Of a DNA stretch of 64,000 bases, positions 1 through 64,000 are shown one piece after another. Origin of the DNA: Asaia bogorensis (lineage in GTDB: Bacteria > Bacteroidota > Bacteroidia > Chitinophagales > Chitinophagaceae); the NCBI GenBank assembly GCA_943367855.1, contig CALRKH020000001.1:365-64364 (forward strand), written 5' to 3'. Made by a program: the position numbers and the translations under genes. How positions within the stretch are numbered: the stretch's first letter is position 1; every line of letters starts with the position of its first letter. The notes below the pieces were generated by a model that saw only the letters and a list, made by a program, of their open reading frames with translations, made no database searches and was not told the DNA's origin.

Positions 1-1088
1 TAAGAACCACTCTGCCCAATAGATGAAGGACTAAAGCCTACATTATTAACAGTGGTAGTAGCCGTATACCCAGAAGGACCAGACCAATTGTAAGCAATGA
101 GTGAACCTGTACCAGTTACAGCACCAGCTGTTAGTGTAACAGGATTACCAATACAAACAGATGCAACAGAAGAAGATATGCTGGCAACTGTAGGCTTAGG
201 ATTAACAGTAACTACAACACGAGAGTTGCAACCGCCTGATACAATATATGATATCTGAGCTGTACCAGCAGAAACACCAGATACAACACCACCAGATGTC
301 ACCGTTGCCACACCTGTGTTGCCACTAGCCCATGTACCACCTGTTACTGTGTTAGATAATGTTGTAGTTCCACCTACACACATTGACATGGTACCTGTAC
401 TTGCGGGCGGATCTACACAAGAAAACCATCTCAATATAGTTCCATTTGGTTGATGAGAACATGTTGCGGTAAATGAAGTAGATGTGGCGGTTGTAGAAGT
501 AGTATTAGGTAATATCAGATAATCTGACGCAGAATTGGCTATACCAATACACCAATTAGAATTTGAAGAAGAAAAGCTACCATATCGATACTCTATAACA
601 TTAGTGCCTTCGTACAATTTTATTTGCACATTATAGTTGAACCCCGATGAAGCACAGCAAGGCTGCCAGTTGCTCCACTCAAAAGTAAAAACCCTACTAC
701 CCACACTTCCGGTTGTTTGATAATATGCAGTAGTAAATGCACCGTATTGGTCAGCCCAAAATGCCATTAATTTACCAGCATTAAGACTTCCTGTACTTGC
801 TGATAATGATCCAACTGTAGGGTTGTTATCTAATGATATCCACCCATTAGAACATGCAGCAATATTTGTTCTACTGACACCAGAAAAAACAAAAGTAAAT
901 CCAATAGGAATGTTGGCCTGAGCACAATCATCGCAACTAATAGAAGCGGCTACAGTACCCGGTTGACCAATAATTGTAGCATAAGTTCCAGTTGTCCTTA
1001 CAAAATTATACGATGATGCCGTTTGGGCATTCGCATATGCGCTTGCAAAAACCAGCGCCAATAACAACATGTAGAGTTTTCTAATCAT
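1..1088 (-). CDS. Large secreted protein with BIG2/Ig-like repeats, probable T9SS cargo; 5' part only, runs off the window edge
   Basis: Manual translation from ATG at 1088 gives MIRKLYMLLLALVFASAYANAQ (signal peptide). It continues with a Cys/Ser/Thr-rich beta domain and GGTWASGNTGVATVTSGGVVSGVSAGTAQISY, the same repeat type as 12671..14584. I saw no stop before position 1. Not in the ORF track. Confidence 0.8.
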   Translation of the reverse strand, partial: MIRKLYMLLLALVFASAYANAQTASSYNFVRTTGTYATIIGQPGTVAASISCDDCAQANIPIGFTFVFSGVSRTNIAACSNGWISLDNNPTVGSLSASTGSLNAGKLMAFWADQYGAFTTAYYQTTGSVGSRVFTFEWSNWQPCCASSGFNYNVQIKLYEGTNVIEYRYGSFSSSNSNWCIGIANSASDYLILPNTTSTTATSTSFTATCSHQPNGTILRWFSCVDPPASTGTMSMCVGGTTTLSNTVTGGTWASGNTGVATVTSGGVVSGVSAGTAQISYIVSGGCNSRVVVTVNPKPTVASISSSVASVCIGNPVTLTAGAVTGTGSLIAYNWSGPSGYTATTTVNNVGFSPSSIGQSGS

Positions 1089-1372
1089 ATCCATAAGATT
1101 CTGCAGTTCACAATCAATTTTTAGACTTCTAACCAATTATAACAAAGGCGTAACTTTATTTTAACTCGTTAGGAGCACAAGTTAGGTTTTTACAAATTAA
1201 TCACCAAACAAAATTATCCAAATCCCCTGAACATCACAGAGAAATACAGGACTTTTTTATCATTTTATTTTATTTCATAAACTATAAGTTAAAGGAAATT
1301 AACACCTTAACGCAATTCACAATATATACACATTTACATAGGCAGCTAGAGGGCACCTAAAAATAATCTGAC

Positions 1373-1380
1373 TACCTTTG
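1373..1380 (+). promoter_or_regulatory. Bacteroidota sigma70 -7 element (TACCTTTG) upstream of ileS
   Basis: Exact match to the TAnnTTTG consensus, 75 nt before the ileS start. Confidence 0.55.
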
Positions 1381-1455
1381 CCTACTTTTCAAAAAAGCAT
1401 CTTTCTAATAATTATAAGGTGTTGAAACATTTTCAAACGCAGACGCATTAGGATA

Positions 1456-4400
1456 ATGGCAAAATATAAAGAAACAAAGGGGCTTAACATGCCCAATATA
1501 GAGAAAGACATACTTCTAAAATGGAAAAGCGAAAATAGTTTCTCCAAAAGCATTACCAACAGAGATGGTGCAGCCCCATTTGTATTTTATGAAGGTCCGC
1601 CATCGGCCAATGGTATGCCTGGTATACACCACGTAATTTCCCGCACATTAAAAGACCTCGTTTGCCGTTTTAAAACCATGCAGGGGTACCAAGTGCAGCG
1701 AAAAGCTGGCTGGGACACTCATGGACTACCAGTGGAGCTAGGTGTAGAAAAAGAACTAGGTATCACTAAAGAAGATATAGGCGTAAAAATATCTGTAGAA
1801 GATTATAACCGCAAATGCCGGGAAGTGGTGATGCGTTATAAAGATAAATGGGAAGAGATAACTGAGAAGATGGGATATTGGGTGGATATGACCAACCCAT
1901 ATATCACTTTCGATAATAAATATATTGAGTCGCTTTGGTGGGCATTAAAAGAGCTTTATAACAAAGATCTACTATACAAAAGTGTAAGCATACAACCCTA
2001 TTCTCCTGCAGCAGGCACAGGGCTTAGCAGCCATGAGCTGAACCAACCGGGCACATACAAAAACGTAAAAGACACTACCATAGTTGCTATGTTTCACCTA
2101 AGCAACATGAGCGATGGACTTGAATACCCCAACTCACTGCAGCAAACACTACCACAACTGGCATCGGCCGCCTGGGCTCCCTACTCTACCCCAGAAACTG
2201 AATTGCAAGAAAAAACAGTTTCCTTTATGGCATGGACTACCACGCCATGGACGCTACCTTCTAACTGCGGACTTACAGTAGGCCCCAATATAGACTATGT
2301 GCTGGTGCAAACCTTCAATCCTTACACGCACAGCCCTTGCAACATCATACTTGCACAACCACTGATAAGTAAATACCTAAAACCAGAAAACGAGAACGCA
2401 GACTTTACCATATATAATAAGGACGGCAAAAACATACCTTGGAGAATCATACAAACCTTCAAAGGTGCAGCATTAGAAAACCTGCGCTACGAGCAGCTAT
2501 TGCCCTATGATGGCAATACGCGTGCCATAGCTGGCGGCGACCCTTGGCGCGTAATAACTGGCGATTTTGTAACAACTGAAGATGGCACAGGCATAGTACA
2601 CACTGCTCCCGCCTTTGGTGCAGATGACTATAAGGTAGGCAAAAAACACAATATCGGCATACTGGTGATGGTGGATAAAGAAGGCAAATTCATAGACAGC
2701 ACGGGAGAACTGAGTGGCAGATATGTAAAAAACTACAAGAACGAAGATGAATACAAAGATGTAGATGTAGACATAGCTGTGAAGCTAAAACTGGCAGGAC
2801 ACGCATTCAAGGTAGAAAAGTATGAACACACATACCCTCACTGCTGGCGCACAGACAAACCTATAGTGTATTATCCGCTTGATGCTTGGTTTATACGCAC
2901 TACGGCCGTAAAAGACCGCATGATAGAACTAAACAAAACCATCAACTGGAAACCCAAAGCTACGGGAGAAGGTAGATTTGGCAACTGGCTGGAAAACATG
3001 GTAGATTGGAACCTAAGCCGTAGCCGCTATTGGGGCACGCCACTACCTATATGGCGCACCGAAGACGGAACAGAAGTGAAGTGCATAGGTAGCATAGCAG
3101 AGCTAAAAGAAGCTATAGAAAATGCAAATAAAGTGCTCAACATCAACCAGTTTGTAGATGATGACACACTAGACCTGCACAAACCTTTTGTAGACCAAGT
3201 AATATTGACATCTGCCACAGGCAAACCTATGCGTAGAGAACCAGACCTGGTAGATGTATGGTTCGACTCTGGCGCTATGCCTTATGCTCAGCTACACTTC
3301 CCTTTCACAGAGACACCGGCTGGCGTGCTAGGCAGCAATTTTCCTGCCGACTTTATAGCTGAAGGCGTAGACCAAACACGTGGATGGTTTTATACATTGC
3401 ATGCACTAGCCGTAATGCTCTTTGATAGTGTAGCCTACAAAACTGTGGTGAGCAACGGACTGGTGCTAGATAAGAATGGCAACAAAATGAGTAAGCGGCT
3501 GGGCAATGTAGTTGACCCATTCGAAACCATAGAGCAAAACAGTGCAGACGCTACTCGTTGGTATCTCATCACCAATGCTTCGCCATGGGATAGTTTGAAG
3601 TTTGACCTGGAGGGCATAAAAGAAGTGCAAAGAAAATTCTTTGGCACACTGTTTAACACCTATCAGTTCTTTGCACTGTATGCCAATGTAGACGGATTCT
3701 GTTTTGAAGAAGACTACATACCAGTAGCAGACAGACCTGAAATAGACCGATGGATATTATCGTCGCTCAACAGCCTTGTGAAGCAAGTTACAGATTCGCT
3801 GAACGATTATGAGCCAACTGTAGCAGGCCGTGCAATAGAAAACTTTTTGGATGAGCACCTCAGCAACTGGTACGTACGTCTTTGTCGTCGCCGTTTTTGG
3901 AAGGGCGAATATGAGCATGACAAGATATGCGCTTATCAAACACTATATGAGTGCCTAGAAACATTGAGCTTGCTTATAGCACCAGTGGCGCCATTCTTTG
4001 CCGATTGGCTCTTTAGCAACCTCAACGAAACTACTGGTCGCAACAAAGCAGAGAGCGTACACCTGGCCAACTTCCCAGTAGCTGATGACGACCTCATAGA
4101 CATACAACTGGAAGAACGCATGCAGATGGCACAAGATGTTTCTTCTCTGGTATTGTCTATACGCAAGAAGGTGAACATAAAAGTTCGTCAACCTTTGACT
4201 AAGGTATTGATACCTGTGTTTGACAATAACACTATAGCTCAACTAACTAAAGTGGAAGACCTCATAAAAAATGAGGTAAATATAAAAGCAGTAGAATTTT
4301 TGACTGAAACCGCAGGCTTTATCAGCAAAAAAATAAAACCCGATTTTAAAGCTCTGGGCACACGTATGGGCGCAAAAATGAAGGCGGTAGCTGCTGCAAT

Positions 4401-4848
4401 ATCGGCTATGAACCAAGAGCAAATTGCACAGCTGGAGCAGGATGGCACTTTCCCAATATCGCTAGATGGTGAATTGGTAGCAATATCTCTTTCTGACGTA
4501 AGTATTATAGCTGAAGATATACCTGGATGGTCTGTAGCTAACAAGGGGAATATTACAGTGGCACTAGATATAACAGTGACACCAGAGTTGCTGGAAGAAG
4601 GGATAGCAAGAGAATTGGTAAACAGAGTTCAGAAAGTAAGAAAAGACTCTGGACTAGACGTTACGGATAGAATAAACCTACATGTTGACGGCAGTCCGGA
4701 ACTAAACAGCGCAATAATTAATTTTAGTAACTATATTTGCGCGGAAATTTTGGCAGATAAAATAGAGATAGCATCGGTAAATGACAGTGGGACAGAGGTA
4801 GAAATTAACGAAACAACACTCAAAATACTCATTACAAAAAACACGTAA
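1456..4848 (+). CDS. ileS: Isoleucine--tRNA ligase (Bacteroidota IleRS2 type)
   Basis: FYEGPPSANGMPGIHH (HIGH region), GWDTHGLPVE, WTTTPWTLP, DWNLSRSRYWGTP, DVWFDSG, EGVDQTRGWF and KMSKR (KMSKS motif). Confidence 0.98.
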   Translation: MAKYKETKGLNMPNIEKDILLKWKSENSFSKSITNRDGAAPFVFYEGPPSANGMPGIHHVISRTLKDLVCRFKTMQGYQVQRKAGWDTHGLPVELGVEKELGITKEDIGVKISVEDYNRKCREVVMRYKDKWEEITEKMGYWVDMTNPYITFDNKYIESLWWALKELYNKDLLYKSVSIQPYSPAAGTGLSSHELNQPGTYKNVKDTTIVAMFHLSNMSDGLEYPNSLQQTLPQLASAAWAPYSTPETELQEKTVSFMAWTTTPWTLPSNCGLTVGPNIDYVLVQTFNPYTHSPCNIILAQPLISKYLKPENENADFTIYNKDGKNIPWRIIQTFKGAALENLRYEQLLPYDGNTRAIAGGDPWRVITGDFVTTEDGTGIVHTAPAFGADDYKVGKKHNIGILVMVDKEGKFIDSTGELSGRYVKNYKNEDEYKDVDVDIAVKLKLAGHAFKVEKYEHTYPHCWRTDKPIVYYPLDAWFIRTTAVKDRMIELNKTINWKPKATGEGRFGNWLENMVDWNLSRSRYWGTPLPIWRTEDGTEVKCIGSIAELKEAIENANKVLNINQFVDDDTLDLHKPFVDQVILTSATGKPMRREPDLVDVWFDSGAMPYAQLHFPFTETPAGVLGSNFPADFIAEGVDQTRGWFYTLHALAVMLFDSVAYKTVVSNGLVLDKNGNKMSKRLGNVVDPFETIEQNSADATRWYLITNASPWDSLKFDLEGIKEVQRKFFGTLFNTYQFFALYANVDGFCFEEDYIPVADRPEIDRWILSSLNSLVKQVTDSLNDYEPTVAGRAIENFLDEHLSNWYVRLCRRRFWKGEYEHDKICAYQTLYECLETLSLLIAPVAPFFADWLFSNLNETTGRNKAESVHLANFPVADDDLIDIQLEERMQMAQDVSSLVLSIRKKVNIKVRQPLTKVLIPVFDNNTIAQLTKVEDLIKNEVNIKAVEFLTETAGFISKKIKPDFKALGTRMGAKMKAVAAAISAMNQEQIAQLEQDGTFPISLDGELVAISLSDVSIIAEDIPGWSVANKGNITVALDITVTPELLEEGIARELVNRVQKVRKDSGLDVTDRINLHVDGSPELNSAIINFSNYICAEILADKIEIASVNDSGTEVEINETTLKILITKNT

Positions 4849-4853
4849 CGATT

Positions 4854-6050
4854 ATGGCTATCAACAAAAAACAGGCGGCAAAGCCTGCTAAGAAAAGCAA
4901 AACCGTTTCAGTAAAAACTGTAAAGGCAGCCCCTGTGTCGAAAAAAGTAGCCGAACCGACATCAAAAAAATCGCCAAAAGCACCGGTTAAGCCGGCAGCT
5001 AAAAAGACTGTGGCCCAAAATTCTACGAGCAAAAAGAAAGCACCGGTAGCTAAGCCGGCAGCTAAAAAGACGGTAACACCGAAAAAAGTAGTTAATAAAG
5101 CAGCACCTTCAAAACCTGCCAACAAAAAGGCTTCGCCGGCAACTAAAGAAAAGACAAAATCAAAAGCAACAACCATTAATCTAAAGACTGTGGATAAGAA
5201 GAATAGCAAGCCAGCGCCAACTGCAACAAAATCGACAACTGCGAAAAAGGCAGCGCCGGCGCCTAAAGCCGCTTCGGCCGCCAAAAAAGTAGCAGCAGCT
5301 CCTGAAAAAGCACCTGCTAAAAAAACTGTAGAAAAACCAAAGGTTAAAAAAGTTGCTACACCCGAACCAGTAGCCGCCAAAAAAACAAGCCCTGCTAAAG
5401 CTGAACCAGCAAAAGCAAAAACTGCAAGCAAATCAGCGCCCACCAAAACTATAATTACTAAACAACCTGCAGCTCCAACTCCTAAACCAACCCCTACACC
5501 TGCGGCGAGGTCTACAGAGAAAAAACCTCAGGTGATTATAGCTCACCGTAAGCTGGAAAACAAATCGAAGCAAGTAAAACAAGAGGAAAGTGCAGAAGCG
5601 CCTTACCAACCTGAAACATATAGGTCTATACTTGATGAGGCGCCTGCCCCAGCTCCACAGCAAACCACCGTGTATAGGTATAGCGATGAGGAACTCAATG
5701 AATTCAAACAACTGATTCAAGGTCGTTTGGATGCTGCGCGCAAAGAGTTGCATTACCTACAGGGACTGATAACTCGCAAGGACGAAGCCGGCACAGACGA
5801 TACCGAAAACAGATTCATGAACATGGAAGATGGTTCGGGAGCTATGGAGCGTGAGCAACTAGCACAGCTGGCAAGCCGCCAAATACAATTTATGAACCAC
5901 CTGGAAAAAGCACTGGTACGCATAGAAAACAAAACCTATGGTGTATGCCGTGTAACAGGTAAGCTAATTGATAAAGCTCGTCTGCGCGCTGTGCCACATG
6001 CCACCCTAAGCATAGAAGCTAAAAATATGATGTCGGCTAATAAGCACTAA
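4854..6050 (+). CDS. TraR/DksA-family transcription factor with a long Lys/Ala/Pro-rich N-terminal extension
   Basis: C-terminal about 125 aa: YSDEELNEFKQLI...EQLAQLASRQIQFMNHLEKALVRIENKTYGVCRVTGKLIDKARLRAVPHATLSIEAK. It lies immediately downstream of ileS, as is typical in Bacteroidota. Confidence 0.88.
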   Translation: MAINKKQAAKPAKKSKTVSVKTVKAAPVSKKVAEPTSKKSPKAPVKPAAKKTVAQNSTSKKKAPVAKPAAKKTVTPKKVVNKAAPSKPANKKASPATKEKTKSKATTINLKTVDKKNSKPAPTATKSTTAKKAAPAPKAASAAKKVAAAPEKAPAKKTVEKPKVKKVATPEPVAAKKTSPAKAEPAKAKTASKSAPTKTIITKQPAAPTPKPTPTPAARSTEKKPQVIIAHRKLENKSKQVKQEESAEAPYQPETYRSILDEAPAPAPQQTTVYRYSDEELNEFKQLIQGRLDAARKELHYLQGLITRKDEAGTDDTENRFMNMEDGSGAMEREQLAQLASRQIQFMNHLEKALVRIENKTYGVCRVTGKLIDKARLRAVPHATLSIEAKNMMSANKH

Positions 6051-6071
6051 TCACAGTTAGCCAAGACAAGT

Positions 6072-6117
6072 AAAAAAAGCAGCCCCGAAACGTCATTGTT
6101 TCGGGGCTGCTTTTTTT
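6072..6117. terminator. Bidirectional intrinsic terminator
   Basis: AAAAAAAGCAGCCCCGAAAC-gtcatt-GTTTCGGGGCTGCTTTTTTT is a perfect inverted repeat between convergent genes. Confidence 0.9.
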
Positions 6118-6137
6118 AAGGTTCATTACCAAATTTA

Positions 6138-7715
6138 CTATCTGCGGTAGCTATCTGGAGCTTTGTTTACTTTAGGTAGCGGCTTTCTGGGCAGGCGCTC
6201 ATCTCTTTGTGCAGTGTGATACACAAACGATGCCATGATAATAGATGCCTGCATCAAGTCATTGGCACTCACTCTGTCATAACTATCCATATTGGTATGA
6301 TGCGTTCTAGTGCCATAATCTAGTGGGTCTTGTATAAACTGAAACCCAGGTATACCTACTTCGTCGAAAGAAATATGATCTGTAGAGCCTGTGTTTTTCA
6401 TGGTCACTGCGGTAGCACCCAAGTCGGCAAATGGTGCTAACCATGCCGAAAATATTGGACGAAGTGCTGCATTCTCTTGCAAGAAGATGCCTCTTATTTT
6501 TCCACCACCATTATCCAGATTGTAATAAGCCGAAACGCGCTCTTGCGCCGGAAGCAGCTTCATCGTAAGCCTATCGCCAAAATGCTTTTTCACATAACCT
6601 CTAGAGCCTAACAGACCTTGCTCTTCGCCACTCCACAAGGCAATGCGTATAGTGCGTCTTGGTTTTACACCTATACTTTTCAGTATCCTCATAGCCTCCA
6701 TCACCACTACCGATCCTGTGCCATTGTCGGTGGCACCTGTAGATGCGTGCCAACTGTCCAGATGTGCACCCAGCATCACAATTTCGTCTTTTAGCACAGG
6801 GTCGGTGCCAGGTATTTCAGCTATCACATTATACTCGGTTGAGTCTTGCATCTGAAATGTGGTTCGGGTATCCATCTCTACAGTTACTTTTTTACCAGCC
6901 TCTAGTAGTCTGCCCAACATACCCAAATGCTCCATGCCGGTTTCCATCTCTGGCAGCACTGGCGGGGCATCCCATTTTCTAGATGAGCCATTGCTAGTAA
7001 ACACAGTGCCCATGGTGCCCCTACCTCCACTAAGCACAGCTACTGCACCCTCTGCCTTCAGGAATGAATCTATCTTAGGTATCAGATTCACTCTTGGCTT
7101 TGCAGCAGGTTTGGTAGTAGATAGGTTGGTAACACCATCGTGATTGTGTGCATCCTGCTCTATGTTTTTCAGTTCTTCTTCAGTGAGTCTTTTAGCATCG
7201 GCAGTAAAGTTTATCTTCACCTCATTGTTCAGGTTAGACAGCACAATAATTTTACCACTCAGCTTTCCCACATACTGCGCCATATCTTCCACCTTTTCTA
7301 TGCGCACCAATACTGCTTCAGCACTTATATTACCATTGGTGCCTGGTGTCCATGCACGCGGCACACCTATTATCGGCATATAGTAGGGAGCTGTCATAGC
7401 AGCATAACTCTTGTTGATCTCCCACCCTTTGCCGAAGCCGCCCCAGCGCTCAATGGAGACTTGCTTCATGCCCCAACTCTTTAGCTTGTCTGCTGCCCAC
7501 TTCTCGGCATTTTTCATACCGTTCGATCCGGTCAATCTTGGGCCATTCACCTCTGTCATCTCAAACAAGGTCTCCATTACTTTTGAGTTATTGAAGCCTT
7601 CGTTTCTTATCAGTGTTACAGCTTTCATGTTCACGGGTTCTGTGTTATCTCCCTTGAAGGATAACATTACAACCGCCATAGCCACTAACGGCATCTTGTA
7701 TAATTTCTTCATCAT
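6138..7715 (-). CDS. M28-family metallopeptidase (carboxypeptidase Q-like, with PA-like insert)
   Basis: Signal peptide; metal ligand motifs GAHLDSW, GATDNGTG, WSGEEQGLLGS, YNLD, STDH and HHT. Confidence 0.9.
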   Translation of the reverse strand: MMKKLYKMPLVAMAVVMLSFKGDNTEPVNMKAVTLIRNEGFNNSKVMETLFEMTEVNGPRLTGSNGMKNAEKWAADKLKSWGMKQVSIERWGGFGKGWEINKSYAAMTAPYYMPIIGVPRAWTPGTNGNISAEAVLVRIEKVEDMAQYVGKLSGKIIVLSNLNNEVKINFTADAKRLTEEELKNIEQDAHNHDGVTNLSTTKPAAKPRVNLIPKIDSFLKAEGAVAVLSGGRGTMGTVFTSNGSSRKWDAPPVLPEMETGMEHLGMLGRLLEAGKKVTVEMDTRTTFQMQDSTEYNVIAEIPGTDPVLKDEIVMLGAHLDSWHASTGATDNGTGSVVVMEAMRILKSIGVKPRRTIRIALWSGEEQGLLGSRGYVKKHFGDRLTMKLLPAQERVSAYYNLDNGGGKIRGIFLQENAALRPIFSAWLAPFADLGATAVTMKNTGSTDHISFDEVGIPGFQFIQDPLDYGTRTHHTNMDSYDRVSANDLMQASIIMASFVYHTAQRDERLPRKPLPKVNKAPDSYRR

Positions 7716-7872
7716 TGGTTACTTTCGTTGGTGTAAAATACCAATTTCAATCCGTTGTTGGTTACAGTTATACGCATAATCGTTAAAAAACTGTGACAGC
7801 TTGTAAAATTATCTGGCAGTATTACCATACGTCATTTATTTTTCTATCTTCGCCCCTACAAAAGAAACTTTT

Positions 7873-8547
7873 ATGAAGAAGATTTTTGTTCCGGCTCTGG
7901 CAGCTGCTCTATTGGTAGGCTACAATGCGGACGCACAAACCGGCAAACCAGCTCCAGTAGTAAAGAAAGAAACAGCTCCGGTAAACAAAACTCCGGTGGT
8001 ACCAGTGGCTAAACCAGTAGTGCCTGTAGCTAAGCCAGCCACACCAGCGCCTGCTGCAGCTAAAACTACGCCAACTCCTGCACCGGCAGCTAAACCAGCC
8101 GTGGCAGCTCCTGCACCCAAACCAGCAGCTGCTCCAGTAGCTAAGCCTGCTACGCCAGCGCCTGCTGCCAAAGCTGCTACACCAGCCGCTAAACCAAAAA
8201 CAATCACAAAATCGCCAGTAAAAAAAGCTACTACTGCTCCAAAAGCTAAAACTGCTAAGAAAGCAGCACCAGCTGCGGCACCTGTAGCAGCGCCAGTGGC
8301 TCAACCAGTAGCATCGCCTGCACCAATGCCACAAGTGCAAGAAGAACAACCTGTTAGCCGCCAAGAACGCTCTTATAACGACGAAAGCGACAACAAACCA
8401 AGCTGCCACAAAAACAAAATGAAGCGTGCTTGCAACGGAAACGAAAAAGTAACTGAGCACCCTTGGAAAACTCGTACAAGACATCAATCTCGCTACGAGT
8501 ATATGATGGAATACTACGGCAAGAAGAAAGCAGAAAGAAACAAATAA
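7873..8547 (+). CDS. Secreted Pro/Ala/Lys-rich low-complexity hypothetical protein
   Basis: Signal peptide MKKIFVPALAAALLVGYNADAQ and KPA(A/T)PAPAAK repeats. A TATCTTCG promoter-like element lies at 7845-7852, and a terminator follows the gene. Confidence 0.75.
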   Translation: MKKIFVPALAAALLVGYNADAQTGKPAPVVKKETAPVNKTPVVPVAKPVVPVAKPATPAPAAAKTTPTPAPAAKPAVAAPAPKPAAAPVAKPATPAPAAKAATPAAKPKTITKSPVKKATTAPKAKTAKKAAPAAAPVAAPVAQPVASPAPMPQVQEEQPVSRQERSYNDESDNKPSCHKNKMKRACNGNEKVTEHPWKTRTRHQSRYEYMMEYYGKKKAERNK

Positions 8548-8564
8548 TATTTGCTACAATAATG

Positions 8565-8594
8565 AAAAGCCCTGACACAAGTCGGGGCTTTTTT
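8565..8594 (+). terminator. Intrinsic terminator
   Basis: AAAAGCCCTGAC-acaa-GTCGGGGCTTTTTT. Confidence 0.85.
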
Positions 8595-8691
8595 GTTGCC
8601 TACATACTGTTAATACTATTAGTTGCCTAAACCAACTGAATAGATTTGTAAATACTTTTGGCATATCAATTCAATCTTTGTCAATCATAGC

Positions 8692-9288
8692 ATGTCACTT
8701 ACCATCATTCTAGTAGCAGTCACTGTGCTCACCTCTATAGCAGCGTTCAACAACTCTGATCTTATTTATAAGTTCATTCTGTGGCCCCGCCGAATGGACA
8801 ATCCCAAAGAGTGGTACAGATTACTTACCTCTGGCTTCATACATGCCGACTGGAATCATCTTTTGTTCAACATGTTTTCGCTTTACTTTGTTGGCGAGTC
8901 AGCCGAGATGCTACTGGGGGGCAAATTTCTAGTGCTATATCTCACAGGTATTATAGCCGCATCATTGCCATCATTTTTCAAAAATAAGTACAATAGTTCC
9001 TTTCAGTCATTAGGCGCATCGGGCGGTGTAGCAGCAGTGCTATTTCTGGTTATATATTTCTTTCCATGGGCCAAAGTGCACATACTCTTTATACCCATCG
9101 GCATACCAGCTATTTTGTTTGGCGTCATCTACCTGGCAGCAGAAGCCTACATGTCTAAACGTGGAGGCACCAACATCAATCACGATGCACACTTTTGGGG
9201 TTCTATGTATGGCTTATTGTTTGCCTTGCTGGTAGACCCTACACATGGTTCTAGCTTCATTTATCAGCTCACACATCCTGGCTTTTAG
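8692..9288 (+). CDS. Rhomboid-family intramembrane serine protease
   Basis: WYRLLTSGFIHADWNHLLFNM, catalytic GASGG and HDAHFWG; multiple hydrophobic segments. Confidence 0.93.
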   Translation: MSLTIILVAVTVLTSIAAFNNSDLIYKFILWPRRMDNPKEWYRLLTSGFIHADWNHLLFNMFSLYFVGESAEMLLGGKFLVLYLTGIIAASLPSFFKNKYNSSFQSLGASGGVAAVLFLVIYFFPWAKVHILFIPIGIPAILFGVIYLAAEAYMSKRGGTNINHDAHFWGSMYGLLFALLVDPTHGSSFIYQLTHPGF

Positions 9289-10618
9289 GTAGGCGGCGCA
9301 CCTGCAGCACCTTTTGGGTGCGGGTTGTTAGTTTGAACCGCTCATCGGCTCGCACTCCTGCCACCCACAATATCTTCTTATCACTTTCTAATACCACTAT
9401 TCGTTCTTTTTCGTTTAGTGGTATTTTTTTGTCTATCAGCAGCCTACTCACCTTTTTCTTTTTCATACCCATACCTAGCGGATACAAATAGTCTCCAGTC
9501 TTCCACCTTCGCAACACTACTGGCCATGATATTTGCGCTATATCTACCATCAGCACACCATCGTCGGTTGGTAAATCTCCCTTTTCTACTTCGCTAAATT
9601 CATACCTATATCCATTAAAATCTGCCGCAAAAGGCAGCTTATCTACCAACACCATATCTGTGCTCGTCTCTTCTATAGCAGCCAATATCAAGAAGTCTCT
9701 ATTGCGCAGCACCTTATGTGTGGCCGACTGTACATAATGCCCCGTCTCTGCATGCAAAAGCCCTAGCACCTGTTGCACCTGACCACCACTAAATCCAAAT
9801 GGCTCCAAAAACTCATAAATCAAGGCTTGCAAGCCAGCTGTTCTTTCCAGTTTGCGAATGGGTATATACCAATCTTTCCCACGCTGCTCCATTAGCCGAG
9901 CGCGCTCTTGCGCTATCATTCTTTTATAGAGCACCTCAGCATCGGCTAGTCTAGTTGCTGTTTCCACTATACCTGTTAGTGCTTGGGGCACTAGCTCTTC
10001 GGCAATTGGCAGCAACTTGTTGCGCACAGCATTTCTTAGGTAATCATTCTTACTGTTAGACGCATCATTTCTGTACGACACATTGTTGTTCGTCACATAC
10101 TCAGTTATCTCTGCCCTTGTAGCATATAGCATGGGGCGCACCAGTCCATCTTGCACTGGCAATATGCCATGCAATCCTTGTATACCTGTGCCTCTCAGCA
10201 TATTCATCAGCACGGTCTCTGCTACATCATTGGCATGATGTGCTGTGCACACAGCCACATAAGCATGTTGCTTGATCAGGGCATGAAACCAGTCGTAACG
10301 CAATACGCGTGCCATCTCTTGCACACCTTTTTTGTGCGTAGCACATTGCTGCTCAGTATCAAACCTTATTACATGGCAAACAACATTATGGTCTGCACAC
10401 CACTTAGCTACAAGCGCTTCGTCGGCATCCGACTCCGCACCCCTCAATTGATAGTTGCAATGCGCCACGGCAAACAGTAAACCTGCCTGCTTAAAAACAC
10501 TGGCCATAGCCATAGAATCTATCCCTCCACTCACAGCCAGCAGAAATGGTCCATTACCAAGCTGGCTGTAATGCCTCTTCCTATACGCTCGAAACCCTTT
10601 CAATAATTTATCCAACAC
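9269..10618 (-). CDS. tilS: tRNA(Ile)-lysidine synthetase
   Basis: LAVSGGIDSM (PP-loop), AHHANDVAETVLMNMLRGTG, VRPML, D.SN....Y.RN..R and C-terminal KKKKVSRLLID.K. GTG start; overlaps the rhomboid 3' end by 20 nt. Confidence 0.96.
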   Translation of the reverse strand: MLDKLLKGFRAYRKRHYSQLGNGPFLLAVSGGIDSMAMASVFKQAGLLFAVAHCNYQLRGAESDADEALVAKWCADHNVVCHVIRFDTEQQCATHKKGVQEMARVLRYDWFHALIKQHAYVAVCTAHHANDVAETVLMNMLRGTGIQGLHGILPVQDGLVRPMLYATRAEITEYVTNNNVSYRNDASNSKNDYLRNAVRNKLLPIAEELVPQALTGIVETATRLADAEVLYKRMIAQERARLMEQRGKDWYIPIRKLERTAGLQALIYEFLEPFGFSGGQVQQVLGLLHAETGHYVQSATHKVLRNRDFLILAAIEETSTDMVLVDKLPFAADFNGYRYEFSEVEKGDLPTDDGVLMVDIAQISWPVVLRRWKTGDYLYPLGMGMKKKKVSRLLIDKKIPLNEKERIVVLESDKKILWVAGVRADERFKLTTRTQKVLQVRRLPKSQDV

Positions 10619-10634
10619 TCAAATTTTCTTGCTA

Positions 10635-10949
10635 CTAATAAACTAAGTCTTCGTATGCTCCCTGCAGCTCGTTGTATGCATGCATGTCTCCTGCTTTTTT
10701 AGCAGCTGCCATACCTGCTTCATATATAGGTATGGCCTCATCAGGTTTCCCTACACGTTCCAGCAGCTTACCTAAGTGATAGTATGTAGCTACATAAGTA
10801 GGGTCGTTAGTCAAATTTATTTCGAACTGATCCCTCGCATGTTGCTCATCACCTAGCTTCACATACTCCAATGCTAAAGCATGATGTAAGAAACAATCTT
10901 TGGGGCTCTGCTCTAAATACTGCAACAGCTTTGCTATCCTTTCGCTCAT
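10635..10949 (-). CDS. Small tetratricopeptide-repeat protein
   Basis: MSERIAKLLQYLEQSPKDCFLHHALALEY...YVATYYHLGKLLE fits a TPR pattern. Start moved to the internal ATG at 10949. Confidence 0.85.
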   Translation of the reverse strand: MSERIAKLLQYLEQSPKDCFLHHALALEYVKLGDEQHARDQFEINLTNDPTYVATYYHLGKLLERVGKPDEAIPIYEAGMAAAKKAGDMHAYNELQGAYEDLVY

Positions 10950-11090
10950 AATGATCTTATTATCGCAAATGTAGCAATCATTCCCCCATTCTACCTTTCG
11001 ATAGTGTTCTATCGTACTCTGTCTTAAAATTAACAACATTTACAAAATCCATTTCCTACTTTCACTTGTCATACTTTTGGTCTCTGGCCA

Positions 11091-12476
11091 ATGAACCTGA
11101 AACAACTGAAAAGAAGGCTACAAGCCGCCTGGCAATATTTCCCGCTTACTCCCAATGCACTGCTGTGTGGCGCAGCTGCTTGGCTAGGCTGGAGGCTACT
11201 TTATCAGCCAGTGCCCAAAGGTGAAATTCCCTCATCATTCACGCCATTCGTCATACTGCTGGGCAAACTCATATTTTGGTTTGCACTGGCTATAGTACTG
11301 TTATCGCTGATAAGCACACTGGCCGCTTATGCCTATTATCTGTGGATTCAGCACAAACATCAAACCTTGCTACAGCTAGAATTTGAGCTGGAACAAAGAC
11401 CCAACAAAAAAAACAGACTTTACCTCATTGCCACACTACCCGGTGCATTGCGCCCCCTACTTGGGTTCATAAAAGGTCGCCTTTGGTACGACGACTATAT
11501 GCTTACAGACTCTTTTGCGTTGCTTACTAAAAAGCAAAAAGTAAACCTTAGCTCTGGTGCAGCAGCATCGGGCAAAAACCGACTCTACCTGCCCGACATA
11601 AGAGAGTATGAGATAAAAGGTGGCTTCATCTATTTTCAAGACATGCTGCACATATTCTCTTTAGCAGCAGCCCAGCCGCTAACTGGCCATTTCTATCAGC
11701 CACCTACGCTCACTGGTGCTTACCACAACGAGGTGAACCCTAAAAAAACAGAAACGCTTGACGTGCGCATAGACCAACTACGAAGAGTAGAAGGCGAATA
11801 CCTAAACTATAAAGACTTTGAAAACGGCGATGATATACGTAGAATAGTATGGAAGGTTTATGCCAAAAACAGAGAGCTTATAGTACGAGTGCCCGAGCTT
11901 TATGAGCCCTACGCATCGCACCTACACCTGCATGCATCTTTTTATGCAGCAGTCAAGACAGCTTGGCTATCTGACGATTATCTGAGCGAGATGCTCAATT
12001 ATTACAAGAATTGTGTTTGGACCATCTACGATACCATATCGGCTAAAGACTGGGAGGTGCGCTATATACCCGACCAGCTCATCCAACTGCCAGAACAGCT
12101 TAGCAATCAGGAACAAGTGGCACGCACCATCACCAACAGCAACTGGCATACCGATAAAAATTTGCTACAATACTTCAACCCTCGCACTGGTGCAGTATTG
12201 ATCATCTCTTCTTTTACCGACCCTGCTGAGCTTTCAGAATTACTGAATCGCTGCGATAACACTACCGTTATCTATTTCATTCGCACGTCTCGCATATTTC
12301 GCTCTCTGGCGCCGCTACATTGGCTGGCAAGTATCATCATCAGGCCAGCCACCGACAGGCTCTCCCGCCTCAGGTCTCGCTGGTTACTAGCACCGCTTCG
12401 TCCCCAAGTATTAAAAAGGGAAAAAGAGTTAAAAGAAATACTCAGTAAAAGCACAGTAATTTGGTCGGAGGTATAG
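11091..12476 (+). CDS. DUF58-domain membrane protein (MoxR-associated type)
   Basis: Two N-terminal hydrophobic segments and the DUF58-type signature K.FENGDDIRRIVWKVYAK...L.VR..E. Confidence 0.75.
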   Translation: MNLKQLKRRLQAAWQYFPLTPNALLCGAAAWLGWRLLYQPVPKGEIPSSFTPFVILLGKLIFWFALAIVLLSLISTLAAYAYYLWIQHKHQTLLQLEFELEQRPNKKNRLYLIATLPGALRPLLGFIKGRLWYDDYMLTDSFALLTKKQKVNLSSGAAASGKNRLYLPDIREYEIKGGFIYFQDMLHIFSLAAAQPLTGHFYQPPTLTGAYHNEVNPKKTETLDVRIDQLRRVEGEYLNYKDFENGDDIRRIVWKVYAKNRELIVRVPELYEPYASHLHLHASFYAAVKTAWLSDDYLSEMLNYYKNCVWTIYDTISAKDWEVRYIPDQLIQLPEQLSNQEQVARTITNSNWHTDKNLLQYFNPRTGAVLIISSFTDPAELSELLNRCDNTTVIYFIRTSRIFRSLAPLHWLASIIIRPATDRLSRLRSRWLLAPLRPQVLKREKELKEILSKSTVIWSEV

Positions 12477-12670
12477 TGTGCTGCTATAAGCAGCCACCCT
12501 TTATTTTTACCTCATACTTATATGGCTTTTTTCAATACCTTCGCATATCCAATACTCAATAAGTAAAAATATTTTTGTGCTGCGCTAACGAAATCTAAAA
12601 GTGCCTCGTCAACTATGGCAGTTATCTGATTTCTATTCACAAATTTAAAAACCGTAAAAAACAATTTTTT

Positions 12671-14584
12671 ATGAGAAGACTCTTAACCCTCGCAGCGGCC
12701 GTAATGGCGCTGTTTGCGGCCAGCGAATCAAAGGCCGCAGTTCATGGTCCTGGCGTAGTATGCGTAGGTGCCACCGCATTAATGTATGACTCCACATCAT
12801 CAGGCACAGGCTGCATAGGTGGTGTATGGTCTAGCAGCAACCCTGCCGTTGCAAGTATTGGCAGCTCCACTGGCATAGTAACAGGTGTATCTACAGGTAC
12901 CGCCGTTATCACTTATGTATGTAGTGCCATCACCTCAACAGCGGTTATTTCTGTCAACCCATCTCCGTCAGCAATTTCTGGAGGCACATCTCCAATTTGT
13001 GTAGGTGCTACTACCACACTTACTTGCCCTACATCTGGCGGCACATGGTTTAGTGCAAGCAGTGGCATAGCTTCAGTATCGAGCAGCACAGGCGTAGTTA
13101 CCGGCACAGGCATAGGCACTGCTACTATTCATTATATTGTAGCAGGTTGCTCTTCTCAGCAAGTAGTTACAGTAAACGGCACCCCTACCCCCGACTCTGT
13201 TACAGGCCCTGGCACAGTGTGCATAGGCAGCAGCATTACTCTTTCTTGCATCACTGCAGGCGGCACATGGTCTAGTAGCAGCACTGCAATGGCTACTGTG
13301 AGCAGCGGTGGCGTGGTTACGGGTGTATCTGCAGGCACTGTCAATATTACTTATACGGTTTCTGGCCCATGCGGATCTGCATACCGCACCTATCCTGTTA
13401 CGGTTACCTCTACTACCAGCCCTGGCACTATTAGCGGTTCTACATCAGTAGCCACTGGTTTTACTACTCTTTTGTCTGCTACAGTTAGTGGTGGCACATG
13501 GTCTAGTAGCACTCCATCTGTAGCAACAGTGAGTTCGTCAGGTTTAGTAACTGGCTTAGCTATAGGCACCACTACTATATCATATACAGTATCTGGCTGT
13601 AGTGGCCTTGCAAGTGCTACTACCGTAGTTACTGTTAGTGCTGCCAACTGCATATCTGGCGATGTATTGTTCTCTGGCACTCCATATTATGGTCCAGTTA
13701 TGGTTTGGCTTATCCGCTTCAACCCTACTACCAATATGCTCTATGCTGTAGACTCTCAATATGTTTATGCTAGCGGTGCTAGCGCAGGTTACAGCTTCTG
13801 CGGCATGGGCACAGACTCTTTCCGCGTAAAGGCTGCTGCAGACTCTATGTCTACTATATCTACAGGTTATCAACCTACATATCATACTGCTAGTCCATTC
13901 TGGTCTACTGCTACAGTTATATACCACACAGCTGGCACGCACGATATGGGCAAAGACATCAACATGGGCTTTGGTACAGTAACTGCTGGACCAGGCTTTA
14001 TAGCTGGCGATGTTACTACTGGTGCTAACAAAGGCACTGCCGATGGAGACCCTGCAGTAGGCATGCTTATTTATTGTGTAGATAATGCTACTGGCAACAT
14101 CATCCAAAAGTCTATAACAGATGCAGCTGGCCACTACACATTTAGCAGCTTGCCTGTAGACAAGTCATACAAAATATACCCTGAAATGATGAACTACGGC
14201 ACTACTCCATATGCTGATATTACGCTTACCAGTGCAGCAACATCCATGGTAGCAGCACACTTCGAGCAGCATACATTGTCTCATACCATCACTCCAAAAA
14301 CATCTATCGTTACTAATACTCCTGCCATCAGCACTAAGCTAGCTGTTTATCCCAACCCTGCTAAAGATGTCGTTAACATAGGCTGGACAGGCTGGAACAA
14401 AACAACTGAAGCAGAGCTTACCATTAACGATGTGACAGGCCTTCAGGTAATAGCCAGCAACATCACTATAGCTCAAGGCACAGGTGCTGCCAGCATTAAT
14501 GTTAGCAATCTGGCAAAAGGCATTTACTTCATCACAGTAAAGTCTAACGAAGCTACCACTACCTCTAAAATTAAGATTGACTAA
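12671..14584 (+). CDS. T9SS type A cargo protein with four BIG2/Ig-like repeats
   Basis: Signal peptide; four GG(T/V)W.S....(V/I)A(S/T)(V/I)...G.VTG...GT..I.Y repeats; C-terminal sorting domain VYPNPAKDVVNI...GIYFITVK. Confidence 0.9.
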   Translation: MRRLLTLAAAVMALFAASESKAAVHGPGVVCVGATALMYDSTSSGTGCIGGVWSSSNPAVASIGSSTGIVTGVSTGTAVITYVCSAITSTAVISVNPSPSAISGGTSPICVGATTTLTCPTSGGTWFSASSGIASVSSSTGVVTGTGIGTATIHYIVAGCSSQQVVTVNGTPTPDSVTGPGTVCIGSSITLSCITAGGTWSSSSTAMATVSSGGVVTGVSAGTVNITYTVSGPCGSAYRTYPVTVTSTTSPGTISGSTSVATGFTTLLSATVSGGTWSSSTPSVATVSSSGLVTGLAIGTTTISYTVSGCSGLASATTVVTVSAANCISGDVLFSGTPYYGPVMVWLIRFNPTTNMLYAVDSQYVYASGASAGYSFCGMGTDSFRVKAAADSMSTISTGYQPTYHTASPFWSTATVIYHTAGTHDMGKDINMGFGTVTAGPGFIAGDVTTGANKGTADGDPAVGMLIYCVDNATGNIIQKSITDAAGHYTFSSLPVDKSYKIYPEMMNYGTTPYADITLTSAATSMVAAHFEQHTLSHTITPKTSIVTNTPAISTKLAVYPNPAKDVVNIGWTGWNKTTEAELTINDVTGLQVIASNITIAQGTGAASINVSNLAKGIYFITVKSNEATTTSKIKID

Positions 14585-14606
14585 TCTTGTTTAGACCCGC
14601 ATAAGC

Positions 14607-14645
14607 AAAAGGGGCTCTGGATTTCTCCGGAGCCCCTCTATTTTT
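14607..14645. terminator. Intrinsic terminator between convergent genes
   Basis: AAAAGGGGCTCTGGA-tttc-TCCGGAGCCCCT, followed by a T-rich tract. Confidence 0.75.
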
Positions 14646-15345
14646 GCCCGATAGTGTCTTGTACTTTCCATTTCTTATAGCTATCTCTCACCCACATTTT
14701 TATCTCTAGTGGGCTTGCAGTGCGCGCAAAATCATAAGGCATAGGGTGTGCATACATAAACATACCTACACTATCACCTTTCAGTCCTGTTACATTGGTC
14801 ACCAGTTCAGGGCCATATTTAGTATCTATAAACTTCTGTCGCTCGTTCTCTGCAAAATCATGCTGAAATGCATACGTCTGCTTAGCCTTCTTCGAAAACA
14901 ACTCTGCTATAGCCGACGCAGGACTCATGATAGGCGAAGGAGCCACTCTCCTCAATTGCACCTTGTAGGTTGCCACTCTATCTATAGAGTCTAGCTGATA
15001 CTGTGACAACCTGCCTGGCCTTATTAATGCATCCTTTAGCTCATATGCCTTAGGCTCTAGCGATACATTTATAGTAGCTATCAGCACAGATGTTGGCTTA
15101 GTTCGCTCCTCTGTGCTATACCCTATGTAGCTATATACTACCTTATCTCCAGTATTTGCTGGCAGGGTATAGTTGCCCTTGGCATCTGTATATACCATTG
15201 CCTGAGTAGTTTTGTTCACCACCGTTACAGGATACAATGGTTTGCCAGTAGCAGCATCAGTCACCACCCCATGCAGGGTTTGTGCGCCACATGGCAGCAC
15301 TGCAACAATAGCTGCACCAATTATATAAGCTACTCTTATGCTCAA
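14638..15345 (-). CDS. Carboxypeptidase-regulatory-like domain protein
   Basis: Signal peptide, then LHGVVTDAATGKPLYPVTV...TDAKGNYTL....GDKVVYSYIGY, a typical CarbopepD_reg-like beta domain. Confidence 0.75.
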   Translation of the reverse strand: MSIRVAYIIGAAIVAVLPCGAQTLHGVVTDAATGKPLYPVTVVNKTTQAMVYTDAKGNYTLPANTGDKVVYSYIGYSTEERTKPTSVLIATINVSLEPKAYELKDALIRPGRLSQYQLDSIDRVATYKVQLRRVAPSPIMSPASAIAELFSKKAKQTYAFQHDFAENERQKFIDTKYGPELVTNVTGLKGDSVGMFMYAHPMPYDFARTASPLEIKMWVRDSYKKWKVQDTIGQK

Positions 15346-15438
15346 CAGTCATCAAATCTAACTCCAATACATATACATTTAGCAGAGTAGCTTACACTTT
15401 TGCATAGATTTAAGAATGCATCCTCCACTTTATTGCAC

Positions 15439-15470
15439 AAAAAAAGACACCACCTCTCGGCAGTGTCTTT
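15439..15470 (-). terminator. Intrinsic terminator
   Basis: Minus strand AAAGACACTGCC-GAGA-GGTGGTGTCTTTTTT, a GNRA loop with a U-tract. Confidence 0.75.
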
Positions 15471-15491
15471 ATATTTATCTCTTTTAGCCTA

Positions 15492-16175
15492 CTAAGGCAC
15501 TATTGCAGTATAAGCCTGGTTAAGTGCTGGTGTAGCATTCACAGTAAAGCTAAACACATCAGGAGTTTTTACTAGTTTTATTCTTGTACCTTTTCTGTAT
15601 TTGTAATAGCCTATGTTTTGCACTTTACCATCATTGGGTATAGATGCCACATCAAGCATACTATCTACAGTGCCAAGGTTGGTATATACCTGCTGTATCA
15701 ATGGAATTGTTGAAGTAGGATTGTTTACAGCTTTCAAGAAGAAGAATACAGAATCAATATTCAAATCTTGTGCTACAGTGCCAAACTGAGGGAAATAAGC
15801 AGTAAATGTGCCCATCTCTACATTGATGCCATAAGTTCCTTTTGTAGAAGCTTTGTACACCAAGGAGTCGCCATAGTTACCAGTAAAATTCTTTGTTTTA
15901 CCAGAGTCTATTCTATACACTTTACCTTTTATCAGCAAATCTACTGGTGTGAAAGTATTATTCCTGAAAAACACATTCGACACATTAGCTGTTTGACAAT
16001 AAGTTCCTGTATAGCCAGGTGCACATATACAAAAACCCTCATTACACGTGCCACCATTCTGACAAACCAGATCTTTACATCTGTCTTTTTTGCAAGAGGT
16101 ATACACTATAGCACCAAAGGCTAGCAAGGTGAGAATGGTTGTAAAAACAATAGCTTTTGCTTGTTTCATTTTCAA
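15492..16175 (-). CDS. Lipoprotein with an N-terminal EGF-like domain
   Basis: Lipobox YTSC followed by the six-Cys EGF pattern CKDLVCQNGGTCNEGFCICAPGYTGTYC. Confidence 0.85.
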   Translation of the reverse strand: MKMKQAKAIVFTTILTLLAFGAIVYTSCKKDRCKDLVCQNGGTCNEGFCICAPGYTGTYCQTANVSNVFFRNNTFTPVDLLIKGKVYRIDSGKTKNFTGNYGDSLVYKASTKGTYGINVEMGTFTAYFPQFGTVAQDLNIDSVFFFLKAVNNPTSTIPLIQQVYTNLGTVDSMLDVASIPNDGKVQNIGYYKYRKGTRIKLVKTPDVFSFTVNATPALNQAYTAIVP

Positions 16176-16380
16176 TTATCAGTTTTTTTAATGTTCGCTG
16201 GCTATCACACACTCCTACCCACACATTACACATGCAGCCTCGCGAAGCCCTAAAATTAATAGATTCTGTGAAAGTTGTCTAATATTAAACCACTATTTAC
16301 ACCAAAAATTACAAACATTCCACTTCAATGTACTTTTATTAACGATTTATAGCCTCAATACATTGTCCTACTTTTGCAAA

Positions 16381-17043
16381 ATGATTCACTTTCTTCGCTG
16401 CTCGGCTTTTTTACTTCTTACCTTTTGCGGCACGTCACTACACACCATAGCTGCACCTAATAGCAAAGTTAAGTCTGCACCACCCAAGGCTATACTAGTA
16501 ATGCTAAGCACAGAAATAAACAGATACAATGCACTAAAAAGATCTGGCGATAGCTCAGGCATCAAAATACTCCAAAAAGACACCTACAATATTTACAAAG
16601 TCACCACCAACGACTTTAAAGACAACTTCAACTTCTGCCCCGTATATTTCTTTTACGATACCCTACTCGATGATATATTAGAAGGAAAAATTGCTGGCAA
16701 CCTGCTAGATTATAGCCTGCAGCCTGTAGCCAACCCTACAGTACAAGACACTACCGACAAATACTATATCACTTACTTTGGGCGCATGCTGTGGCAAACT
16801 ACCAAAGGTAAAATGCTACCTACCAAACACGCGGATATGGGCAGCGGCCCCAACGGCAGAGGGCTAATACTTAACAACAAACGCATGGAGCAGGTGTACT
16901 ATGTTTACTCTATTCGCAACAACCTGTTTCGCAAAAACAGCACGTATTACTACCAATCCAAGAAGTTTCAAATTGAATATGACCCGCTGGCAAAAAAACT
17001 GAATGAACGCATGGTTTTTAAATTTTATGAAAAGAACAAATAG
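16381..17043 (+). CDS. Hypothetical exported protein
   Basis: Open frame with a signal-like N-terminus. A TACTTTTG promoter element at 16369-16376 favours ATG 16381 over the TTG at 16363. Confidence 0.6.
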   Translation: MIHFLRCSAFLLLTFCGTSLHTIAAPNSKVKSAPPKAILVMLSTEINRYNALKRSGDSSGIKILQKDTYNIYKVTTNDFKDNFNFCPVYFFYDTLLDDILEGKIAGNLLDYSLQPVANPTVQDTTDKYYITYFGRMLWQTTKGKMLPTKHADMGSGPNGRGLILNNKRMEQVYYVYSIRNNLFRKNSTYYYQSKKFQIEYDPLAKKLNERMVFKFYEKNK

Positions 17044-17260
17044 ACACAGATACCCGCCACAATTGGTGTTACCTGGCTTGTTATTATACATACAACCTAT
17101 TGAAAACATATAGTCAACGCCATTAAGAAGCACATACCGAAAAAATAAAGGCTAGCTACAAGCCTTAAAAACTAATTACATAACCCAAATAACAACCATT
17201 ATAATGGCAGCTTTCAAACAAATTTGGTAATTTCGCTGCCCGAATAGCAAACTTCATACG

Positions 17261-18478
17261 ATGATAGACATAAAAGTTCCGGCTGTAGGCGAATCTATTA
17301 GCGAGGTAACACTCGTTAAATGGCTGAAAAAAGAAGGCGAATATGTGAACAGAGACGAGGTGCTCTGCGAACTAGAATCAGAAAAAGCAACCTTCGAGCT
17401 CAACGCAGAGCAAGCCGGTACGCTACACATCAAGGCCGAAGAAGGAGCCACTCTGGCTATTGGCGACTTGGCTTGTTCTATCGACGAAACAGCACCTAAG
17501 CCCGCAGGCGCACCTGCTGCTCCTGCCAAAGAAGAAAAGGCCACCCCAGCGCCTGCCAAAGAAGAAAAAGCTGCTCCAGCTGCTTTGCCAGCCGATGTAA
17601 AAGCTACACCAGTAGCCCAAGCAATAATGGCTGACAAACAGGTGAAACCCAATGCGGTGAAAGGCTCAGGCTCTAAAGGCCGCATTATGAAGCAAGATGT
17701 GCTGGATGCTATAGCCAATCCTGGACGCAAAGGTGGCGCCGAAGCTTTCTCTCGCGAAAACAAACGCGAGAAAATGAGCAATCTCCGCAAAACTGTTTCT
17801 CGCCGTCTGGTTGAGGCTAAAAACAGCACAGCTATGCTCACTACCTTCAATGAGGTAGATATGACGCGCATCATGGAGATACGCAAAGCCTATAAAGACA
17901 CATTCAAAGAATCTCATGGGGTCAATCTGGGCTTCATGTCTTTCTTCACCAAAGCTTGCTGCATAGCCCTGCAAGAGTGGCCTGCAGTAAACGCTTATAT
18001 CGATGGAGAATCAATCATTTACCACGACTATTGCGATATATCAATTGCAGTTTCAGCCCCTAAGGGCTTGGTAGTGCCAGTTATTCGCAATGCCGAAAGC
18101 CTGAGCATGGCAGGAATAGAACAAAAAGTGGTGGAGCTAGCCAAAAAAGCACGTGATAACAAACTCACTCCAGACGAAATGACTGGCGGCACTTTCACCA
18201 TTACTAATGGTGGCGTATTTGGCTCGTTAATGTCTACACCTATCATCAATATACCTCAATCAGCTATCTTGGGCATGCACAAAATCCAAGATCGTCCTAT
18301 GGTTATCAATGGCAAAATTGAAGCCCGCCCTATGATGTATCTGGCACTTAGCTACGATCACCGTATCATAGATGGTCGCGAGTCTGTAGGTTTCCTAGTT
18401 CGTGTAAAAGAATTATTGGAAAATCCAGACTTTATGCTCTTTGGTCACGACCCAGTTAAAACACTTCTTGAGTTGTAA
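17261..18478 (+). CDS. odhB: 2-oxoglutarate dehydrogenase E2 (dihydrolipoyllysine-residue succinyltransferase)
   Basis: Lipoyl domain ([18 protein letters not shown]), E3-binding domain ([13 protein letters not shown]), catalytic [14 protein letters not shown] and [11 protein letters not shown]. Confidence 0.97.
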
Positions 18479-18495
18479 TCTACAAGCAACACTAT

Positions 18496-18539
18496 AAAGA
18501 CAAAGGGCAGAGATTTTACGATCTCTGCCCTTTGTCTTT
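18496..18539. terminator. Bidirectional terminator (19-bp perfect stem)
   Basis: AAAGACAAAGGGCAGAGAT-tttacg-ATCTCTGCCCTTTGTCTTT. Confidence 0.9.
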
Positions 18540-19227
18540 ATCCTTTCAAGAACCTTGCTGCTAAGTGAGCCAGCAAAGCTATATCTACTTGCTCTATAGG
18601 GTGTGGTGTGCCCGGCAATACACCTAGCTGCGCATTGGGCAACAACCGATACACAGACAATGTCTCCTCCATTGTTACCATTTTATCCCTATCGCCTAGT
18701 AGCAGCAACACAGGTTGTTGAATACTGTTATAGTCTTCCATTTTCAACGGATTATTACGCCCCATTTCCAGCATCATTTCTGCTGTTAGTACTAGCACCT
18801 CTTTCCAGTCATTGGGCATATGCCTGGTGGCTAATGTAGCTGCAAATGCAGGCACTTTAGCGCTTATTTTTTCGGCATTTAATTGCAACACCTCTTTGGC
18901 TGCTATCTCTTCATTCCAGCCAAACTTAGTAGCCATTGTCACCACACGCACTACCCTATCGGCATAATGCCTGGCTACATACAGACCTACATAGCCCCCC
19001 ATGCTATACCCAAAAATATGAGCGCTTGCTATGCCTCTATCGTTCATATAGTCTATTACATCTTTGCCAAACTCACTAATAGAGAAACCATTAGGTGGTA
19101 ATGCGACACCACCATGACCACTAAAGTTCAACACATGAACTTCGAATTCCTGATTGAAGTATGGCGCCAATCCTACCAATTGGTCTGCTGAACCTATAGC
19201 CCCGTGCAATATGATTAAGTGTTCCAT
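18538..19227 (-). CDS. Alpha/beta-fold hydrolase
   Basis: LHGAIGS, nucleophile elbow GYSMGG, GDRDKMV and TPH. Confidence 0.88.
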   Translation of the reverse strand: MEHLIILHGAIGSADQLVGLAPYFNQEFEVHVLNFSGHGGVALPPNGFSISEFGKDVIDYMNDRGIASAHIFGYSMGGYVGLYVARHYADRVVRVVTMATKFGWNEEIAAKEVLQLNAEKISAKVPAFAATLATRHMPNDWKEVLVLTAEMMLEMGRNNPLKMEDYNSIQQPVLLLLGDRDKMVTMEETLSVYRLLPNAQLGVLPGTPHPIEQVDIALLAHLAARFLKG

Positions 19228-19269
19228 TCCGTCTATGTTGTTTTATGTTTTCGATAGCTTTCAGGCCGA

Positions 19270-20253
19270 TTATCCACCTTTGTACAAAATAACTAAATAC
19301 ACAATGTAAATACCAATTATAGCAAATGCATCCCAACCCATTAAAATCTTCTTTCCAGTTGGCTTATATATCAAACCTACTATAGCTATTGCCCCCATCA
19401 TAATAGTGCCGAGTATAGATGTCAAATGTCCATTACTGGCAACCTCTAGCAATGGTGCACCACTATAAAATAAGTCGTCTAAGGATAGTATCAGCAAATT
19501 AAAGAGATTACTTCCCACTAAATTTCCAACAGCCATATCAAACGCACCCATTCTTATAGATGCCAAAGACACTGCAATCTCTGGCAAACTAGTAGAAACT
19601 GCTAAGAATAATGTACCAACAAAACTCTTCCCTAATCCAGTACTAGCAGCTATCTCCTCAGCAAAATGAGGCAGGAATAATGCTGCAACAATGGTAATAA
19701 CGGCATATAATGCATACATGCCAATAGCTTTTTTCAATGATATACTCTCGTGAGCCACCTCTGGTGTCGGCTCTAATCCAGCCTTACGTTGCTCATAACT
19801 ATATACCAGCTTCATCGATATAATATACCCTGCTACCAACACCAAACTTATAATGCCCACCCTACCAAACAGCAACCAGCCTGTATCTATTGTTAAACCA
19901 TACGCTACTAAAACCATCAATATCATAGACAAGCCTATAGCCAATATATGACTCACCGATGCCACATTAAATAAACTTTTGTGCCTGGGCATAAACATAT
20001 CCATCATCGCTAGTATTACCAAATTAAAGCTACAGCTACCCACTATATCTCCTACCGCCAAATCCGCATCGCCAACTATTGCTGCCGAACTTACACCTAC
20101 CATCAGCTCTGGCAAAGATGTTACTGATGCCATTAGTATCATACCAATCAAGGCCTTTCCTACGCCGCTAATTTCTGCTATAAGGTCGCCATAATAGCTG
20201 AGCTTTTTACCAGCGAAAAATATAACTATCGCACACAAAACAAATCCAATCAT
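19270..20253 (-). CDS. Sodium:calcium antiporter (CaCA family)
   Basis: Two alpha-repeats, ASVTSLPEL...GSCSFN and AVSTSLPEI...GSNLFN; about 10 hydrophobic segments. Confidence 0.92.
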   Translation of the reverse strand: MIGFVLCAIVIFFAGKKLSYYGDLIAEISGVGKALIGMILMASVTSLPELMVGVSSAAIVGDADLAVGDIVGSCSFNLVILAMMDMFMPRHKSLFNVASVSHILAIGLSMILMVLVAYGLTIDTGWLLFGRVGIISLVLVAGYIISMKLVYSYEQRKAGLEPTPEVAHESISLKKAIGMYALYAVITIVAALFLPHFAEEIAASTGLGKSFVGTLFLAVSTSLPEIAVSLASIRMGAFDMAVGNLVGSNLFNLLILSLDDLFYSGAPLLEVASNGHLTSILGTIMMGAIAIVGLIYKPTGKKILMGWDAFAIIGIYIVYLVILYKGG

Positions 20254-20441
20254 AGCTAATATATATTTAGGTTACAAATACAGACTTTAAGCTTTGATAC
20301 TATACAGGCTTATTCATAAACTCTTTTGTTAATAAGACAGTGCCAAGCAAATCGATTATGGCTAAAATAAGACAAACCATCAAAAATCAGCTATATACAT
20401 TGCGGCATCTACTACACTTCTGCATTTGTTTAACAATTTCT

Positions 20442-20467
20442 TTTAGTTCTGTATTTTGAGAACCAAA
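20442..20467. promoter_or_regulatory. Candidate MarR/GbsR operator, copy 1 (GTTC-N10-GAAC)
   Basis: TTTAGTTC-TGTATTTTGA-GAACCAAA is an imperfect palindrome upstream of the regulator; a near-identical half-site arrangement recurs at 20988-21013. Confidence 0.5.
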
Positions 20468-20509
20468 AGAACAATCCTAATTTTGTCATGTAATTTAAAA
20501 GCTGAAAGG

Positions 20510-20974
20510 ATGAATATATCACTAACAGATACACAGCTACGCATGATAGAAGAGTTAGGTGTAGCGCACGAGAAGGCAGGTATGCAACCAGCAGCAGCCC
20601 GCATATTTGCACTTTTGGTTGTATGCGATCAAAACGAACTAACTTTTGAGCAGATATACGAACTGCTTAAACTCAGCAAAAGTGCCACTAGCAACTCTAT
20701 CAATTATTTGCTGAATATTGACAGAATAGAGTACATAACCAATCCGGGAGAAAGAAAACGCTACTTCAGGGTTAAGTTGCGTAGCATAAAGGACGCAATA
20801 CATAAATCACTTATCGGACTCGGACAGGTGAACGAGCTTTTCAAAAAAGTGCTCGAGCAACGCCCCAACACAACGGCCGATTTCAATAATGGATTGAAAG
20901 AAATGACCGAATTCATGGATTTTATCTTGGCAGAACTACCATTATTATATCAAAAATGGGAAGCAAGTAAGTAA
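20510..20974 (+). CDS. MarR/GbsR-family transcriptional regulator
   Basis: GMQPAAARIFALL...LTFEQIYELLKLSKSATSNSINYL...GERKRYF (winged HTH). Start moved to ATG 20510. Confidence 0.88.
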   Translation: MNISLTDTQLRMIEELGVAHEKAGMQPAAARIFALLVVCDQNELTFEQIYELLKLSKSATSNSINYLLNIDRIEYITNPGERKRYFRVKLRSIKDAIHKSLIGLGQVNELFKKVLEQRPNTTADFNNGLKEMTEFMDFILAELPLLYQKWEASK

Positions 20975-20987
20975 TTTTTTTGCCCAT

Positions 20988-21013
20988 ATTAGTTCTCCTT
21001 GTTACGAACAAAT
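20988..21013. promoter_or_regulatory. Candidate MarR/GbsR operator, copy 2 (GTTC-N10-GAAC)
   Basis: ATTAGTTC-TCCTTGTTAC-GAACAAAT lies between the regulator and tolC, with the same 10-nt spacer as copy 1. Confidence 0.5.
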
Positions 21014-21030
21014 TATACCAAACAGAACAA

Positions 21031-22356
21031 ATGAAACAAATAATTGCAATATTTACATTCCTGACTACCAGCTACATTACACATGCGCAGTCAGTATATA
21101 GTCTTCGTGGAGCCATAGAATATAGCTTACAAAACCACGCTAGCAACAACATCTATCTCAATGATGTGCGCAAGGCTCAGGCACAGTCGCGAGAGGCTCT
21201 ATCTGCCTATCTACCACAAGTCAATGCTAATGGAACTTTCGACGATAACCTACGCCGACAAACCACCGTTTTGCCAGGTGCTATGTTTGGCCGCAACGAA
21301 GACATACCTGTGCAGCTAGGCACCAAATACAATGCTAATGCGGTAGTGCAGCTAGACCAAACCATTTATGACCAAGCCCTGATATATGGACTAAAAGCAG
21401 GACTACCAGCCAAACTAATAGCAGAGCTAAACCTGGCTAAAAACCGTGAAGAACTGATATACAATACTGTAACAGCCTACACACAGATACTGGTGCTCAA
21501 AGAACAACAAAAACTACTAACAGCTAGCAAAAAACAATATGACGAACTGTATAGCACCACTAAGTTTCGTTTCGATAAAGGTGTTGCTAAAAAGATAGAT
21601 CTCGACAAAGTAACCGTTCAAAGAAACAATATAGCAGCCAAACTGAGACAGATAGATGCCGATATAGAGGTAGCACAAAATACACTCAAAAATGCAATGG
21701 GACTACCAGCTGATAGTAAACTACAAATAGCCGATAGTATCAACACCAACCAATTCACCATTATACCCGATGCATCTTTTGATGTGAACCAACTGATAGA
21801 CTTCAAGTTACAGCAACAAAACATTGCCCTGCAAGAGATAGACGTAAAAAGAAAAGAAGCCGCTAGCCTACCTACCCTCTCCGGATACATAAGATATGGG
21901 CAGCAATCTTTCAATAACGACTTTTCTGCTTCGCTCACCAACTGGAACACGTTTGCAGCCATGGGAGTCAAGCTTAATGTACCTATATTTTCTGGCACGC
22001 GCCGCACATCTCAGCTGCAGCAGAGCAAAATAGAACTTGAGAATGCACGCACATCTATGACATTGAATACAGAAAAACTAAACCTTCAATTCCAGAATGC
22101 AGCAAGACTATTGAAAGAAAACATAAACACTGTAAGTGCAAACAAAGAAAACATGGAGCTGGCAAAATCCGTCTACAGCACCAGCCAATTCGAGTACAGC
22201 AAAGGTGTTACTACCATGACAGACCTACTCAATGCAGACTTCGCATACCGTCAGGCACAGACAGACTATGTGAGTGCGCTGCTCAACCTTGTAACCAACA
22301 GACTCAACTTCGAAAAAGCTAAAGGCAACATCACAGACTTCGTAAACAAACTTTAA
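21031..22356 (+). CDS. TolC-family outer membrane efflux protein
   Basis: Signal peptide from ATG 21031; LRGAIEYSLQNH, YLPQVN and LNVPIFSG repeats typical of OEP; directly upstream of MFP and RND genes. Confidence 0.9.
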   Translation: MKQIIAIFTFLTTSYITHAQSVYSLRGAIEYSLQNHASNNIYLNDVRKAQAQSREALSAYLPQVNANGTFDDNLRRQTTVLPGAMFGRNEDIPVQLGTKYNANAVVQLDQTIYDQALIYGLKAGLPAKLIAELNLAKNREELIYNTVTAYTQILVLKEQQKLLTASKKQYDELYSTTKFRFDKGVAKKIDLDKVTVQRNNIAAKLRQIDADIEVAQNTLKNAMGLPADSKLQIADSINTNQFTIIPDASFDVNQLIDFKLQQQNIALQEIDVKRKEAASLPTLSGYIRYGQQSFNNDFSASLTNWNTFAAMGVKLNVPIFSGTRRTSQLQQSKIELENARTSMTLNTEKLNLQFQNAARLLKENINTVSANKENMELAKSVYSTSQFEYSKGVTTMTDLLNADFAYRQAQTDYVSALLNLVTNRLNFEKAKGNITDFVNKL

Positions 22357-22377
22357 CAATCAAATACAACATAAAAG

Positions 22378-23442
22378 ATGAAACAGAAATCAATAGCAAT
22401 AATCATAGTACTAGCTGTCATAGCAGTTATCGGCTTTGTATTGGCTAACAATAAAAAGAAAATAGAAGAAAAGAAAAAAGTAGTAGACCGCTCTAACATC
22501 CCCGTTGCTGTTACTACTGCCAAAGCAGAAGTGCTGGCTGTGGGTGGCACACTATCTCTACCAGCTACGCTAGAGGCAGCACACAAAGCGCAGATAGCAG
22601 CCCTCACTGGTGGCAGGCTCACATCGCTGCGAGTAGCATTGGGCACACATGTTACAGCTGGACAGATAGTGGGCTCTATAGATATAAGCCAACAACAACT
22701 GAGTGAAAAAGATGCTGCCGAAGCACTCGCTAAGGCAGAGAGAGATTATAAACTTGCCAAAGAACTCTTTGCAGGCAATGCAGGTACTGAGCAGAGTGTA
22801 AAGGATGCAGCACATAATTTAGAAGCAGCCCAAATAAGACTGCAACTGGCTCGTCAAAAGGTGGCTGATGGCTATATCAAATCACCTATCACAGGTATCA
22901 TTACCGAAAAGAAAGGAGAGCCAGGAGAATATACCAATCCAGGTACTCCGCTTGCTACAGTAGTTGATGTCAACAACCTAAAAGCAGTAGTATTTGTTGG
23001 AGAAAAAGACGTGTATCGGCTTCAACTAAATCAATCGGCCGAGGTAATTGCCGATGTCATGCCCAACAAGTCATTCACTGGCACTCTGTCATTCATTTCG
23101 CCCATCGGCGATGAAAACCATAACTACAAAGTGGAGCTCACATTGACCAACAATAAGCTGCAACTAAAGGCCGGCACATTTGTCAAAGTCAACTTCAACT
23201 TTGGAGATAATTACCAAGCATTGCAAGTACCCAAGCTAGCACTGGCCGAGGGCACAAAGAACCCTTACGTATATATCATAAGTGGCAGCAAAGCCACAAA
23301 AAAGACAATTAGCACGGGCAGAGAAATAGGCGAAAACATTGAAGTACTTAGTGGCTTGCAAGCAGGTGACGAAGTAGTTATCAATGGCCACATCAACCTC
23401 ACCAATGGCTGCAATATAACACGAGTAGCAAACGCAGAGTAA
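22378..23442 (+). CDS. RND efflux periplasmic adaptor (membrane fusion protein)
   Basis: N-terminal anchor, lipoyl-like halves (GTHVTAGQIVG; IKSPITGII..K....GEY...GTPL) and VPKLAL...GLQAGDEVV. Confidence 0.92.
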   Translation: MKQKSIAIIIVLAVIAVIGFVLANNKKKIEEKKKVVDRSNIPVAVTTAKAEVLAVGGTLSLPATLEAAHKAQIAALTGGRLTSLRVALGTHVTAGQIVGSIDISQQQLSEKDAAEALAKAERDYKLAKELFAGNAGTEQSVKDAAHNLEAAQIRLQLARQKVADGYIKSPITGIITEKKGEPGEYTNPGTPLATVVDVNNLKAVVFVGEKDVYRLQLNQSAEVIADVMPNKSFTGTLSFISPIGDENHNYKVELTLTNNKLQLKAGTFVKVNFNFGDNYQALQVPKLALAEGTKNPYVYIISGSKATKKTISTGREIGENIEVLSGLQAGDEVVINGHINLTNGCNITRVANAE

Positions 23443-23471
23443 CCTAACCTTAACGCTAAAAACTAACACTA

Positions 23472-26400
23472 ATGTCTATAACCGAATTAGCTATAAAAAG
23501 GCCACTGCTCATCACAGTGATATTCGTCACACTAATCCTCTTCGGATGGATTAGCTACCAACAACTCGACTACAACTTACTACCTAAGTTCGAGGCTAAT
23601 GTACTATCTGTACAAACCATTTACAGAGGTGCGTCATCAGAGGAAGTTCAGAATTCTGTCACAAAAAAGATAGAAGAAGCTATCTCCTCTATTGAGGGTG
23701 TCAGCAAGGTTACTTCTACATCTCAAGAAGGTGTTTCATTAGTCACTGTTGAGCTCAAAGCCAATACTGACATGAACACTGCTCAGCGCGATGCTGAACG
23801 CAAAATAAACGAAATGAAGGCGCAGCTACCCGACGATGTAGATGACCCTATCGTTCGGAAATTCAAAACTGATGAGATACCTATTCTACGTCTTAGTGCT
23901 ACAGCCGCACTGAGCGAACCAGAATTATATGACCTCATCGACAAAAAGATAAAGCCACTCATCCAAAACGTGCCGGGTGTTGGTCAGGTATCACTCATAG
24001 GCGGCAATAAGCGCGAAATACAAGTAGCACTCAACAATGATAAGCTACAAGCATTGGGCATATCTTCTACACAGGTCAATCAGCTAATTGCCGCATCCAG
24101 CAGCTCTTATCCGGCTGGCAATGTAGAGGCAGGCGATAGTCGCTTATCGCTCCGCTTGGATGCTAAAACTACTCGTGTTGATGAAATGCGCAACCTTATC
24201 ATCAGACAGAATACAGATGGTAGTCGTGTATTGCTAAGTGATGTAGCCACAGTAACTGATGCACAAACAGAAGCCAGCACCATCAACCGTATTAATGGAC
24301 GCACGGGCATAGGCATACAGATATTAAAGCAAGCCGATGCCAACGCGGTAGAAGTAAGCGCAGGCGTGAAAGCGAAGCTGGCAGAAATAAAACAACGATA
24401 TGCTGCTCAAAAATTCAATTATGAGATAGCCGCCGACCAATCTATATACACACTTGCATCAGCAGATGCTGTAGTGCACGATCTGTTTCTGGCCATACTC
24501 ATTGTAGGCGCAGTAATGCTCATGTTCCTACATAGTGTTCGCAGCTCACTATTTGTGTTGGTAGCAATACCCTCTGCTATGATACCCACCTTCATACTCA
24601 TGTACGTATTTGGGTTCTCGCTCAATCTCATGACACTCATGGGCCTATCTCTTGTAGTGGGCATACTTGTTGATGATAGCATAGTGGTGCTCGAAAATAT
24701 TTATAGACACATGGAGATGGGTAAGCACAAACGTATAGCGGCTTTAGAAGGCCGCAATGAGATAGGCTTCACAGCTATGGCTATTACCTTGGTAGATGTG
24801 GTAGTATTTGTACCACTTGCACTTTCTGGCGGTCTCATTGGCAATATACTTAGAGAATTCTCTCTGGTAGTTGTGTTCTCTACGCTCATGAGTTTGTTTG
24901 TATCATTCACGCTCACACCTTTATTAGCTTCTCGCTGGGGCAAGTTAGAGCACCTAACTAAGAACACAATCTGGGGCCGCATCAATCTGGGGTTCGAGCA
25001 CATTATAGATCAACTCAAAGAGGGATACACATCAATTCTGCGTTGGTCGCTCAGCCACAAGCGCTGGGTGCTATCTGGCATTTTACTATTACTTGTTGGC
25101 GCTATTGCGCTAGTACCTGCAGGCTTCATAGGGGCCACATTTGTAGGCAATGGCGACCGTGGCGAATTCACCATACAATTAGAGACATCTGCACAGTCGC
25201 CACTTTACCAAACCAACCAAGCGGTGAAGCATGTAGAAGAGCTATTACTGGCACATCCAGAGGTAGTTAAAGTATTCTCCAACGTAGGTATGCAAAGTGC
25301 TTCTATAGCTACTACCTCTACTAGCAACCTTGCAGAGATAGCAGTAACACTTGTTGACAAAAATGACAGAAAACTTTCTACAGAAGACTTCATCAATGTG
25401 CTCAGAAACGAGATTAACACACTACCTGGCGTAAAGGTTGTTATGCTCCCTACGGGTCTTGCAGGCAATACACAGTCACCCATACAAATAGCCATTAAAG
25501 GCAATGATATGGACTCTATCTGGGCTACTGCTCAGCAGGTTTATCAGGCTGTCACTAGCACACCTGGCTCCGACTATGTGCAGTATAGCACCAAAACACC
25601 TAAAACAGAGATCGCCATAGAGCTCAATCGTGATCGTCTGTCACAGTATGGCCTCACTATACCAGAGGTTGGCAATGCTGTTCAGCTAGCTTTCCGTGGC
25701 AACGACCAATCCAAATTCAAAGACAAAGGCGAAGAGTATCCAATCAATATATCGCTCGACAAAAGCGAACGCGTGAATGCTGCATCTGTCAGAAGCCTCA
25801 CCATACGCAATGCAAAAGGAGCCATGGTGCGTCTGGATGATATTGCTACCATACGCGAAACCATAGGCCAGTCTGTATTAGAACGTACAGACAACCTGTC
25901 TTCTATCAAGGTTACTTCGGCAGCAGTTGGCAGACCTAGCGGCACTATAGTAGCCGACATTCAGAAAAAAATCAGCGCACTCAATCTACCCACAGGCATC
26001 AGCATAGAATATCTGGGCGATGCCAAAAACCAGAAAGATGCATTCGGCAGTCTTGGGCTAGCCATGCTCTTGGGCATTGTATTGGTTTACCTCATCATGG
26101 TAGCCCTCTACGAGAGTGTCATACACCCATTTGTAGTGCTATTCTCCATACCTGTAGCCATGATAGGCGCATTGCTAGCACTCGCACTTACCATGGAGTC
26201 ACTATCTATATTTGCTATAGTTGGCTTGATAATGCTACTTGGTCTGGTTGCTAAAAACGGCATACTTATTGTCGACTTCACCAACCAGCTTCGCGCCGAA
26301 GGTTATGCACTCACAGAGGCACTTGTGGAGGCAGGCAAAGAACGCCTACGCCCTATACTTATGACTACCATTGCCATGATAGTAGGTATGCTACCCATTG

Positions 26401-26603
26401 CACTGGCTCACAGTGCAGGTGCCGAGGTGAAAAATGGCATGGCATGGGTCATAATAGGAGGGCTCACTAGCTCGTTATTACTTACTCTGGTACTAGTGCC
26501 AGCCATGTATATGATACTCGAAAAAGCACGCATGGGCGTTTCTAGATTATTGAGTAAAAACAAAAAATCTTCTACTGCCGAAATGGTAACTACACAACTT
26601 TAA
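23472..26603 (+). CDS. RND efflux transporter permease (AcrB/AcrD/AcrF family)
   Basis: MSITELAIKRP, GILVDDSIVVLEN, GLVAKNGILIVDF and RLRPILMTT; 1043 aa. Confidence 0.96.
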   Translation: MSITELAIKRPLLITVIFVTLILFGWISYQQLDYNLLPKFEANVLSVQTIYRGASSEEVQNSVTKKIEEAISSIEGVSKVTSTSQEGVSLVTVELKANTDMNTAQRDAERKINEMKAQLPDDVDDPIVRKFKTDEIPILRLSATAALSEPELYDLIDKKIKPLIQNVPGVGQVSLIGGNKREIQVALNNDKLQALGISSTQVNQLIAASSSSYPAGNVEAGDSRLSLRLDAKTTRVDEMRNLIIRQNTDGSRVLLSDVATVTDAQTEASTINRINGRTGIGIQILKQADANAVEVSAGVKAKLAEIKQRYAAQKFNYEIAADQSIYTLASADAVVHDLFLAILIVGAVMLMFLHSVRSSLFVLVAIPSAMIPTFILMYVFGFSLNLMTLMGLSLVVGILVDDSIVVLENIYRHMEMGKHKRIAALEGRNEIGFTAMAITLVDVVVFVPLALSGGLIGNILREFSLVVVFSTLMSLFVSFTLTPLLASRWGKLEHLTKNTIWGRINLGFEHIIDQLKEGYTSILRWSLSHKRWVLSGILLLLVGAIALVPAGFIGATFVGNGDRGEFTIQLETSAQSPLYQTNQAVKHVEELLLAHPEVVKVFSNVGMQSASIATTSTSNLAEIAVTLVDKNDRKLSTEDFINVLRNEINTLPGVKVVMLPTGLAGNTQSPIQIAIKGNDMDSIWATAQQVYQAVTSTPGSDYVQYSTKTPKTEIAIELNRDRLSQYGLTIPEVGNAVQLAFRGNDQSKFKDKGEEYPINISLDKSERVNAASVRSLTIRNAKGAMVRLDDIATIRETIGQSVLERTDNLSSIKVTSAAVGRPSGTIVADIQKKISALNLPTGISIEYLGDAKNQKDAFGSLGLAMLLGIVLVYLIMVALYESVIHPFVVLFSIPVAMIGALLALALTMESLSIFAIVGLIMLLGLVAKNGILIVDFTNQLRAEGYALTEALVEAGKERLRPILMTTIAMIVGMLPIALAHSAGAEVKNGMAWVIIGGLTSSLLLTLVLVPAMYMILEKARMGVSRLLSKNKKSSTAEMVTTQL

Positions 26604-26618
26604 AAAACACACAATAGC

Positions 26619-27152
26619 ATGTACCAGAAACTCTTATTATGTAGCATAGCTGCCTGCACCTATTGCAGCAGCTATGCCCAGCCCAAAATCGGCTCGTCTT
26701 TTCCACCAATCGCCCTATACAATGCACAAGGCAATACTGAATCTATACCAGAGTTGGGGAAAAAAGTAGTAGCCATATTTTATACCGATCCCGATGCCAA
26801 AGATGTCATCAATCCCATATCCGACGCTATTAAACAAAAGCACTACCCGACCACACAATATCTGGGCATGGGTGTGGTAAACTGTAAAGACACTTGGATG
26901 CCCAACAGTGCTATAAAAGCTGGTGTGCGTCAGAAGATAAAAAACGAACCTCAATCCGTCATCCTACTCGACCCCGACTACACACTACCTAAAGCACTAG
27001 ACCTACCAAGCTGCAACAATGCTTGCCATATCATCATCACCAATCGAAAGGGACATATTGTAGGCTCCTACAACATTACCTCACAAGACCAATGCAAAAA
27101 AGAAATGACCAGCATACTGCAAACAATTGAAAATGCAATAGCTGACAAATAA
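26619..27152 (+). CDS. YtfJ-like (thioredoxin-fold-like) exported protein
   Basis: Signal peptide; IFYTDPD..D....SDAI....Y...Y.G.GVVN.KDTW.PN.AI...V..K......ILLD.DY.L resembles YtfJ-family proteins, as recalled by eye. Confidence 0.55.
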   Translation: MYQKLLLCSIAACTYCSSYAQPKIGSSFPPIALYNAQGNTESIPELGKKVVAIFYTDPDAKDVINPISDAIKQKHYPTTQYLGMGVVNCKDTWMPNSAIKAGVRQKIKNEPQSVILLDPDYTLPKALDLPSCNNACHIIITNRKGHIVGSYNITSQDQCKKEMTSILQTIENAIADK

Positions 27153-27224
27153 CAATTCAGCTACTGACCAAAAGCAGTTCGTACACTACTTACAAACGTC
27201 ACCTTTGCAAAAACTAAAAACATC

Positions 27225-27995
27225 ATGCAACGTTTAACCAACAAATCAGCCATAGTAACAGGCGCAGCTTCTGGCCTCGGTTTAGCCATCACCAACCTCT
27301 TTCTGGAACATGGTGCAAGGGTTTTAGCCACAGACTACAATGCCGAAAAACTAGCCGCTTTAGCCGCTAAGCACGCAGGCAACAACAACCTGCATACACT
27401 AGTGGCAGATGTAGCCAATGCCGAGCACACTGCGCTTACTATATCCACCGCATTAGCAGCATTTGGCAGCATCAGCATCTTGGTCAACAATGCTGGCGTT
27501 ATGGACGACTTTAGCCCAGTAGGCTCCCTAACCGACGAACTCTGGCAACGGGTCATGTCTATCAATGTAGATGGCCCTATGCGCCTCATGAGAGCAGTCA
27601 TACCTACCATGCTGGCAGCACATGCAGGCTCCATCATCAATATAGCCTCCATAGGTGGGCTAAATGGTGCACGCGCTGGTGCCGCATATACTACTAGCAA
27701 GCATGCACTCATTGGCCTATCCAAAAACACTGGCTATCTATATGCCAAAGATGGTATTCGCTGCAATGCCATAGCAGCAGGCGCTATGGATACAGACATA
27801 GCCTCCACTATCGATTTTGCACACCTGCCTGAGCCGCAAATGTTCAACGAACGTATTGCTCCTGGCATGGCGCTCAACCCACGTTCTTCCAACCCTCTAG
27901 AAGTAGCGCAATTAGCCCTATTCCTGGCATCAGACGAAGCCTCTTTTGTAAATGGAGCCACACTCACAGCCGACGGTGGCTGGACAGCCTATTAA
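27225..27995 (+). CDS. Short-chain dehydrogenase/reductase
   Basis: TGAASGLG, NNAG, catalytic S...YTTSK and DGGWTAY. Confidence 0.95.
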   Translation: MQRLTNKSAIVTGAASGLGLAITNLFLEHGARVLATDYNAEKLAALAAKHAGNNNLHTLVADVANAEHTALTISTALAAFGSISILVNNAGVMDDFSPVGSLTDELWQRVMSINVDGPMRLMRAVIPTMLAAHAGSIINIASIGGLNGARAGAAYTTSKHALIGLSKNTGYLYAKDGIRCNAIAAGAMDTDIASTIDFAHLPEPQMFNERIAPGMALNPRSSNPLEVAQLALFLASDEASFVNGATLTADGGWTAY

Positions 27996-28027
27996 CACAA
28001 ACTGTCCTCATTTACTATTAATCAATC

Positions 28028-28074
28028 ATAGTGCAGTAGCCCACAAATTATTTATCGCTACTGCACTATTTTTT
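28028..28074 (+). terminator. Intrinsic terminator of the efflux-SDR operon
   Basis: ATAGTGCAGTAGC...GCTACTGCACTAT-TTTTT, a 13-bp stem. Confidence 0.8.
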
Positions 28075-28085
28075 GTCACCTACGG

Positions 28086-28394
28086 TCAGCTATACCCCAA
28101 TAAAGAATAAAATTTCTCTACCCACGCGTCACACTGTGCTCTATAGCGCATCACTGGCTGCTCCACATATTCCCTTATCAATATACCCCCTATCAAAAAA
28201 CCACTCAACACAAAAAACACCTCCACCCCTAGCACACCCAGCACATCTGCATGGCGTAGCACAGCACCTATCGCACTGCCTATCACTGGCTTTTGCGCCA
28301 GTGGCCCCAGTATACCTGCCGAATGCGAAAACACTACTGTTAGTATCGCAAATGCCCTTACCGCATCTAGACCTATTTTCCTTTCCCGCTTTAT
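28086..28394 (-). pseudogene. Truncated acyltransferase-3 (OafA-like) remnant
   Basis: The frame reads IKRERKIGLDAVRAFAILTVVFSH...LGVEVFFVLSGFLIGGILIR, i.e. both N-terminal acyltransferase-3 motifs, then stops after 103 codons. There is no ATG between the upstream in-frame TAA (28401-28403) and the homology. Confidence 0.75.
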
Positions 28395-28585
28395 AAATCC
28401 TTATTTATCGTCAGTGATAAGAAGAACATTCCACTTCACACGTGCACCCCCATAAAAACTATTCTCTTTGCCTTAACAAATTTGTTACTATCTTCATTTT
28501 AGTTTAGTCAGCGTTTTTATCTTTCCATTTTGCCTAGCGAGTTTTTTGGAGGTCACATCGCATTACTCCAAAAAATTAGTTAAGT

Positions 28586-29350
28586 ATGATCATTACCATC
28601 TTTTTTATTGCCGTTTGGTATCTCTCATTGTTTTCCCAAACCTTTCTTCAACACCGCTATGCCGCACATGGCGCATTCACCATGAGCAAAGGCTGGGAGC
28701 GCTTCTTCTTCATTATAGCATACATCACACAAGGCTCTTCTTATATGAGCCCTAAGACCTATGCCATCATGCACAGGCTCCATCACGCTCATACCGATAC
28801 CGAACTCGACCCACACTCACCATCCTATTCCGCCAACATCTTCTCTATGATGTGGCGCACACGTGGCTTCTACCAAGACATACAACACAACAGAAAAACC
28901 ATAGACCCCAAATACCTCAAAAACCTACCCGAGTGGGACTCTTTCGACAAGTTTGCCAACACTGGCTTCTCTCGCCTGCTATGGGTGGCTCTATACGTGC
29001 TCTTCTTCATTCAGTTTGCTACCAGCCCATGGCAATACCTGCTCCTACCCATTATAGTATCTATGGGGGCATTTCACGGCGCTGTTATCAATTGGTTTGC
29101 ACACAAGTATGGCTACATCAACTTCCGCATGCGAAACACCTCTATGAATCTCTTTTTTATAGACATACTCATGCTCGGCGAGGCATACCACAACAATCAC
29201 CACAAGTATCCATCTTCTATCAACTTCGGCCGTCGCTGGTTCGAGATAGACCCCATTTACTACGTCATTAGGCTCTTTCATCGCCTCGGCATCATCACCA
29301 TTGCTGCACAGCCCGTCACAGCGGCTACGCCACACCATCACCATCATTAA
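28586..29350 (+). CDS. Acyl-CoA/fatty-acid desaturase (delta-9-like)
   Basis: Three His boxes: HRYAAH, HRLHH and HNNHH. Confidence 0.93.
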   Translation: MIITIFFIAVWYLSLFSQTFLQHRYAAHGAFTMSKGWERFFFIIAYITQGSSYMSPKTYAIMHRLHHAHTDTELDPHSPSYSANIFSMMWRTRGFYQDIQHNRKTIDPKYLKNLPEWDSFDKFANTGFSRLLWVALYVLFFIQFATSPWQYLLLPIIVSMGAFHGAVINWFAHKYGYINFRMRNTSMNLFFIDILMLGEAYHNNHHKYPSSINFGRRWFEIDPIYYVIRLFHRLGIITIAAQPVTAATPHHHHH

Positions 29351-29370
29351 ATACAAACAACACATAAATC

Positions 29371-29658
29371 ATGAGCCAATCTATAGCAGTTACTTATCCT
29401 TCGGATAGTCTTACAGACGTAAACGTCAGTTATACACTCGACACACAAGACAACATCCACACCATCACCTGTCACATTCTGGGTCGCAGCTACCCAGCAT
29501 GGCTCCAGCTTCGCAAGTTCTCCATGTCATCTATTTGCAGCCTCGGCATATACAGCCCGCTATACAACGACAATAACAACAGCAAAAACCACGACACAGC
29601 CTTTTTTATAGACCTTGTCTACACCACCATCATGAACCGCGAATCACTCAAACTATAA
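29371..29658 (+). CDS. Hypothetical protein
   Basis: 95-codon ORF with an A-rich initiation region, 20 nt downstream of the desaturase and followed by a terminator. Confidence 0.55.
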   Translation: MSQSIAVTYPSDSLTDVNVSYTLDTQDNIHTITCHILGRSYPAWLQLRKFSMSSICSLGIYSPLYNDNNNSKNHDTAFFIDLVYTTIMNRESLKL

Positions 29659-29700
29659 GTACCATGGCGCTGGCAACAGCAGAGTCATATACATCACAAA

Positions 29701-29730
29701 CGCCACGGCAAGCGCCGTGGCGTGCTTTTT
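29701..29730 (+). terminator. Intrinsic terminator
   Basis: CGCCACGGC-aagc-GCCGTGGCG followed by TGCTTTTT. Confidence 0.7.
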
Positions 29731-29777
29731 TCACGCTGCTAGGGGTTGCTACCTCATAGGTAGCATATCAAGTATGC

Positions 29778-30191
29778 TTAGGCAGGTTGCAGCTCTTGGT
29801 GTGCCCTCCGCACCGATGTGCCAATAGGCGTAGGCATACCATCATCATCTATGCGCACAAACGTCATATTTGTGATGCACACCACCACCTCGTCAGCACT
29901 ATACAAGTTATACTTGCGCACCTCTATCTTTATAGTGATGCTCGTTCTGCCCAGGTCCACCACCTCTCCATATATCCTGATGTGGTTACCCATCTTCACT
30001 GGCTTTTTAAAGAGCAGCTCCCCTACCCTCAGTGTCACCATATTGGGTGTGTAGCAATACTCTGTGGCATAGGCAGCTCCTGCCTCATCTATCCATTCCA
30101 TTAGCGTGCCGCCAAACAAGTTGCCATGTATCCCTATGTCGCGGGCCATGCATATTTTCTTACTAATCAGTTTCATTTTCTTTACCCTCAT
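29778..30191 (-). CDS. Acyl-CoA thioesterase (HotDog fold, YciA-like)
   Basis: DIGIHGNLFGGTLMEWIDEAG, F.KPV..G, G.TSI.I and TFVRID..G.P. The start may be ATG 30176. Confidence 0.9.
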   Translation of the reverse strand: MRVKKMKLISKKICMARDIGIHGNLFGGTLMEWIDEAGAAYATEYCYTPNMVTLRVGELLFKKPVKMGNHIRIYGEVVDLGRTSITIKIEVRKYNLYSADEVVVCITNMTFVRIDDDGMPTPIGTSVRRAHQELQPA

Positions 30192-30239
30192 TTTATCTTG
30201 TTAGTCAATATTTTTTCGTTCATCTGCTAGCTGCCAGCA

Positions 30240-30605
30240 TCACGCAGCCACCACCTTTTGGGTATATACAAATCGCCCCATAGCCACCCTGCACTGTTTG
30301 CCATTAGCCCTTCGCAGCGTCACACTTATCTCCAGCTTATCATCCTTGGCCCATAGCACCCTGCTATCCACACGCACCACATCGCCCCTCAGTGCCTTCG
30401 TCATAAAGTTCACCTCATACTTTATAGCCAGCTTCCTATACACTCCCATATCGCCAAAGGCCGCTACCAGGTGCTCATCGCAGCGCGCAGTTATCTCATT
30501 CAGTATGCGGCAGGTAGATATCTGCCCTAGCTCATTCGTATCTTCTTTACCCACCGTAAACACCCCTGTCCGTTTGGCACTCACTTGCCCACTAGTTGTT
30601 GTCAT
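30240..30605 (-). CDS. Divergent HotDog-fold protein (thioesterase-like)
   Basis: V.KEDTNELGQI helix start, VNFMTKALRGDVVRVDSRV and GRFVY give the HotDog topology; it lacks the FGG...D motif. Confidence 0.65.
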   Translation of the reverse strand: MTTTSGQVSAKRTGVFTVGKEDTNELGQISTCRILNEITARCDEHLVAAFGDMGVYRKLAIKYEVNFMTKALRGDVVRVDSRVLWAKDDKLEISVTLRRANGKQCRVAMGRFVYTQKVVAA

Positions 30606-30639
30606 ATAGCTTAATTTTTTTTCGTCGTTATATTGTTTT

Positions 30640-30684
30640 AAAAGAAAAATGCCCCTTGAGTTCTTCGCTACTCAAAGGGCATTT
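30640..30684 (-). terminator. Attenuator terminator 2
   Basis: Minus strand AAATGCCCTTTGAG-tagcgaagaa-CTCAAGGGGCATTT-TTCTTTT. The single DNA mismatch is a U-G wobble only on the minus strand. Confidence 0.88.
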
Positions 30685-30711
30685 GTTTTATGCAGTTCAG
30701 TTTTCTGTTTC

Positions 30712-30822
30712 CTACCTACATCGCGCCTTCGAGCATAGCTTTCTCTTGCAGCATGTGTTACATGCCGCCATATGCTTATGGCTCTTATTCGTTGCAGTTA
30801 CTACCAGTTCTCTGTTGAGCAT
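30712..30822 (-). CDS. Putative Cys-rich leader peptide 2 (36 aa)
   Basis: MLNRELVVTATNKSHKHMAACNTCCKRKLCSKARCR*. It has five Cys codons, and its 3' codons are complementary to the 5' arm of terminator 2. Confidence 0.75.
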   Translation of the reverse strand: MLNRELVVTATNKSHKHMAACNTCCKRKLCSKARCR

Positions 30823-30842
30823 TGTGTTATCGCTATAGTACT

Positions 30843-30884
30843 AAAAAAAAATTACCCCCCGATGGTCTGTTATCGGAGGGTAAT
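30843..30884 (-). terminator. Attenuator terminator 1
   Basis: Minus strand ATTACCCTCCGAT-aacagacc-ATCGGGGGGTAAT-TTTTTTTT; a 13-bp stem with one U-G wobble and a long U-tract. Confidence 0.9.
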
Positions 30885-30911
30885 GAATGTCTTTATGCTT
30901 TGCTTTGGCTA

Positions 30912-30977
30912 CTACATGTCATTACCTGCTCCGTTACGGGCATGTTTACAACACATTCTATGTTTATTTGCTTGCAT
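30912..30977 (-). CDS. Putative Cys-Cys leader peptide 1 (21 aa)
   Basis: MQANKHRMCCKHARNGAGNDM*. Codons 15-22 are complementary to the 5' arm of terminator 1. Confidence 0.75.
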   Translation of the reverse strand: MQANKHRMCCKHARNGAGNDM

Positions 30978-30984
30978 TATGCTG

Positions 30985-31015
30985 CAATACTAGAATATTT
31001 TTCAATTCCCACAAA
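30985..31015 (-). promoter_or_regulatory. Candidate Bacteroidota promoter for the leader-peptide transcript
   Basis: Minus strand TTTG-N19-TAGTATTG (one mismatch to TTTG-N19-21-TAnnTTTG), 7 nt before the ATG of leader 1. Confidence 0.5.
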
Positions 31016-31030
31016 AATATTTTTCAGTTC

Positions 31031-31960
31031 CTACACCCGCTTCACCCACATCAGTCGCGTATCCTGCTCATCACTTATCCTAAACGGCACTCTATGCACC
31101 CCTATCATATACATCATACTCGCCAGCCTGCTCCTCCCCACAAAAACCTTGCCCAGCCTATAACTCAGGCTATAATGACGCACACCCTTTTTAGTATCTA
31201 CCACCAGATAAGTATGAGAATAAGCAGGCATTGTCAAGATAATACTCTGACTATACAACTGTGCATTTAGCACCGGCCATCCCTTGGGCAACTCCTTACC
31301 ACTACGCAGCAAGCGCAGCAACTCATTGGTATCATCATTATAAATCGCCCGCTGCACCCCACTCATCCTTTCGGGCACCACCATACGCTCCAGTTGCAGC
31401 TCACAAGCATTACTATAAAAATCGCCCTGCTCCTTCACCAGTTGCGGCTGCTCAGTCAAGTCCACCTTAGGGTCCACCACACCCTCCTCATCCACATGCA
31501 CAAACAGATACGGATACAAGCTAGACAATACAGGTCTATACTTGGCTTGCAGCTTATACGCTCCCACTGGCACACGCTTCACTATCAGCAGTTGCGTGTA
31601 GGTCTCACCAGGGTTCAGGTGCCAGCTTATCTCATACTTATGCTCACTATCCACTACAGGTATGGTCCACCCATCATGCTCCTTGGCTATTGTCCATTTC
31701 ATCGTTTCCTCGGTCCTGCTCATTAGCACCAGATCATACAAGTGCAACCCTCGTTTGGGATGTCCTGGCACAGCAATACTCACCCTCCTGCCCGATGTAT
31801 TATGTATCAACAACTCCAGCGCCATACTATCTGGCGAGCAGCACAGCCTAGGCCCCATCCTTAGCTCCAGCCTCAAATCACTAGGCACCATATCCGCATA
31901 CACCACACCGCCACCCATCAGCAAAGCCAGCAGCACCACCCATATCTTTTTCATACGCAT
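31031..31960 (-). CDS. Hypothetical exported protein
   Basis: Signal peptide MKKIWVVLLALLMGGGVVYA and a beta-rich N-terminal domain; no recognised family. Confidence 0.7.
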   Translation of the reverse strand: MRMKKIWVVLLALLMGGGVVYADMVPSDLRLELRMGPRLCCSPDSMALELLIHNTSGRRVSIAVPGHPKRGLHLYDLVLMSRTEETMKWTIAKEHDGWTIPVVDSEHKYEISWHLNPGETYTQLLIVKRVPVGAYKLQAKYRPVLSSLYPYLFVHVDEEGVVDPKVDLTEQPQLVKEQGDFYSNACELQLERMVVPERMSGVQRAIYNDDTNELLRLLRSGKELPKGWPVLNAQLYSQSIILTMPAYSHTYLVVDTKKGVRHYSLSYRLGKVFVGRSRLASMMYMIGVHRVPFRISDEQDTRLMWVKRV

Positions 31961-32025
31961 AACCCCACCTTTCCCACCATAGCTTCAATAACTATGCCAC
32001 AATTCACATCCCTACCCTATACACC

Positions 32026-32072
32026 AAAAACAAGCGGAGCAATAGGAAAGATATTCCATTGCTCCGCTTGTT
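32026..32072 (-). terminator. Intrinsic terminator of the hsd operon
   Basis: AACAAGCGGAGCAAT...ATTGCTCCGCTTGTT, a 15-bp perfect stem with a T-tract on the minus strand, just past the hsdM stop. Confidence 0.85.
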
Positions 32073-32098
32073 AATAATGAGCACTTAGACCAGCTACC

Positions 32099-33583
32099 CT
32101 ACTTTCTGTTTAGCGACATTGCAATACCTTCAAAACTCTCTATACAAGCTTTCAATTGCTCCACTATATCCACTGCCAGCACATCGGGGTCGGGCAAATT
32201 GTCTAGGTCGGCGAGTGATTTATCTTTTATCCAGCTTATATCTAGGCTAGTTTTATCTCTGGTTATTATCTCATCATAGCCATACTTTCTCCATCTGCCA
32301 TCAGGATTCTTATCTGCATCATATGTCTCCTTACGTTTGTGTCTGTTATTGGGCTTATAGCAATCTATAAATGCCTGCAAGTCCTCCACTTTTAGCGGGT
32401 TCTTTTTTAGGGTATGGTGCACATTCGTTCGGTAGTCATATATCCACACCTCTTTAGTCCATGGCTCTTTTGCCGCAGGTTTAGCGTCAAAGAAGAGCAC
32501 ATTTGCTTTCACTCCATTAGCATAAAATATACCTGTAGGCAGGCGCAATATGGTATGCAACTCTGTGGTCTCCAGTAGTCGCTTACGCACCAGTTCGCCC
32601 GCACCACCCTCAAACAGCACATTATCTGGCAGCACCACCGCCGCCTGTCCACTAGTTTTCAGCATGGTGCGTATGTGTTGCAGAAAGTTCAACTGCTTGT
32701 TGCTGGTAGTAGCCCAGAAGTCCTGCCGGTTGTAGGTAAGGTCTTCCTTCTCCTGTTCTCCTTCTTCGTTGGTAAAGGTCTGGCTGCTCTTTTTGCCAAA
32801 AGGTGGATTAGCCAGTATATAATCAAACCGCTCTCCGTTATCGGCTATAAGCGCATCGGCAGGTGATATGAAGTTTTCGCTGTCTATATCACCAATGTTG
32901 TGAAGAAACAGGTTCATGAGTGCCATGCGCCTTGTGCCGGCTACAATCTCATTGCCATAAAAGGTTTTGTATTTCAGGAATTGTTTTTGTTCTTTATCCA
33001 GAGTTTGAGCAGCTATGTAATCGAAAGCAGCCAAAAAGAAGCCGCCCGTGCCACAGGCGGGGTCTGCAATGGTGCGCATGGGTTGCGGCTGTATGCAGGC
33101 TACCATTGTTTTTATGAGGGCACGAGGGGTGAAATACTGCCCGGCACCGCTCTTGGTATCTTCGGCATTCTTTTCCAGCAGCCCTTCATATATTTCGCCT
33201 TTTACATCGGCACCCATCACCGTCCACTGCTCTTTGTTGATCATGTCAATCAACTTGTACAACTTAGCCGGGTCTTGTATTTTATTTTGGCTCTTAGTAA
33301 ATATCTGACCGAGTATGCCTTTCTGGCTACCTAGCTCACGCAAGAGCGTTACATAATGCACTTCCAGCTCTGCGCCCTTCAATACCGTAAGGCTATCCCA
33401 GCTATACTGTGCGGGAATTGGTAGCTTGCGGTTGTAGGGTGGCTTGGCATACTCATCTGCCATCTTCAGGAACAGTAAGTAGGTAAGCTGTTCCAGGTAA
33501 TCGCCATAGCTCACGCCATCATCGCGAAGGGTGTTGCAGAAAGACCAGACTTTTGATATGATACTGTTAGTTGTAGTGCTCAT
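32099..33583 (-). CDS. hsdM: Type I R-M methyltransferase subunit (N6-adenine)
   Basis: VWSFCNTLRDDGVSYGDYLEQLTYLLFLKM, GQYFTPR, DPACGTGGF (motif I) and ANPPFG (motif IV). Confidence 0.96.
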   Translation of the reverse strand: MSTTTNSIISKVWSFCNTLRDDGVSYGDYLEQLTYLLFLKMADEYAKPPYNRKLPIPAQYSWDSLTVLKGAELEVHYVTLLRELGSQKGILGQIFTKSQNKIQDPAKLYKLIDMINKEQWTVMGADVKGEIYEGLLEKNAEDTKSGAGQYFTPRALIKTMVACIQPQPMRTIADPACGTGGFFLAAFDYIAAQTLDKEQKQFLKYKTFYGNEIVAGTRRMALMNLFLHNIGDIDSENFISPADALIADNGERFDYILANPPFGKKSSQTFTNEEGEQEKEDLTYNRQDFWATTSNKQLNFLQHIRTMLKTSGQAAVVLPDNVLFEGGAGELVRKRLLETTELHTILRLPTGIFYANGVKANVLFFDAKPAAKEPWTKEVWIYDYRTNVHHTLKKNPLKVEDLQAFIDCYKPNNRHKRKETYDADKNPDGRWRKYGYDEIITRDKTSLDISWIKDKSLADLDNLPDPDVLAVDIVEQLKACIESFEGIAMSLNRK

Positions 33584-33587
33584 TGAG

Positions 33588-34565
33588 TTAAATTAAACCG
33601 AGTTCTTTTGAAATATCGGTTGTAAGCTTTGATAATACCCTTTTATGATAGTTTCTTTCAGTAGTGTAATTTCCAAGGACGAAGCGATTTACATCTTCTT
33701 CATTCTTAAACAATGTGCCCTGATATTTTAAATACAAGTCATGTAGATATGTTGGAGAATAAACTATTGATTTTTGAATGATTTCATCAACATAGTCTTT
33801 GTGCATATTGTATAAATCTTTCAATCTAAATGTTGAAATATTTCTAAATGCAGATTTGATTTTATCATTGTCCCATTTGGAAAGGCTACCCTTTTTGAAT
33901 TTTATTCGATACGCAGAATGACTACCATTGATGAAATTTATGTTCTTTGGTTTTATTGTAAAAACTAAATCGTCTGAAAACCCTTCCAAATAAGGATGAA
34001 TGTTTTTATCCAAGCTAAAGTCCTCTTCGTGTTTTAAAGTTTCATTGCATATATAGCAACTTGGAATAAGGTTGAAAAAACTGAGGGCTAAATATGGATA
34101 TTTAGATTGATGAAAAAAATGGTCGTACTGGAATCTTGTTCCTTTCTTCAAATCTGTTCCTAAAGTAAAAGTGTATGACCTGTTGCAATAAGCACAGACA
34201 TTTACATTTATTTTTTTCGCCAGTTGGTATGCCTTCCAATTATCATAGCTGGAGTAATAGAAAATTTGCTTGAATTCCTCTTTCCTTGTTTTGGTAATCA
34301 ATTTGCCATATTTCTTAGTAAATCTTTTTATGAAATTATCTAGCTCTTTGGGCTTAGCTATCAAGATAGAAAACCCACTGGCATCTTTGACTACATTGTT
34401 AAGCAGGTATTCATACAATGAATAAATTCTTGGATTGCCTTTGTATTTGTTTTTCCATTTGTTAATCCTTTTTATAACGGTCTGTTTTTTTCCGTCTTTT
34501 TTCGTAAGATTATCATAATGAAAATTCAATACCTCTTTTTCATTTTCTAAATGTATCTGTATCAT
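33588..34565 (-). CDS. HNH-type endonuclease, Septu PtuB-like
   Basis: VCAYCN...DHFFHQSKYPYLALSFFNLIPSCYICN: CxxC, DH, N and CxxC Zn-bound HNH pattern. It is coupled to the upstream ATPase (3-nt gap). Confidence 0.8.
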   Translation of the reverse strand: MIQIHLENEKEVLNFHYDNLTKKDGKKQTVIKRINKWKNKYKGNPRIYSLYEYLLNNVVKDASGFSILIAKPKELDNFIKRFTKKYGKLITKTRKEEFKQIFYYSSYDNWKAYQLAKKINVNVCAYCNRSYTFTLGTDLKKGTRFQYDHFFHQSKYPYLALSFFNLIPSCYICNETLKHEEDFSLDKNIHPYLEGFSDDLVFTIKPKNINFINGSHSAYRIKFKKGSLSKWDNDKIKSAFRNISTFRLKDLYNMHKDYVDEIIQKSIVYSPTYLHDLYLKYQGTLFKNEEDVNRFVLGNYTTERNYHKRVLSKLTTDISKELGLI

Positions 34566-34568
34566 AGC

Positions 34569-36512
34569 CTAAAGACTTAATTTGCTTTCAATCTTATCTA
34601 ATCGTTCATGAATTTCTAAATTAAATCGGTCATTATACAATTGCATCAGTTTATGTTTTAATATTGGTTCGCCGATTTGATGAATTATATTTCTTATTTC
34701 TTCTCGCCTTTCTTTTGAAGGCGTAGCTCCTTTTGTTAGTTCCGTTATTATTTCATTTATTTTCAGTGAAGCAAAATCACCTATCAAACCATCTTTAATA
34801 AAAAAGGAATCTGACAATAGTGTGTAAATATTCGCCGCAAATGTTTCCCTCTGGTCGTTTAAGCTATCTTTTACAATTGATTTGCTTTCTTTTGATCCAT
34901 ATATTCCTGTATACAACACATTTCTCTCTAAAAATACCGTGTTGTCGTTTGGTAGATCAGATGCTGGAATCGGAGAATTTGTTGTAAGAACTATTTGAAT
35001 ATTTCTCTTTACACCGTTTCTGGTTTTAGCAAACAATCTTGGTAAAAAGTTTAATAGTATGTTGACAAATCTTTTTTGCCAAGAAGGATGTAAATAAACA
35101 TCACCTTCGTCAATCAGAATAATAACATTCTTATTTAGTTCGTTTATTTGTTCTTCATTTGATAATGAATGGAAACGAGAATAAATATTGAGTAGTGCAT
35201 TTTCGCCACTACTAAGCCCACGCCATGCAAAATTTAAGTAGGGCTTAAGTCTATAAGAATTTCTGTATGAATTGTATAATTTTTCAAAATCTGGACCGGT
35301 TTTATCATTAATGGCCCACGCGAGGCTTACTTGATTTTCTCCTGACGTAGAATTTGTTGAAGAAATTAAATCAGGTAGACTATTGATGAAGTCAAGGGCT
35401 CCTTCTATCCAGATATAATGAGAGCCATCAAGTTTAACTGAAAATAAATCAGATTGTACTTTCAGATGTTCTAGTACTGCCAAAGCAATCGATCTAATGC
35501 CTTTATTTTTTTTGATCAATTCTGTATCTATTTCAAATTTGCCAGAAGACGTTGTACTTCGGTATGAAGTTGCTAATTCCAACAGGAGATTCATTAGACA
35601 ACTGCTCGTGAACAAATCAATAAAATAGTCTTTCTTTTTTGACTTACTTAATAACGCTTCAAGCTCAATAGATAAAATTCTAAAATCATTTAGGAATCCA
35701 TATTCATCAATTATTTTCTTATATATTTCGGGATATCCTGAATCGAAATTAATTGATCTCTTTATACTCAAATATATATTGCGAGGCAGTTCAAACGGAA
35801 TATACTCCTTGTGTTTGTATCTATTAATGAAAGCAATTTGTCTTTCTTTCTCTTCGAATTGGTGTATGTCAATAGGGTTGCTAACTTCCCTATTGATTCT
35901 GCCATTTTCGACATTTTTAACAAAATCATTTCTTACTAGAAAGTTTGTGGAAATGTCACATGTGCCTTTTACTTGTATGTCATTTTCGAAAGAGGCATCG
36001 TAGATATTCGAAAAATAGATAAAGTCTGTATCTCTGAAAGCATCTATTTTTGGCAGAATTTGATTTTCATACTCCTTTCCATTGCTCAGTTTTAATTTTT
36101 CAATCTTAGTGGATAGTTTTTCAATCGATATAGAAAGCCCCGAGAGATTATGCTTTTTGATTGCGATATCCGACATATGGTACACCATAATATTCCCGGC
36201 ATTTGCCAAAACTAATATCAAGTGATGTTGTAAACCGCCTTGACCTTCTGCGAGTGATTGGCTAATTGTCTTCAATAGCGACGTTTTGCCAGTTCCGTTT
36301 TCGCCAATAACCGAAGTAACATTCAGGACATCTGCGAATTTATCCGATGGTTTATTTATTGAAAAGAAGTTTTCAACGTAAAACGGATTTTTTGAGGCAA
36401 TAAACTCACGGTCTTTCTCATTATAGTGAAACCTAAATTTTCCGCCGAAATTTATATCTTGGTTACCGAAAGGTAAAATGTCTGATTTAAAGTACAAATA
36501 TAATATCTCCAT
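34569..36512 (-). CDS. ABC-type (AAA_15/AAA_21-like) ATPase, Septu PtuA-like
   Basis: Walker A GENGTGKT, signature LSSGE, Walker B/D-loop ILIDEGDVYLHPSWQ, switch region LTTNSP..SDLP, and C-terminal TFAANI..LL...FF....IG.FA..KI. Confidence 0.85.
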   Translation of the reverse strand: MEILYLYFKSDILPFGNQDINFGGKFRFHYNEKDREFIASKNPFYVENFFSINKPSDKFADVLNVTSVIGENGTGKTSLLKTISQSLAEGQGGLQHHLILVLANAGNIMVYHMSDIAIKKHNLSGLSISIEKLSTKIEKLKLSNGKEYENQILPKIDAFRDTDFIYFSNIYDASFENDIQVKGTCDISTNFLVRNDFVKNVENGRINREVSNPIDIHQFEEKERQIAFINRYKHKEYIPFELPRNIYLSIKRSINFDSGYPEIYKKIIDEYGFLNDFRILSIELEALLSKSKKKDYFIDLFTSSCLMNLLLELATSYRSTTSSGKFEIDTELIKKNKGIRSIALAVLEHLKVQSDLFSVKLDGSHYIWIEGALDFINSLPDLISSTNSTSGENQVSLAWAINDKTGPDFEKLYNSYRNSYRLKPYLNFAWRGLSSGENALLNIYSRFHSLSNEEQINELNKNVIILIDEGDVYLHPSWQKRFVNILLNFLPRLFAKTRNGVKRNIQIVLTTNSPIPASDLPNDNTVFLERNVLYTGIYGSKESKSIVKDSLNDQRETFAANIYTLLSDSFFIKDGLIGDFASLKINEIITELTKGATPSKERREEIRNIIHQIGEPILKHKLMQLYNDRFNLEIHERLDKIESKLSL

Positions 36513-36530
36513 TTGAGAGTGTTTGTTGTG

Positions 36531-37799
36531 TTAATAAGTATTTAGTTTTCCTTCAAATGCTTGCTTCAATATACTTTGCCTTAGCGCCTCTGCTTCTTTT
36601 AGCCCATTGGTTATTGTTTCTTCTATGTTATCGCAAACGCTTAAGCGGCTTTCGATTTCCTGAACGACTTTCTCTTGTTCGTCAATTGAGCAGATTGGCA
36701 AGGGATATTCTTTGAGTTTTGTTCCGTTTATGTTAGACTGATTAACACCAAAACTTCTAACGGTGTTCCCATGCGCCTTGGCGGTTTGAGAATTCAAAAA
36801 GTAAGTCAGATAATCTGCGTTTATGAGGCTGTCTATTCTATTTATCCGAATCAAATACCCTGCAAATATTGCTGGTCTTTCACCTTTGTATATAGCAGTC
36901 TTGCCTACGAGTTCGGCACTATTAGTCCTATTGAAAAGCACATCGTTTTTTTTGAGACGATACTTTTTAATTTCAGCTTCGTCATCAGTGTATACCAAAT
37001 CACTCCAGTCAAATCTGCCGTTTTGAATATTACCCATTCTTAATACAGGAATACTGCCTGCTTCTTTTGATTTAGCAGCAGACCCATATTCAACACCCGT
37101 ACAAACCTCCCCAATAGTCCCAATCCTCCATCCTTCCGGCAACTCCCCATCTTTCACGTTTGCGTTAGTGAGCCTGCCCTCAAAAGCCCATTTTAATACC
37201 GCCTGCCGATACACTTTTAGCTGCTGCTGTAGCTTCTTAAGCCCCTCTACTCCGTTATCCAGTTTACTGAAAAGTTCTTCGAGTTTTGAGACGATCGTTA
37301 CTTGTTCTTTTATTGGAGCTAACGTTATGTCAACATTTTTAAGTTTGGCTTGGTTTATAGACGACTGATTAACCGATTTCTGTGCAATGGATATAAAAAC
37401 GCCTCTCGCACGTAGATACTTTAATTGATAATTCAGAAAATCAGCATTAACCGACGTATTCGGCCTTAATAATAATAGATTGATGCCGTGGATAATCGGA
37501 GGAAATTTGGCTTGTTTATAAAGAGCCGTTTTGCCCAAGTGTATATCCGAATTGATGTGACTGAATAAAATGTCATTATCAATCAACCTATACTTCTCAA
37601 TAAAATCTTCGCTATTTTCTTCGATATATTTTACCCTGCTAAAATCAAATTGACCGTTCCATATTGTTTCAATTCTGGATATAGGCAACCCTATTTTATC
37701 ATCGTATTGTTTTGCTGAACTTCCATTTGTCATTTTATCGCAAACATCACCTAGCTTAACAATGTTCCAACTACTAAAGAGGCTTTTATTATCTTTCAT
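36531..37799 (-). CDS. hsdS: Type I R-M specificity subunit
   Basis: Two TRDs separated by conserved repeats (PIKEQVTIVSKLEELFSKLD...YRQAVLKWAFEGRL and PICSIDEQEKVVQEIESRLS...LRQSILKQAFEGKL). TAATG overlap with hsdR. Confidence 0.95.
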   Translation of the reverse strand: MKDNKSLFSSWNIVKLGDVCDKMTNGSSAKQYDDKIGLPISRIETIWNGQFDFSRVKYIEENSEDFIEKYRLIDNDILFSHINSDIHLGKTALYKQAKFPPIIHGINLLLLRPNTSVNADFLNYQLKYLRARGVFISIAQKSVNQSSINQAKLKNVDITLAPIKEQVTIVSKLEELFSKLDNGVEGLKKLQQQLKVYRQAVLKWAFEGRLTNANVKDGELPEGWRIGTIGEVCTGVEYGSAAKSKEAGSIPVLRMGNIQNGRFDWSDLVYTDDEAEIKKYRLKKNDVLFNRTNSAELVGKTAIYKGERPAIFAGYLIRINRIDSLINADYLTYFLNSQTAKAHGNTVRSFGVNQSNINGTKLKEYPLPICSIDEQEKVVQEIESRLSVCDNIEETITNGLKEAEALRQSILKQAFEGKLNTY

Positions 37800-40576
37800 T
37801 ATGCAGCTAATTCTTCGTTTAGTTCATTAATAATATCTTCCATTCCTTCGCCAAAGATTTGCCACATTTTGCCCCTGCCACCTACGGCATCAAACGGAGT
37901 GTAATCTAAGTCTTCGGCATCGATATGTATGCTGTTGGCTACATGGTCTTTTATCATGCGCAGCCACTGCATTTGTTCTTCTGTAAACTTTAGCGGGCCG
38001 GCTTGCTTTTTAAATAGCCATTGTTTAAAGTTGTTATCTACAGTTTTGTCGTAGCTGGCAAGGGTAGCATCTATGCCGCATACATGCCTTATGAGCGATA
38101 CCAGTGCTATCAGTTCATTCTTGGGGGTGCCGCTGGTGGTGGCGGTCAGTTCGTAAGCTCGCCATATATGCATGGGTGCCAGCAGTGGCTTGTCGGCTTT
38201 TAGCAGTTCCAGCACTTCTTTTATCATCTGGTAAGTAAGCTCTCGCCTGCGGTAGGGCTGGTTGTAATATATTTGCAGTGCTGTTATCTCGTCCTTATGC
38301 GCTTCCATCCACTGCCCGAAGTCCTGCACCAGTAGCGCTGCTTGCTCCTTATTGTCTTTGTCCCAGCCAGCACTGAGTATGCTATCTTGGTTAATGTGGT
38401 CTATTATTTGGCTGTGGCTTTTGCGCACCTGTTCTATATATACATTGAGCTCCCCAGTAAATGTGCTTGCTGCCTGCTCTATGATAGCATTGTGCCTTGC
38501 CTCATATGCTGCTTGTTTATCCGCAGGGCTGGCATTAGGCATTGCAATATCTGTTTGTTGCCGCATTTGCTCCATGGTGTCTGGGTCATAGGCATTCAGC
38601 AGTTCACCCACTACCTGTGGTAGTGTTTTGCCATTAGCCTTCTCGGCAAAGGTTTGCTGCTCTTTAGGTGTCAGTTGCTTATTCAGCCGTGCCAGTCTGT
38701 TTGCCAGTGTTGTGTATAGGTCTTCATCTCTGGCACCCACTGCCACTGCACCTAGCAGGTCTTTTAGTGCCACCCCAGGCTTTTTCTCTAGCGGTCGGCT
38801 ATCCGTTTTCAAGCTCTTTGTCACCCCCACAGCATCTACTATCACAAAATGGTCTTTGGTATATCGGGCCGTTTTAGACACCTTGTGCAGGTCATCTATA
38901 CTCAGCGTGCGTGTACCTCGCCCTTTCATTTGTTCAAAGTAATTACGGCTCTTCACATCCCGCATAAACAGCAGGCATTCCAGTGGCTTCACATCAGTTC
39001 CTGTTGCTATCATATCCACCGTCACCGCTATTCGGGGGCTGTAGTCATTCCTAAACTGTGCCAGCACCGATTTGGGGTCTTCCTCTGCCCTATAGGTTAT
39101 CTTCTTACAAAACCTATTCTCCTCCGCAAATTCCTCCCGCACTATATTAATGATATCATCTGCATGACTGTCAGTCTTGGCAAATATGAGTGTCTTAGGC
39201 ACTTCAAACGTACCGTCATCATTATACCTGTCGGGAAACATGCCGGGCAGGTTGTCTTTAAAGCTGCGTATTACGGTGCGTATCTGGCTTGGGTTTACTA
39301 TATCATCATCCAGCCGTTTGGCACTGTAGGCCACATCCTCATCTAGCTGCTCCCAAAACTTTCGTCTCGTCAGCCGTTCTCGCTTATCTATATACTCACC
39401 AAATTTTATCTCGGCTCCATTCTTTGTTATTTCTGTCTCTATAGTAAACACATGATAGGGCACTAGCACCCCATCTATCACCGCCTTTTCAAACCCATAA
39501 TCGCTTACTACGTTTTGATTAAAAAAACCAAATGTGCGATTGTCTGGTGTGGCTGTTAGTCCTGTCAAAAAACTATCAAAGTATTCTAGCACCTGCTTCC
39601 ACAGATTATAGATGCTGCGGTGACACTCATCTATCACCACAAAGTCAAAAAAAGCTATTGGCAACTTAGGGTTATAGGCTATCGGTGGCACCTCTCTAGG
39701 CTGCCATTGCTCATTAGGGTTCCTTTCTTCTGCACTATCATCCAGCTCGTCACCTTTTAGCACCGAGTAGAGGCGTTGTATCGTACTTATATACACTTGG
39801 TTATCCGTAGGTATAAAGCTACTCTTCAACCTATGTACACCATACAGCTCAGTAAACTTGCGGTTATCATCATTGGGCAGATAAGCATTAAACTCCTGTT
39901 CTGCTTGCTCTCCTAGATTTTTGGTATCTACTAAAAACAATATGCGTTTAGCTCCCGCATATTTCAGCAGGCGATATATAAATGTAATCGCCGTAAATGT
40001 CTTTCCCGACCCTGTTGCCATTTGTATCAATGCACGAGGTCTATTTTCTTTAAACGATTGTTCCAGCTGGTTTATAGCCAACACCTGGCAGTCCCTCAAT
40101 CCTGTAGTAGGTAGTTCAGGCATACTTAGCAAACTAGTCCTTAAAGAGGCTCCTTTTCTCAGCCATTCCTTAAAAACCTCTGGTGTGTGAAAACTAAACA
40201 CCTGCCTTGCTCTTGGTTTAGGGTCTCTGTAATCCGTAAAACGGGTCACATCTCCAGTACTTTCATATACAAATGGCAGAGGGTCGTTATTTAAGTATTT
40301 TAGTTTGCTAGTAGCATACTCTAAGCTTTGATCCTCTACAGTAGTCAGCTGTATTCCCTTATTTTTCTCCTTCGCCTCTATAATGCCTACTGGCTTTTTA
40401 TCCACAAAAAGCACATAATCAGCAGGCCCTGTCGATGTTTGGTATTCTCGCACAGCCACACCTATACCAGCCGCCAAATTTATGTTGGCCTTTCCCTGCA
40501 CCAGCCAGCCACAGGCAGCCAACTGCCTGTCTATCTCATCTCTGGCTGTTTGTTCGGGATTTTGGTTGCTCATCAT
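37799..40576 (-). CDS. hsdR: Type I R-M restriction subunit (EcoEI-like)
   Basis: Nuclease motif ADYVL...IIEAK, helicase motifs MATGSGKT, IDECHRS, LTATP, MIATGTD and QMKGRGTR, and an EcoEI_R_C-like C-terminus. Confidence 0.96.
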   Translation of the reverse strand: MMSNQNPEQTARDEIDRQLAACGWLVQGKANINLAAGIGVAVREYQTSTGPADYVLFVDKKPVGIIEAKEKNKGIQLTTVEDQSLEYATSKLKYLNNDPLPFVYESTGDVTRFTDYRDPKPRARQVFSFHTPEVFKEWLRKGASLRTSLLSMPELPTTGLRDCQVLAINQLEQSFKENRPRALIQMATGSGKTFTAITFIYRLLKYAGAKRILFLVDTKNLGEQAEQEFNAYLPNDDNRKFTELYGVHRLKSSFIPTDNQVYISTIQRLYSVLKGDELDDSAEERNPNEQWQPREVPPIAYNPKLPIAFFDFVVIDECHRSIYNLWKQVLEYFDSFLTGLTATPDNRTFGFFNQNVVSDYGFEKAVIDGVLVPYHVFTIETEITKNGAEIKFGEYIDKRERLTRRKFWEQLDEDVAYSAKRLDDDIVNPSQIRTVIRSFKDNLPGMFPDRYNDDGTFEVPKTLIFAKTDSHADDIINIVREEFAEENRFCKKITYRAEEDPKSVLAQFRNDYSPRIAVTVDMIATGTDVKPLECLLFMRDVKSRNYFEQMKGRGTRTLSIDDLHKVSKTARYTKDHFVIVDAVGVTKSLKTDSRPLEKKPGVALKDLLGAVAVGARDEDLYTTLANRLARLNKQLTPKEQQTFAEKANGKTLPQVVGELLNAYDPDTMEQMRQQTDIAMPNASPADKQAAYEARHNAIIEQAASTFTGELNVYIEQVRKSHSQIIDHINQDSILSAGWDKDNKEQAALLVQDFGQWMEAHKDEITALQIYYNQPYRRRELTYQMIKEVLELLKADKPLLAPMHIWRAYELTATTSGTPKNELIALVSLIRHVCGIDATLASYDKTVDNNFKQWLFKKQAGPLKFTEEQMQWLRMIKDHVANSIHIDAEDLDYTPFDAVGGRGKMWQIFGEGMEDIINELNEELAA

Positions 40577-40892
40577 TTTTCACAATCAGGTGTCATGCAA
40601 TAACGCTTATTTCAAAAGTAACAAATTAGCCCATAACAAAGTAGCTTAATGATTATTTTTTAGTTTTGTTCTCTTCTTCCCCAACATACACACACGCTCC
40701 ACCCACCCGCTACCCCATAGCCAAAATCAATATCATCGTATCAATCCCTTTACTACATTTGTAATTCTGTTACCCTACTCAGGGTCGCTTTCCCCCACAC
40801 CACTTCATCAGTATATTGCTGGCCACCCACCCTGGCTATTCATCACCCATATTTCCACTATCACTTAAAATACAATCTAAAACCAACCCACT

Positions 40893-42056
40893 ATGCCCTC
40901 AACACACCCCCTAACCACCCTAGCAAAAAGTGCGCAATTTTGCACATATACAACACAAAAATCACATACACTATACACTCATTATCAGTCACTTACACCC
41001 CAAAATTGCCCACCACCTCAAAAAATAAAAAATGCGCAAAAACACACCATTCATCAGCGCCACTTTTTCAGCTCCTTATTCACTATTGCGGCACTACTCT
41101 TATTATCCATTGCTACCACCATTACATCTTGCAGTCAGCCCCCTCAGCCACTTGTAGTAGGCTTCTACAACTGCGAAAACCTATTCGATACATCCATCAG
41201 CTCCCCTTCAGATACCGACTTTGTAGCTGGCGGTCCTCACAACAATAACACATATATCTATACACACCGCCTTCGCCAAATTGCTACTGCCATATCATCC
41301 ATTCACCCACCCCACGGCCCCACCCTACTCGGCCTCGCCGAAGTTGAAAATATCACTGTGCTAAAAGACCTCATAGCACAGCCACACATCAGGCGTCCCT
41401 ACAAAGGGCTCCTATCACATGGTAGCGATAAGCGCGGCATACAAGTTGGGCTCCTATACGATAGCACTATTTTCAAAGTCATACAGGTCCGGTCAGTAAC
41501 TATACCTATCAATGGCTCCACCAGAGACATACTACACGTCACTGGCCTCATAAAATCCGACACTATACACATACTTGTCAATCATTGGCCATCTCGCACT
41601 GGCAACGATAGCCTGAATGAAAACCGCAGACTTACAGCAGCATACACCTGCCAATCAATATTAGAAAGTATAACCACTAAAAATCCCAATGCACTCATCA
41701 TCACCATGGGCGACTTCAACGACAACCCCACCGACAGTAGTATTTCTATACTTACCCACCCCTCCACTCACCAGCTGGCCTTATATAATCCATTCACTAC
41801 CAGCTACCATCAAAACAAAGGCACCATCATGCACAGCCACCGCTGGCACCTCTTCGATCAAATCTTACTTTCACAATCATGGACATCACTATGCAACAAT
41901 ACACTACCCTACGGCAATATAATCAACTGCCCGTTCCTTCATAAAAAACAGGATACTACAGCTGCACCACACAAAGCTTGGCTCGGCAGCTATTATACAC
42001 ACGGCCACTCTGATCACTTACCAGTAAGTGTCACATTAAACTACAATACCCAATGA
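40893..42056 (+). CDS. Endonuclease/exonuclease/phosphatase-family lipoprotein; start uncertain, possible frameshifted leader
   Basis: FYNCENLFD, GLAEVEN, VNHWPSR, MGDFND, LFDQI and SDHLP motifs; lipobox ITSC. There is no in-frame ATG near the signal peptide. Confidence 0.85.
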   Translation: MPSTHPLTTLAKSAQFCTYTTQKSHTLYTHYQSLTPQNCPPPQKIKNAQKHTIHQRHFFSSLFTIAALLLLSIATTITSCSQPPQPLVVGFYNCENLFDTSISSPSDTDFVAGGPHNNNTYIYTHRLRQIATAISSIHPPHGPTLLGLAEVENITVLKDLIAQPHIRRPYKGLLSHGSDKRGIQVGLLYDSTIFKVIQVRSVTIPINGSTRDILHVTGLIKSDTIHILVNHWPSRTGNDSLNENRRLTAAYTCQSILESITTKNPNALIITMGDFNDNPTDSSISILTHPSTHQLALYNPFTTSYHQNKGTIMHSHRWHLFDQILLSQSWTSLCNNTLPYGNIINCPFLHKKQDTTAAPHKAWLGSYYTHGHSDHLPVSVTLNYNTQ

Positions 42057-42073
42057 AAACAAAATCTACTTCA

Positions 42074-43279
42074 CTAAACCCGCTCCAATATCACAGCATA
42101 GCCCTGTCCAAGACCAATACACATAGTAGCCAGCGCATATTTCTTTTGTTGCTTTTGCAATTCTAGTGCTGCTGAATATACTATCCTTGCCCCAGTCATT
42201 CCCAATGGATGACCAAGTGCAATAGCTCCACCATTAGGGTTCACTCTTATATCATCATCTGCCAAACCAAGTTGGCGCGTACATGCCAAACTTTGTGCAG
42301 CAAAAGCCTCATTAATTTCTATGATATCAATATCCTCAAGTTTCAAACCTGCTTTCGCTAGAGCCTTATTAGTTGCACCTACTGGACCTATACCCATTAT
42401 CCTGGGCTCCACACCTACCACTGCCGAGCTAACTATTCTAGCTTTAGGCGTCACTCCATATTGTGCCACTGCCCCACCAGATAATATATACAATACTGCT
42501 GCCCCATCATTCAGGCCAGAAGCATTACCAGCAGTTACTGTGCCGTCTTTTTTAAATGCCGGCTTCAATGTTGCTAGCTTTTCTACCGTAGAACCTGGTT
42601 TTATAAATTCATCTTGCGACACCATTATAGCATCACCTTTCTTTTGCGGAATTGGTACTGGTGCAATTTCCTCTACAAATCTGCCTGCTTTTTGTGCCGT
42701 TGCAGCTTTCATTTGCGACCTATATGCAAACAAATCTTGGTCTTCTCTGCTAATGTTATACATCTCTGCCAAATTTTCAGCAGTTATACCCATTGGGTCA
42801 GTACCATACAATTTGTGCATTTGTGGATTTATGAATCTCCAACCAAAACTGCTATCATACATCTGTGCATCACCACCAAAAGCTGAAGATGTTTTAGATA
42901 TTACCCAGGGGCTTCGCGTCATGTGCTCCATACCACCTGCCATAAAGACATCGCCGTCTCCGGCTTTTATAGCCCTAGCAGCAGCAATTACTGCCGACAT
43001 ACCAGAAGCGCAAAGTCTATTAATTGTTTCACCTGGCACACTCCATGGCAAACCAGCCAGTAGTAGGGCCATTCTTGCTACATTCCTATTATCCTCTCCC
43101 GCCTGATTATGACAACCTATAATTACATCATCTATAGCATCTAGAGGTATATTTGTGTTTCTGGCACCAAGTTCTTTTAATACATGAGCAGCTAAGTCAT
43201 CGGCCCTTATGCCAGCCAAAACACCTTTTATATTACCAATTGGGGTGCGCACACCATCTACTATATATGCCTCTTTCAT
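42074..43279 (-). CDS. Acetyl-CoA C-acyltransferase (thiolase, PcaF/PaaJ-like)
   Basis: INRLCASGM, NEAFA, GHPLGMTG and CIGLGQG. Confidence 0.95.
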   Translation of the reverse strand: MKEAYIVDGVRTPIGNIKGVLAGIRADDLAAHVLKELGARNTNIPLDAIDDVIIGCHNQAGEDNRNVARMALLLAGLPWSVPGETINRLCASGMSAVIAAARAIKAGDGDVFMAGGMEHMTRSPWVISKTSSAFGGDAQMYDSSFGWRFINPQMHKLYGTDPMGITAENLAEMYNISREDQDLFAYRSQMKAATAQKAGRFVEEIAPVPIPQKKGDAIMVSQDEFIKPGSTVEKLATLKPAFKKDGTVTAGNASGLNDGAAVLYILSGGAVAQYGVTPKARIVSSAVVGVEPRIMGIGPVGATNKALAKAGLKLEDIDIIEINEAFAAQSLACTRQLGLADDDIRVNPNGGAIALGHPLGMTGARIVYSAALELQKQQKKYALATMCIGLGQGYAVILERV

Positions 43280-43342
43280 TATTGCTCAATTTGCTTTAGA
43301 GAACAAATGTAAGGGTAATTTCACCTCAACAAAACTGAAACA

Positions 43343-44080
43343 CTATCCCTCCAGATGAATAGAAATAACAATAGTCCTCGTACTCAGCTGATCTATGGCA
43401 TTGGTAAGCTGCAAAGATCTATCTCTAAAAAGTTGATTAGACAAACCTTGGCTGACCTTTATTTCTGGCGAAAAAATAAAGTTAGGGTTAAAGAACTCAA
43501 ATCCAAATCCAAATTCATAACCAAAATCAGTAGGACTTATCTTAATAAATTCATCCGTTCTTCTAGACCTAGCGTTAGCTGCCAAATCATAATCAAATTT
43601 ACCCCCTAACAAACCATAAAAACGAAAATTCTTGATTCTATCGCTTTTGAATTTTAATTGAAACGGCAAGTGCATGTAAATAGATTCTATTGTTCTATCC
43701 GCTACACTATCTTTAGGGAAGCCATACTCATATTGCAATCGTTTTTCAGAGAATGCTAATGATGGTACAAATCTGAAGTCAATAAAGTTGGTTAATTTAA
43801 GATTGCCCATCAAACCAAGATTAAATCCAGGTTGCCAAAGAGGCTGAATTCGTTTGAAAGTATCAGTACTTGCAAATGTTGAAGAATAGCTGATTCTGTG
43901 TACAGAATAATTGAGCCCAAAAGTGATTCCAAAATAATATAGCTTATCATCATGGTCAGCCATGTTCAACAATGGTCTTTGTGCCATTGTAGAATATCCC
44001 GAAAAGATACAAGCGTATAAGAGTAAATACTTTTTGAACAAAACGAAAAATATTGGAACGTAATGATAACGTTTGGGCAC
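43343..44080 (-). CDS. porT: Type IX secretion/gliding outer-membrane beta-barrel protein PorT/SprT
   Basis: HDDK.YYFGITFGLN, PGFNLGL.GNL.L..F.DFRF.P.L.F.E..L and YGFG.EF......FSPEIK.S.GL.N pattern. Confidence 0.75.
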   Translation of the reverse strand: MPKRYHYVPIFFVLFKKYLLLYACIFSGYSTMAQRPLLNMADHDDKLYYFGITFGLNYSVHRISYSSTFASTDTFKRIQPLWQPGFNLGLMGNLKLTNFIDFRFVPSLAFSEKRLQYEYGFPKDSVADRTIESIYMHLPFQLKFKSDRIKNFRFYGLLGGKFDYDLAANARSRRTDEFIKISPTDFGYEFGFGFEFFNPNFIFSPEIKVSQGLSNQLFRDRSLQLTNAIDQLSTRTIVISIHLEG

Positions 44081-44245
44081 GAAGATACAGTATGTGTCGT
44101 ATACTGAAACAGTATTTAAAGAAGGATTAGCAACAAATAGTTACTTCAAATCGCACAAAAGCAGCTAACTCTATATATTTTTCAACGTTATCGATAATCT
44201 TTCAACAAAGATTTAATATTTTAGCGTGTCAAAAGCAAACTTTCG

Positions 44246-44752
44246 ATGCCCATACGCAACATATTTATATCCGCATTTCTTACTTTAGCTATTTTCACTG
44301 CTATAGCATATACTTCCTGCAAAAAGGACAAGTGCGAAAACGTCATATGTCTAAATCTGGGTGCTTGTGATGAAGGTTCGTGCGTCTGTCCAATTGGCTA
44401 TGAAGGTGATCGTTGTGAAATCTTATCTCGGGATAAATTCATATTTACTTACAATGGCCATGACACTTGTAATATAGACACAACTAAAACCTTTGAATCT
44501 TATCCTATTTATTTTAGAGCAGTTTTAAATAATCCTCGTCAAATGATGATGAAAAACTTCCTAAATGACATGGATGATAGTGCGATTTGCACAGTTATGG
44601 GCATAGATACTTTTGTATTTAATGGGGCTAATAATAGTACCACCTATGTAGGCACAGGAAAATGGAGTAATGACTCTTTGTGGCTTGTTTATCGTGTAGA
44701 AAGAGATACAACCTCATACGATTGTAAGTTCTTTGGCCAAGGATTGCGCTAA
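44246..44752 (+). CDS. Lipoprotein with an N-terminal EGF-like domain
   Basis: Lipobox YTSC followed by CENVICLNLGACDEGSCVCPIGYEGDRC; N-terminus paralogous to 15492..16175. Confidence 0.85.
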   Translation: MPIRNIFISAFLTLAIFTAIAYTSCKKDKCENVICLNLGACDEGSCVCPIGYEGDRCEILSRDKFIFTYNGHDTCNIDTTKTFESYPIYFRAVLNNPRQMMMKNFLNDMDDSAICTVMGIDTFVFNGANNSTTYVGTGKWSNDSLWLVYRVERDTTSYDCKFFGQGLR

Positions 44753-44791
44753 AGACCTAACTGATAAAACCTCAGATAATTTTTGATTATT

Positions 44792-44821
44792 ACGGCATTG
44801 GCTACTCGCCATTGCCGTTTT
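44792..44821 (+). terminator. Intrinsic terminator
   Basis: ACGGCATTGGC-tactc-GCCATTGCCGT-TTT; a TATATTTG promoter element follows at 44823-44830. Confidence 0.65.
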
Positions 44822-44850
44822 GTATATTTGCATCCTAATAAGATAAAGGT

Positions 44851-45264
44851 ATGTATCCAGAACAATTAGTAGCTCCTATGAAGGCAGAGCTTACCACTCA
44901 AGGATTTAAAGAACTTCTTACAGCAGCAGAAGTAGATAATACATTAAAAGCAACAGGCACTACATTATTGGTTATCAACAGTGTTTGTGGATGCTCTGCT
45001 GGAACAGCAAGACCAGGAGTATTGATGGCAGTTAAAAACTCATCTAAATTACCAAATCAACTCACAACTAGTTTTGCGGGCTTTGATATAGATGCAGTAA
45101 AACAAGCTAGAACTTATTTATTACCATACCCTCCTTCATCGCCTGCTATAGCTCTATTGAAAGATGGAAAAGTAGTGCACATGATCGAACGTCACAACAT
45201 TGAAGGACGTTCAGCACAAATGATAGCAGCCAACCTATTGCAAGCATTTGAAACCTACTGTTAA
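44851..45264 (+). CDS. BrxA/BrxB-family bacilliredoxin (YphP/YqiW-like)
   Basis: INSVCGCSAGTARPG (CGC active site), TSFAGFD, PPSSPAIAL.KDG and ERHNIEG. Confidence 0.93.
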   Translation: MYPEQLVAPMKAELTTQGFKELLTAAEVDNTLKATGTTLLVINSVCGCSAGTARPGVLMAVKNSSKLPNQLTTSFAGFDIDAVKQARTYLLPYPPSSPAIALLKDGKVVHMIERHNIEGRSAQMIAANLLQAFETYC

Positions 45265-45294
45265 TAACTTTACTTTTCTTCAGACCGTATGAAC

Positions 45295-45321
45295 AAAAAA
45301 GCGAGATTCCTCGCTTTTTTT
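45295..45321 (+). terminator. Intrinsic terminator
   Basis: AAAAAAGCGAG-attc-CTCGCTTTTTTT. Confidence 0.85.
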
Positions 45322-45380
45322 ATTTGTATGAGCTCTACTAAAACTTAACTTAGCCACGCAAAAAACAGTCACTATAAAAA

Positions 45381-46661
45381 ATGACACCACAGAAAATAAT
45401 AATGGGCGCTAATGGCCGACTTGAAGTACCTAACAACCCTATCATACCCTTTATAGAAGGTGATGGTATTGGGCCTGATGTATGGCGAGCTAGCCGTTTA
45501 GTAATAGACGACGCAGTAGAGCATGTTTATGCTGGTTCAAGGAAGATTGAGTGGAAAGAAATGCTTGCAGGTGAAAAGGCGTTTAACCTTACTGGAGAAT
45601 GGTTGCCAGCTGATACACTAAGTACTGCGCGTGAATACCTTATTTCTATAAAAGGCCCACTTACTACACCCGTGGGAGGGGGTATAAGGTCACTTAATGT
45701 AGCTATGCGTCAAGAGCTAGACTTGTATGTATGCTTAAGACCTATAAAATGGTACACAGGAGTACCCTCTCCAGTTGTTCATCCTGAAAATGTAAATCTT
45801 ACAATATTCAGAGAAAATACAGAAGATATTTATGCTGGTATAGAATTCAGTGAGGGTAGTGAAGAAGTAAAAAAGTTGATTTCTTTTTTGAATAATGAAT
45901 TGGGAGTTGGGAGGAAAATACGATTCCCTGAGTCTTCTGCTCTCGGAATAAAACCAGTTTCTAAAGACGGGTCTGAGCGGCTTATTCGATCCGCAATTCA
46001 ATATGCAGTTGATAATAATTTGCCCTCTGTCGCAATCGTACACAAGGGTAATATTATGAAATTCACTGAAGGGGGTTTCAAAATTTGGGGATACGAACTG
46101 GCAGAAAGAGAATATGGCGATAAAGTTTTCACTTGGAATAGCTGGGAAAAAATCAAAAAAGAAAAAGGCGAACAAGTTGCCAATGATGCAATGATGGCTG
46201 CTCAAGCTTCAGGTAAGGTTATTATTAAAGATGTAATAGCTGATAATTTTCTACAACAATTATTATTAGCACCTCAAGAATACTCGGTAGTAGCTACTTT
46301 AAACTTAAATGGGGATTATATTTCTGATGCTGCTGCTGCAGCTGTAGGAGGCATTGGCATTTCACCAGGCGCCAATATAAACTACCTAACAGGACATGCT
46401 GTTTTTGAAGCAACTCATGGCACAGCCCCACGTTTTGCCAATACAAATACTATGAATCCATCGTCATTATTACTAAGTGGTGTAATGATGCTAGAATATA
46501 TTGGCTGGACCGAAGCTGCAAAGCATATTGAAGCTGCAATTTCAAAAACAATATTGAGTAAAAAAGTTACCATAGACTTTTATAATCTGATGGAAGGAGC
46601 GATGCTTTTGAAAACTAGTGAGTTTGCAGAAGAGATAATTAAAAACGGGAAAAAGGTGTAA
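45381..46661 (+). CDS. icd: NADP-dependent isocitrate dehydrogenase
   Basis: [50 protein letters not shown] and EATHGTAP. Confidence 0.97.
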
Positions 46662-46787
46662 AAAATAGTTATCAATCATGTTACAAAATAACCAAGACTC
46701 ATAATTTTGAATTTGGGTTATTTCATTTTACTACTAGTTGATTTAACTAACCCATTTTGCCTTTACATTTGTGTCTTATCTTCTTTA

Positions 46788-47471
46788 ATGATGAATACCC
46801 CAAACTCATTTGCGTCGTATTTTGACCACACCCTGTTAAAGCAAACAACTACAGCTTCAGAGGTTGATAAAATTTGTGTCGAAGCATCTATATCTGGATT
46901 TGCATCTGTGTGCATACCTCCCAAATATGTGATAGGTGCGCATAAGCTTCTAGATGGTTCAAGAGTAAAAGTAGCAACTGTTATCGGCTTCCCTTTGGGT
47001 TACGGCGGCAAAGATGTCAAAGCAATGGAAATACAAGAAGCCATAGATATGGGCGCTGATGAGTTGGATATGGTTATAGATCTATGTGCTTTAAAGAGCG
47101 GCGACTGGTCTCAGCTTGAAAGAGAAATTGAAACATGTTTGAAACCTGCATCAAAAGCAGGCAAAGTTTTGAAAGTGATAGTAGAGAGCGGGATGCTAAC
47201 TGATACCGAATTAATAACATGTTGTCAACTGTATGGCAAATATGACATAGATTTCATGAAAACCTCTACTGGTTTTTCAGGTATTGGCGCCACGGTGCAT
47301 GCAGTAAAAATAATGAGAGAACACTTACCTCATAGAATCCAAATTAAAGCATCTGGCGGCATCTCCACTTACACTTTTGCAAAGCAATTGATAGATGCTG
47401 GTGCGACAAGACTAGGGTGTAGTCAGAGCATTAAAATAATGAAAGAATATAAGGAGGCTAACCATTTATAG
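46788..47471 (+). CDS. deoC: Deoxyribose-phosphate aldolase
   Basis: DHTLLK, TVIGFPLG, GADELDMV, LKVIVE, FMKTSTG and IKASGGI. A TACATTTG promoter element at 46764-46771 supports this start. Confidence 0.96.
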   Translation: MMNTPNSFASYFDHTLLKQTTTASEVDKICVEASISGFASVCIPPKYVIGAHKLLDGSRVKVATVIGFPLGYGGKDVKAMEIQEAIDMGADELDMVIDLCALKSGDWSQLEREIETCLKPASKAGKVLKVIVESGMLTDTELITCCQLYGKYDIDFMKTSTGFSGIGATVHAVKIMREHLPHRIQIKASGGISTYTFAKQLIDAGATRLGCSQSIKIMKEYKEANHL

Positions 47472-47620
47472 TGTATTCAACTAGCACATTATTTCGATAA
47501 TGGGTTTACTTAAAAAGCATCATCAGCCTCAATTCTCTTAAGTACTATTACAAAGGCTAGATATTTTTGCTGCTATGAAACAGTAAAGTACTTCACTATA
47601 TGATGACCAATTAGTTAAAA

Positions 47621-47658
47621 AAAATAACGCTGGATGTTCTATAATCCAGCGTTATTTT
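47621..47658. terminator. Intrinsic terminator (15-bp perfect stem)
   Basis: AAAATAACGCTGGAT-gttctata-ATCCAGCGTTATTTT. Confidence 0.85.
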
Positions 47659-47700
47659 AATATTCTAAGTCAGACAAAGAAAAATAAAACAAAAACAAAA

Positions 47701-48447
47701 TTAGGGCTTTAAATACAACTTGCTTTTGGCAATACCCATTTTGTGAAACCAATGTGTCATAGAGACTCTTAGTACCCCCCTACCATATTTCATACTACGT
47801 TTGAAATTGATACTTGACGCTTCTTCAAAATACTTAGTTGGACAAGTTACTTCTGCAATCTCAAAGCCGTTCATAAAAATTTGAGAAATCATTTCATTGT
47901 CAAAAACAAAATCATCACTATTATGTGAAAAGTTAATAGATCTAATAACATCGGCACTAAATGCACGGTAACCAGTGTGATACTCACTCAACTTTTGTCC
48001 AATCATTATGTTTTCAAAAAGCGTAAGACATCTGTTAAAGATATACTTGTACATTGGCATACCACCTTTAAGCGCACCTTTACCCAATATACGTGAAGCC
48101 AACACAACAGGATATACATCCATTGCAATAATGCTTGACATAGCATGAATTAACTTTGGAGTATACTGATAATCTGGATGCAGCATTATTACAATATCAG
48201 CACCTAACTCCAGAGCCTTCTTGTAACAGCTTTTCTGATTGCCACCGTAGCCCTTATTTACCTCGTGTTTAATAATATGCTTGATTCCTAATCTCTTTCC
48301 TTCACCTACAGTATCATCTCTACTATTGTCGTCAACGAGTACTACGTCATCAACAATATCAAAAGGAATTTCCTTGTATGTTCGTTCCAAAGTTAGGGCT
48401 GCATTATAAGCAGGGAGTACGATTACTATTTTCTTACCGTTAAGCAT
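47701..48447 (-). CDS. Glycosyltransferase family 2
   Basis: VVIVLPAYNA-type start (IVIVLPAYNA), LVDDNSRD, NKGYGG, HPDYQY, and YHTGYRAF. Confidence 0.93.
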   Translation of the reverse strand: MLNGKKIVIVLPAYNAALTLERTYKEIPFDIVDDVVLVDDNSRDDTVGEGKRLGIKHIIKHEVNKGYGGNQKSCYKKALELGADIVIMLHPDYQYTPKLIHAMSSIIAMDVYPVVLASRILGKGALKGGMPMYKYIFNRCLTLFENIMIGQKLSEYHTGYRAFSADVIRSINFSHNSDDFVFDNEMISQIFMNGFEIAEVTCPTKYFEEASSINFKRSMKYGRGVLRVSMTHWFHKMGIAKSKLYLKP

Positions 48448-48492
48448 ATCTGGCGGCAAAAGTAATATTTATGGTCAATTATTCAGAGTAAT

Positions 48493-49491
48493 CTATCTAA
48501 TAACAGTCAATTTGCCAGATTTGGTTTTAAATCCTGCTGAATCCAGTACCAGATAGAAGTAGCTACCTATTGGCAAATCTGCAATTGTCAAAACACCATT
48601 CTGTGGAACATCTTTAGTCATGACTACCCTACCTGAAAGGTCTGTAAATTTAATGCTTGCATTTTCGAGCAAGCCGCTAATAATAATTTGATTATTAGCG
48701 GGATTGGGAGTAACAACTATATCCTCTTTGAATACTGAATTTACAACAACAGGGTTAGTTACCCCAGTCATACTTACGTCATCTACATACATAGTGCTAC
48801 TATCCAATGCATTTGCACCACTACTTGCAAAAATGACTCTCACTTTGGTAATAGGAACATCATCTACAGTATAATTTACATTGGCTGTGACCTGATAATA
48901 TGTAGAAGATGGCGCAACTGATGCAAAACCTACTCCAACAACTGAGTCAACCCCACCTATATCAGCAATTGCCTGAACTGTTACAGCTCCAGAATCATCA
49001 CCACCCATCATACCTGTTGCTGTGTCTATGCCAGGCGAGTAAGCAACCCATGCACTTACACTAGTCACTTTATAAGTTACAGGCGTTCCCCCATTAAATG
49101 AAATTGCACTCATAGGATCAGCTCCACCAATAATTGCAAATACATTGACACTAACACTAGCATCAGAGAGTAGACCAGGAAAAAAACCAAGTGTATCCTG
49201 CTTGCGGGTCATTAACTTAGCAGCAGATGAACCTCCATGTATGAATGTAGACTCTTGTGACACCTGTGCATTCCAATCGGAACCTGCACCTATCAATGAC
49301 CCAAAAGATTGTCCCAACGCTATAATTAAAGAATCGAAACCATACCAACTATTAGGAGCTTTGACCGTTATAGAAGGTGATGTGCCAGAGGTACGAGTAC
49401 GCCAAGCTTCCATACCTGCATTAGGAAATGTTTGTGCTTCTAGAGAGTAACTGCCTAATAAAATGGCAGCAAAGGCGATGATTTTTTTCAT
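48493..49491 (-). CDS. T9SS type A cargo protein (N-terminal carbohydrate-binding-like beta domain)
   Basis: Signal peptide; FPNAGMEAW start of the mature domain; C-terminal sorting domain VTPNPANNQI...DLSGRVV...GSYFYLV. Confidence 0.82.
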   Translation of the reverse strand: MKKIIAFAAILLGSYSLEAQTFPNAGMEAWRTRTSGTSPSITVKAPNSWYGFDSLIIALGQSFGSLIGAGSDWNAQVSQESTFIHGGSSAAKLMTRKQDTLGFFPGLLSDASVSVNVFAIIGGADPMSAISFNGGTPVTYKVTSVSAWVAYSPGIDTATGMMGGDDSGAVTVQAIADIGGVDSVVGVGFASVAPSSTYYQVTANVNYTVDDVPITKVRVIFASSGANALDSSTMYVDDVSMTGVTNPVVVNSVFKEDIVVTPNPANNQIIISGLLENASIKFTDLSGRVVMTKDVPQNGVLTIADLPIGSYFYLVLDSAGFKTKSGKLTVIR

Positions 49492-49529
49492 TGAAAATTG
49501 TTTTTGAATGTGGGATTAGATGTACAAAT

Positions 49530-50000
49530 TTAATTAAGAGACTTCAAACAATCCATTATTGCCTGAAAATCAGGTAGTTCACCCGCATTCTCTAACACCT
49601 CAGCATGTTTAATAATCCCATTACTGTCTACTACGAATGCTGCTCTTTTACTTACCCCTTCCATATCATTAAAGAAAGTATCATATATAGCTTCGTAAGC
49701 TCTCGAAGTTGTTTTATTAAAGTCGCTTAACAAACCAAAGTTGAGATTTTGTTCTTCTTTGAACTTTGCTAATGAGAAAATGGAATCAACTGATATACCA
49801 TATACAGTAGCGTTCAAACTATTGTAAATCGACATATTATCTCTAGTCATACACAATTCTTTGGTGCAAACCCCTGTAAAAGCCAAAGGGAAAAATAATA
49901 AAACTACATTTTTGCCTCTTTGGTCAGCTAGGCTTACTATATTTTTATCTGTGTCACGAAGTAAAAAATTAGGCGCTAGTTGTCCTATCTGAATTGCCAT
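49530..50000 (-). CDS. Peroxiredoxin (AhpC/TSA redoxin family)
   Basis: APNFLL, FFPLAFTGVCTKELC (peroxidatic Cys), GISVDS, LLSDFN and KRAAFVVD. Confidence 0.92.
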   Translation of the reverse strand: MAIQIGQLAPNFLLRDTDKNIVSLADQRGKNVVLLFFPLAFTGVCTKELCMTRDNMSIYNSLNATVYGISVDSIFSLAKFKEEQNLNFGLLSDFNKTTSRAYEAIYDTFFNDMEGVSKRAAFVVDSNGIIKHAEVLENAGELPDFQAIMDCLKSLN

Positions 50001-50129
50001 ACTTATAGATTTTTGATAAAGGTAACATCTTGATTGTGAATATCTTACTTCAAGTTGTATCAAATGTGTATAAGCAACTGAATTCTGCTAAAATATTGTG
50101 AACGTCAATCTCTGAGTAATCAAATAGGC

Positions 50130-50528
50130 ATGCTTTTTGATACTATGACTAAAAACCAACTCTATATGCGTTTCTCAATCGGCATCTTGGCCTCATTAAT
50201 TTTTGTCACTTCTTGCGTAAAAAAAAGTGCTACACCTCCCCCCGATACTGTAATTAGAACAGGGAAAGTAATTAACTCAATTTGTGGCAATACCACTATT
50301 CAATTCACTGATGGATCGCCATATGGACAAATGGGATGGCAACCAGAAGGGGACTCCATTGTATACAACCACGTTTTTAGAGTGGCTAACCCGTGTAATG
50401 TAGGAGATTTAATCGTTAATTCAACTGTTAGGTTTAGGTTTGTACCGGCCAGTCCTCAAAATTGCGTACAATGTATGGCTTGGGGACCAACACCAAATAC
50501 CGCATATAATATCCAAATATTGCCTTAA
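50130..50528 (+). CDS. Small hypothetical lipoprotein with four mature-domain Cys
   Basis: Lipobox VTSC followed by NSICG, NPCN and CVQCMAWGPTP; the start may be ATG 50145. Confidence 0.65.
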   Translation: MLFDTMTKNQLYMRFSIGILASLIFVTSCVKKSATPPPDTVIRTGKVINSICGNTTIQFTDGSPYGQMGWQPEGDSIVYNHVFRVANPCNVGDLIVNSTVRFRFVPASPQNCVQCMAWGPTPNTAYNIQILP

Positions 50529-50530
50529 AA

Positions 50531-52594
50531 CTAGGCTTTTGAAGAGGGGAAAGTAATATGGAATGTTGTCCCTTTCCCCTCTTCACTTTCAAACCATATT
50601 TTACCATTATGTGCCTTGATGATCTGCTGAGAAATTGACAAGCCTAGCCCATGAGGAACTTCCCCAGCAGTTCCCGTTCTCTTAGCATCGGTAAACATAT
50701 CAAAGATAATATCCTGATTATCCTTTGATATTCCAATACCAGTATCTGTCACTTTAATATGTGCATTACCGTTATCATTGTAAACTTCCACAATAATGAT
50801 AGTTCCTTCGTAGCTAAATTTGATAGCATTTGTCACCAAATTACTTACCACTCTTTTTATTTTATCACCAAATATCCTAGCCTCTAACTTTTCCTCTGAA
50901 AATCTAGTTATTATACGTTGTTTCTTTTCTTGGGCTCTATAATTGAGGAGTTCAACACATTTTGCAACTAAGTGATTAACTTCAATATTTTCTTTAAAAG
51001 CTTCAAGCTCATTTTCATCTTGTGCTGCTTCAAGTATGTCTCTACTCAGCGTTAAAGAACTATTACCAGCATCTTTTATTAAAGCAACTATCTCTTTCTG
51101 TTCATTATCCAGACTAGCAGTTTCCTGCTGCAGAATATCAGCTAATGAAACTATAGCAGCTATTGGGTTCATAATATCATGCGCTACAGAGCGTAATATC
51201 CTCACCTTATCTTTTTCTCGTTGCTCCAATAGAACCAATGTGTCTTCTAATTGTATTTTTTGATTCTTTATTACATTATTTGCCAACTTGAGCTGTTCTA
51301 ATTGTTTTTTTCGCCTTTGACCATTTCGCCAAACAAAAACAATAACCAGAATGGATAATGCAGCTAAAGTGCATGCACCGATTAGGTATAATTTCTGCGT
51401 ATGTTTATCTTTTAGTAGCAAATCTATACTATGTTGCTTCTCTATATCTTTAACTCTCATATCGAGATCGGTTTCGAGTAAAGCTTTTTTGGACTGTTGA
51501 ATCGAGTCGCGGGAAGATAAATATATAGTAAGATGCCTATATGCAGCCAAGGTATCTCCTATGCCAACTTTATATTGCCACATTAACTTGTGCCAATACA
51601 TTTCTATATTCTTATCTAGTATAGTATCTAGTTCTATCTTAACTAGGGATAAGACATTATTAGCATCTTGTAATCGAGCATTTTTCAGATATAAATCAGC
51701 TAATTTAGCTTGAGTAATTAGAGCATCATTGTTGGTATAACCCTTCTGTAAATTGATGGCTATGCTTCTTTTATACAACAAGATTGCAGAATCAAGATTT
51801 CCTAGTTTTCTATATACTTCGGCCATATTACCCATCACTACTGCTTTGGGAGCTTCATACACACTTATTTGTTTGTGTGGATAAATTCCTGTGTTTGCGT
51901 CGAGATAAATCAGGGCTTGCTTAAAATATTTAATTGAACTATCAAACTGTTCAATATTACTGTAACAAAGTCCAATATTGTCTAAAACCTCTTGTCTGAA
52001 ATAAAACTGATTGAAATCTTCATTGCAAATCATAGCTTGCCTTAACGCTTCTTTGAAATGTTGCGCTGATTCCAGATATCTACTTTGCTTATACAAAGCC
52101 ATAGCCAGACTATAACTATAAGTACGAAGTGCACAACTATCTTTATTTTCGGTAGCTAGTTTACGTGCCAAAAAGTAATTATGATATGCTTCTGCATATA
52201 ATCCCATGTTGAACAATGCATCTGCCTTGGTGTTATAAGCTGTTATAATCCATTTATCAAGCTCAGGCGACTTTTTCTCGAGCAATAGCATATCGAGTAT
52301 ACTGTCGGATATGGCAATGCTAGCTGAGAAATTTAGTTGTCTGTTATACCTAATATTGGCAAATGTGTAATAATTGAAATGATCAGCCAGAGTTAAGTTT
52401 GAAATAGACATATGTTTTTCATAAACAAAAGCCATTGCCTGCTCACGATATCCAGAATCAAATCTTAATTCAGCTAATCTTATAACACTGTCAAATACAG
52501 GTGAACTTTTTAGATTATCAGTTGTACTATTTTGACAAGAGCACATGGCCCAAAAGCAGCTCCAAAATGCCAGTAATAAAAGATAGCGCCTCAT
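50531..52594 (-). CDS. TPR-containing sensor histidine kinase
   Basis: Periplasmic TPR-like region, a TM helix, H-box VAHDIMNP, N-box NLVTNAIKF, and DTGIG / GLGLSI G-boxes. Confidence 0.92.
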   Translation of the reverse strand: MRRYLLLLAFWSCFWAMCSCQNSTTDNLKSSPVFDSVIRLAELRFDSGYREQAMAFVYEKHMSISNLTLADHFNYYTFANIRYNRQLNFSASIAISDSILDMLLLEKKSPELDKWIITAYNTKADALFNMGLYAEAYHNYFLARKLATENKDSCALRTYSYSLAMALYKQSRYLESAQHFKEALRQAMICNEDFNQFYFRQEVLDNIGLCYSNIEQFDSSIKYFKQALIYLDANTGIYPHKQISVYEAPKAVVMGNMAEVYRKLGNLDSAILLYKRSIAINLQKGYTNNDALITQAKLADLYLKNARLQDANNVLSLVKIELDTILDKNIEMYWHKLMWQYKVGIGDTLAAYRHLTIYLSSRDSIQQSKKALLETDLDMRVKDIEKQHSIDLLLKDKHTQKLYLIGACTLAALSILVIVFVWRNGQRRKKQLEQLKLANNVIKNQKIQLEDTLVLLEQREKDKVRILRSVAHDIMNPIAAIVSLADILQQETASLDNEQKEIVALIKDAGNSSLTLSRDILEAAQDENELEAFKENIEVNHLVAKCVELLNYRAQEKKQRIITRFSEEKLEARIFGDKIKRVVSNLVTNAIKFSYEGTIIIVEVYNDNGNAHIKVTDTGIGISKDNQDIIFDMFTDAKRTGTAGEVPHGLGLSISQQIIKAHNGKIWFESEEGKGTTFHITFPSSKA

Positions 52595-52650
52595 ACCTCG
52601 GTAATAACCATGCGGAAATTAAGCATAAAAAATTAGCCCAATAAATATGC

Positions 52651-54564
52651 TTATCTTCTAACTATAACTTCCACTCTTCTATTGCGATATCTCCCTTCTT
52701 CTGTATCATTGGGAGCTATAGGATTTGCTTCACCCCAACCTTTAGCCTCAACATTTGCAGGCTCAAAACCATTACTAAGAATCTCATCGCGTACTATTTT
52801 GGCACGTTTGAATGATAGACCTTCGTTCAACATAGGATTACCACTATTGTCCGTATATGCATTAACATATACTATTATTTGCTGCTCATATATCCAGGGA
52901 GATACCATTTCTGAAATCTTCTGCTTTTCCTGCTTTGATAATTCAGTAACATTTGCATCAAAATTTACTGTTAATATCACACTGTCTTTTATAGGCTTCA
53001 ATGGGTTGTAACCTACTGGTAGCATAGCTACATTGTGTGTCATAGGTATAAATCTGAAACTTTCATCAAACTTCAAAGTGTCTAATACAGGCTGATAACC
53101 CATGTGGGCAGAAGACAAAATATATGTGTTACCCGCTTCTAAAGTTATGATATAGCTAGCGTCGCCTCTATTACTCCTCAATTCAAAAAGCGTATCACTA
53201 GTTGTTAATTCCATTATATGCATTGCAGCGCTATTAAGTAATTCGCCTGTAATGCTATCCCTTACCGTACCTTGTAAATAACTAACAGCAGCTGGTGCAA
53301 TTTTATTGGATATTACGGCTCTATATATATCATAATTACCAGCTGGGCCTCCCCTATCTGAAGCAATATAAAGCGCAGATCCATCTAGTGAACTAAATGC
53401 GCTTTTTTCATCAAACTGTGTATTGAGCGGATATCCTAGATTTATAGATTTTGACCAGGAACCATTTTTCTGCCTTCGAGACATGAAAATATCTGTACCT
53501 CCTACACTTGGCCAACCATCACTAGTAAAGTATAATGTTTTATTGTCTGCAGCTAAATATGGAGCTATGTCATTACCTGTAGAATTGATATTAGGGCCAG
53601 CATTTTGGGGCAATTGCCAAACACCATTTTCGAAAGTACTTATCCATATATCGTAACCTCCATACCCGCCTAAACGATCGCTAACAAAGAACAATTCTCT
53701 CACATCGGGCGATACAGCAGGCATACCTTCATATGCTGTAGTATTAATGGTACCTCCAAATGGTTGACCAATTGTCCACTCTCCATCTAATCTAGTTCTG
53801 TATGCAATAAACATATCGCAGCCACCCTCTGCCCAACCATTTTCGCTTCTATTGTCACATCTAGTATAAAACAAGTAATGACCATCGGCTGAAATACATT
53901 GGGAAGACTCCTGACTCGATGAGTTGGGAGGAACACCTGCGTTATCTGCCCTCAACCAGCCCCCACAAGAGTCGGCTAGGGCATAAAACAAATCTTCATC
54001 AATATTGTTGATTCTGCGTGTAAAGAATAAAGCCTGACTGTCAACAGCCATTGAAGGAAACAGTTCTGGGTATACTGAATTGACACGAGGACCTAATGAA
54101 ATTGGCCAATTTCCACTATTGTTATATAAAGCCTCTACAGCATAGGTTGCATCTCGCTCTATTAACTTCCAATCTAGCGAATCTAACCCGGGTCTTGCTG
54201 CTTTAGCGTAAGCCAAGGCCTCAGCAGGTCTACCTGTATACAAATAACTTTTAGCTAGTGGTTTTGCAAAAATAGATTTTCCGTTTTTGCAATTTGCAGA
54301 TGCACGCCTAAATGTACGAAGCGCCAATTCGAATTCGTGCCCTTCGAAATACCATTGTCCTAACAGACTGTATGCCTCTGCATTAATAGAATCTCGCTTT
54401 ATGCTTCGTTCCATATATCTACAAGCTCGGGTATAATCTTTTACAGCTTTTGCTGTTAATGCTTTATTGAAATCTCTTGCAGCTAATTTGGCACGACGAT
54501 TACTACCAAAAAGTAAAATAACTGGCAAGAACAAAAAACATAATGTAGCAAGCAGTATGCGCAT
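52651..54564 (-). CDS. OmpA-family protein with TPR and PD40 repeats (PorE-like architecture)
   Basis: Repeated PD40 motifs (E..P...D...LFF), C-terminal YTDNSG....N..LS..RA and GEANPIAPNDTEEGRYRNRRVE. Confidence 0.88.
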   Translation of the reverse strand: MRILLATLCFLFLPVILLFGSNRRAKLAARDFNKALTAKAVKDYTRACRYMERSIKRDSINAEAYSLLGQWYFEGHEFELALRTFRRASANCKNGKSIFAKPLAKSYLYTGRPAEALAYAKAARPGLDSLDWKLIERDATYAVEALYNNSGNWPISLGPRVNSVYPELFPSMAVDSQALFFTRRINNIDEDLFYALADSCGGWLRADNAGVPPNSSSQESSQCISADGHYLFYTRCDNRSENGWAEGGCDMFIAYRTRLDGEWTIGQPFGGTINTTAYEGMPAVSPDVRELFFVSDRLGGYGGYDIWISTFENGVWQLPQNAGPNINSTGNDIAPYLAADNKTLYFTSDGWPSVGGTDIFMSRRQKNGSWSKSINLGYPLNTQFDEKSAFSSLDGSALYIASDRGGPAGNYDIYRAVISNKIAPAAVSYLQGTVRDSITGELLNSAAMHIMELTTSDTLFELRSNRGDASYIITLEAGNTYILSSAHMGYQPVLDTLKFDESFRFIPMTHNVAMLPVGYNPLKPIKDSVILTVNFDANVTELSKQEKQKISEMVSPWIYEQQIIVYVNAYTDNSGNPMLNEGLSFKRAKIVRDEILSNGFEPANVEAKGWGEANPIAPNDTEEGRYRNRRVEVIVRR

Positions 54565-54681
54565 AAGAGGACTAAAATACTCTAAATAATTTTGATAGTA
54601 CAAAGCCGACTAAATAGACGAACTTTGATATAGACTAAAATGTAAAAAACGGCTACATTCAAGCCTAAATTAAGTTTAACA

Positions 54682-55941
54682 ATGTCAACTTTAATAACTT
54701 GTCCCAATTGTAAAACTAGCTTTGAGCCTGAAGCTGCAATTGCTCAATCAGTAGAAGAAAGAGTGCGTAAAGAATTCAATCAGAAATGGAGTGATTTAAC
54801 TAAAAAGAAAGATGATGAAATAAGAGCTAGGGAACAACAATTAAGAGAAGAAATGCAACGTGAACAGCGTGCAAAAGATGCTCAATATGCAGAAGAAAAG
54901 AGACTATATCAAGCAACACTGCAGCAAGAATTACAATCTAGAATAAAAGGAGACTTTGAGACACAGTTACGATTGCTAGAAGAGACTAATAAAACTAATG
55001 AAGACAGACTGAAAATAGCTAGAGAGCGTGAGTTGGAAATGCTAAAAAAAGAAAAAGAGCTGCAAGACCAGAAAAATGCGATGGAGCTTGAAATTCAAAG
55101 AAAACTTTCAGAGGAGCGTCTAAAAGTGACAGAATCAATACGCAAAGAAGAAGAAGAACGCTTAAAAATGCGAGATGCAGAATTTGCATTAAAACTGCTT
55201 GAAAGAGATAAGCAACTAGAGGCTCAAAAGTTATTGATAGATGAGATGAAGCGCAAAGCAGAACAAGGCTCTATGCAACTGCAAGGTGAGGTACAAGAAT
55301 TGGCCTTAGAGGAACTTTTAACCAATTCATTTCCTTTTGATGTTGTAAACGAAGTTGGCAAGGGTAAACGTGGAGCAGATTGCATTCTTACAGTTAGGAA
55401 TAAATTTGGGCAGGAATGCGGCAAGCTCATTTTTGAAAGTAAACGAACTAAAGATTTCGGTAAAGATTGGATAGAGAAATTGAAAGCTGATATGCGTAGC
55501 CAGGGCATAGAAATAGGCGTTATTGTAACCCAAGCAATGCCTGATGGAATGCTTTCATTTGGTCAGAAAGATGAAATTTGGATTTGTAGTTTCAGCGAAG
55601 TAGTACCAATGGTTTCAATACTGCGCGAACTACTCATCAAGGTTCATACTATAGCTAGAAGTCAGGAAAATAAAGGTGACAAGATGACCCTCTTGTATAA
55701 TTACCTTACTAGTGCCGAATTTGCACATCAATGGAAAGCAATAGCCGAGGGCTTTGGGGCGATGCGAGCTTCAATACTCAAAGAAAGAGAACAAATGGAG
55801 AAGCTTTGGAAAGCTAGAGAGAAGCAACTAGAAAAAGTATTGCTCAATGCAGCTCATATTAGAGGTTCTATTGAAGGTATTGCTGATTTAGATGTTGACT
55901 TAAACCTTACATCTGGAGACAGTAGTTTGTTACTAGAGTAA
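54682..55941 (+). CDS. DUF2130-domain coiled-coil protein
   Basis: N-terminal CPNC, long coiled coil, SMQLQGEVQELALE, KGKRGADC and ESKRTK.F..DWIEKLK.D. Confidence 0.85.
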   Translation: MSTLITCPNCKTSFEPEAAIAQSVEERVRKEFNQKWSDLTKKKDDEIRAREQQLREEMQREQRAKDAQYAEEKRLYQATLQQELQSRIKGDFETQLRLLEETNKTNEDRLKIARERELEMLKKEKELQDQKNAMELEIQRKLSEERLKVTESIRKEEEERLKMRDAEFALKLLERDKQLEAQKLLIDEMKRKAEQGSMQLQGEVQELALEELLTNSFPFDVVNEVGKGKRGADCILTVRNKFGQECGKLIFESKRTKDFGKDWIEKLKADMRSQGIEIGVIVTQAMPDGMLSFGQKDEIWICSFSEVVPMVSILRELLIKVHTIARSQENKGDKMTLLYNYLTSAEFAHQWKAIAEGFGAMRASILKEREQMEKLWKAREKQLEKVLLNAAHIRGSIEGIADLDVDLNLTSGDSSLLLE

Positions 55942-55994
55942 TGAACTAAAAGCTTTTGGGAATACAGTAACAATCTTATTGCGTTATTTACATC

Positions 55995-56804
55995 ATGAAA
56001 AAATTGTTAGTCTTAGTTATTCCACTTTTAGGTTCTCATTTAATTGTAATTGCACAAGGTGAAAACTGGGATACATATTTGGCTATTGTGAAAGGCAAAC
56101 CCTCATCAGTATTGGTAGATATGGGGGCTCGCATAATTTCACCTGACCGTAAACTACCCTATTTAGTAATAACTGGTCCGCATGCACAAAATTGCAACAC
56201 AAAAAACGGCATGCCATCTGTAAGTGAAATACCAGAACTAGAAACACTATTAGATGCTACTACGGGGTATTTGGCAGGAGTAACAGCACGTAAAGTTGTA
56301 GGTACTGTAACCTACAACTGCGAAAGACTTAACTATTATTACGTTAGCGATACCACATCTGTAAGAACTGCTATAAACCGAATGTACAACACCAATTACA
56401 AAGATCGAGCTTTTACTTTGCGTATCACCTCCGACCCTAGCTGGGGTGTTTACAATAACTATCTATATCCAGACAGTGTAACAAAACTGACAATGGAATG
56501 CAATAAAATTATTACCACACAACTTCAAAAAGGAAATGACATAAAGAAAGCGCAATCAATTTTATATTCTTTAGGCTTCCTTTCTGATACAGGCATGCAA
56601 TCTTTTGATTATTGGGCTACTGCTAATGGTTTCAAAACAATTAAGACAAATAAGAGTAATTCATTTGGGACTCTTTGGGAAATAACCATAGAAAAATCTA
56701 TTCTATTAAGCACAGATAGTCTAATTGCTAATCTTAGCAAAATTAAAGGGAATGCAAAAACGCATGGAGGACATGTAAAAAATTGGGGTGCGACTCAAGA
56801 GTAG
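55995..56804 (+). CDS. DUF695-like domain protein
   Basis: ENWDTYL...KP.SV.VD.G, G.VTY.CER..YYY and DP.W..Y..YLYP pattern. Confidence 0.65.
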   Translation: MKKLLVLVIPLLGSHLIVIAQGENWDTYLAIVKGKPSSVLVDMGARIISPDRKLPYLVITGPHAQNCNTKNGMPSVSEIPELETLLDATTGYLAGVTARKVVGTVTYNCERLNYYYVSDTTSVRTAINRMYNTNYKDRAFTLRITSDPSWGVYNNYLYPDSVTKLTMECNKIITTQLQKGNDIKKAQSILYSLGFLSDTGMQSFDYWATANGFKTIKTNKSNSFGTLWEITIEKSILLSTDSLIANLSKIKGNAKTHGGHVKNWGATQE

Positions 56805-56807
56805 GCC

Positions 56808-57884
56808 TCACCTCAATTGACGTCTGTATAATTCAATAGCCAGGGCTCCGAATATTATGTTTGGAATCCATACAGCAAGAGTTGGGTCTAAAGACGCCTT
56901 AGTGGCCAGAGTAGTAGAAACTTGAAGAAACATAATATAAATAGCACTAAGAGCAATGCCTAGCGCTAAATGTAAGCCACTACCTCCTCTTATCTTTTTA
57001 CTAGCGATACAAGCCCCAATTATTGTAAGCACAAAGCCCGCAAAGGGCTGTGCTGATCTTCTATCACGCTCTATAAAATAGGTATTAAGATTTTCCTGTC
57101 CACGCAACTGTTCTTGGGCTATATATGCATTCAATTGGGGAGTGGTTAGAGCTTCTTTTATTGCATTTCCTTTATTCAAATCACGAGGCTTCAACGGATA
57201 CTTCATAGTAAGTTCAGGTAATTTTACTAAGCGTTCTTTAAGAGAGTCATTATATCTTATTACTACGTTATGAAGCTCCCACAAATTCTTTTCGGGATTA
57301 TATACTGCATAGTCAGCAAACAATTTCTCCTTCAAATATGTTCCTTCAATTTTTTCCACACAAAATCTAGAACCAGTATTATTGTCGTAGTTGAAATTCT
57401 GAAGATAAACGAAGGTGTTTTTAGCTATACCTAGATGAAGATTATCTGACGCATAACGATAGTTGCCGTCATTAATGTAAGTATCCTCAAATTCTATTCT
57501 TTGCTTGTTTGCGACAGGTATCACATAATGATTTGCCAAAAATGAGCCTAAACATAAGACTCCTCCCCCTATAATGTACGGTCGTATGAATCTAGGAAAA
57601 GAAATTCCTGAAGACAAAATGGCAATTACTTCCGATTTATAAGCGAGTTTAGAAGTAAAAAAGATAGTAGCGATGAATATAAATAGCGGGAAAAGTAGTG
57701 CTGTAATATGTGGAACAAAATTTTTATAATAATTGAGCACCACTCCAATGGGAGCTTTTTTAGAAACTATGTTATCTACTTTTTCAGAATAGTCTATTAC
57801 ACATGATATAATAGCCAGAATCATTATTGCGAAAAAAAACGTGCTAAGGAATTTTTTCACTATATACCAATCAAGTTTCTTCAT
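56808..57884 (-). CDS. LptF/LptG-family LPS export permease
   Basis: MKKLDWYIVKKFL, FFTSKLA..SEVIAILSSGISF and C-terminal LAVWIPNIIF. Confidence 0.92.
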   Translation of the reverse strand: MKKLDWYIVKKFLSTFFFAIMILAIISCVIDYSEKVDNIVSKKAPIGVVLNYYKNFVPHITALLFPLFIFIATIFFTSKLAYKSEVIAILSSGISFPRFIRPYIIGGGVLCLGSFLANHYVIPVANKQRIEFEDTYINDGNYRYASDNLHLGIAKNTFVYLQNFNYDNNTGSRFCVEKIEGTYLKEKLFADYAVYNPEKNLWELHNVVIRYNDSLKERLVKLPELTMKYPLKPRDLNKGNAIKEALTTPQLNAYIAQEQLRGQENLNTYFIERDRRSAQPFAGFVLTIIGACIASKKIRGGSGLHLALGIALSAIYIMFLQVSTTLATKASLDPTLAVWIPNIIFGALAIELYRRQLR

Positions 57885-58000
57885 TTGGCTATTTCCAAAA
57901 TTTTAATGTTGTGTATTTCCTTACTAGAGATGCAAAAATGGCATATTTTACGAATCTAATTGTTGGCTAAATAATTTTTAACAGAAAACCCACTCTAAAC

Positions 58001-58032
58001 AAAAAAGTAAGGCACGACATCTCGTACCTTAC
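58001..58032 (-). terminator. Intrinsic terminator of ilvE
   Basis: Minus strand GTAAGGTACGA-gatg-TCGTGCCTTAC-TTTTTT (one U-G wobble). Confidence 0.75.
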
Positions 58033-58058
58033 CTTTAATAATTATATCAAGATTACAC

Positions 58059-59129
58059 TTAGATACTCAACACCCAATTATGAGTATCAACTTTGCGGCC
58101 ATATCTGATAGCTGCAAGCTCTTGTTTTAGCCAATTTGCAGTTTCCCAAGTTTCTACTTCTGGTAATTCCATTTTATCATCATGATATGTCAATGATTTA
58201 ATTGGAGCTATAGATGCCGCAGTACCTGTACCAAATGCTTCTTTTAACAAACCTGCATGATGAGCTTCCTGTAGTTCGTCGATAGTGATAGGACGTTCTT
58301 CTACACTAACCCCTTTTTCTCTTAAAAGTGTAATTACACTGTCCCTAGTGACACCTGCAAGAATTGTATCTTGTCTGAGATCAGGGGTAATTACCTTATC
58401 CCCAACAACAAAGAAAACATTCATTGTACCAATTTCTTGAACATATTTATGTTCAAACCCATCAGTCCACAAAATTTGGTCGTAGCCCATTTCCTTTATC
58501 TTCATAGTAGGATACATGCTCATTCCATAATTGCCTGCAGCCTTTGTATAGCCTATACCGCCAGGAAATGCTCGAACATACTGATCTTGAACATATATAG
58601 ACACTGGCTTACTATAATATGGTCCCGCTGGGCTTGTTATTATAATAAACATGAACTTTTCAGCGGGTCTTACACCTATAAATTCATCAATCGCCAACAT
58701 AAATGGACGAATGTAAAGCGAGGTATCATCTCCCGTAGGCACCCAATCTTTATCTAAAGCAACTAGTTGGCGAATACCTTCAATGAAAATATCTTCAGGT
58801 ATAGCTGGCATAGCCATGCGCTCAGCCGAGCGGTTCATTCGAGCCCAATTATCTTGTGGACGAAAAACTAATGGATTGCCATTAGGGTCCTTATATGCTT
58901 TTATGCCTTCAAATATTGCTTGCCCGTAGTGCATAAAAGTAGTGGCAGGGCTAAGAGACAAATCTGAATATGGTATTATTTCTGGAGTTTGCCACACTCC
59001 ATTTTCATAATAGGCAACTAACATATGGTCAGAGTACACCTTTCCAAACTGAATATTTTTAGGGTCTACCTGGCCAATACGGCTTTTCTCAACCCTTTTT
59101 ACTTTAATTTCTAATGTGGACACACTCAT
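58059..59129 (-). CDS. ilvE: Branched-chain amino acid aminotransferase
   Basis: HYGQAIFEGIKAY, LYIRPF, KAAGNY (PLP Lys), EIGTMN, LAGVTR and FGTGTAA. Confidence 0.96.
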   Translation of the reverse strand: MSVSTLEIKVKRVEKSRIGQVDPKNIQFGKVYSDHMLVAYYENGVWQTPEIIPYSDLSLSPATTFMHYGQAIFEGIKAYKDPNGNPLVFRPQDNWARMNRSAERMAMPAIPEDIFIEGIRQLVALDKDWVPTGDDTSLYIRPFMLAIDEFIGVRPAEKFMFIIITSPAGPYYSKPVSIYVQDQYVRAFPGGIGYTKAAGNYGMSMYPTMKIKEMGYDQILWTDGFEHKYVQEIGTMNVFFVVGDKVITPDLRQDTILAGVTRDSVITLLREKGVSVEERPITIDELQEAHHAGLLKEAFGTGTAASIAPIKSLTYHDDKMELPEVETWETANWLKQELAAIRYGRKVDTHNWVLSI

Positions 59130-59284
59130 GACCTACGGTTTAAAAATAAAAAAATATCAATAAATTCGCCACAAAGAAACAACTTTTTTCGGTAAGTCAA
59201 CTAAGCACAACACTCATTGTGGGTACTGTATTGGTATCTTTGCTAACATTCAAATGGAGCAATACCGAAGATTGAATAAGGAAT

Positions 59285-59758
59285 ATGAAAATCTACAATT
59301 CACAAATCGTTACAGTTGAGCAAGATAAGTTTTGGGATACACCTGAACACATAAAAAGCATTAAAGAAAAGCCAATTTTAATACTTGCAGAGAGCTTTGA
59401 CATAAATAGTGATACAGGTGCTATGTTTGAAAAAATGACTACTAATAGTGGATTGAGTAAAGAGCAATTCAACCTTATTCACATTACTAGATCTACTCTA
59501 TCTTCCTGGCACAGTATAAGAGATAAAGCCAACCCAAAATTGGTTATCAATTTTGGCATAAACCCAAAATACTTTGGGATAATTGCAAATTTAGCCATCA
59601 ACGAACTAACTAAATACGATAATTGTTATTGGTACATAACCTCTCCTCTATCCACTATATCAGCTAATCAAGAGCTTAAATCAATATTATGGTTGAATTT
59701 TCTTAAGCCAGCATTTGTTGAAGATAAATTTGGCATAGCAGACATGGTAAGAATTTAA
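59285..59758 (+). CDS. Hypothetical cytoplasmic protein
   Basis: 157-codon ORF with an alpha/beta pattern (PKLVINFG, K..LW..LK); no confident family. Confidence 0.6.
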   Translation: MKIYNSQIVTVEQDKFWDTPEHIKSIKEKPILILAESFDINSDTGAMFEKMTTNSGLSKEQFNLIHITRSTLSSWHSIRDKANPKLVINFGINPKYFGIIANLAINELTKYDNCYWYITSPLSTISANQELKSILWLNFLKPAFVEDKFGIADMVRI

Positions 59759-59829
59759 CAAAGTGGGGACACTTACTAATATACATTTACCTAGTTTAAT
59801 GATAACTTCGTACAATTAATTTGATATCC

Positions 59830-60786
59830 ATGACCATTACACAACTTGAATACGTAGTAGCTGTAGCAACTTATAATAGCTTTGTAGCCGCAGCTGAAAA
59901 ATGTTTTGTTACTCAACCTACGCTCAGCATGCAAATTCAAAAGCTGGAAGACGAACTGAACATAAAAGTTTTTGACAGAAATAAACACCCCATAGCTGTG
60001 ACAGAAATGGGTGAAATAATAGTAAAGCAAGCCAAAATAGCCCTTGCTGAATGTGAGCGCATTAATGAACTAGTTAATAAAGAGCAGAAAATCATATCTG
60101 GCACATTCAGATTTGCAGCTATCCCTACAGTAGCCCCTTATATATTACCTAATCTTCTGGAGCATTATTCAAAAACATATCCAGATATGAAGTTGCAAGT
60201 AAAAGAAATGGAAACTAACCAGATTTTACAAGCACTAAGAAATAATGAAATAGATGCAGCTTTATTGAGCACTCCACTCGAAGAACAAGGTATAAAGGAA
60301 TACCCATTATTTTATGAACCTTTTGTGGGTTACTTTGCCAAAGGAGAAAAAGCACTAGAAAAACGCACTATTTCGCCTACCGACATTGAGTTAGATAGAA
60401 TTTGGTTACTCAACGAAGGGCATTGCATGAGAAATCAAATTATTAATTTATGCAGTGACCAGATTCAGAAAATTCAAGCTGAAAGACCATACAGATATGA
60501 GTCAAGTAATATAGAAACTTTGAGAAAAATGGTTGAAAAAAATGGCGGTATGTCCATTCTACCAGAGCTAGCTACACTTGAATTTAATGACGATCAGCTT
60601 GATAATCTTCGTTATTTTGACGGTCCAGAACCCGTTAGAGAAATTAGCCTTATTACTAACGTATATTTTGTAAAAGAAACAGTATTACAAAGTTTGATGG
60701 ATGAGATTCTGAAACTAATACCTGAAAAAATGCGCGTTCAAAAGAAAAACAGGAAAGTACTGCGTATACAAAGTGCTAAATTGTAA
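59830..60786 (+). CDS. oxyR: Hydrogen-peroxide-inducible genes activator (LysR family)
   Basis: MTITQLEY..AVA....F..AAEKCFVTQPTLSMQI HTH; GHCMRNQIINLC gives two Cys nine residues apart, matching C199/C208. Confidence 0.9.
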   Translation: MTITQLEYVVAVATYNSFVAAAEKCFVTQPTLSMQIQKLEDELNIKVFDRNKHPIAVTEMGEIIVKQAKIALAECERINELVNKEQKIISGTFRFAAIPTVAPYILPNLLEHYSKTYPDMKLQVKEMETNQILQALRNNEIDAALLSTPLEEQGIKEYPLFYEPFVGYFAKGEKALEKRTISPTDIELDRIWLLNEGHCMRNQIINLCSDQIQKIQAERPYRYESSNIETLRKMVEKNGGMSILPELATLEFNDDQLDNLRYFDGPEPVREISLITNVYFVKETVLQSLMDEILKLIPEKMRVQKKNRKVLRIQSAKL

Positions 60787-60906
60787 TAAAACACTTACAC
60801 TGAGCCAGAGTATTATTAACTATTAGTTTGTAGCACTCTGGCTTTATCATGTTTTTTTCTTCTTATTTTCGTGCTATCAATTTTTTAACCATGGACACAG
60901 ATTATT

Positions 60907-61758
60907 ATGAACGTGACGAACAAACGACTATTGAGTCTCGTTATATACTCCATACTTGGTTTGTTTTACAACTTGGTTAAAGCTACTGAGAACAATAGTA
61001 TAAGTGACATACTCAGAACTGAACAGTATATATCTCAGCTGTATAAACAATTAGACTTTAATCAATCTGAAAGGCTTTCATTTACCGTATTTAACCATGC
61101 CATGCATGGTTATCTCAATCTTAAGATTGCTGGCAAATTAAGCACAGACAAGGAAATTTTAACTATTTGTGACTTCAATCAACCATCTACAATTAATAGA
61201 ATGTGGGTGATTGATTTGGCTAGTAGAAAAGTTCTTTTCAATACATATGTAGCACATGGTCAGCAAACTGGTGAAGACTGCGCTATGAAATTCTCCAATA
61301 AATTGAACTCTCATCAAAGTAGTTTAGGTTTCTATATTACTACAGAAGTTTATAATGGGGAACATGGCACATCACTTAGAATGCAAGGAATGGATCAAGG
61401 TTTTAATGATGCAGCATTTAAAAGAGACATAGTAGTTCACGGTGCTACATATGTATCGGATGAATACATATGTGAAAATCAACGGCTTGGACGGAGTTGG
61501 GGATGCCCAGCGGTACCAGTAAAACTTGCCGAACCTATAATAAATACTATAAAGGAGGGGACATGTCTATTTATCTATTACCCAGACACAAAATATTTAC
61601 AATCAGCATATTGGCTCAATAGAAAAATAACAACCATTGGAGATCAGCAATTATATGGAGATGTAATTTCTGCTTTACCACTAAAACAAAAGTATAAAGT
61701 GGTAAAATACATGCGCAATGGAAAAGTTGATAGTATAAAGCAATTTCCCCTAGAGTAA
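60907..61758 (+). CDS. Murein L,D-transpeptidase catalytic-domain family protein (YkuD_2-like)
   Basis: VAHGQ, FSN..NSHQSSLGFY and IVVHGA.YV...GRSWGCPAV (catalytic His/Cys). Confidence 0.9.
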   Translation: MNVTNKRLLSLVIYSILGLFYNLVKATENNSISDILRTEQYISQLYKQLDFNQSERLSFTVFNHAMHGYLNLKIAGKLSTDKEILTICDFNQPSTINRMWVIDLASRKVLFNTYVAHGQQTGEDCAMKFSNKLNSHQSSLGFYITTEVYNGEHGTSLRMQGMDQGFNDAAFKRDIVVHGATYVSDEYICENQRLGRSWGCPAVPVKLAEPIINTIKEGTCLFIYYPDTKYLQSAYWLNRKITTIGDQQLYGDVISALPLKQKYKVVKYMRNGKVDSIKQFPLE

Positions 61759-61768
61759 GTCATTACAA

Positions 61769-62407
61769 TTACTTTAAAAACGGATTATTATCTGCCTCAT
61801 CTTGTATAGTAGTAGATGCACCATGTCCAGAAAAAACTCTTGTATTTTTGGGTAATGTAAGCAGAGATTTTTTTATAGAAGTTATCAACGTATCATAATC
61901 GCCGCCAGGCAAATCTGTTCTACCAATACTATTTTGAAACAAAACATCGCCACAAATAACCCACGCTCCTTGGGGATAATAAAACGATATACTACCAGGA
62001 GAGTGACCTGGAGTAAACAATATTTCTAGGCTGTCATCACCTAAAGAGTATTGCTCACCTGATTCTATATAAAAATCCACTTTCGGGGAGACAGTTGATG
62101 GAAGCCCAAACATTGCTGCGGTCTGTTGTGCTCTGTCAATAATAGGCTGTTCTTCTTTATGAATACCAAATGGAATTTTATAAAACTCTTTCAATGCATT
62201 GACACCAAATATATGATCTATATGTCCATGCGTATTAATAATAGCTTGCGGTTGAAAACCTTCTTTGGAAATAAATGAAATAAATGCTTCAAATTCACGT
62301 TTCTCATACATACCTGGATCAATAATCCAGCATTGTTTTTCATCGTTGCTTAAAACGTACGTATTTTCAGCAAAGGCATTAAAAGTAAAAAAATGAACAT
62401 TTAACAT
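61769..62407 (-). CDS. MBL-fold metallo-hydrolase (glyoxalase II/YcbL-like)
   Basis: ENTYVL, THGHIDH, TPGHSPGS, GDVLF..SIGRTDLPGG and GHG..T. Confidence 0.93.
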   Translation of the reverse strand: MLNVHFFTFNAFAENTYVLSNDEKQCWIIDPGMYEKREFEAFISFISKEGFQPQAIINTHGHIDHIFGVNALKEFYKIPFGIHKEEQPIIDRAQQTAAMFGLPSTVSPKVDFYIESGEQYSLGDDSLEILFTPGHSPGSISFYYPQGAWVICGDVLFQNSIGRTDLPGGDYDTLITSIKKSLLTLPKNTRVFSGHGASTTIQDEADNNPFLK

Positions 62408-62519
62408 AATAAATTGAAGGCTTTTAGTAAATTGTACTGCAATTTTAACACTATCTGCCAATATAACTGATAATGGCACGCAAATTGTTGCATTATATAC
62501 AGACTATACGACTAAATGC

Positions 62520-64000
62520 ATGAATAACCTGCTCGTTCGATTCTTTTACTTTTCATTCTGTGTTCTTTTGTGCAATGGTACTAGTCGCACGTTTGCTCAA
62601 ACTAACACTGAGGTTTTTGGGCAAAACAGGGTTCAATATAGAAAGTTTGATTGGAAATATTTTGATACGAAGCACTTCCGAGTATACCATTACGACAAGG
62701 CAGGAAGAGAGCTAGGGAGATATGTAGCTGAAGAAGCAGAATATGACATATCTGTTATAGAGAAAAAACTTGGAGGTCAATTTCCTCAAAGATTCAATAT
62801 TATTCTTTATAATTCATACGACGAGTACAACCAAACAAACGTAGGTCTAAAAACAGAAAACCCAGCTATGGGCAATACTCGTTCTGGGTCATTAAAGCTA
62901 GTAGACGATAAACTAGTAGTTTATTTCACTGGTGCTCACCGCGACTTACGCAGGCAAATCAGATCGGGTATGGCTACAGTAGTGATGCAAAGGGTGTTGT
63001 ATGGAGAGAATATCAAAAGTAAGATCAAAAACTCATTATTACTGAATTTACCTGCATGGGTAACTGAAGGTTATATTGCTTATTTGGTAGACGGTTGGGA
63101 TGAAAAAAGTAATAGTGAATGGAAAAGTATACTTGATGCAAACCCCAAAATGGGATTCTATGAACTATCTGAATTACACCCTGAGATAGCTGGCAAAGCC
63201 TTTTGGAAGTTTATAGCTAGTCAGTATGGGACGAATATGGAGAAAAGCCTCCTGTTCTCAATTCAACAAAAAACGAGTTTAAATAAAGCCATGAAAGACC
63301 CCATGAATCTAAACATGAAGGTTACTAAGGCTTATGACTCTTGTATCAATTTCTATAAAGAAGCGTATAAAACCGACGCTATTAATCAAGAAAAGCCAGA
63401 TAGCACAGGTGGAATTATTACACTAAAAGTACCAAAAGATTACAGCACTATAACCAATATTAAGGTATCTCCCAGTGGAAAAGAAATAGCATACGTAAGA
63501 TGGAAGGGAGGTAGATTTACTGTTTATACCCAACAAACAAAAGGAAACCAAACATTAACTCCTTTGTTAGAAGGTGGAGTAAAGGATTTGACTGAACTAC
63601 AAGACCCTAACTACCCTATGTTAACATGGTCAAACACAGGGAGTAAATTGGCTATACTCTACAGGAAAGGAAAAGAAACAAGACTAGATATACTCAATAA
63701 TACAAAAGGAAGAAGACAACACTATAATATACCGCCAAATAGATTTGATCGTGTATTATCTATGGCATTTTTGGGAGATGACAATAGTCTAGTTTTTTCT
63801 GCAATACGCAAAAGCCAGACTGACTTATACCAATTTACAATTAAAGGGTCGAAAATGACAAACATCACAGATGATGTTTGGGACGACCTAACACCGCAAT
63901 TTATTTCTGAAGCTAGTTTCACTGGAATTGTATTCTCATCCAACAGACCAAAACCTAACTTAATTGTTCCACAAGAAGTAAATGAACTACCTGCAGGACC
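62520..64000 (+). CDS. Large exported TolB-like/PD40 protein, 5' part only
   Basis: Manual translation from ATG 62520: MNNLLVRFFYFSFCVLLCNGTSRTFAQTNTEVFGQNRVQYRKFDWKYFDTKHFRVYHY, later ISPSG-like and QTDLY propeller-type segments. Apparently open to the window end. Not in the ORF track. Confidence 0.75.
   Translation, partial: MNNLLVRFFYFSFCVLLCNGTSRTFAQTNTEVFGQNRVQYRKFDWKYFDTKHFRVYHYDKAGRELGRYVAEEAEYDISVIEKKLGGQFPQRFNIILYNSYDEYNQTNVGLKTENPAMGNTRSGSLKLVDDKLVVYFTGAHRDLRRQIRSGMATVVMQRVLYGENIKSKIKNSLLLNLPAWVTEGYIAYLVDGWDEKSNSEWKSILDANPKMGFYELSELHPEIAGKAFWKFIASQYGTNMEKSLLFSIQQKTSLNKAMKDPMNLNMKVTKAYDSCINFYKEAYKTDAINQEKPDSTGGIITLKVPKDYSTITNIKVSPSGKEIAYVRWKGGRFTVYTQQTKGNQTLTPLLEGGVKDLTELQDPNYPMLTWSNTGSKLAILYRKGKETRLDILNNTKGRRQHYNIPPNRFDRVLSMAFLGDDNSLVFSAIRKSQTDLYQFTIKGSKMTNITDDVWDDLTPQFISEASFTGIVFSSNRPKPNLIVPQEVNELPAG

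What the first reader, a model, noticed from the sequence alone, without database searches (positions are those of the whole stretch)
30640..31015. Tandem twin Cys-Cys leader-peptide attenuators with identical geometry (top candidate novel system)
Seen (minus strand, not in the ORF track). Module 1 is MQANKHRMCCKHARNGAGNDM* (30977-30912) plus terminator 30884-30843. Module 2 is MLNRELVVTATNKSHKHMAACNTCCKRKLCSKARCR* (30822-30712) plus terminator 30684-30640. In BOTH modules the Cys-Cys codon pair is followed 14 nt later by a segment complementary to the terminator 5' arm, the TAG comes 11 codons after the Cys pair, and the hairpin starts 27 nt after the stop. From the Cys pair onward the modules are offset by exactly 200 nt, although their sequences differ. 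Antiterminator 1: CGGAG-ca-GGUAAUGA-c-AUGU (30933-30914) pairs with 30890-30874, 17 bp with two bulges. Antiterminator 2: CUCGAAGG-c-GC (30733-30723) pairs with 30680-30671, 10 bp. Established: in classical attenuation a ribosome stalled on control codons leaves the antiterminator free, while full translation masks it; polycysteine sORF attenuators are known in mycobacteria. Inference: a two-stage, AND-like cysteinyl-tRNA sensor giving tighter, steeper control. I know of no described tandem Cys attenuator in Bacteroidota.
Basis: partly seen in the sequence, partly recalled or inferred. Interest (0 to 1): 0.92.

Follow-up and report, generated by a model that had tools for sequence, protein, structure and literature searches.

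The report
Tandem cysteine-codon leader-peptide attenuators
Two tiny cysteine-codon mini-genes, each overlapping a stop/go RNA switch, sit one after the other in front of two thioesterase genes of a Flavipsychrobacter (Bacteroidota), and most likely let stalled ribosomes report cysteine shortage twice in series; the mechanism is the classical one, but the double arrangement and the genes it controls have not been described.

Summary
Both sORFs, both Cys-Cys pairs, both terminators, both antiterminator pairings and the 14-nt, 11-codon, 27-nt and 200-nt spacings are present.

The same tandem, module 1 then module 2, occurs in at least 6 genera of Chitinophagaceae. The start codon lies 8 codons before the Cys pair. 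Cys codons vary synonymously (TGT/TGC). In each module a copy of the terminator's 3' arm begins 12-24 nt after the last Cys codon. The module 2 antiterminator, terminator 5' arm and 3' arm covary three ways.

Leaders of the same build carry WWW before trpE, HHHH before hisG, K-rich runs before asd and dapA, and CCCC before cysE-cysK. Codon identity therefore tracks the pathway.

The exact 200-nt offset is a coincidence of this genome. In relatives the two modules keep only approximately similar spacing.

Cys-uORF attenuators are already known or predicted: mycobacterial polycysteine sORFs and the Rhodobacterales cysS uORFC-8-2 motif. This is therefore a new variant, not a new kind. New here are two same-signal attenuators in series in Bacteroidota, and a target set of hotdog thioesterases, plus 1-Cys peroxiredoxin, DUF2721 and Nramp in relatives. 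There is no transcript or ribosome evidence.

The parts
30985..31015 (-). Bacteroidota-type promoter. The -33 TTTG is at 31015-31012, followed by 19 nt, then the -7 box TAGTATTG at 30992-30985. The sORF1 ATG lies 7 nt downstream, so the mRNA is near-leaderless.
   Evidence: Read. The same TTTG-N19-TA..ATTG motif followed by an ATG or GTG is seen in relatives. The consensus itself is from my own knowledge of Bacteroidetes promoters. No TSS data.
30912..30977 (-). sORF1 (21 codons), the leader peptide of module 1: MQANKHRMCCKHARNGAGNDM*.
   Evidence: The start codon (ATG or GTG) lies 8 codons before the Cys pair in nearly all homologues.
30948..30953 (-). Control codons of module 1 (TGT TGT).
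   Evidence: Homologues carry TGT TGT, TGT TGC, TGC TGT, TGC TGC TGT or TGC TGC TGC.
30914..30956 (-). Module 1 region 1:2 hairpin (anti-antiterminator). 30956-30948, which includes the Cys codons, pairs with 30922-30914. The inner pairs are 30945-30937 with 30933-30924.
   Evidence: RNAalifold consensus and MFE of the free RNA.
30874..30933 (-). Module 1 antiterminator: 5' strand 30933-30914 pairs with 30890-30874. It overlaps the terminator 5' arm. 17 bp.
   Evidence: Complementarity read. Duplex -13.4 kcal/mol, p = 0.01 against shuffles. It forms when a ribosome is masked at the Cys codons and cannot form when a ribosome is masked at the stop codon.
30842..30884 (-). Intrinsic terminator 1: 13-bp stem, 8-nt loop, T9.
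   Evidence: -19.8 kcal/mol.
30712..30822 (-). sORF2 (36 codons), the leader peptide of module 2: MLNRELVVTATNKSHKHMAACNTCCKRKLCSKARCR*.
   Evidence: Homologues end ...CC(C)x3-4 C/x SKARC*.
30748..30768 (-). Hairpin GCGGCAUGU-aac-ACAUGCUGC. Its 3' arm holds the module 2 control codons TGC TGC (30753-30748). Possible pause or synchronising hairpin.
   Evidence: Different sequences form the same kind of hairpin in relatives. The function is inferred.
30671..30735 (-). Module 2 antiterminator: 5' strand 30735-30722 (core 30733-30723) pairs with 30680-30671 of the terminator 5' arm.
   Evidence: Duplex -16.0 kcal/mol, p = 0.000. Covariation. Fold simulation.
30637..30684 (-). Intrinsic terminator 2: 15-bp stem, 8-nt loop, T5CT4.
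   Evidence: -20.4 kcal/mol.
30240..30605 (-). First regulated gene: a 121-aa remote hotdog-fold (4HBT-like) protein, here called 'hotdog-1'.
   Evidence: Pfam 4HBT match just below the cut-off. Relatives pass it. Weak profile hits to ACOT thioesterases.
29778..30191 (-). Second regulated gene: a 137-aa YciA-like acyl-CoA thioesterase.
   Evidence: Pfam 4HBT 4.9e-17. NCBIfam YciA 1.2e-14, below the cut-off. PDB acyl-CoA thioesterases at about 1e-16.

Best explanation
The 425-nt leader of a two-gene thioesterase operon holds two ribosome-mediated transcription attenuators in series. Each is read through only when a ribosome stalls at cysteine codons.

Transcription starts a few bases before sORF1. 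In module 1 the Cys codons lie in region 1, which pairs with region 2.
- If Cys-tRNA is plentiful, the ribosome runs to the stop codon, which sits at the 3' end of region 2 here and inside it in relatives. It masks region 2, and the terminator (regions 3:4) forms.
- If Cys-tRNA is scarce, the ribosome stalls on UGU UGU. Region 2 begins just beyond its footprint and pairs with the terminator's 5' arm. RNA polymerase then reads on into module 2.
- In module 2 a second leader peptide repeats the test with its own antiterminator and terminator.

Only transcripts that pass both tests reach the hotdog-1 and YciA-like thioesterase genes. The output is the product of two read-through probabilities: low basal expression and a steeper response.

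Shown: the sequence elements, their geometry, and their conservation and covariation. Inferred: translation of the sORFs, stalling, termination, and cysteine as the signal.
For: 1. All elements are present and complementary.

2. Masking simulations behave as the model requires. Free RNA gives the 1:2 hairpin plus terminator. A ribosome at the Cys codons allows the antiterminator. A ribosome at the stop codon prevents it.

3. The tandem is conserved in 6 genera of Chitinophagaceae: Flavipsychrobacter (the genome of the window plus 8 others), G175, G308/G389, G215, G155 and G448. Module 1 occurs alone before the YciA-like gene in 4 more genera.

4. The signature is at codon level. An ATG or GTG start lies 8 codons before the Cys pair. 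Cys codons change synonymously. After codon 13 the window and its relatives differ in reading frame while the nucleotides GGAGCAGGTAA are kept, so the peptide tail is free and the RNA is constrained.

5. The antiterminator strand starts 15-24 nt (module 1) or 12-16 nt (module 2) after the first base of the last Cys codon. Its sequence follows each genome's own terminator arm: CGAAGGG, CCGGGGGC, AGGGGC, CUCAGGG and others.

6. The module 2 antiterminator is 90% paired, against 13-57% for slid controls. Four pairs have changes on both sides, and the covariation score exceeds all 500 shuffles. Changes are three-way, G/C/G to A/U/A and A/U/A to G/C/G.

7. The same leader build carries WWW before trpE, CCCC before cysE-cysK, and K-rich runs before asd and dapA. 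It also carries HHHH before hisG, YFWYYP before prephenate dehydratase, CCCC before a 1-Cys peroxiredoxin plus a PALP enzyme, and CC before a Cys/Met PLP enzyme.

8. There is no -7 box between terminator 1 and sORF2 in any genome read.
Against: - There are no transcript ends, ribosome footprints or physiology. The only RNA-derived contigs found cover downstream genes.
- The regulated genes here are not cysteine biosynthesis genes, so the physiological logic is inferred.
- Some homologues have a single Cys in the first cluster (L037, L050, L028).
- One homologue (L049) has no stop codon before terminator 1.
- The 1:2 element of module 2 is not uniform among genomes.
- sORF2 keeps more peptide-level conservation (HH-CCC-KP-x-CSKARC) than a pure sensor needs.
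- The element is patchy even within the genus. R1 hit 12 of 40 genomes at E <= 0.001. R2 hit 9 of 40 at E <= 1e-5, of which 8 are true module 2 copies.
Confidence: 0.78

Rival explanations
1. The sORFs are genes for functional Cys/His-rich micropeptides, for example metal- or redox-active ones. Each has its own terminator, and the downstream genes are controlled otherwise. Alternatively the peptides are dual-function.
For: sORF2 keeps HH-CC(C)-KP-x-C-SKARC across genera, including synonymous Pro codons. Many module 1 peptides have a second Cys cluster, CxC. Relatives link the locus to Nramp, VIT1 and peroxiredoxin genes.
Against: - The SKARC codons are the antiterminator strand and covary with both terminator arms.
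- The N-terminal halves are unconserved.
- The tail of the module 1 peptide changes frame between close relatives while the RNA sequence is kept.
- Module 2 has no promoter of its own.
- Identical architecture is used with WWW, HHHH and CCCC before the cognate biosynthetic operons.
Confidence: 0.07
2. The ribosome-stalling attenuators are real, but the physiological signal is not cysteine supply as such. It could be thiol oxidation or oxidative stress lowering Cys-tRNA charging, or a nascent-peptide or metal effect on elongation.
For: The target sets include 1-Cys peroxiredoxin, DUF4395 and Nramp in relatives and a peroxiredoxin in another family. They are not only Cys biosynthesis genes.
Against: Sibling Cys leaders precede cysE-cysK and a Cys/Met PLP enzyme, which fits plain cysteine sensing. 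No peptide motif beyond the Cys residues is shared by all module 1 leaders.
Confidence: 0.1
3. The modules are translation-independent structured RNAs: small RNAs, or a riboswitch-like element ending in terminators. On this reading UGUUGU is conserved only as part of a stem.
For: In module 1 the Cys codons lie in a conserved stem. Both modules end in strong terminators, so they would yield discrete short RNAs.
Against: - Cys is kept through TGT/TGC changes and through shifts of one codon.
- Start codons stay at a fixed distance and the frames stay open in all lineages.
- No Rfam family matches.
- The structures are no more complex than alternative hairpins.
Confidence: 0.05

Closest known systems
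Classical leader-peptide transcription attenuators (E. coli/Salmonella trpL, hisL, pheL, thrL, leuL)
   Same: A short ORF with a run of control codons. Region 1:2, 2:3 and 3:4 alternative pairings. An intrinsic terminator. The stop codon is placed so that a terminating ribosome masks region 2.
   Different: The control codons are Cys. The mRNA is near-leaderless, behind a Bacteroidota -33/-7 promoter, with no Shine-Dalgarno sequence. Two complete attenuators for the same amino acid stand in series. The targets are not a biosynthetic operon for that amino acid.
uORFC-8-2 motif upstream of cysS in Rhodobacterales (Brewer et al. 2021, PMC8632094; read)
   Same: A uORF with two tandem Cys codons lying in the first stem, followed by a U-tailed terminator stem. 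The proposed mechanism is Cys-tRNA-dependent read-through.
   Different: Different phylum and no detectable sequence relation (no Rfam hit). It is a single element with Cys at positions 14-15, and its target is cysS.
Polycysteine leaderless sORF attenuators of mycobacteria (Canestrari et al. 2020, 10.1101/834739) and the Cys leader peptides predicted in Actinobacteria (Seliverstov et al. 2005, PMC1262725)
   Same: Leaderless or near-leaderless sORFs whose Cys codons sense cysteine through ribosome stalling. Several loci share the signal, forming a 'ribulon'.
   Different: [quoted passage not shown] No terminators are present there. Here each sORF is coupled to an intrinsic terminator and antiterminator.
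Tandem attenuators of Salmonella mgtCBR (Lee and Groisman 2012, PMC3641672) and tandem riboswitches or T-boxes (my own knowledge)
   Same: Two cis-acting sensors in one leader, acting in series on elongation into the coding region.
   Different: The two mgtCBR ORFs sense different signals. Tandem riboswitches and T-boxes bind ligands or tRNA directly. Here both stages are leader peptides reading the same amino acid.

Membership tests
Classical leader-peptide transcription attenuator | Short translatable ORF in the 5' leader, ending before or at the terminator | tested here: met
   sORF1 30977-30912 and sORF2 30822-30712. The frames are open in all lineages except L049 sORF1.
Classical leader-peptide transcription attenuator | Run of codons for the sensed amino acid | tested here: met
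   CC in both sORFs of the window. Homologues carry CC, CCC, CxC or CCCC, with synonymous codon changes. Three homologues have a single Cys.
Classical leader-peptide transcription attenuator | Intrinsic terminator between the leader ORF and the structural genes | tested here: met
   Two hairpins followed by T-runs, at -19.8 and -20.4 kcal/mol.
Classical leader-peptide transcription attenuator | Antiterminator that excludes the terminator, is free when the ribosome stalls at the control codons, and is masked when the ribosome reaches the stop codon | tested here: met
   Position and significance. Covariation. Masking simulation.
Classical leader-peptide transcription attenuator | Region 1:2 pairing that holds the antiterminator strand in the absence of a stalled ribosome | tested here: inconclusive
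   Clear for module 1. For module 2 the candidates differ among genomes.
Classical leader-peptide transcription attenuator | Read-through rises when the cognate aminoacyl-tRNA is scarce | not testable with these tools
   The RNA data found cover downstream genes only.
Classical leader-peptide transcription attenuator | Controlled genes belong to the pathway of the sensed amino acid | tested here: not met
   The targets here are hotdog-1 and a YciA-like thioesterase. Sibling Cys leaders do precede cysE-cysK, a PALP enzyme and a Cys/Met PLP enzyme.
Mycobacterial polycysteine leaderless sORF attenuators | [quoted passage not shown] | tested here: not met
   Each sORF is followed by an intrinsic terminator 27 nt after its stop codon. 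The start region of the first gene is A-rich and unpaired in the predicted folds.
uORFC-8-2 (Rhodobacterales cysS) | Match to the motif and location upstream of cysS | tested here: not met
   No Rfam match in the region at E <= 10. I did not confirm that this motif is in Rfam 15. The downstream genes are thioesterases.

The most novel reading that the evidence does not exclude
The tandem marks a previously unrecognised Cys-tRNA-read regulon ('ribulon') across Bacteroidia. Besides cysE-cysK and MetY-like genes, it would include a YciA-like thioesterase, a new hotdog protein, DUF2721, 1-Cys peroxiredoxin, DUF4395 and Nramp. These proteins would then act in the cell's thiol and CoA economy under cysteine or thiol stress. 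The double attenuator would give a switch-like, very low-leak response. The conserved HH-CCC-...-CSKARC peptide of module 2 may also be functional in its own right.
Probability: 0.3. Interest if true: 0.7.

Novelty: new variant of a known kind. Interest (0 to 1): 0.55.

Why it matters
If the model holds, this is a clean natural case of two identical-signal leader-peptide attenuators wired in series. That allows a direct test of whether serial attenuation sharpens the response, as proposed for tandem riboswitches.

It would also extend ribosome-read cysteine sensing to Bacteroidota. The leaders of this phylum are near-leaderless and SD-less, and they are absent from Rfam.

The practical gain is functional annotation. 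Cys-codon leaders would tie proteins of unknown role (a new hotdog family, YciA-like thioesterases, DUF2721, 1-Cys peroxiredoxin, DUF4395) to cysteine or thiol limitation. That gives a concrete condition under which to assay them.

Tried and rejected
- **Rfam:** searched at E <= 10 on the region and at E <= 0.01 on 11 related loci. No family matched, not even for the Trp leaders.
- **RNA evidence:** one metatranscriptome holds only two 151-nt contigs inside hotdog-1. Soil metatranscriptomes cover only the DUF2721 gene of a relative. Neither is informative.
- **Genome-wide pattern scan of the window's genome for further leaders:** only the known module 1 was recovered, plus false positives.
- **A retracted side result:** tblastn suggested that cysE and cysK are absent. 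For cysK this was an artefact. The CysK/CBS-family gene is cut at a contig end, and all 40 other genomes of the genus have one. cysE was not rechecked.
- **Weak R2 and R1 hits:** these were plain terminators or 3' ends of genes (for example G036).
- **A uniform 1:2 helix for module 2:** not found.
- **Column-based covariation for module 1 across genera:** not attempted, because the antiterminator strand shifts position. Per-sequence shuffle tests were used instead.
- **Sigma-70-type promoter match:** set aside as not applicable to Bacteroidota.

Full report
**What is there**

- sORF1 (30977-30912) has TGT TGT at 30953-30948 and is followed by a 13-bp hairpin plus T9 (30884-30842).
- sORF2 (30822-30712) has TGC TGC at 30753-30748 and is followed by a 15-bp hairpin plus a T-run (30684-30637).
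- Both proposed antiterminator pairings are complementary as stated: 17 bp with two bulges, and 10 bp with one.
- The whole leader folds far better than shuffles (z = -6.75).
- No Rfam family matches, even at E <= 10.

A Bacteroidota-type promoter ends 7 nt before the sORF1 ATG: TTTG at 31015-31012, N19, then TAGTATTG at 30992-30985. sORF1 is therefore near-leaderless. The motif consensus is from my own knowledge, and there are no TSS data.

**Organism and context**

Relatives fetched by DNA and protein similarity carry the name Flavipsychrobacter (Chitinophagaceae). In several of them the operon behind the two modules is longer: hotdog-1, 1-Cys peroxiredoxin, DUF4395, YciA-like thioesterase, Nramp. 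A VIT1-family gene lies divergently upstream. In the window a type I restriction-modification and ATPase block lies upstream instead.

The second gene is a YciA-like acyl-CoA thioesterase. The first is a remote hotdog-fold protein.

**Conservation of the tandem**

Covariance models of module 1 (R1) and module 2 (R2) were searched over 401 Chitinophagaceae genomes, 401 genomes of the class, and 40 genomes of the genus.

Every true module 2 copy found has a module 1 copy directly upstream. This holds in six genera: Flavipsychrobacter, and the genera of G175, G308/G389, G215, G155 and G448.

Module 1 alone precedes the YciA-like gene in four further genera and in three Flavipsychrobacter species.

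No -7 promoter motif lies between terminator 1 and sORF2 in any genome I read. Module 2 is therefore reached only by read-through of module 1.

**Evidence that the sORFs are read as codons**

- In module 1 the start codon, ATG or GTG, lies 8 codons before the Cys pair in nearly all homologues.
- The Cys codons appear as TGT TGT, TGT TGC, TGC TGT, TGC TGC TGT, TGC TGC TGC, or as CxC.
- After codon 13 the window and its close relatives differ in reading frame, while the nucleotides GGAGCAGGTAA are kept. This is the pattern expected when the 5' part matters as codons and the 3' part matters as RNA.
- In module 2 the frame is open in all lineages. The peptide ends ...CC(C)-x3-4-(C)SKARC*.

**Evidence for the switch**

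In 19 of 20 module 1 sequences, the best duplex between the post-Cys segment and the terminator 5' arm starts 15-24 nt after the first base of the last Cys codon, just beyond a stalled ribosome. In 14 of 20 it beats 300 shuffles at p <= 0.013. The strand differs from genome to genome and follows that genome's own terminator arm.

In module 2 the strand starts at +12 to +16. The stop codon begins 4-8 nt after the strand ends, and the terminator begins 24-31 nt after the stop.

On the model-based alignment, the module 2 antiterminator is 90.2% paired, against 13-57% for slid controls. Four pairs have changes on both sides, and the covariation score exceeds all 500 shuffles. The changes are three-way, involving the antiterminator strand, the 5' arm and the 3' arm: G/C/G to A/U/A in three sequences and A/U/A to G/C/G in two. 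A diverged module 2 in G011 uses CUCAGGG with GCCCCUGAG.

Constraint folding of the window sequence gives these states:
- free RNA: 1:2 hairpin plus terminator;
- ribosome at the Cys codons: antiterminator forms;
- ribosome at the stop codon: antiterminator cannot form.

In module 1, region 1 (30956-30948) contains the Cys codons and pairs with the 3' part of region 2. For module 2, a conserved hairpin has the Cys codons in its 3' arm, but no uniform 1:2 element emerged.

**Why cysteine is the likely signal**

R1 also recovered leaders of the same build in which codon identity matches the operon:

| Leader codons or peptide | Downstream gene(s) |
|---|---|
| WWW | trpE |
| K-rich | asd, dapA |
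| MHAPVNCCCCIATP* | cysE-cysK |
| HHHH | hisG |
| YFWYYP | prephenate dehydratase |
| MKNTFTFTCCCCSTRR* | 1-Cys peroxiredoxin plus a PALP enzyme |
| CxC leader | DUF2721 |
| CC leader | Cys/Met-metabolism PLP enzyme |

The last five rows come from other families of the class. The Cys-codon leaders before the thioesterases therefore belong to a wider set of cysteine-linked leaders. Why thioesterases should respond to cysteine is not shown. Release of CoA when cysteine limits CoA synthesis, or a link to thiol stress, are only ideas.

The exact identity of geometry and the 200-nt offset are particular to this genome. In the closest relatives both modules have 9 codons from Cys to stop, but the antiterminator offsets (+19 and +13) and the stop-to-terminator gaps (24 and 29 nt) differ. 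The similarity is best explained by the ribosome footprint, not by duplication.

**Exceptions**

- Three homologues have one Cys in the first cluster.
- L049 sORF1 lacks a stop codon before the terminator.
- The element is patchy within the genus.

**Comparison with what is known**

- Leader-peptide attenuation is classical.
- Cys leader peptides without terminators were predicted in Actinobacteria (PMC1262725). In mycobacteria they were shown to act translationally (10.1101/834739).
- A Cys-Cys uORF with a terminator was predicted upstream of cysS in Rhodobacterales (PMC8632094).
- Tandem attenuators with different signals are known for mgtCBR (PMC3641672).
- Leader-peptide attenuation in Flavobacteria has been noted only in general terms (PMC9723704).
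- My searches found no description of Cys leaders in Bacteroidota, of two same-signal leader-peptide attenuators in series, or of this target set. The library lacks most subscription journals, so this is not proof of absence.
- Earlier unchecked notes of this scan report Met/Cys leaders, some of them two-stage, in Clostridia. This lowers the surprise somewhat.

**Verdict**

It is a new variant of a known kind. Confidence in the mechanism is about 0.78, and it rests entirely on sequence and comparative evidence.

Noticed in passing
L018, L019, L022-L024, L027, L033, L034, L036, L038, L041, L076-L080, L082, L083, L085 (match at about 1501-1640 of each locus): A whole repertoire of near-leaderless leader-peptide attenuators across Bacteroidia. 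Each starts right after a TTTG/ATTG -7 box. It includes WWW before trpE, HHHH before hisG, YFWYYP before prephenate dehydratase, K-rich runs before asd and dapA, and CCCC or CC before cysE-cysK, peroxiredoxin plus a PALP enzyme, and a MetY-like enzyme. No Rfam family matched the loci that were scanned, which included Trp, Lys and Cys leaders.
   Followed up: partly
window 30712-30722 and 30790-30800; L009-L013 module 2: The sequence GAUGUUGA(C) around the sORF2 stop codon is almost invariant across genera. In most Flavipsychrobacter it is complementary to (G)UCAACAU near the sORF2 start. This may be a long-range helix enclosing the Cys codons and the antiterminator strand. In the window itself the pairing is poor.
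   Followed up: partly
L006 about 1340-1475 (reverse strand); L017, L103 and L105 downstream of module 2: Some relatives have an extra basic ORF of about 43 aa between terminator 2 and hotdog-1. The window has none.
   Followed up: no
L047, L050, L079: A DUF2721 membrane protein is the first gene behind Cys leaders in three genera, one of them in another family. This links a domain of unknown function to the same control.
   Followed up: partly
window 31031-40576: A type I restriction-modification (HsdM) and AAA-ATPase block, plus a 309-aa ORF with no family, lie directly upstream. In relatives a divergent VIT1-family gene occupies that side. This suggests an island inserted next to the leader's promoter.
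   Followed up: no
L014 (CALQJX020000016.1): A record titled as a 'Bordetella parapertussis' MAG carries the Flavipsychrobacter-type tandem and the hotdog-1 gene. The organism label looks wrong.
   Followed up: no
genome contig C149:82-321: The CysK/CBS-family gene of this genome is cut at a contig end. Other species of the genus have 460-490-aa open frames of this family (CBS-like length).
   Followed up: partly
L049 about 1350-1500: In G215 sORF1 has no stop codon before terminator 1. It ends in ATGA, overlapping the sORF2 start codon. This is either an exception to the usual design or an assembly error.
   Followed up: no
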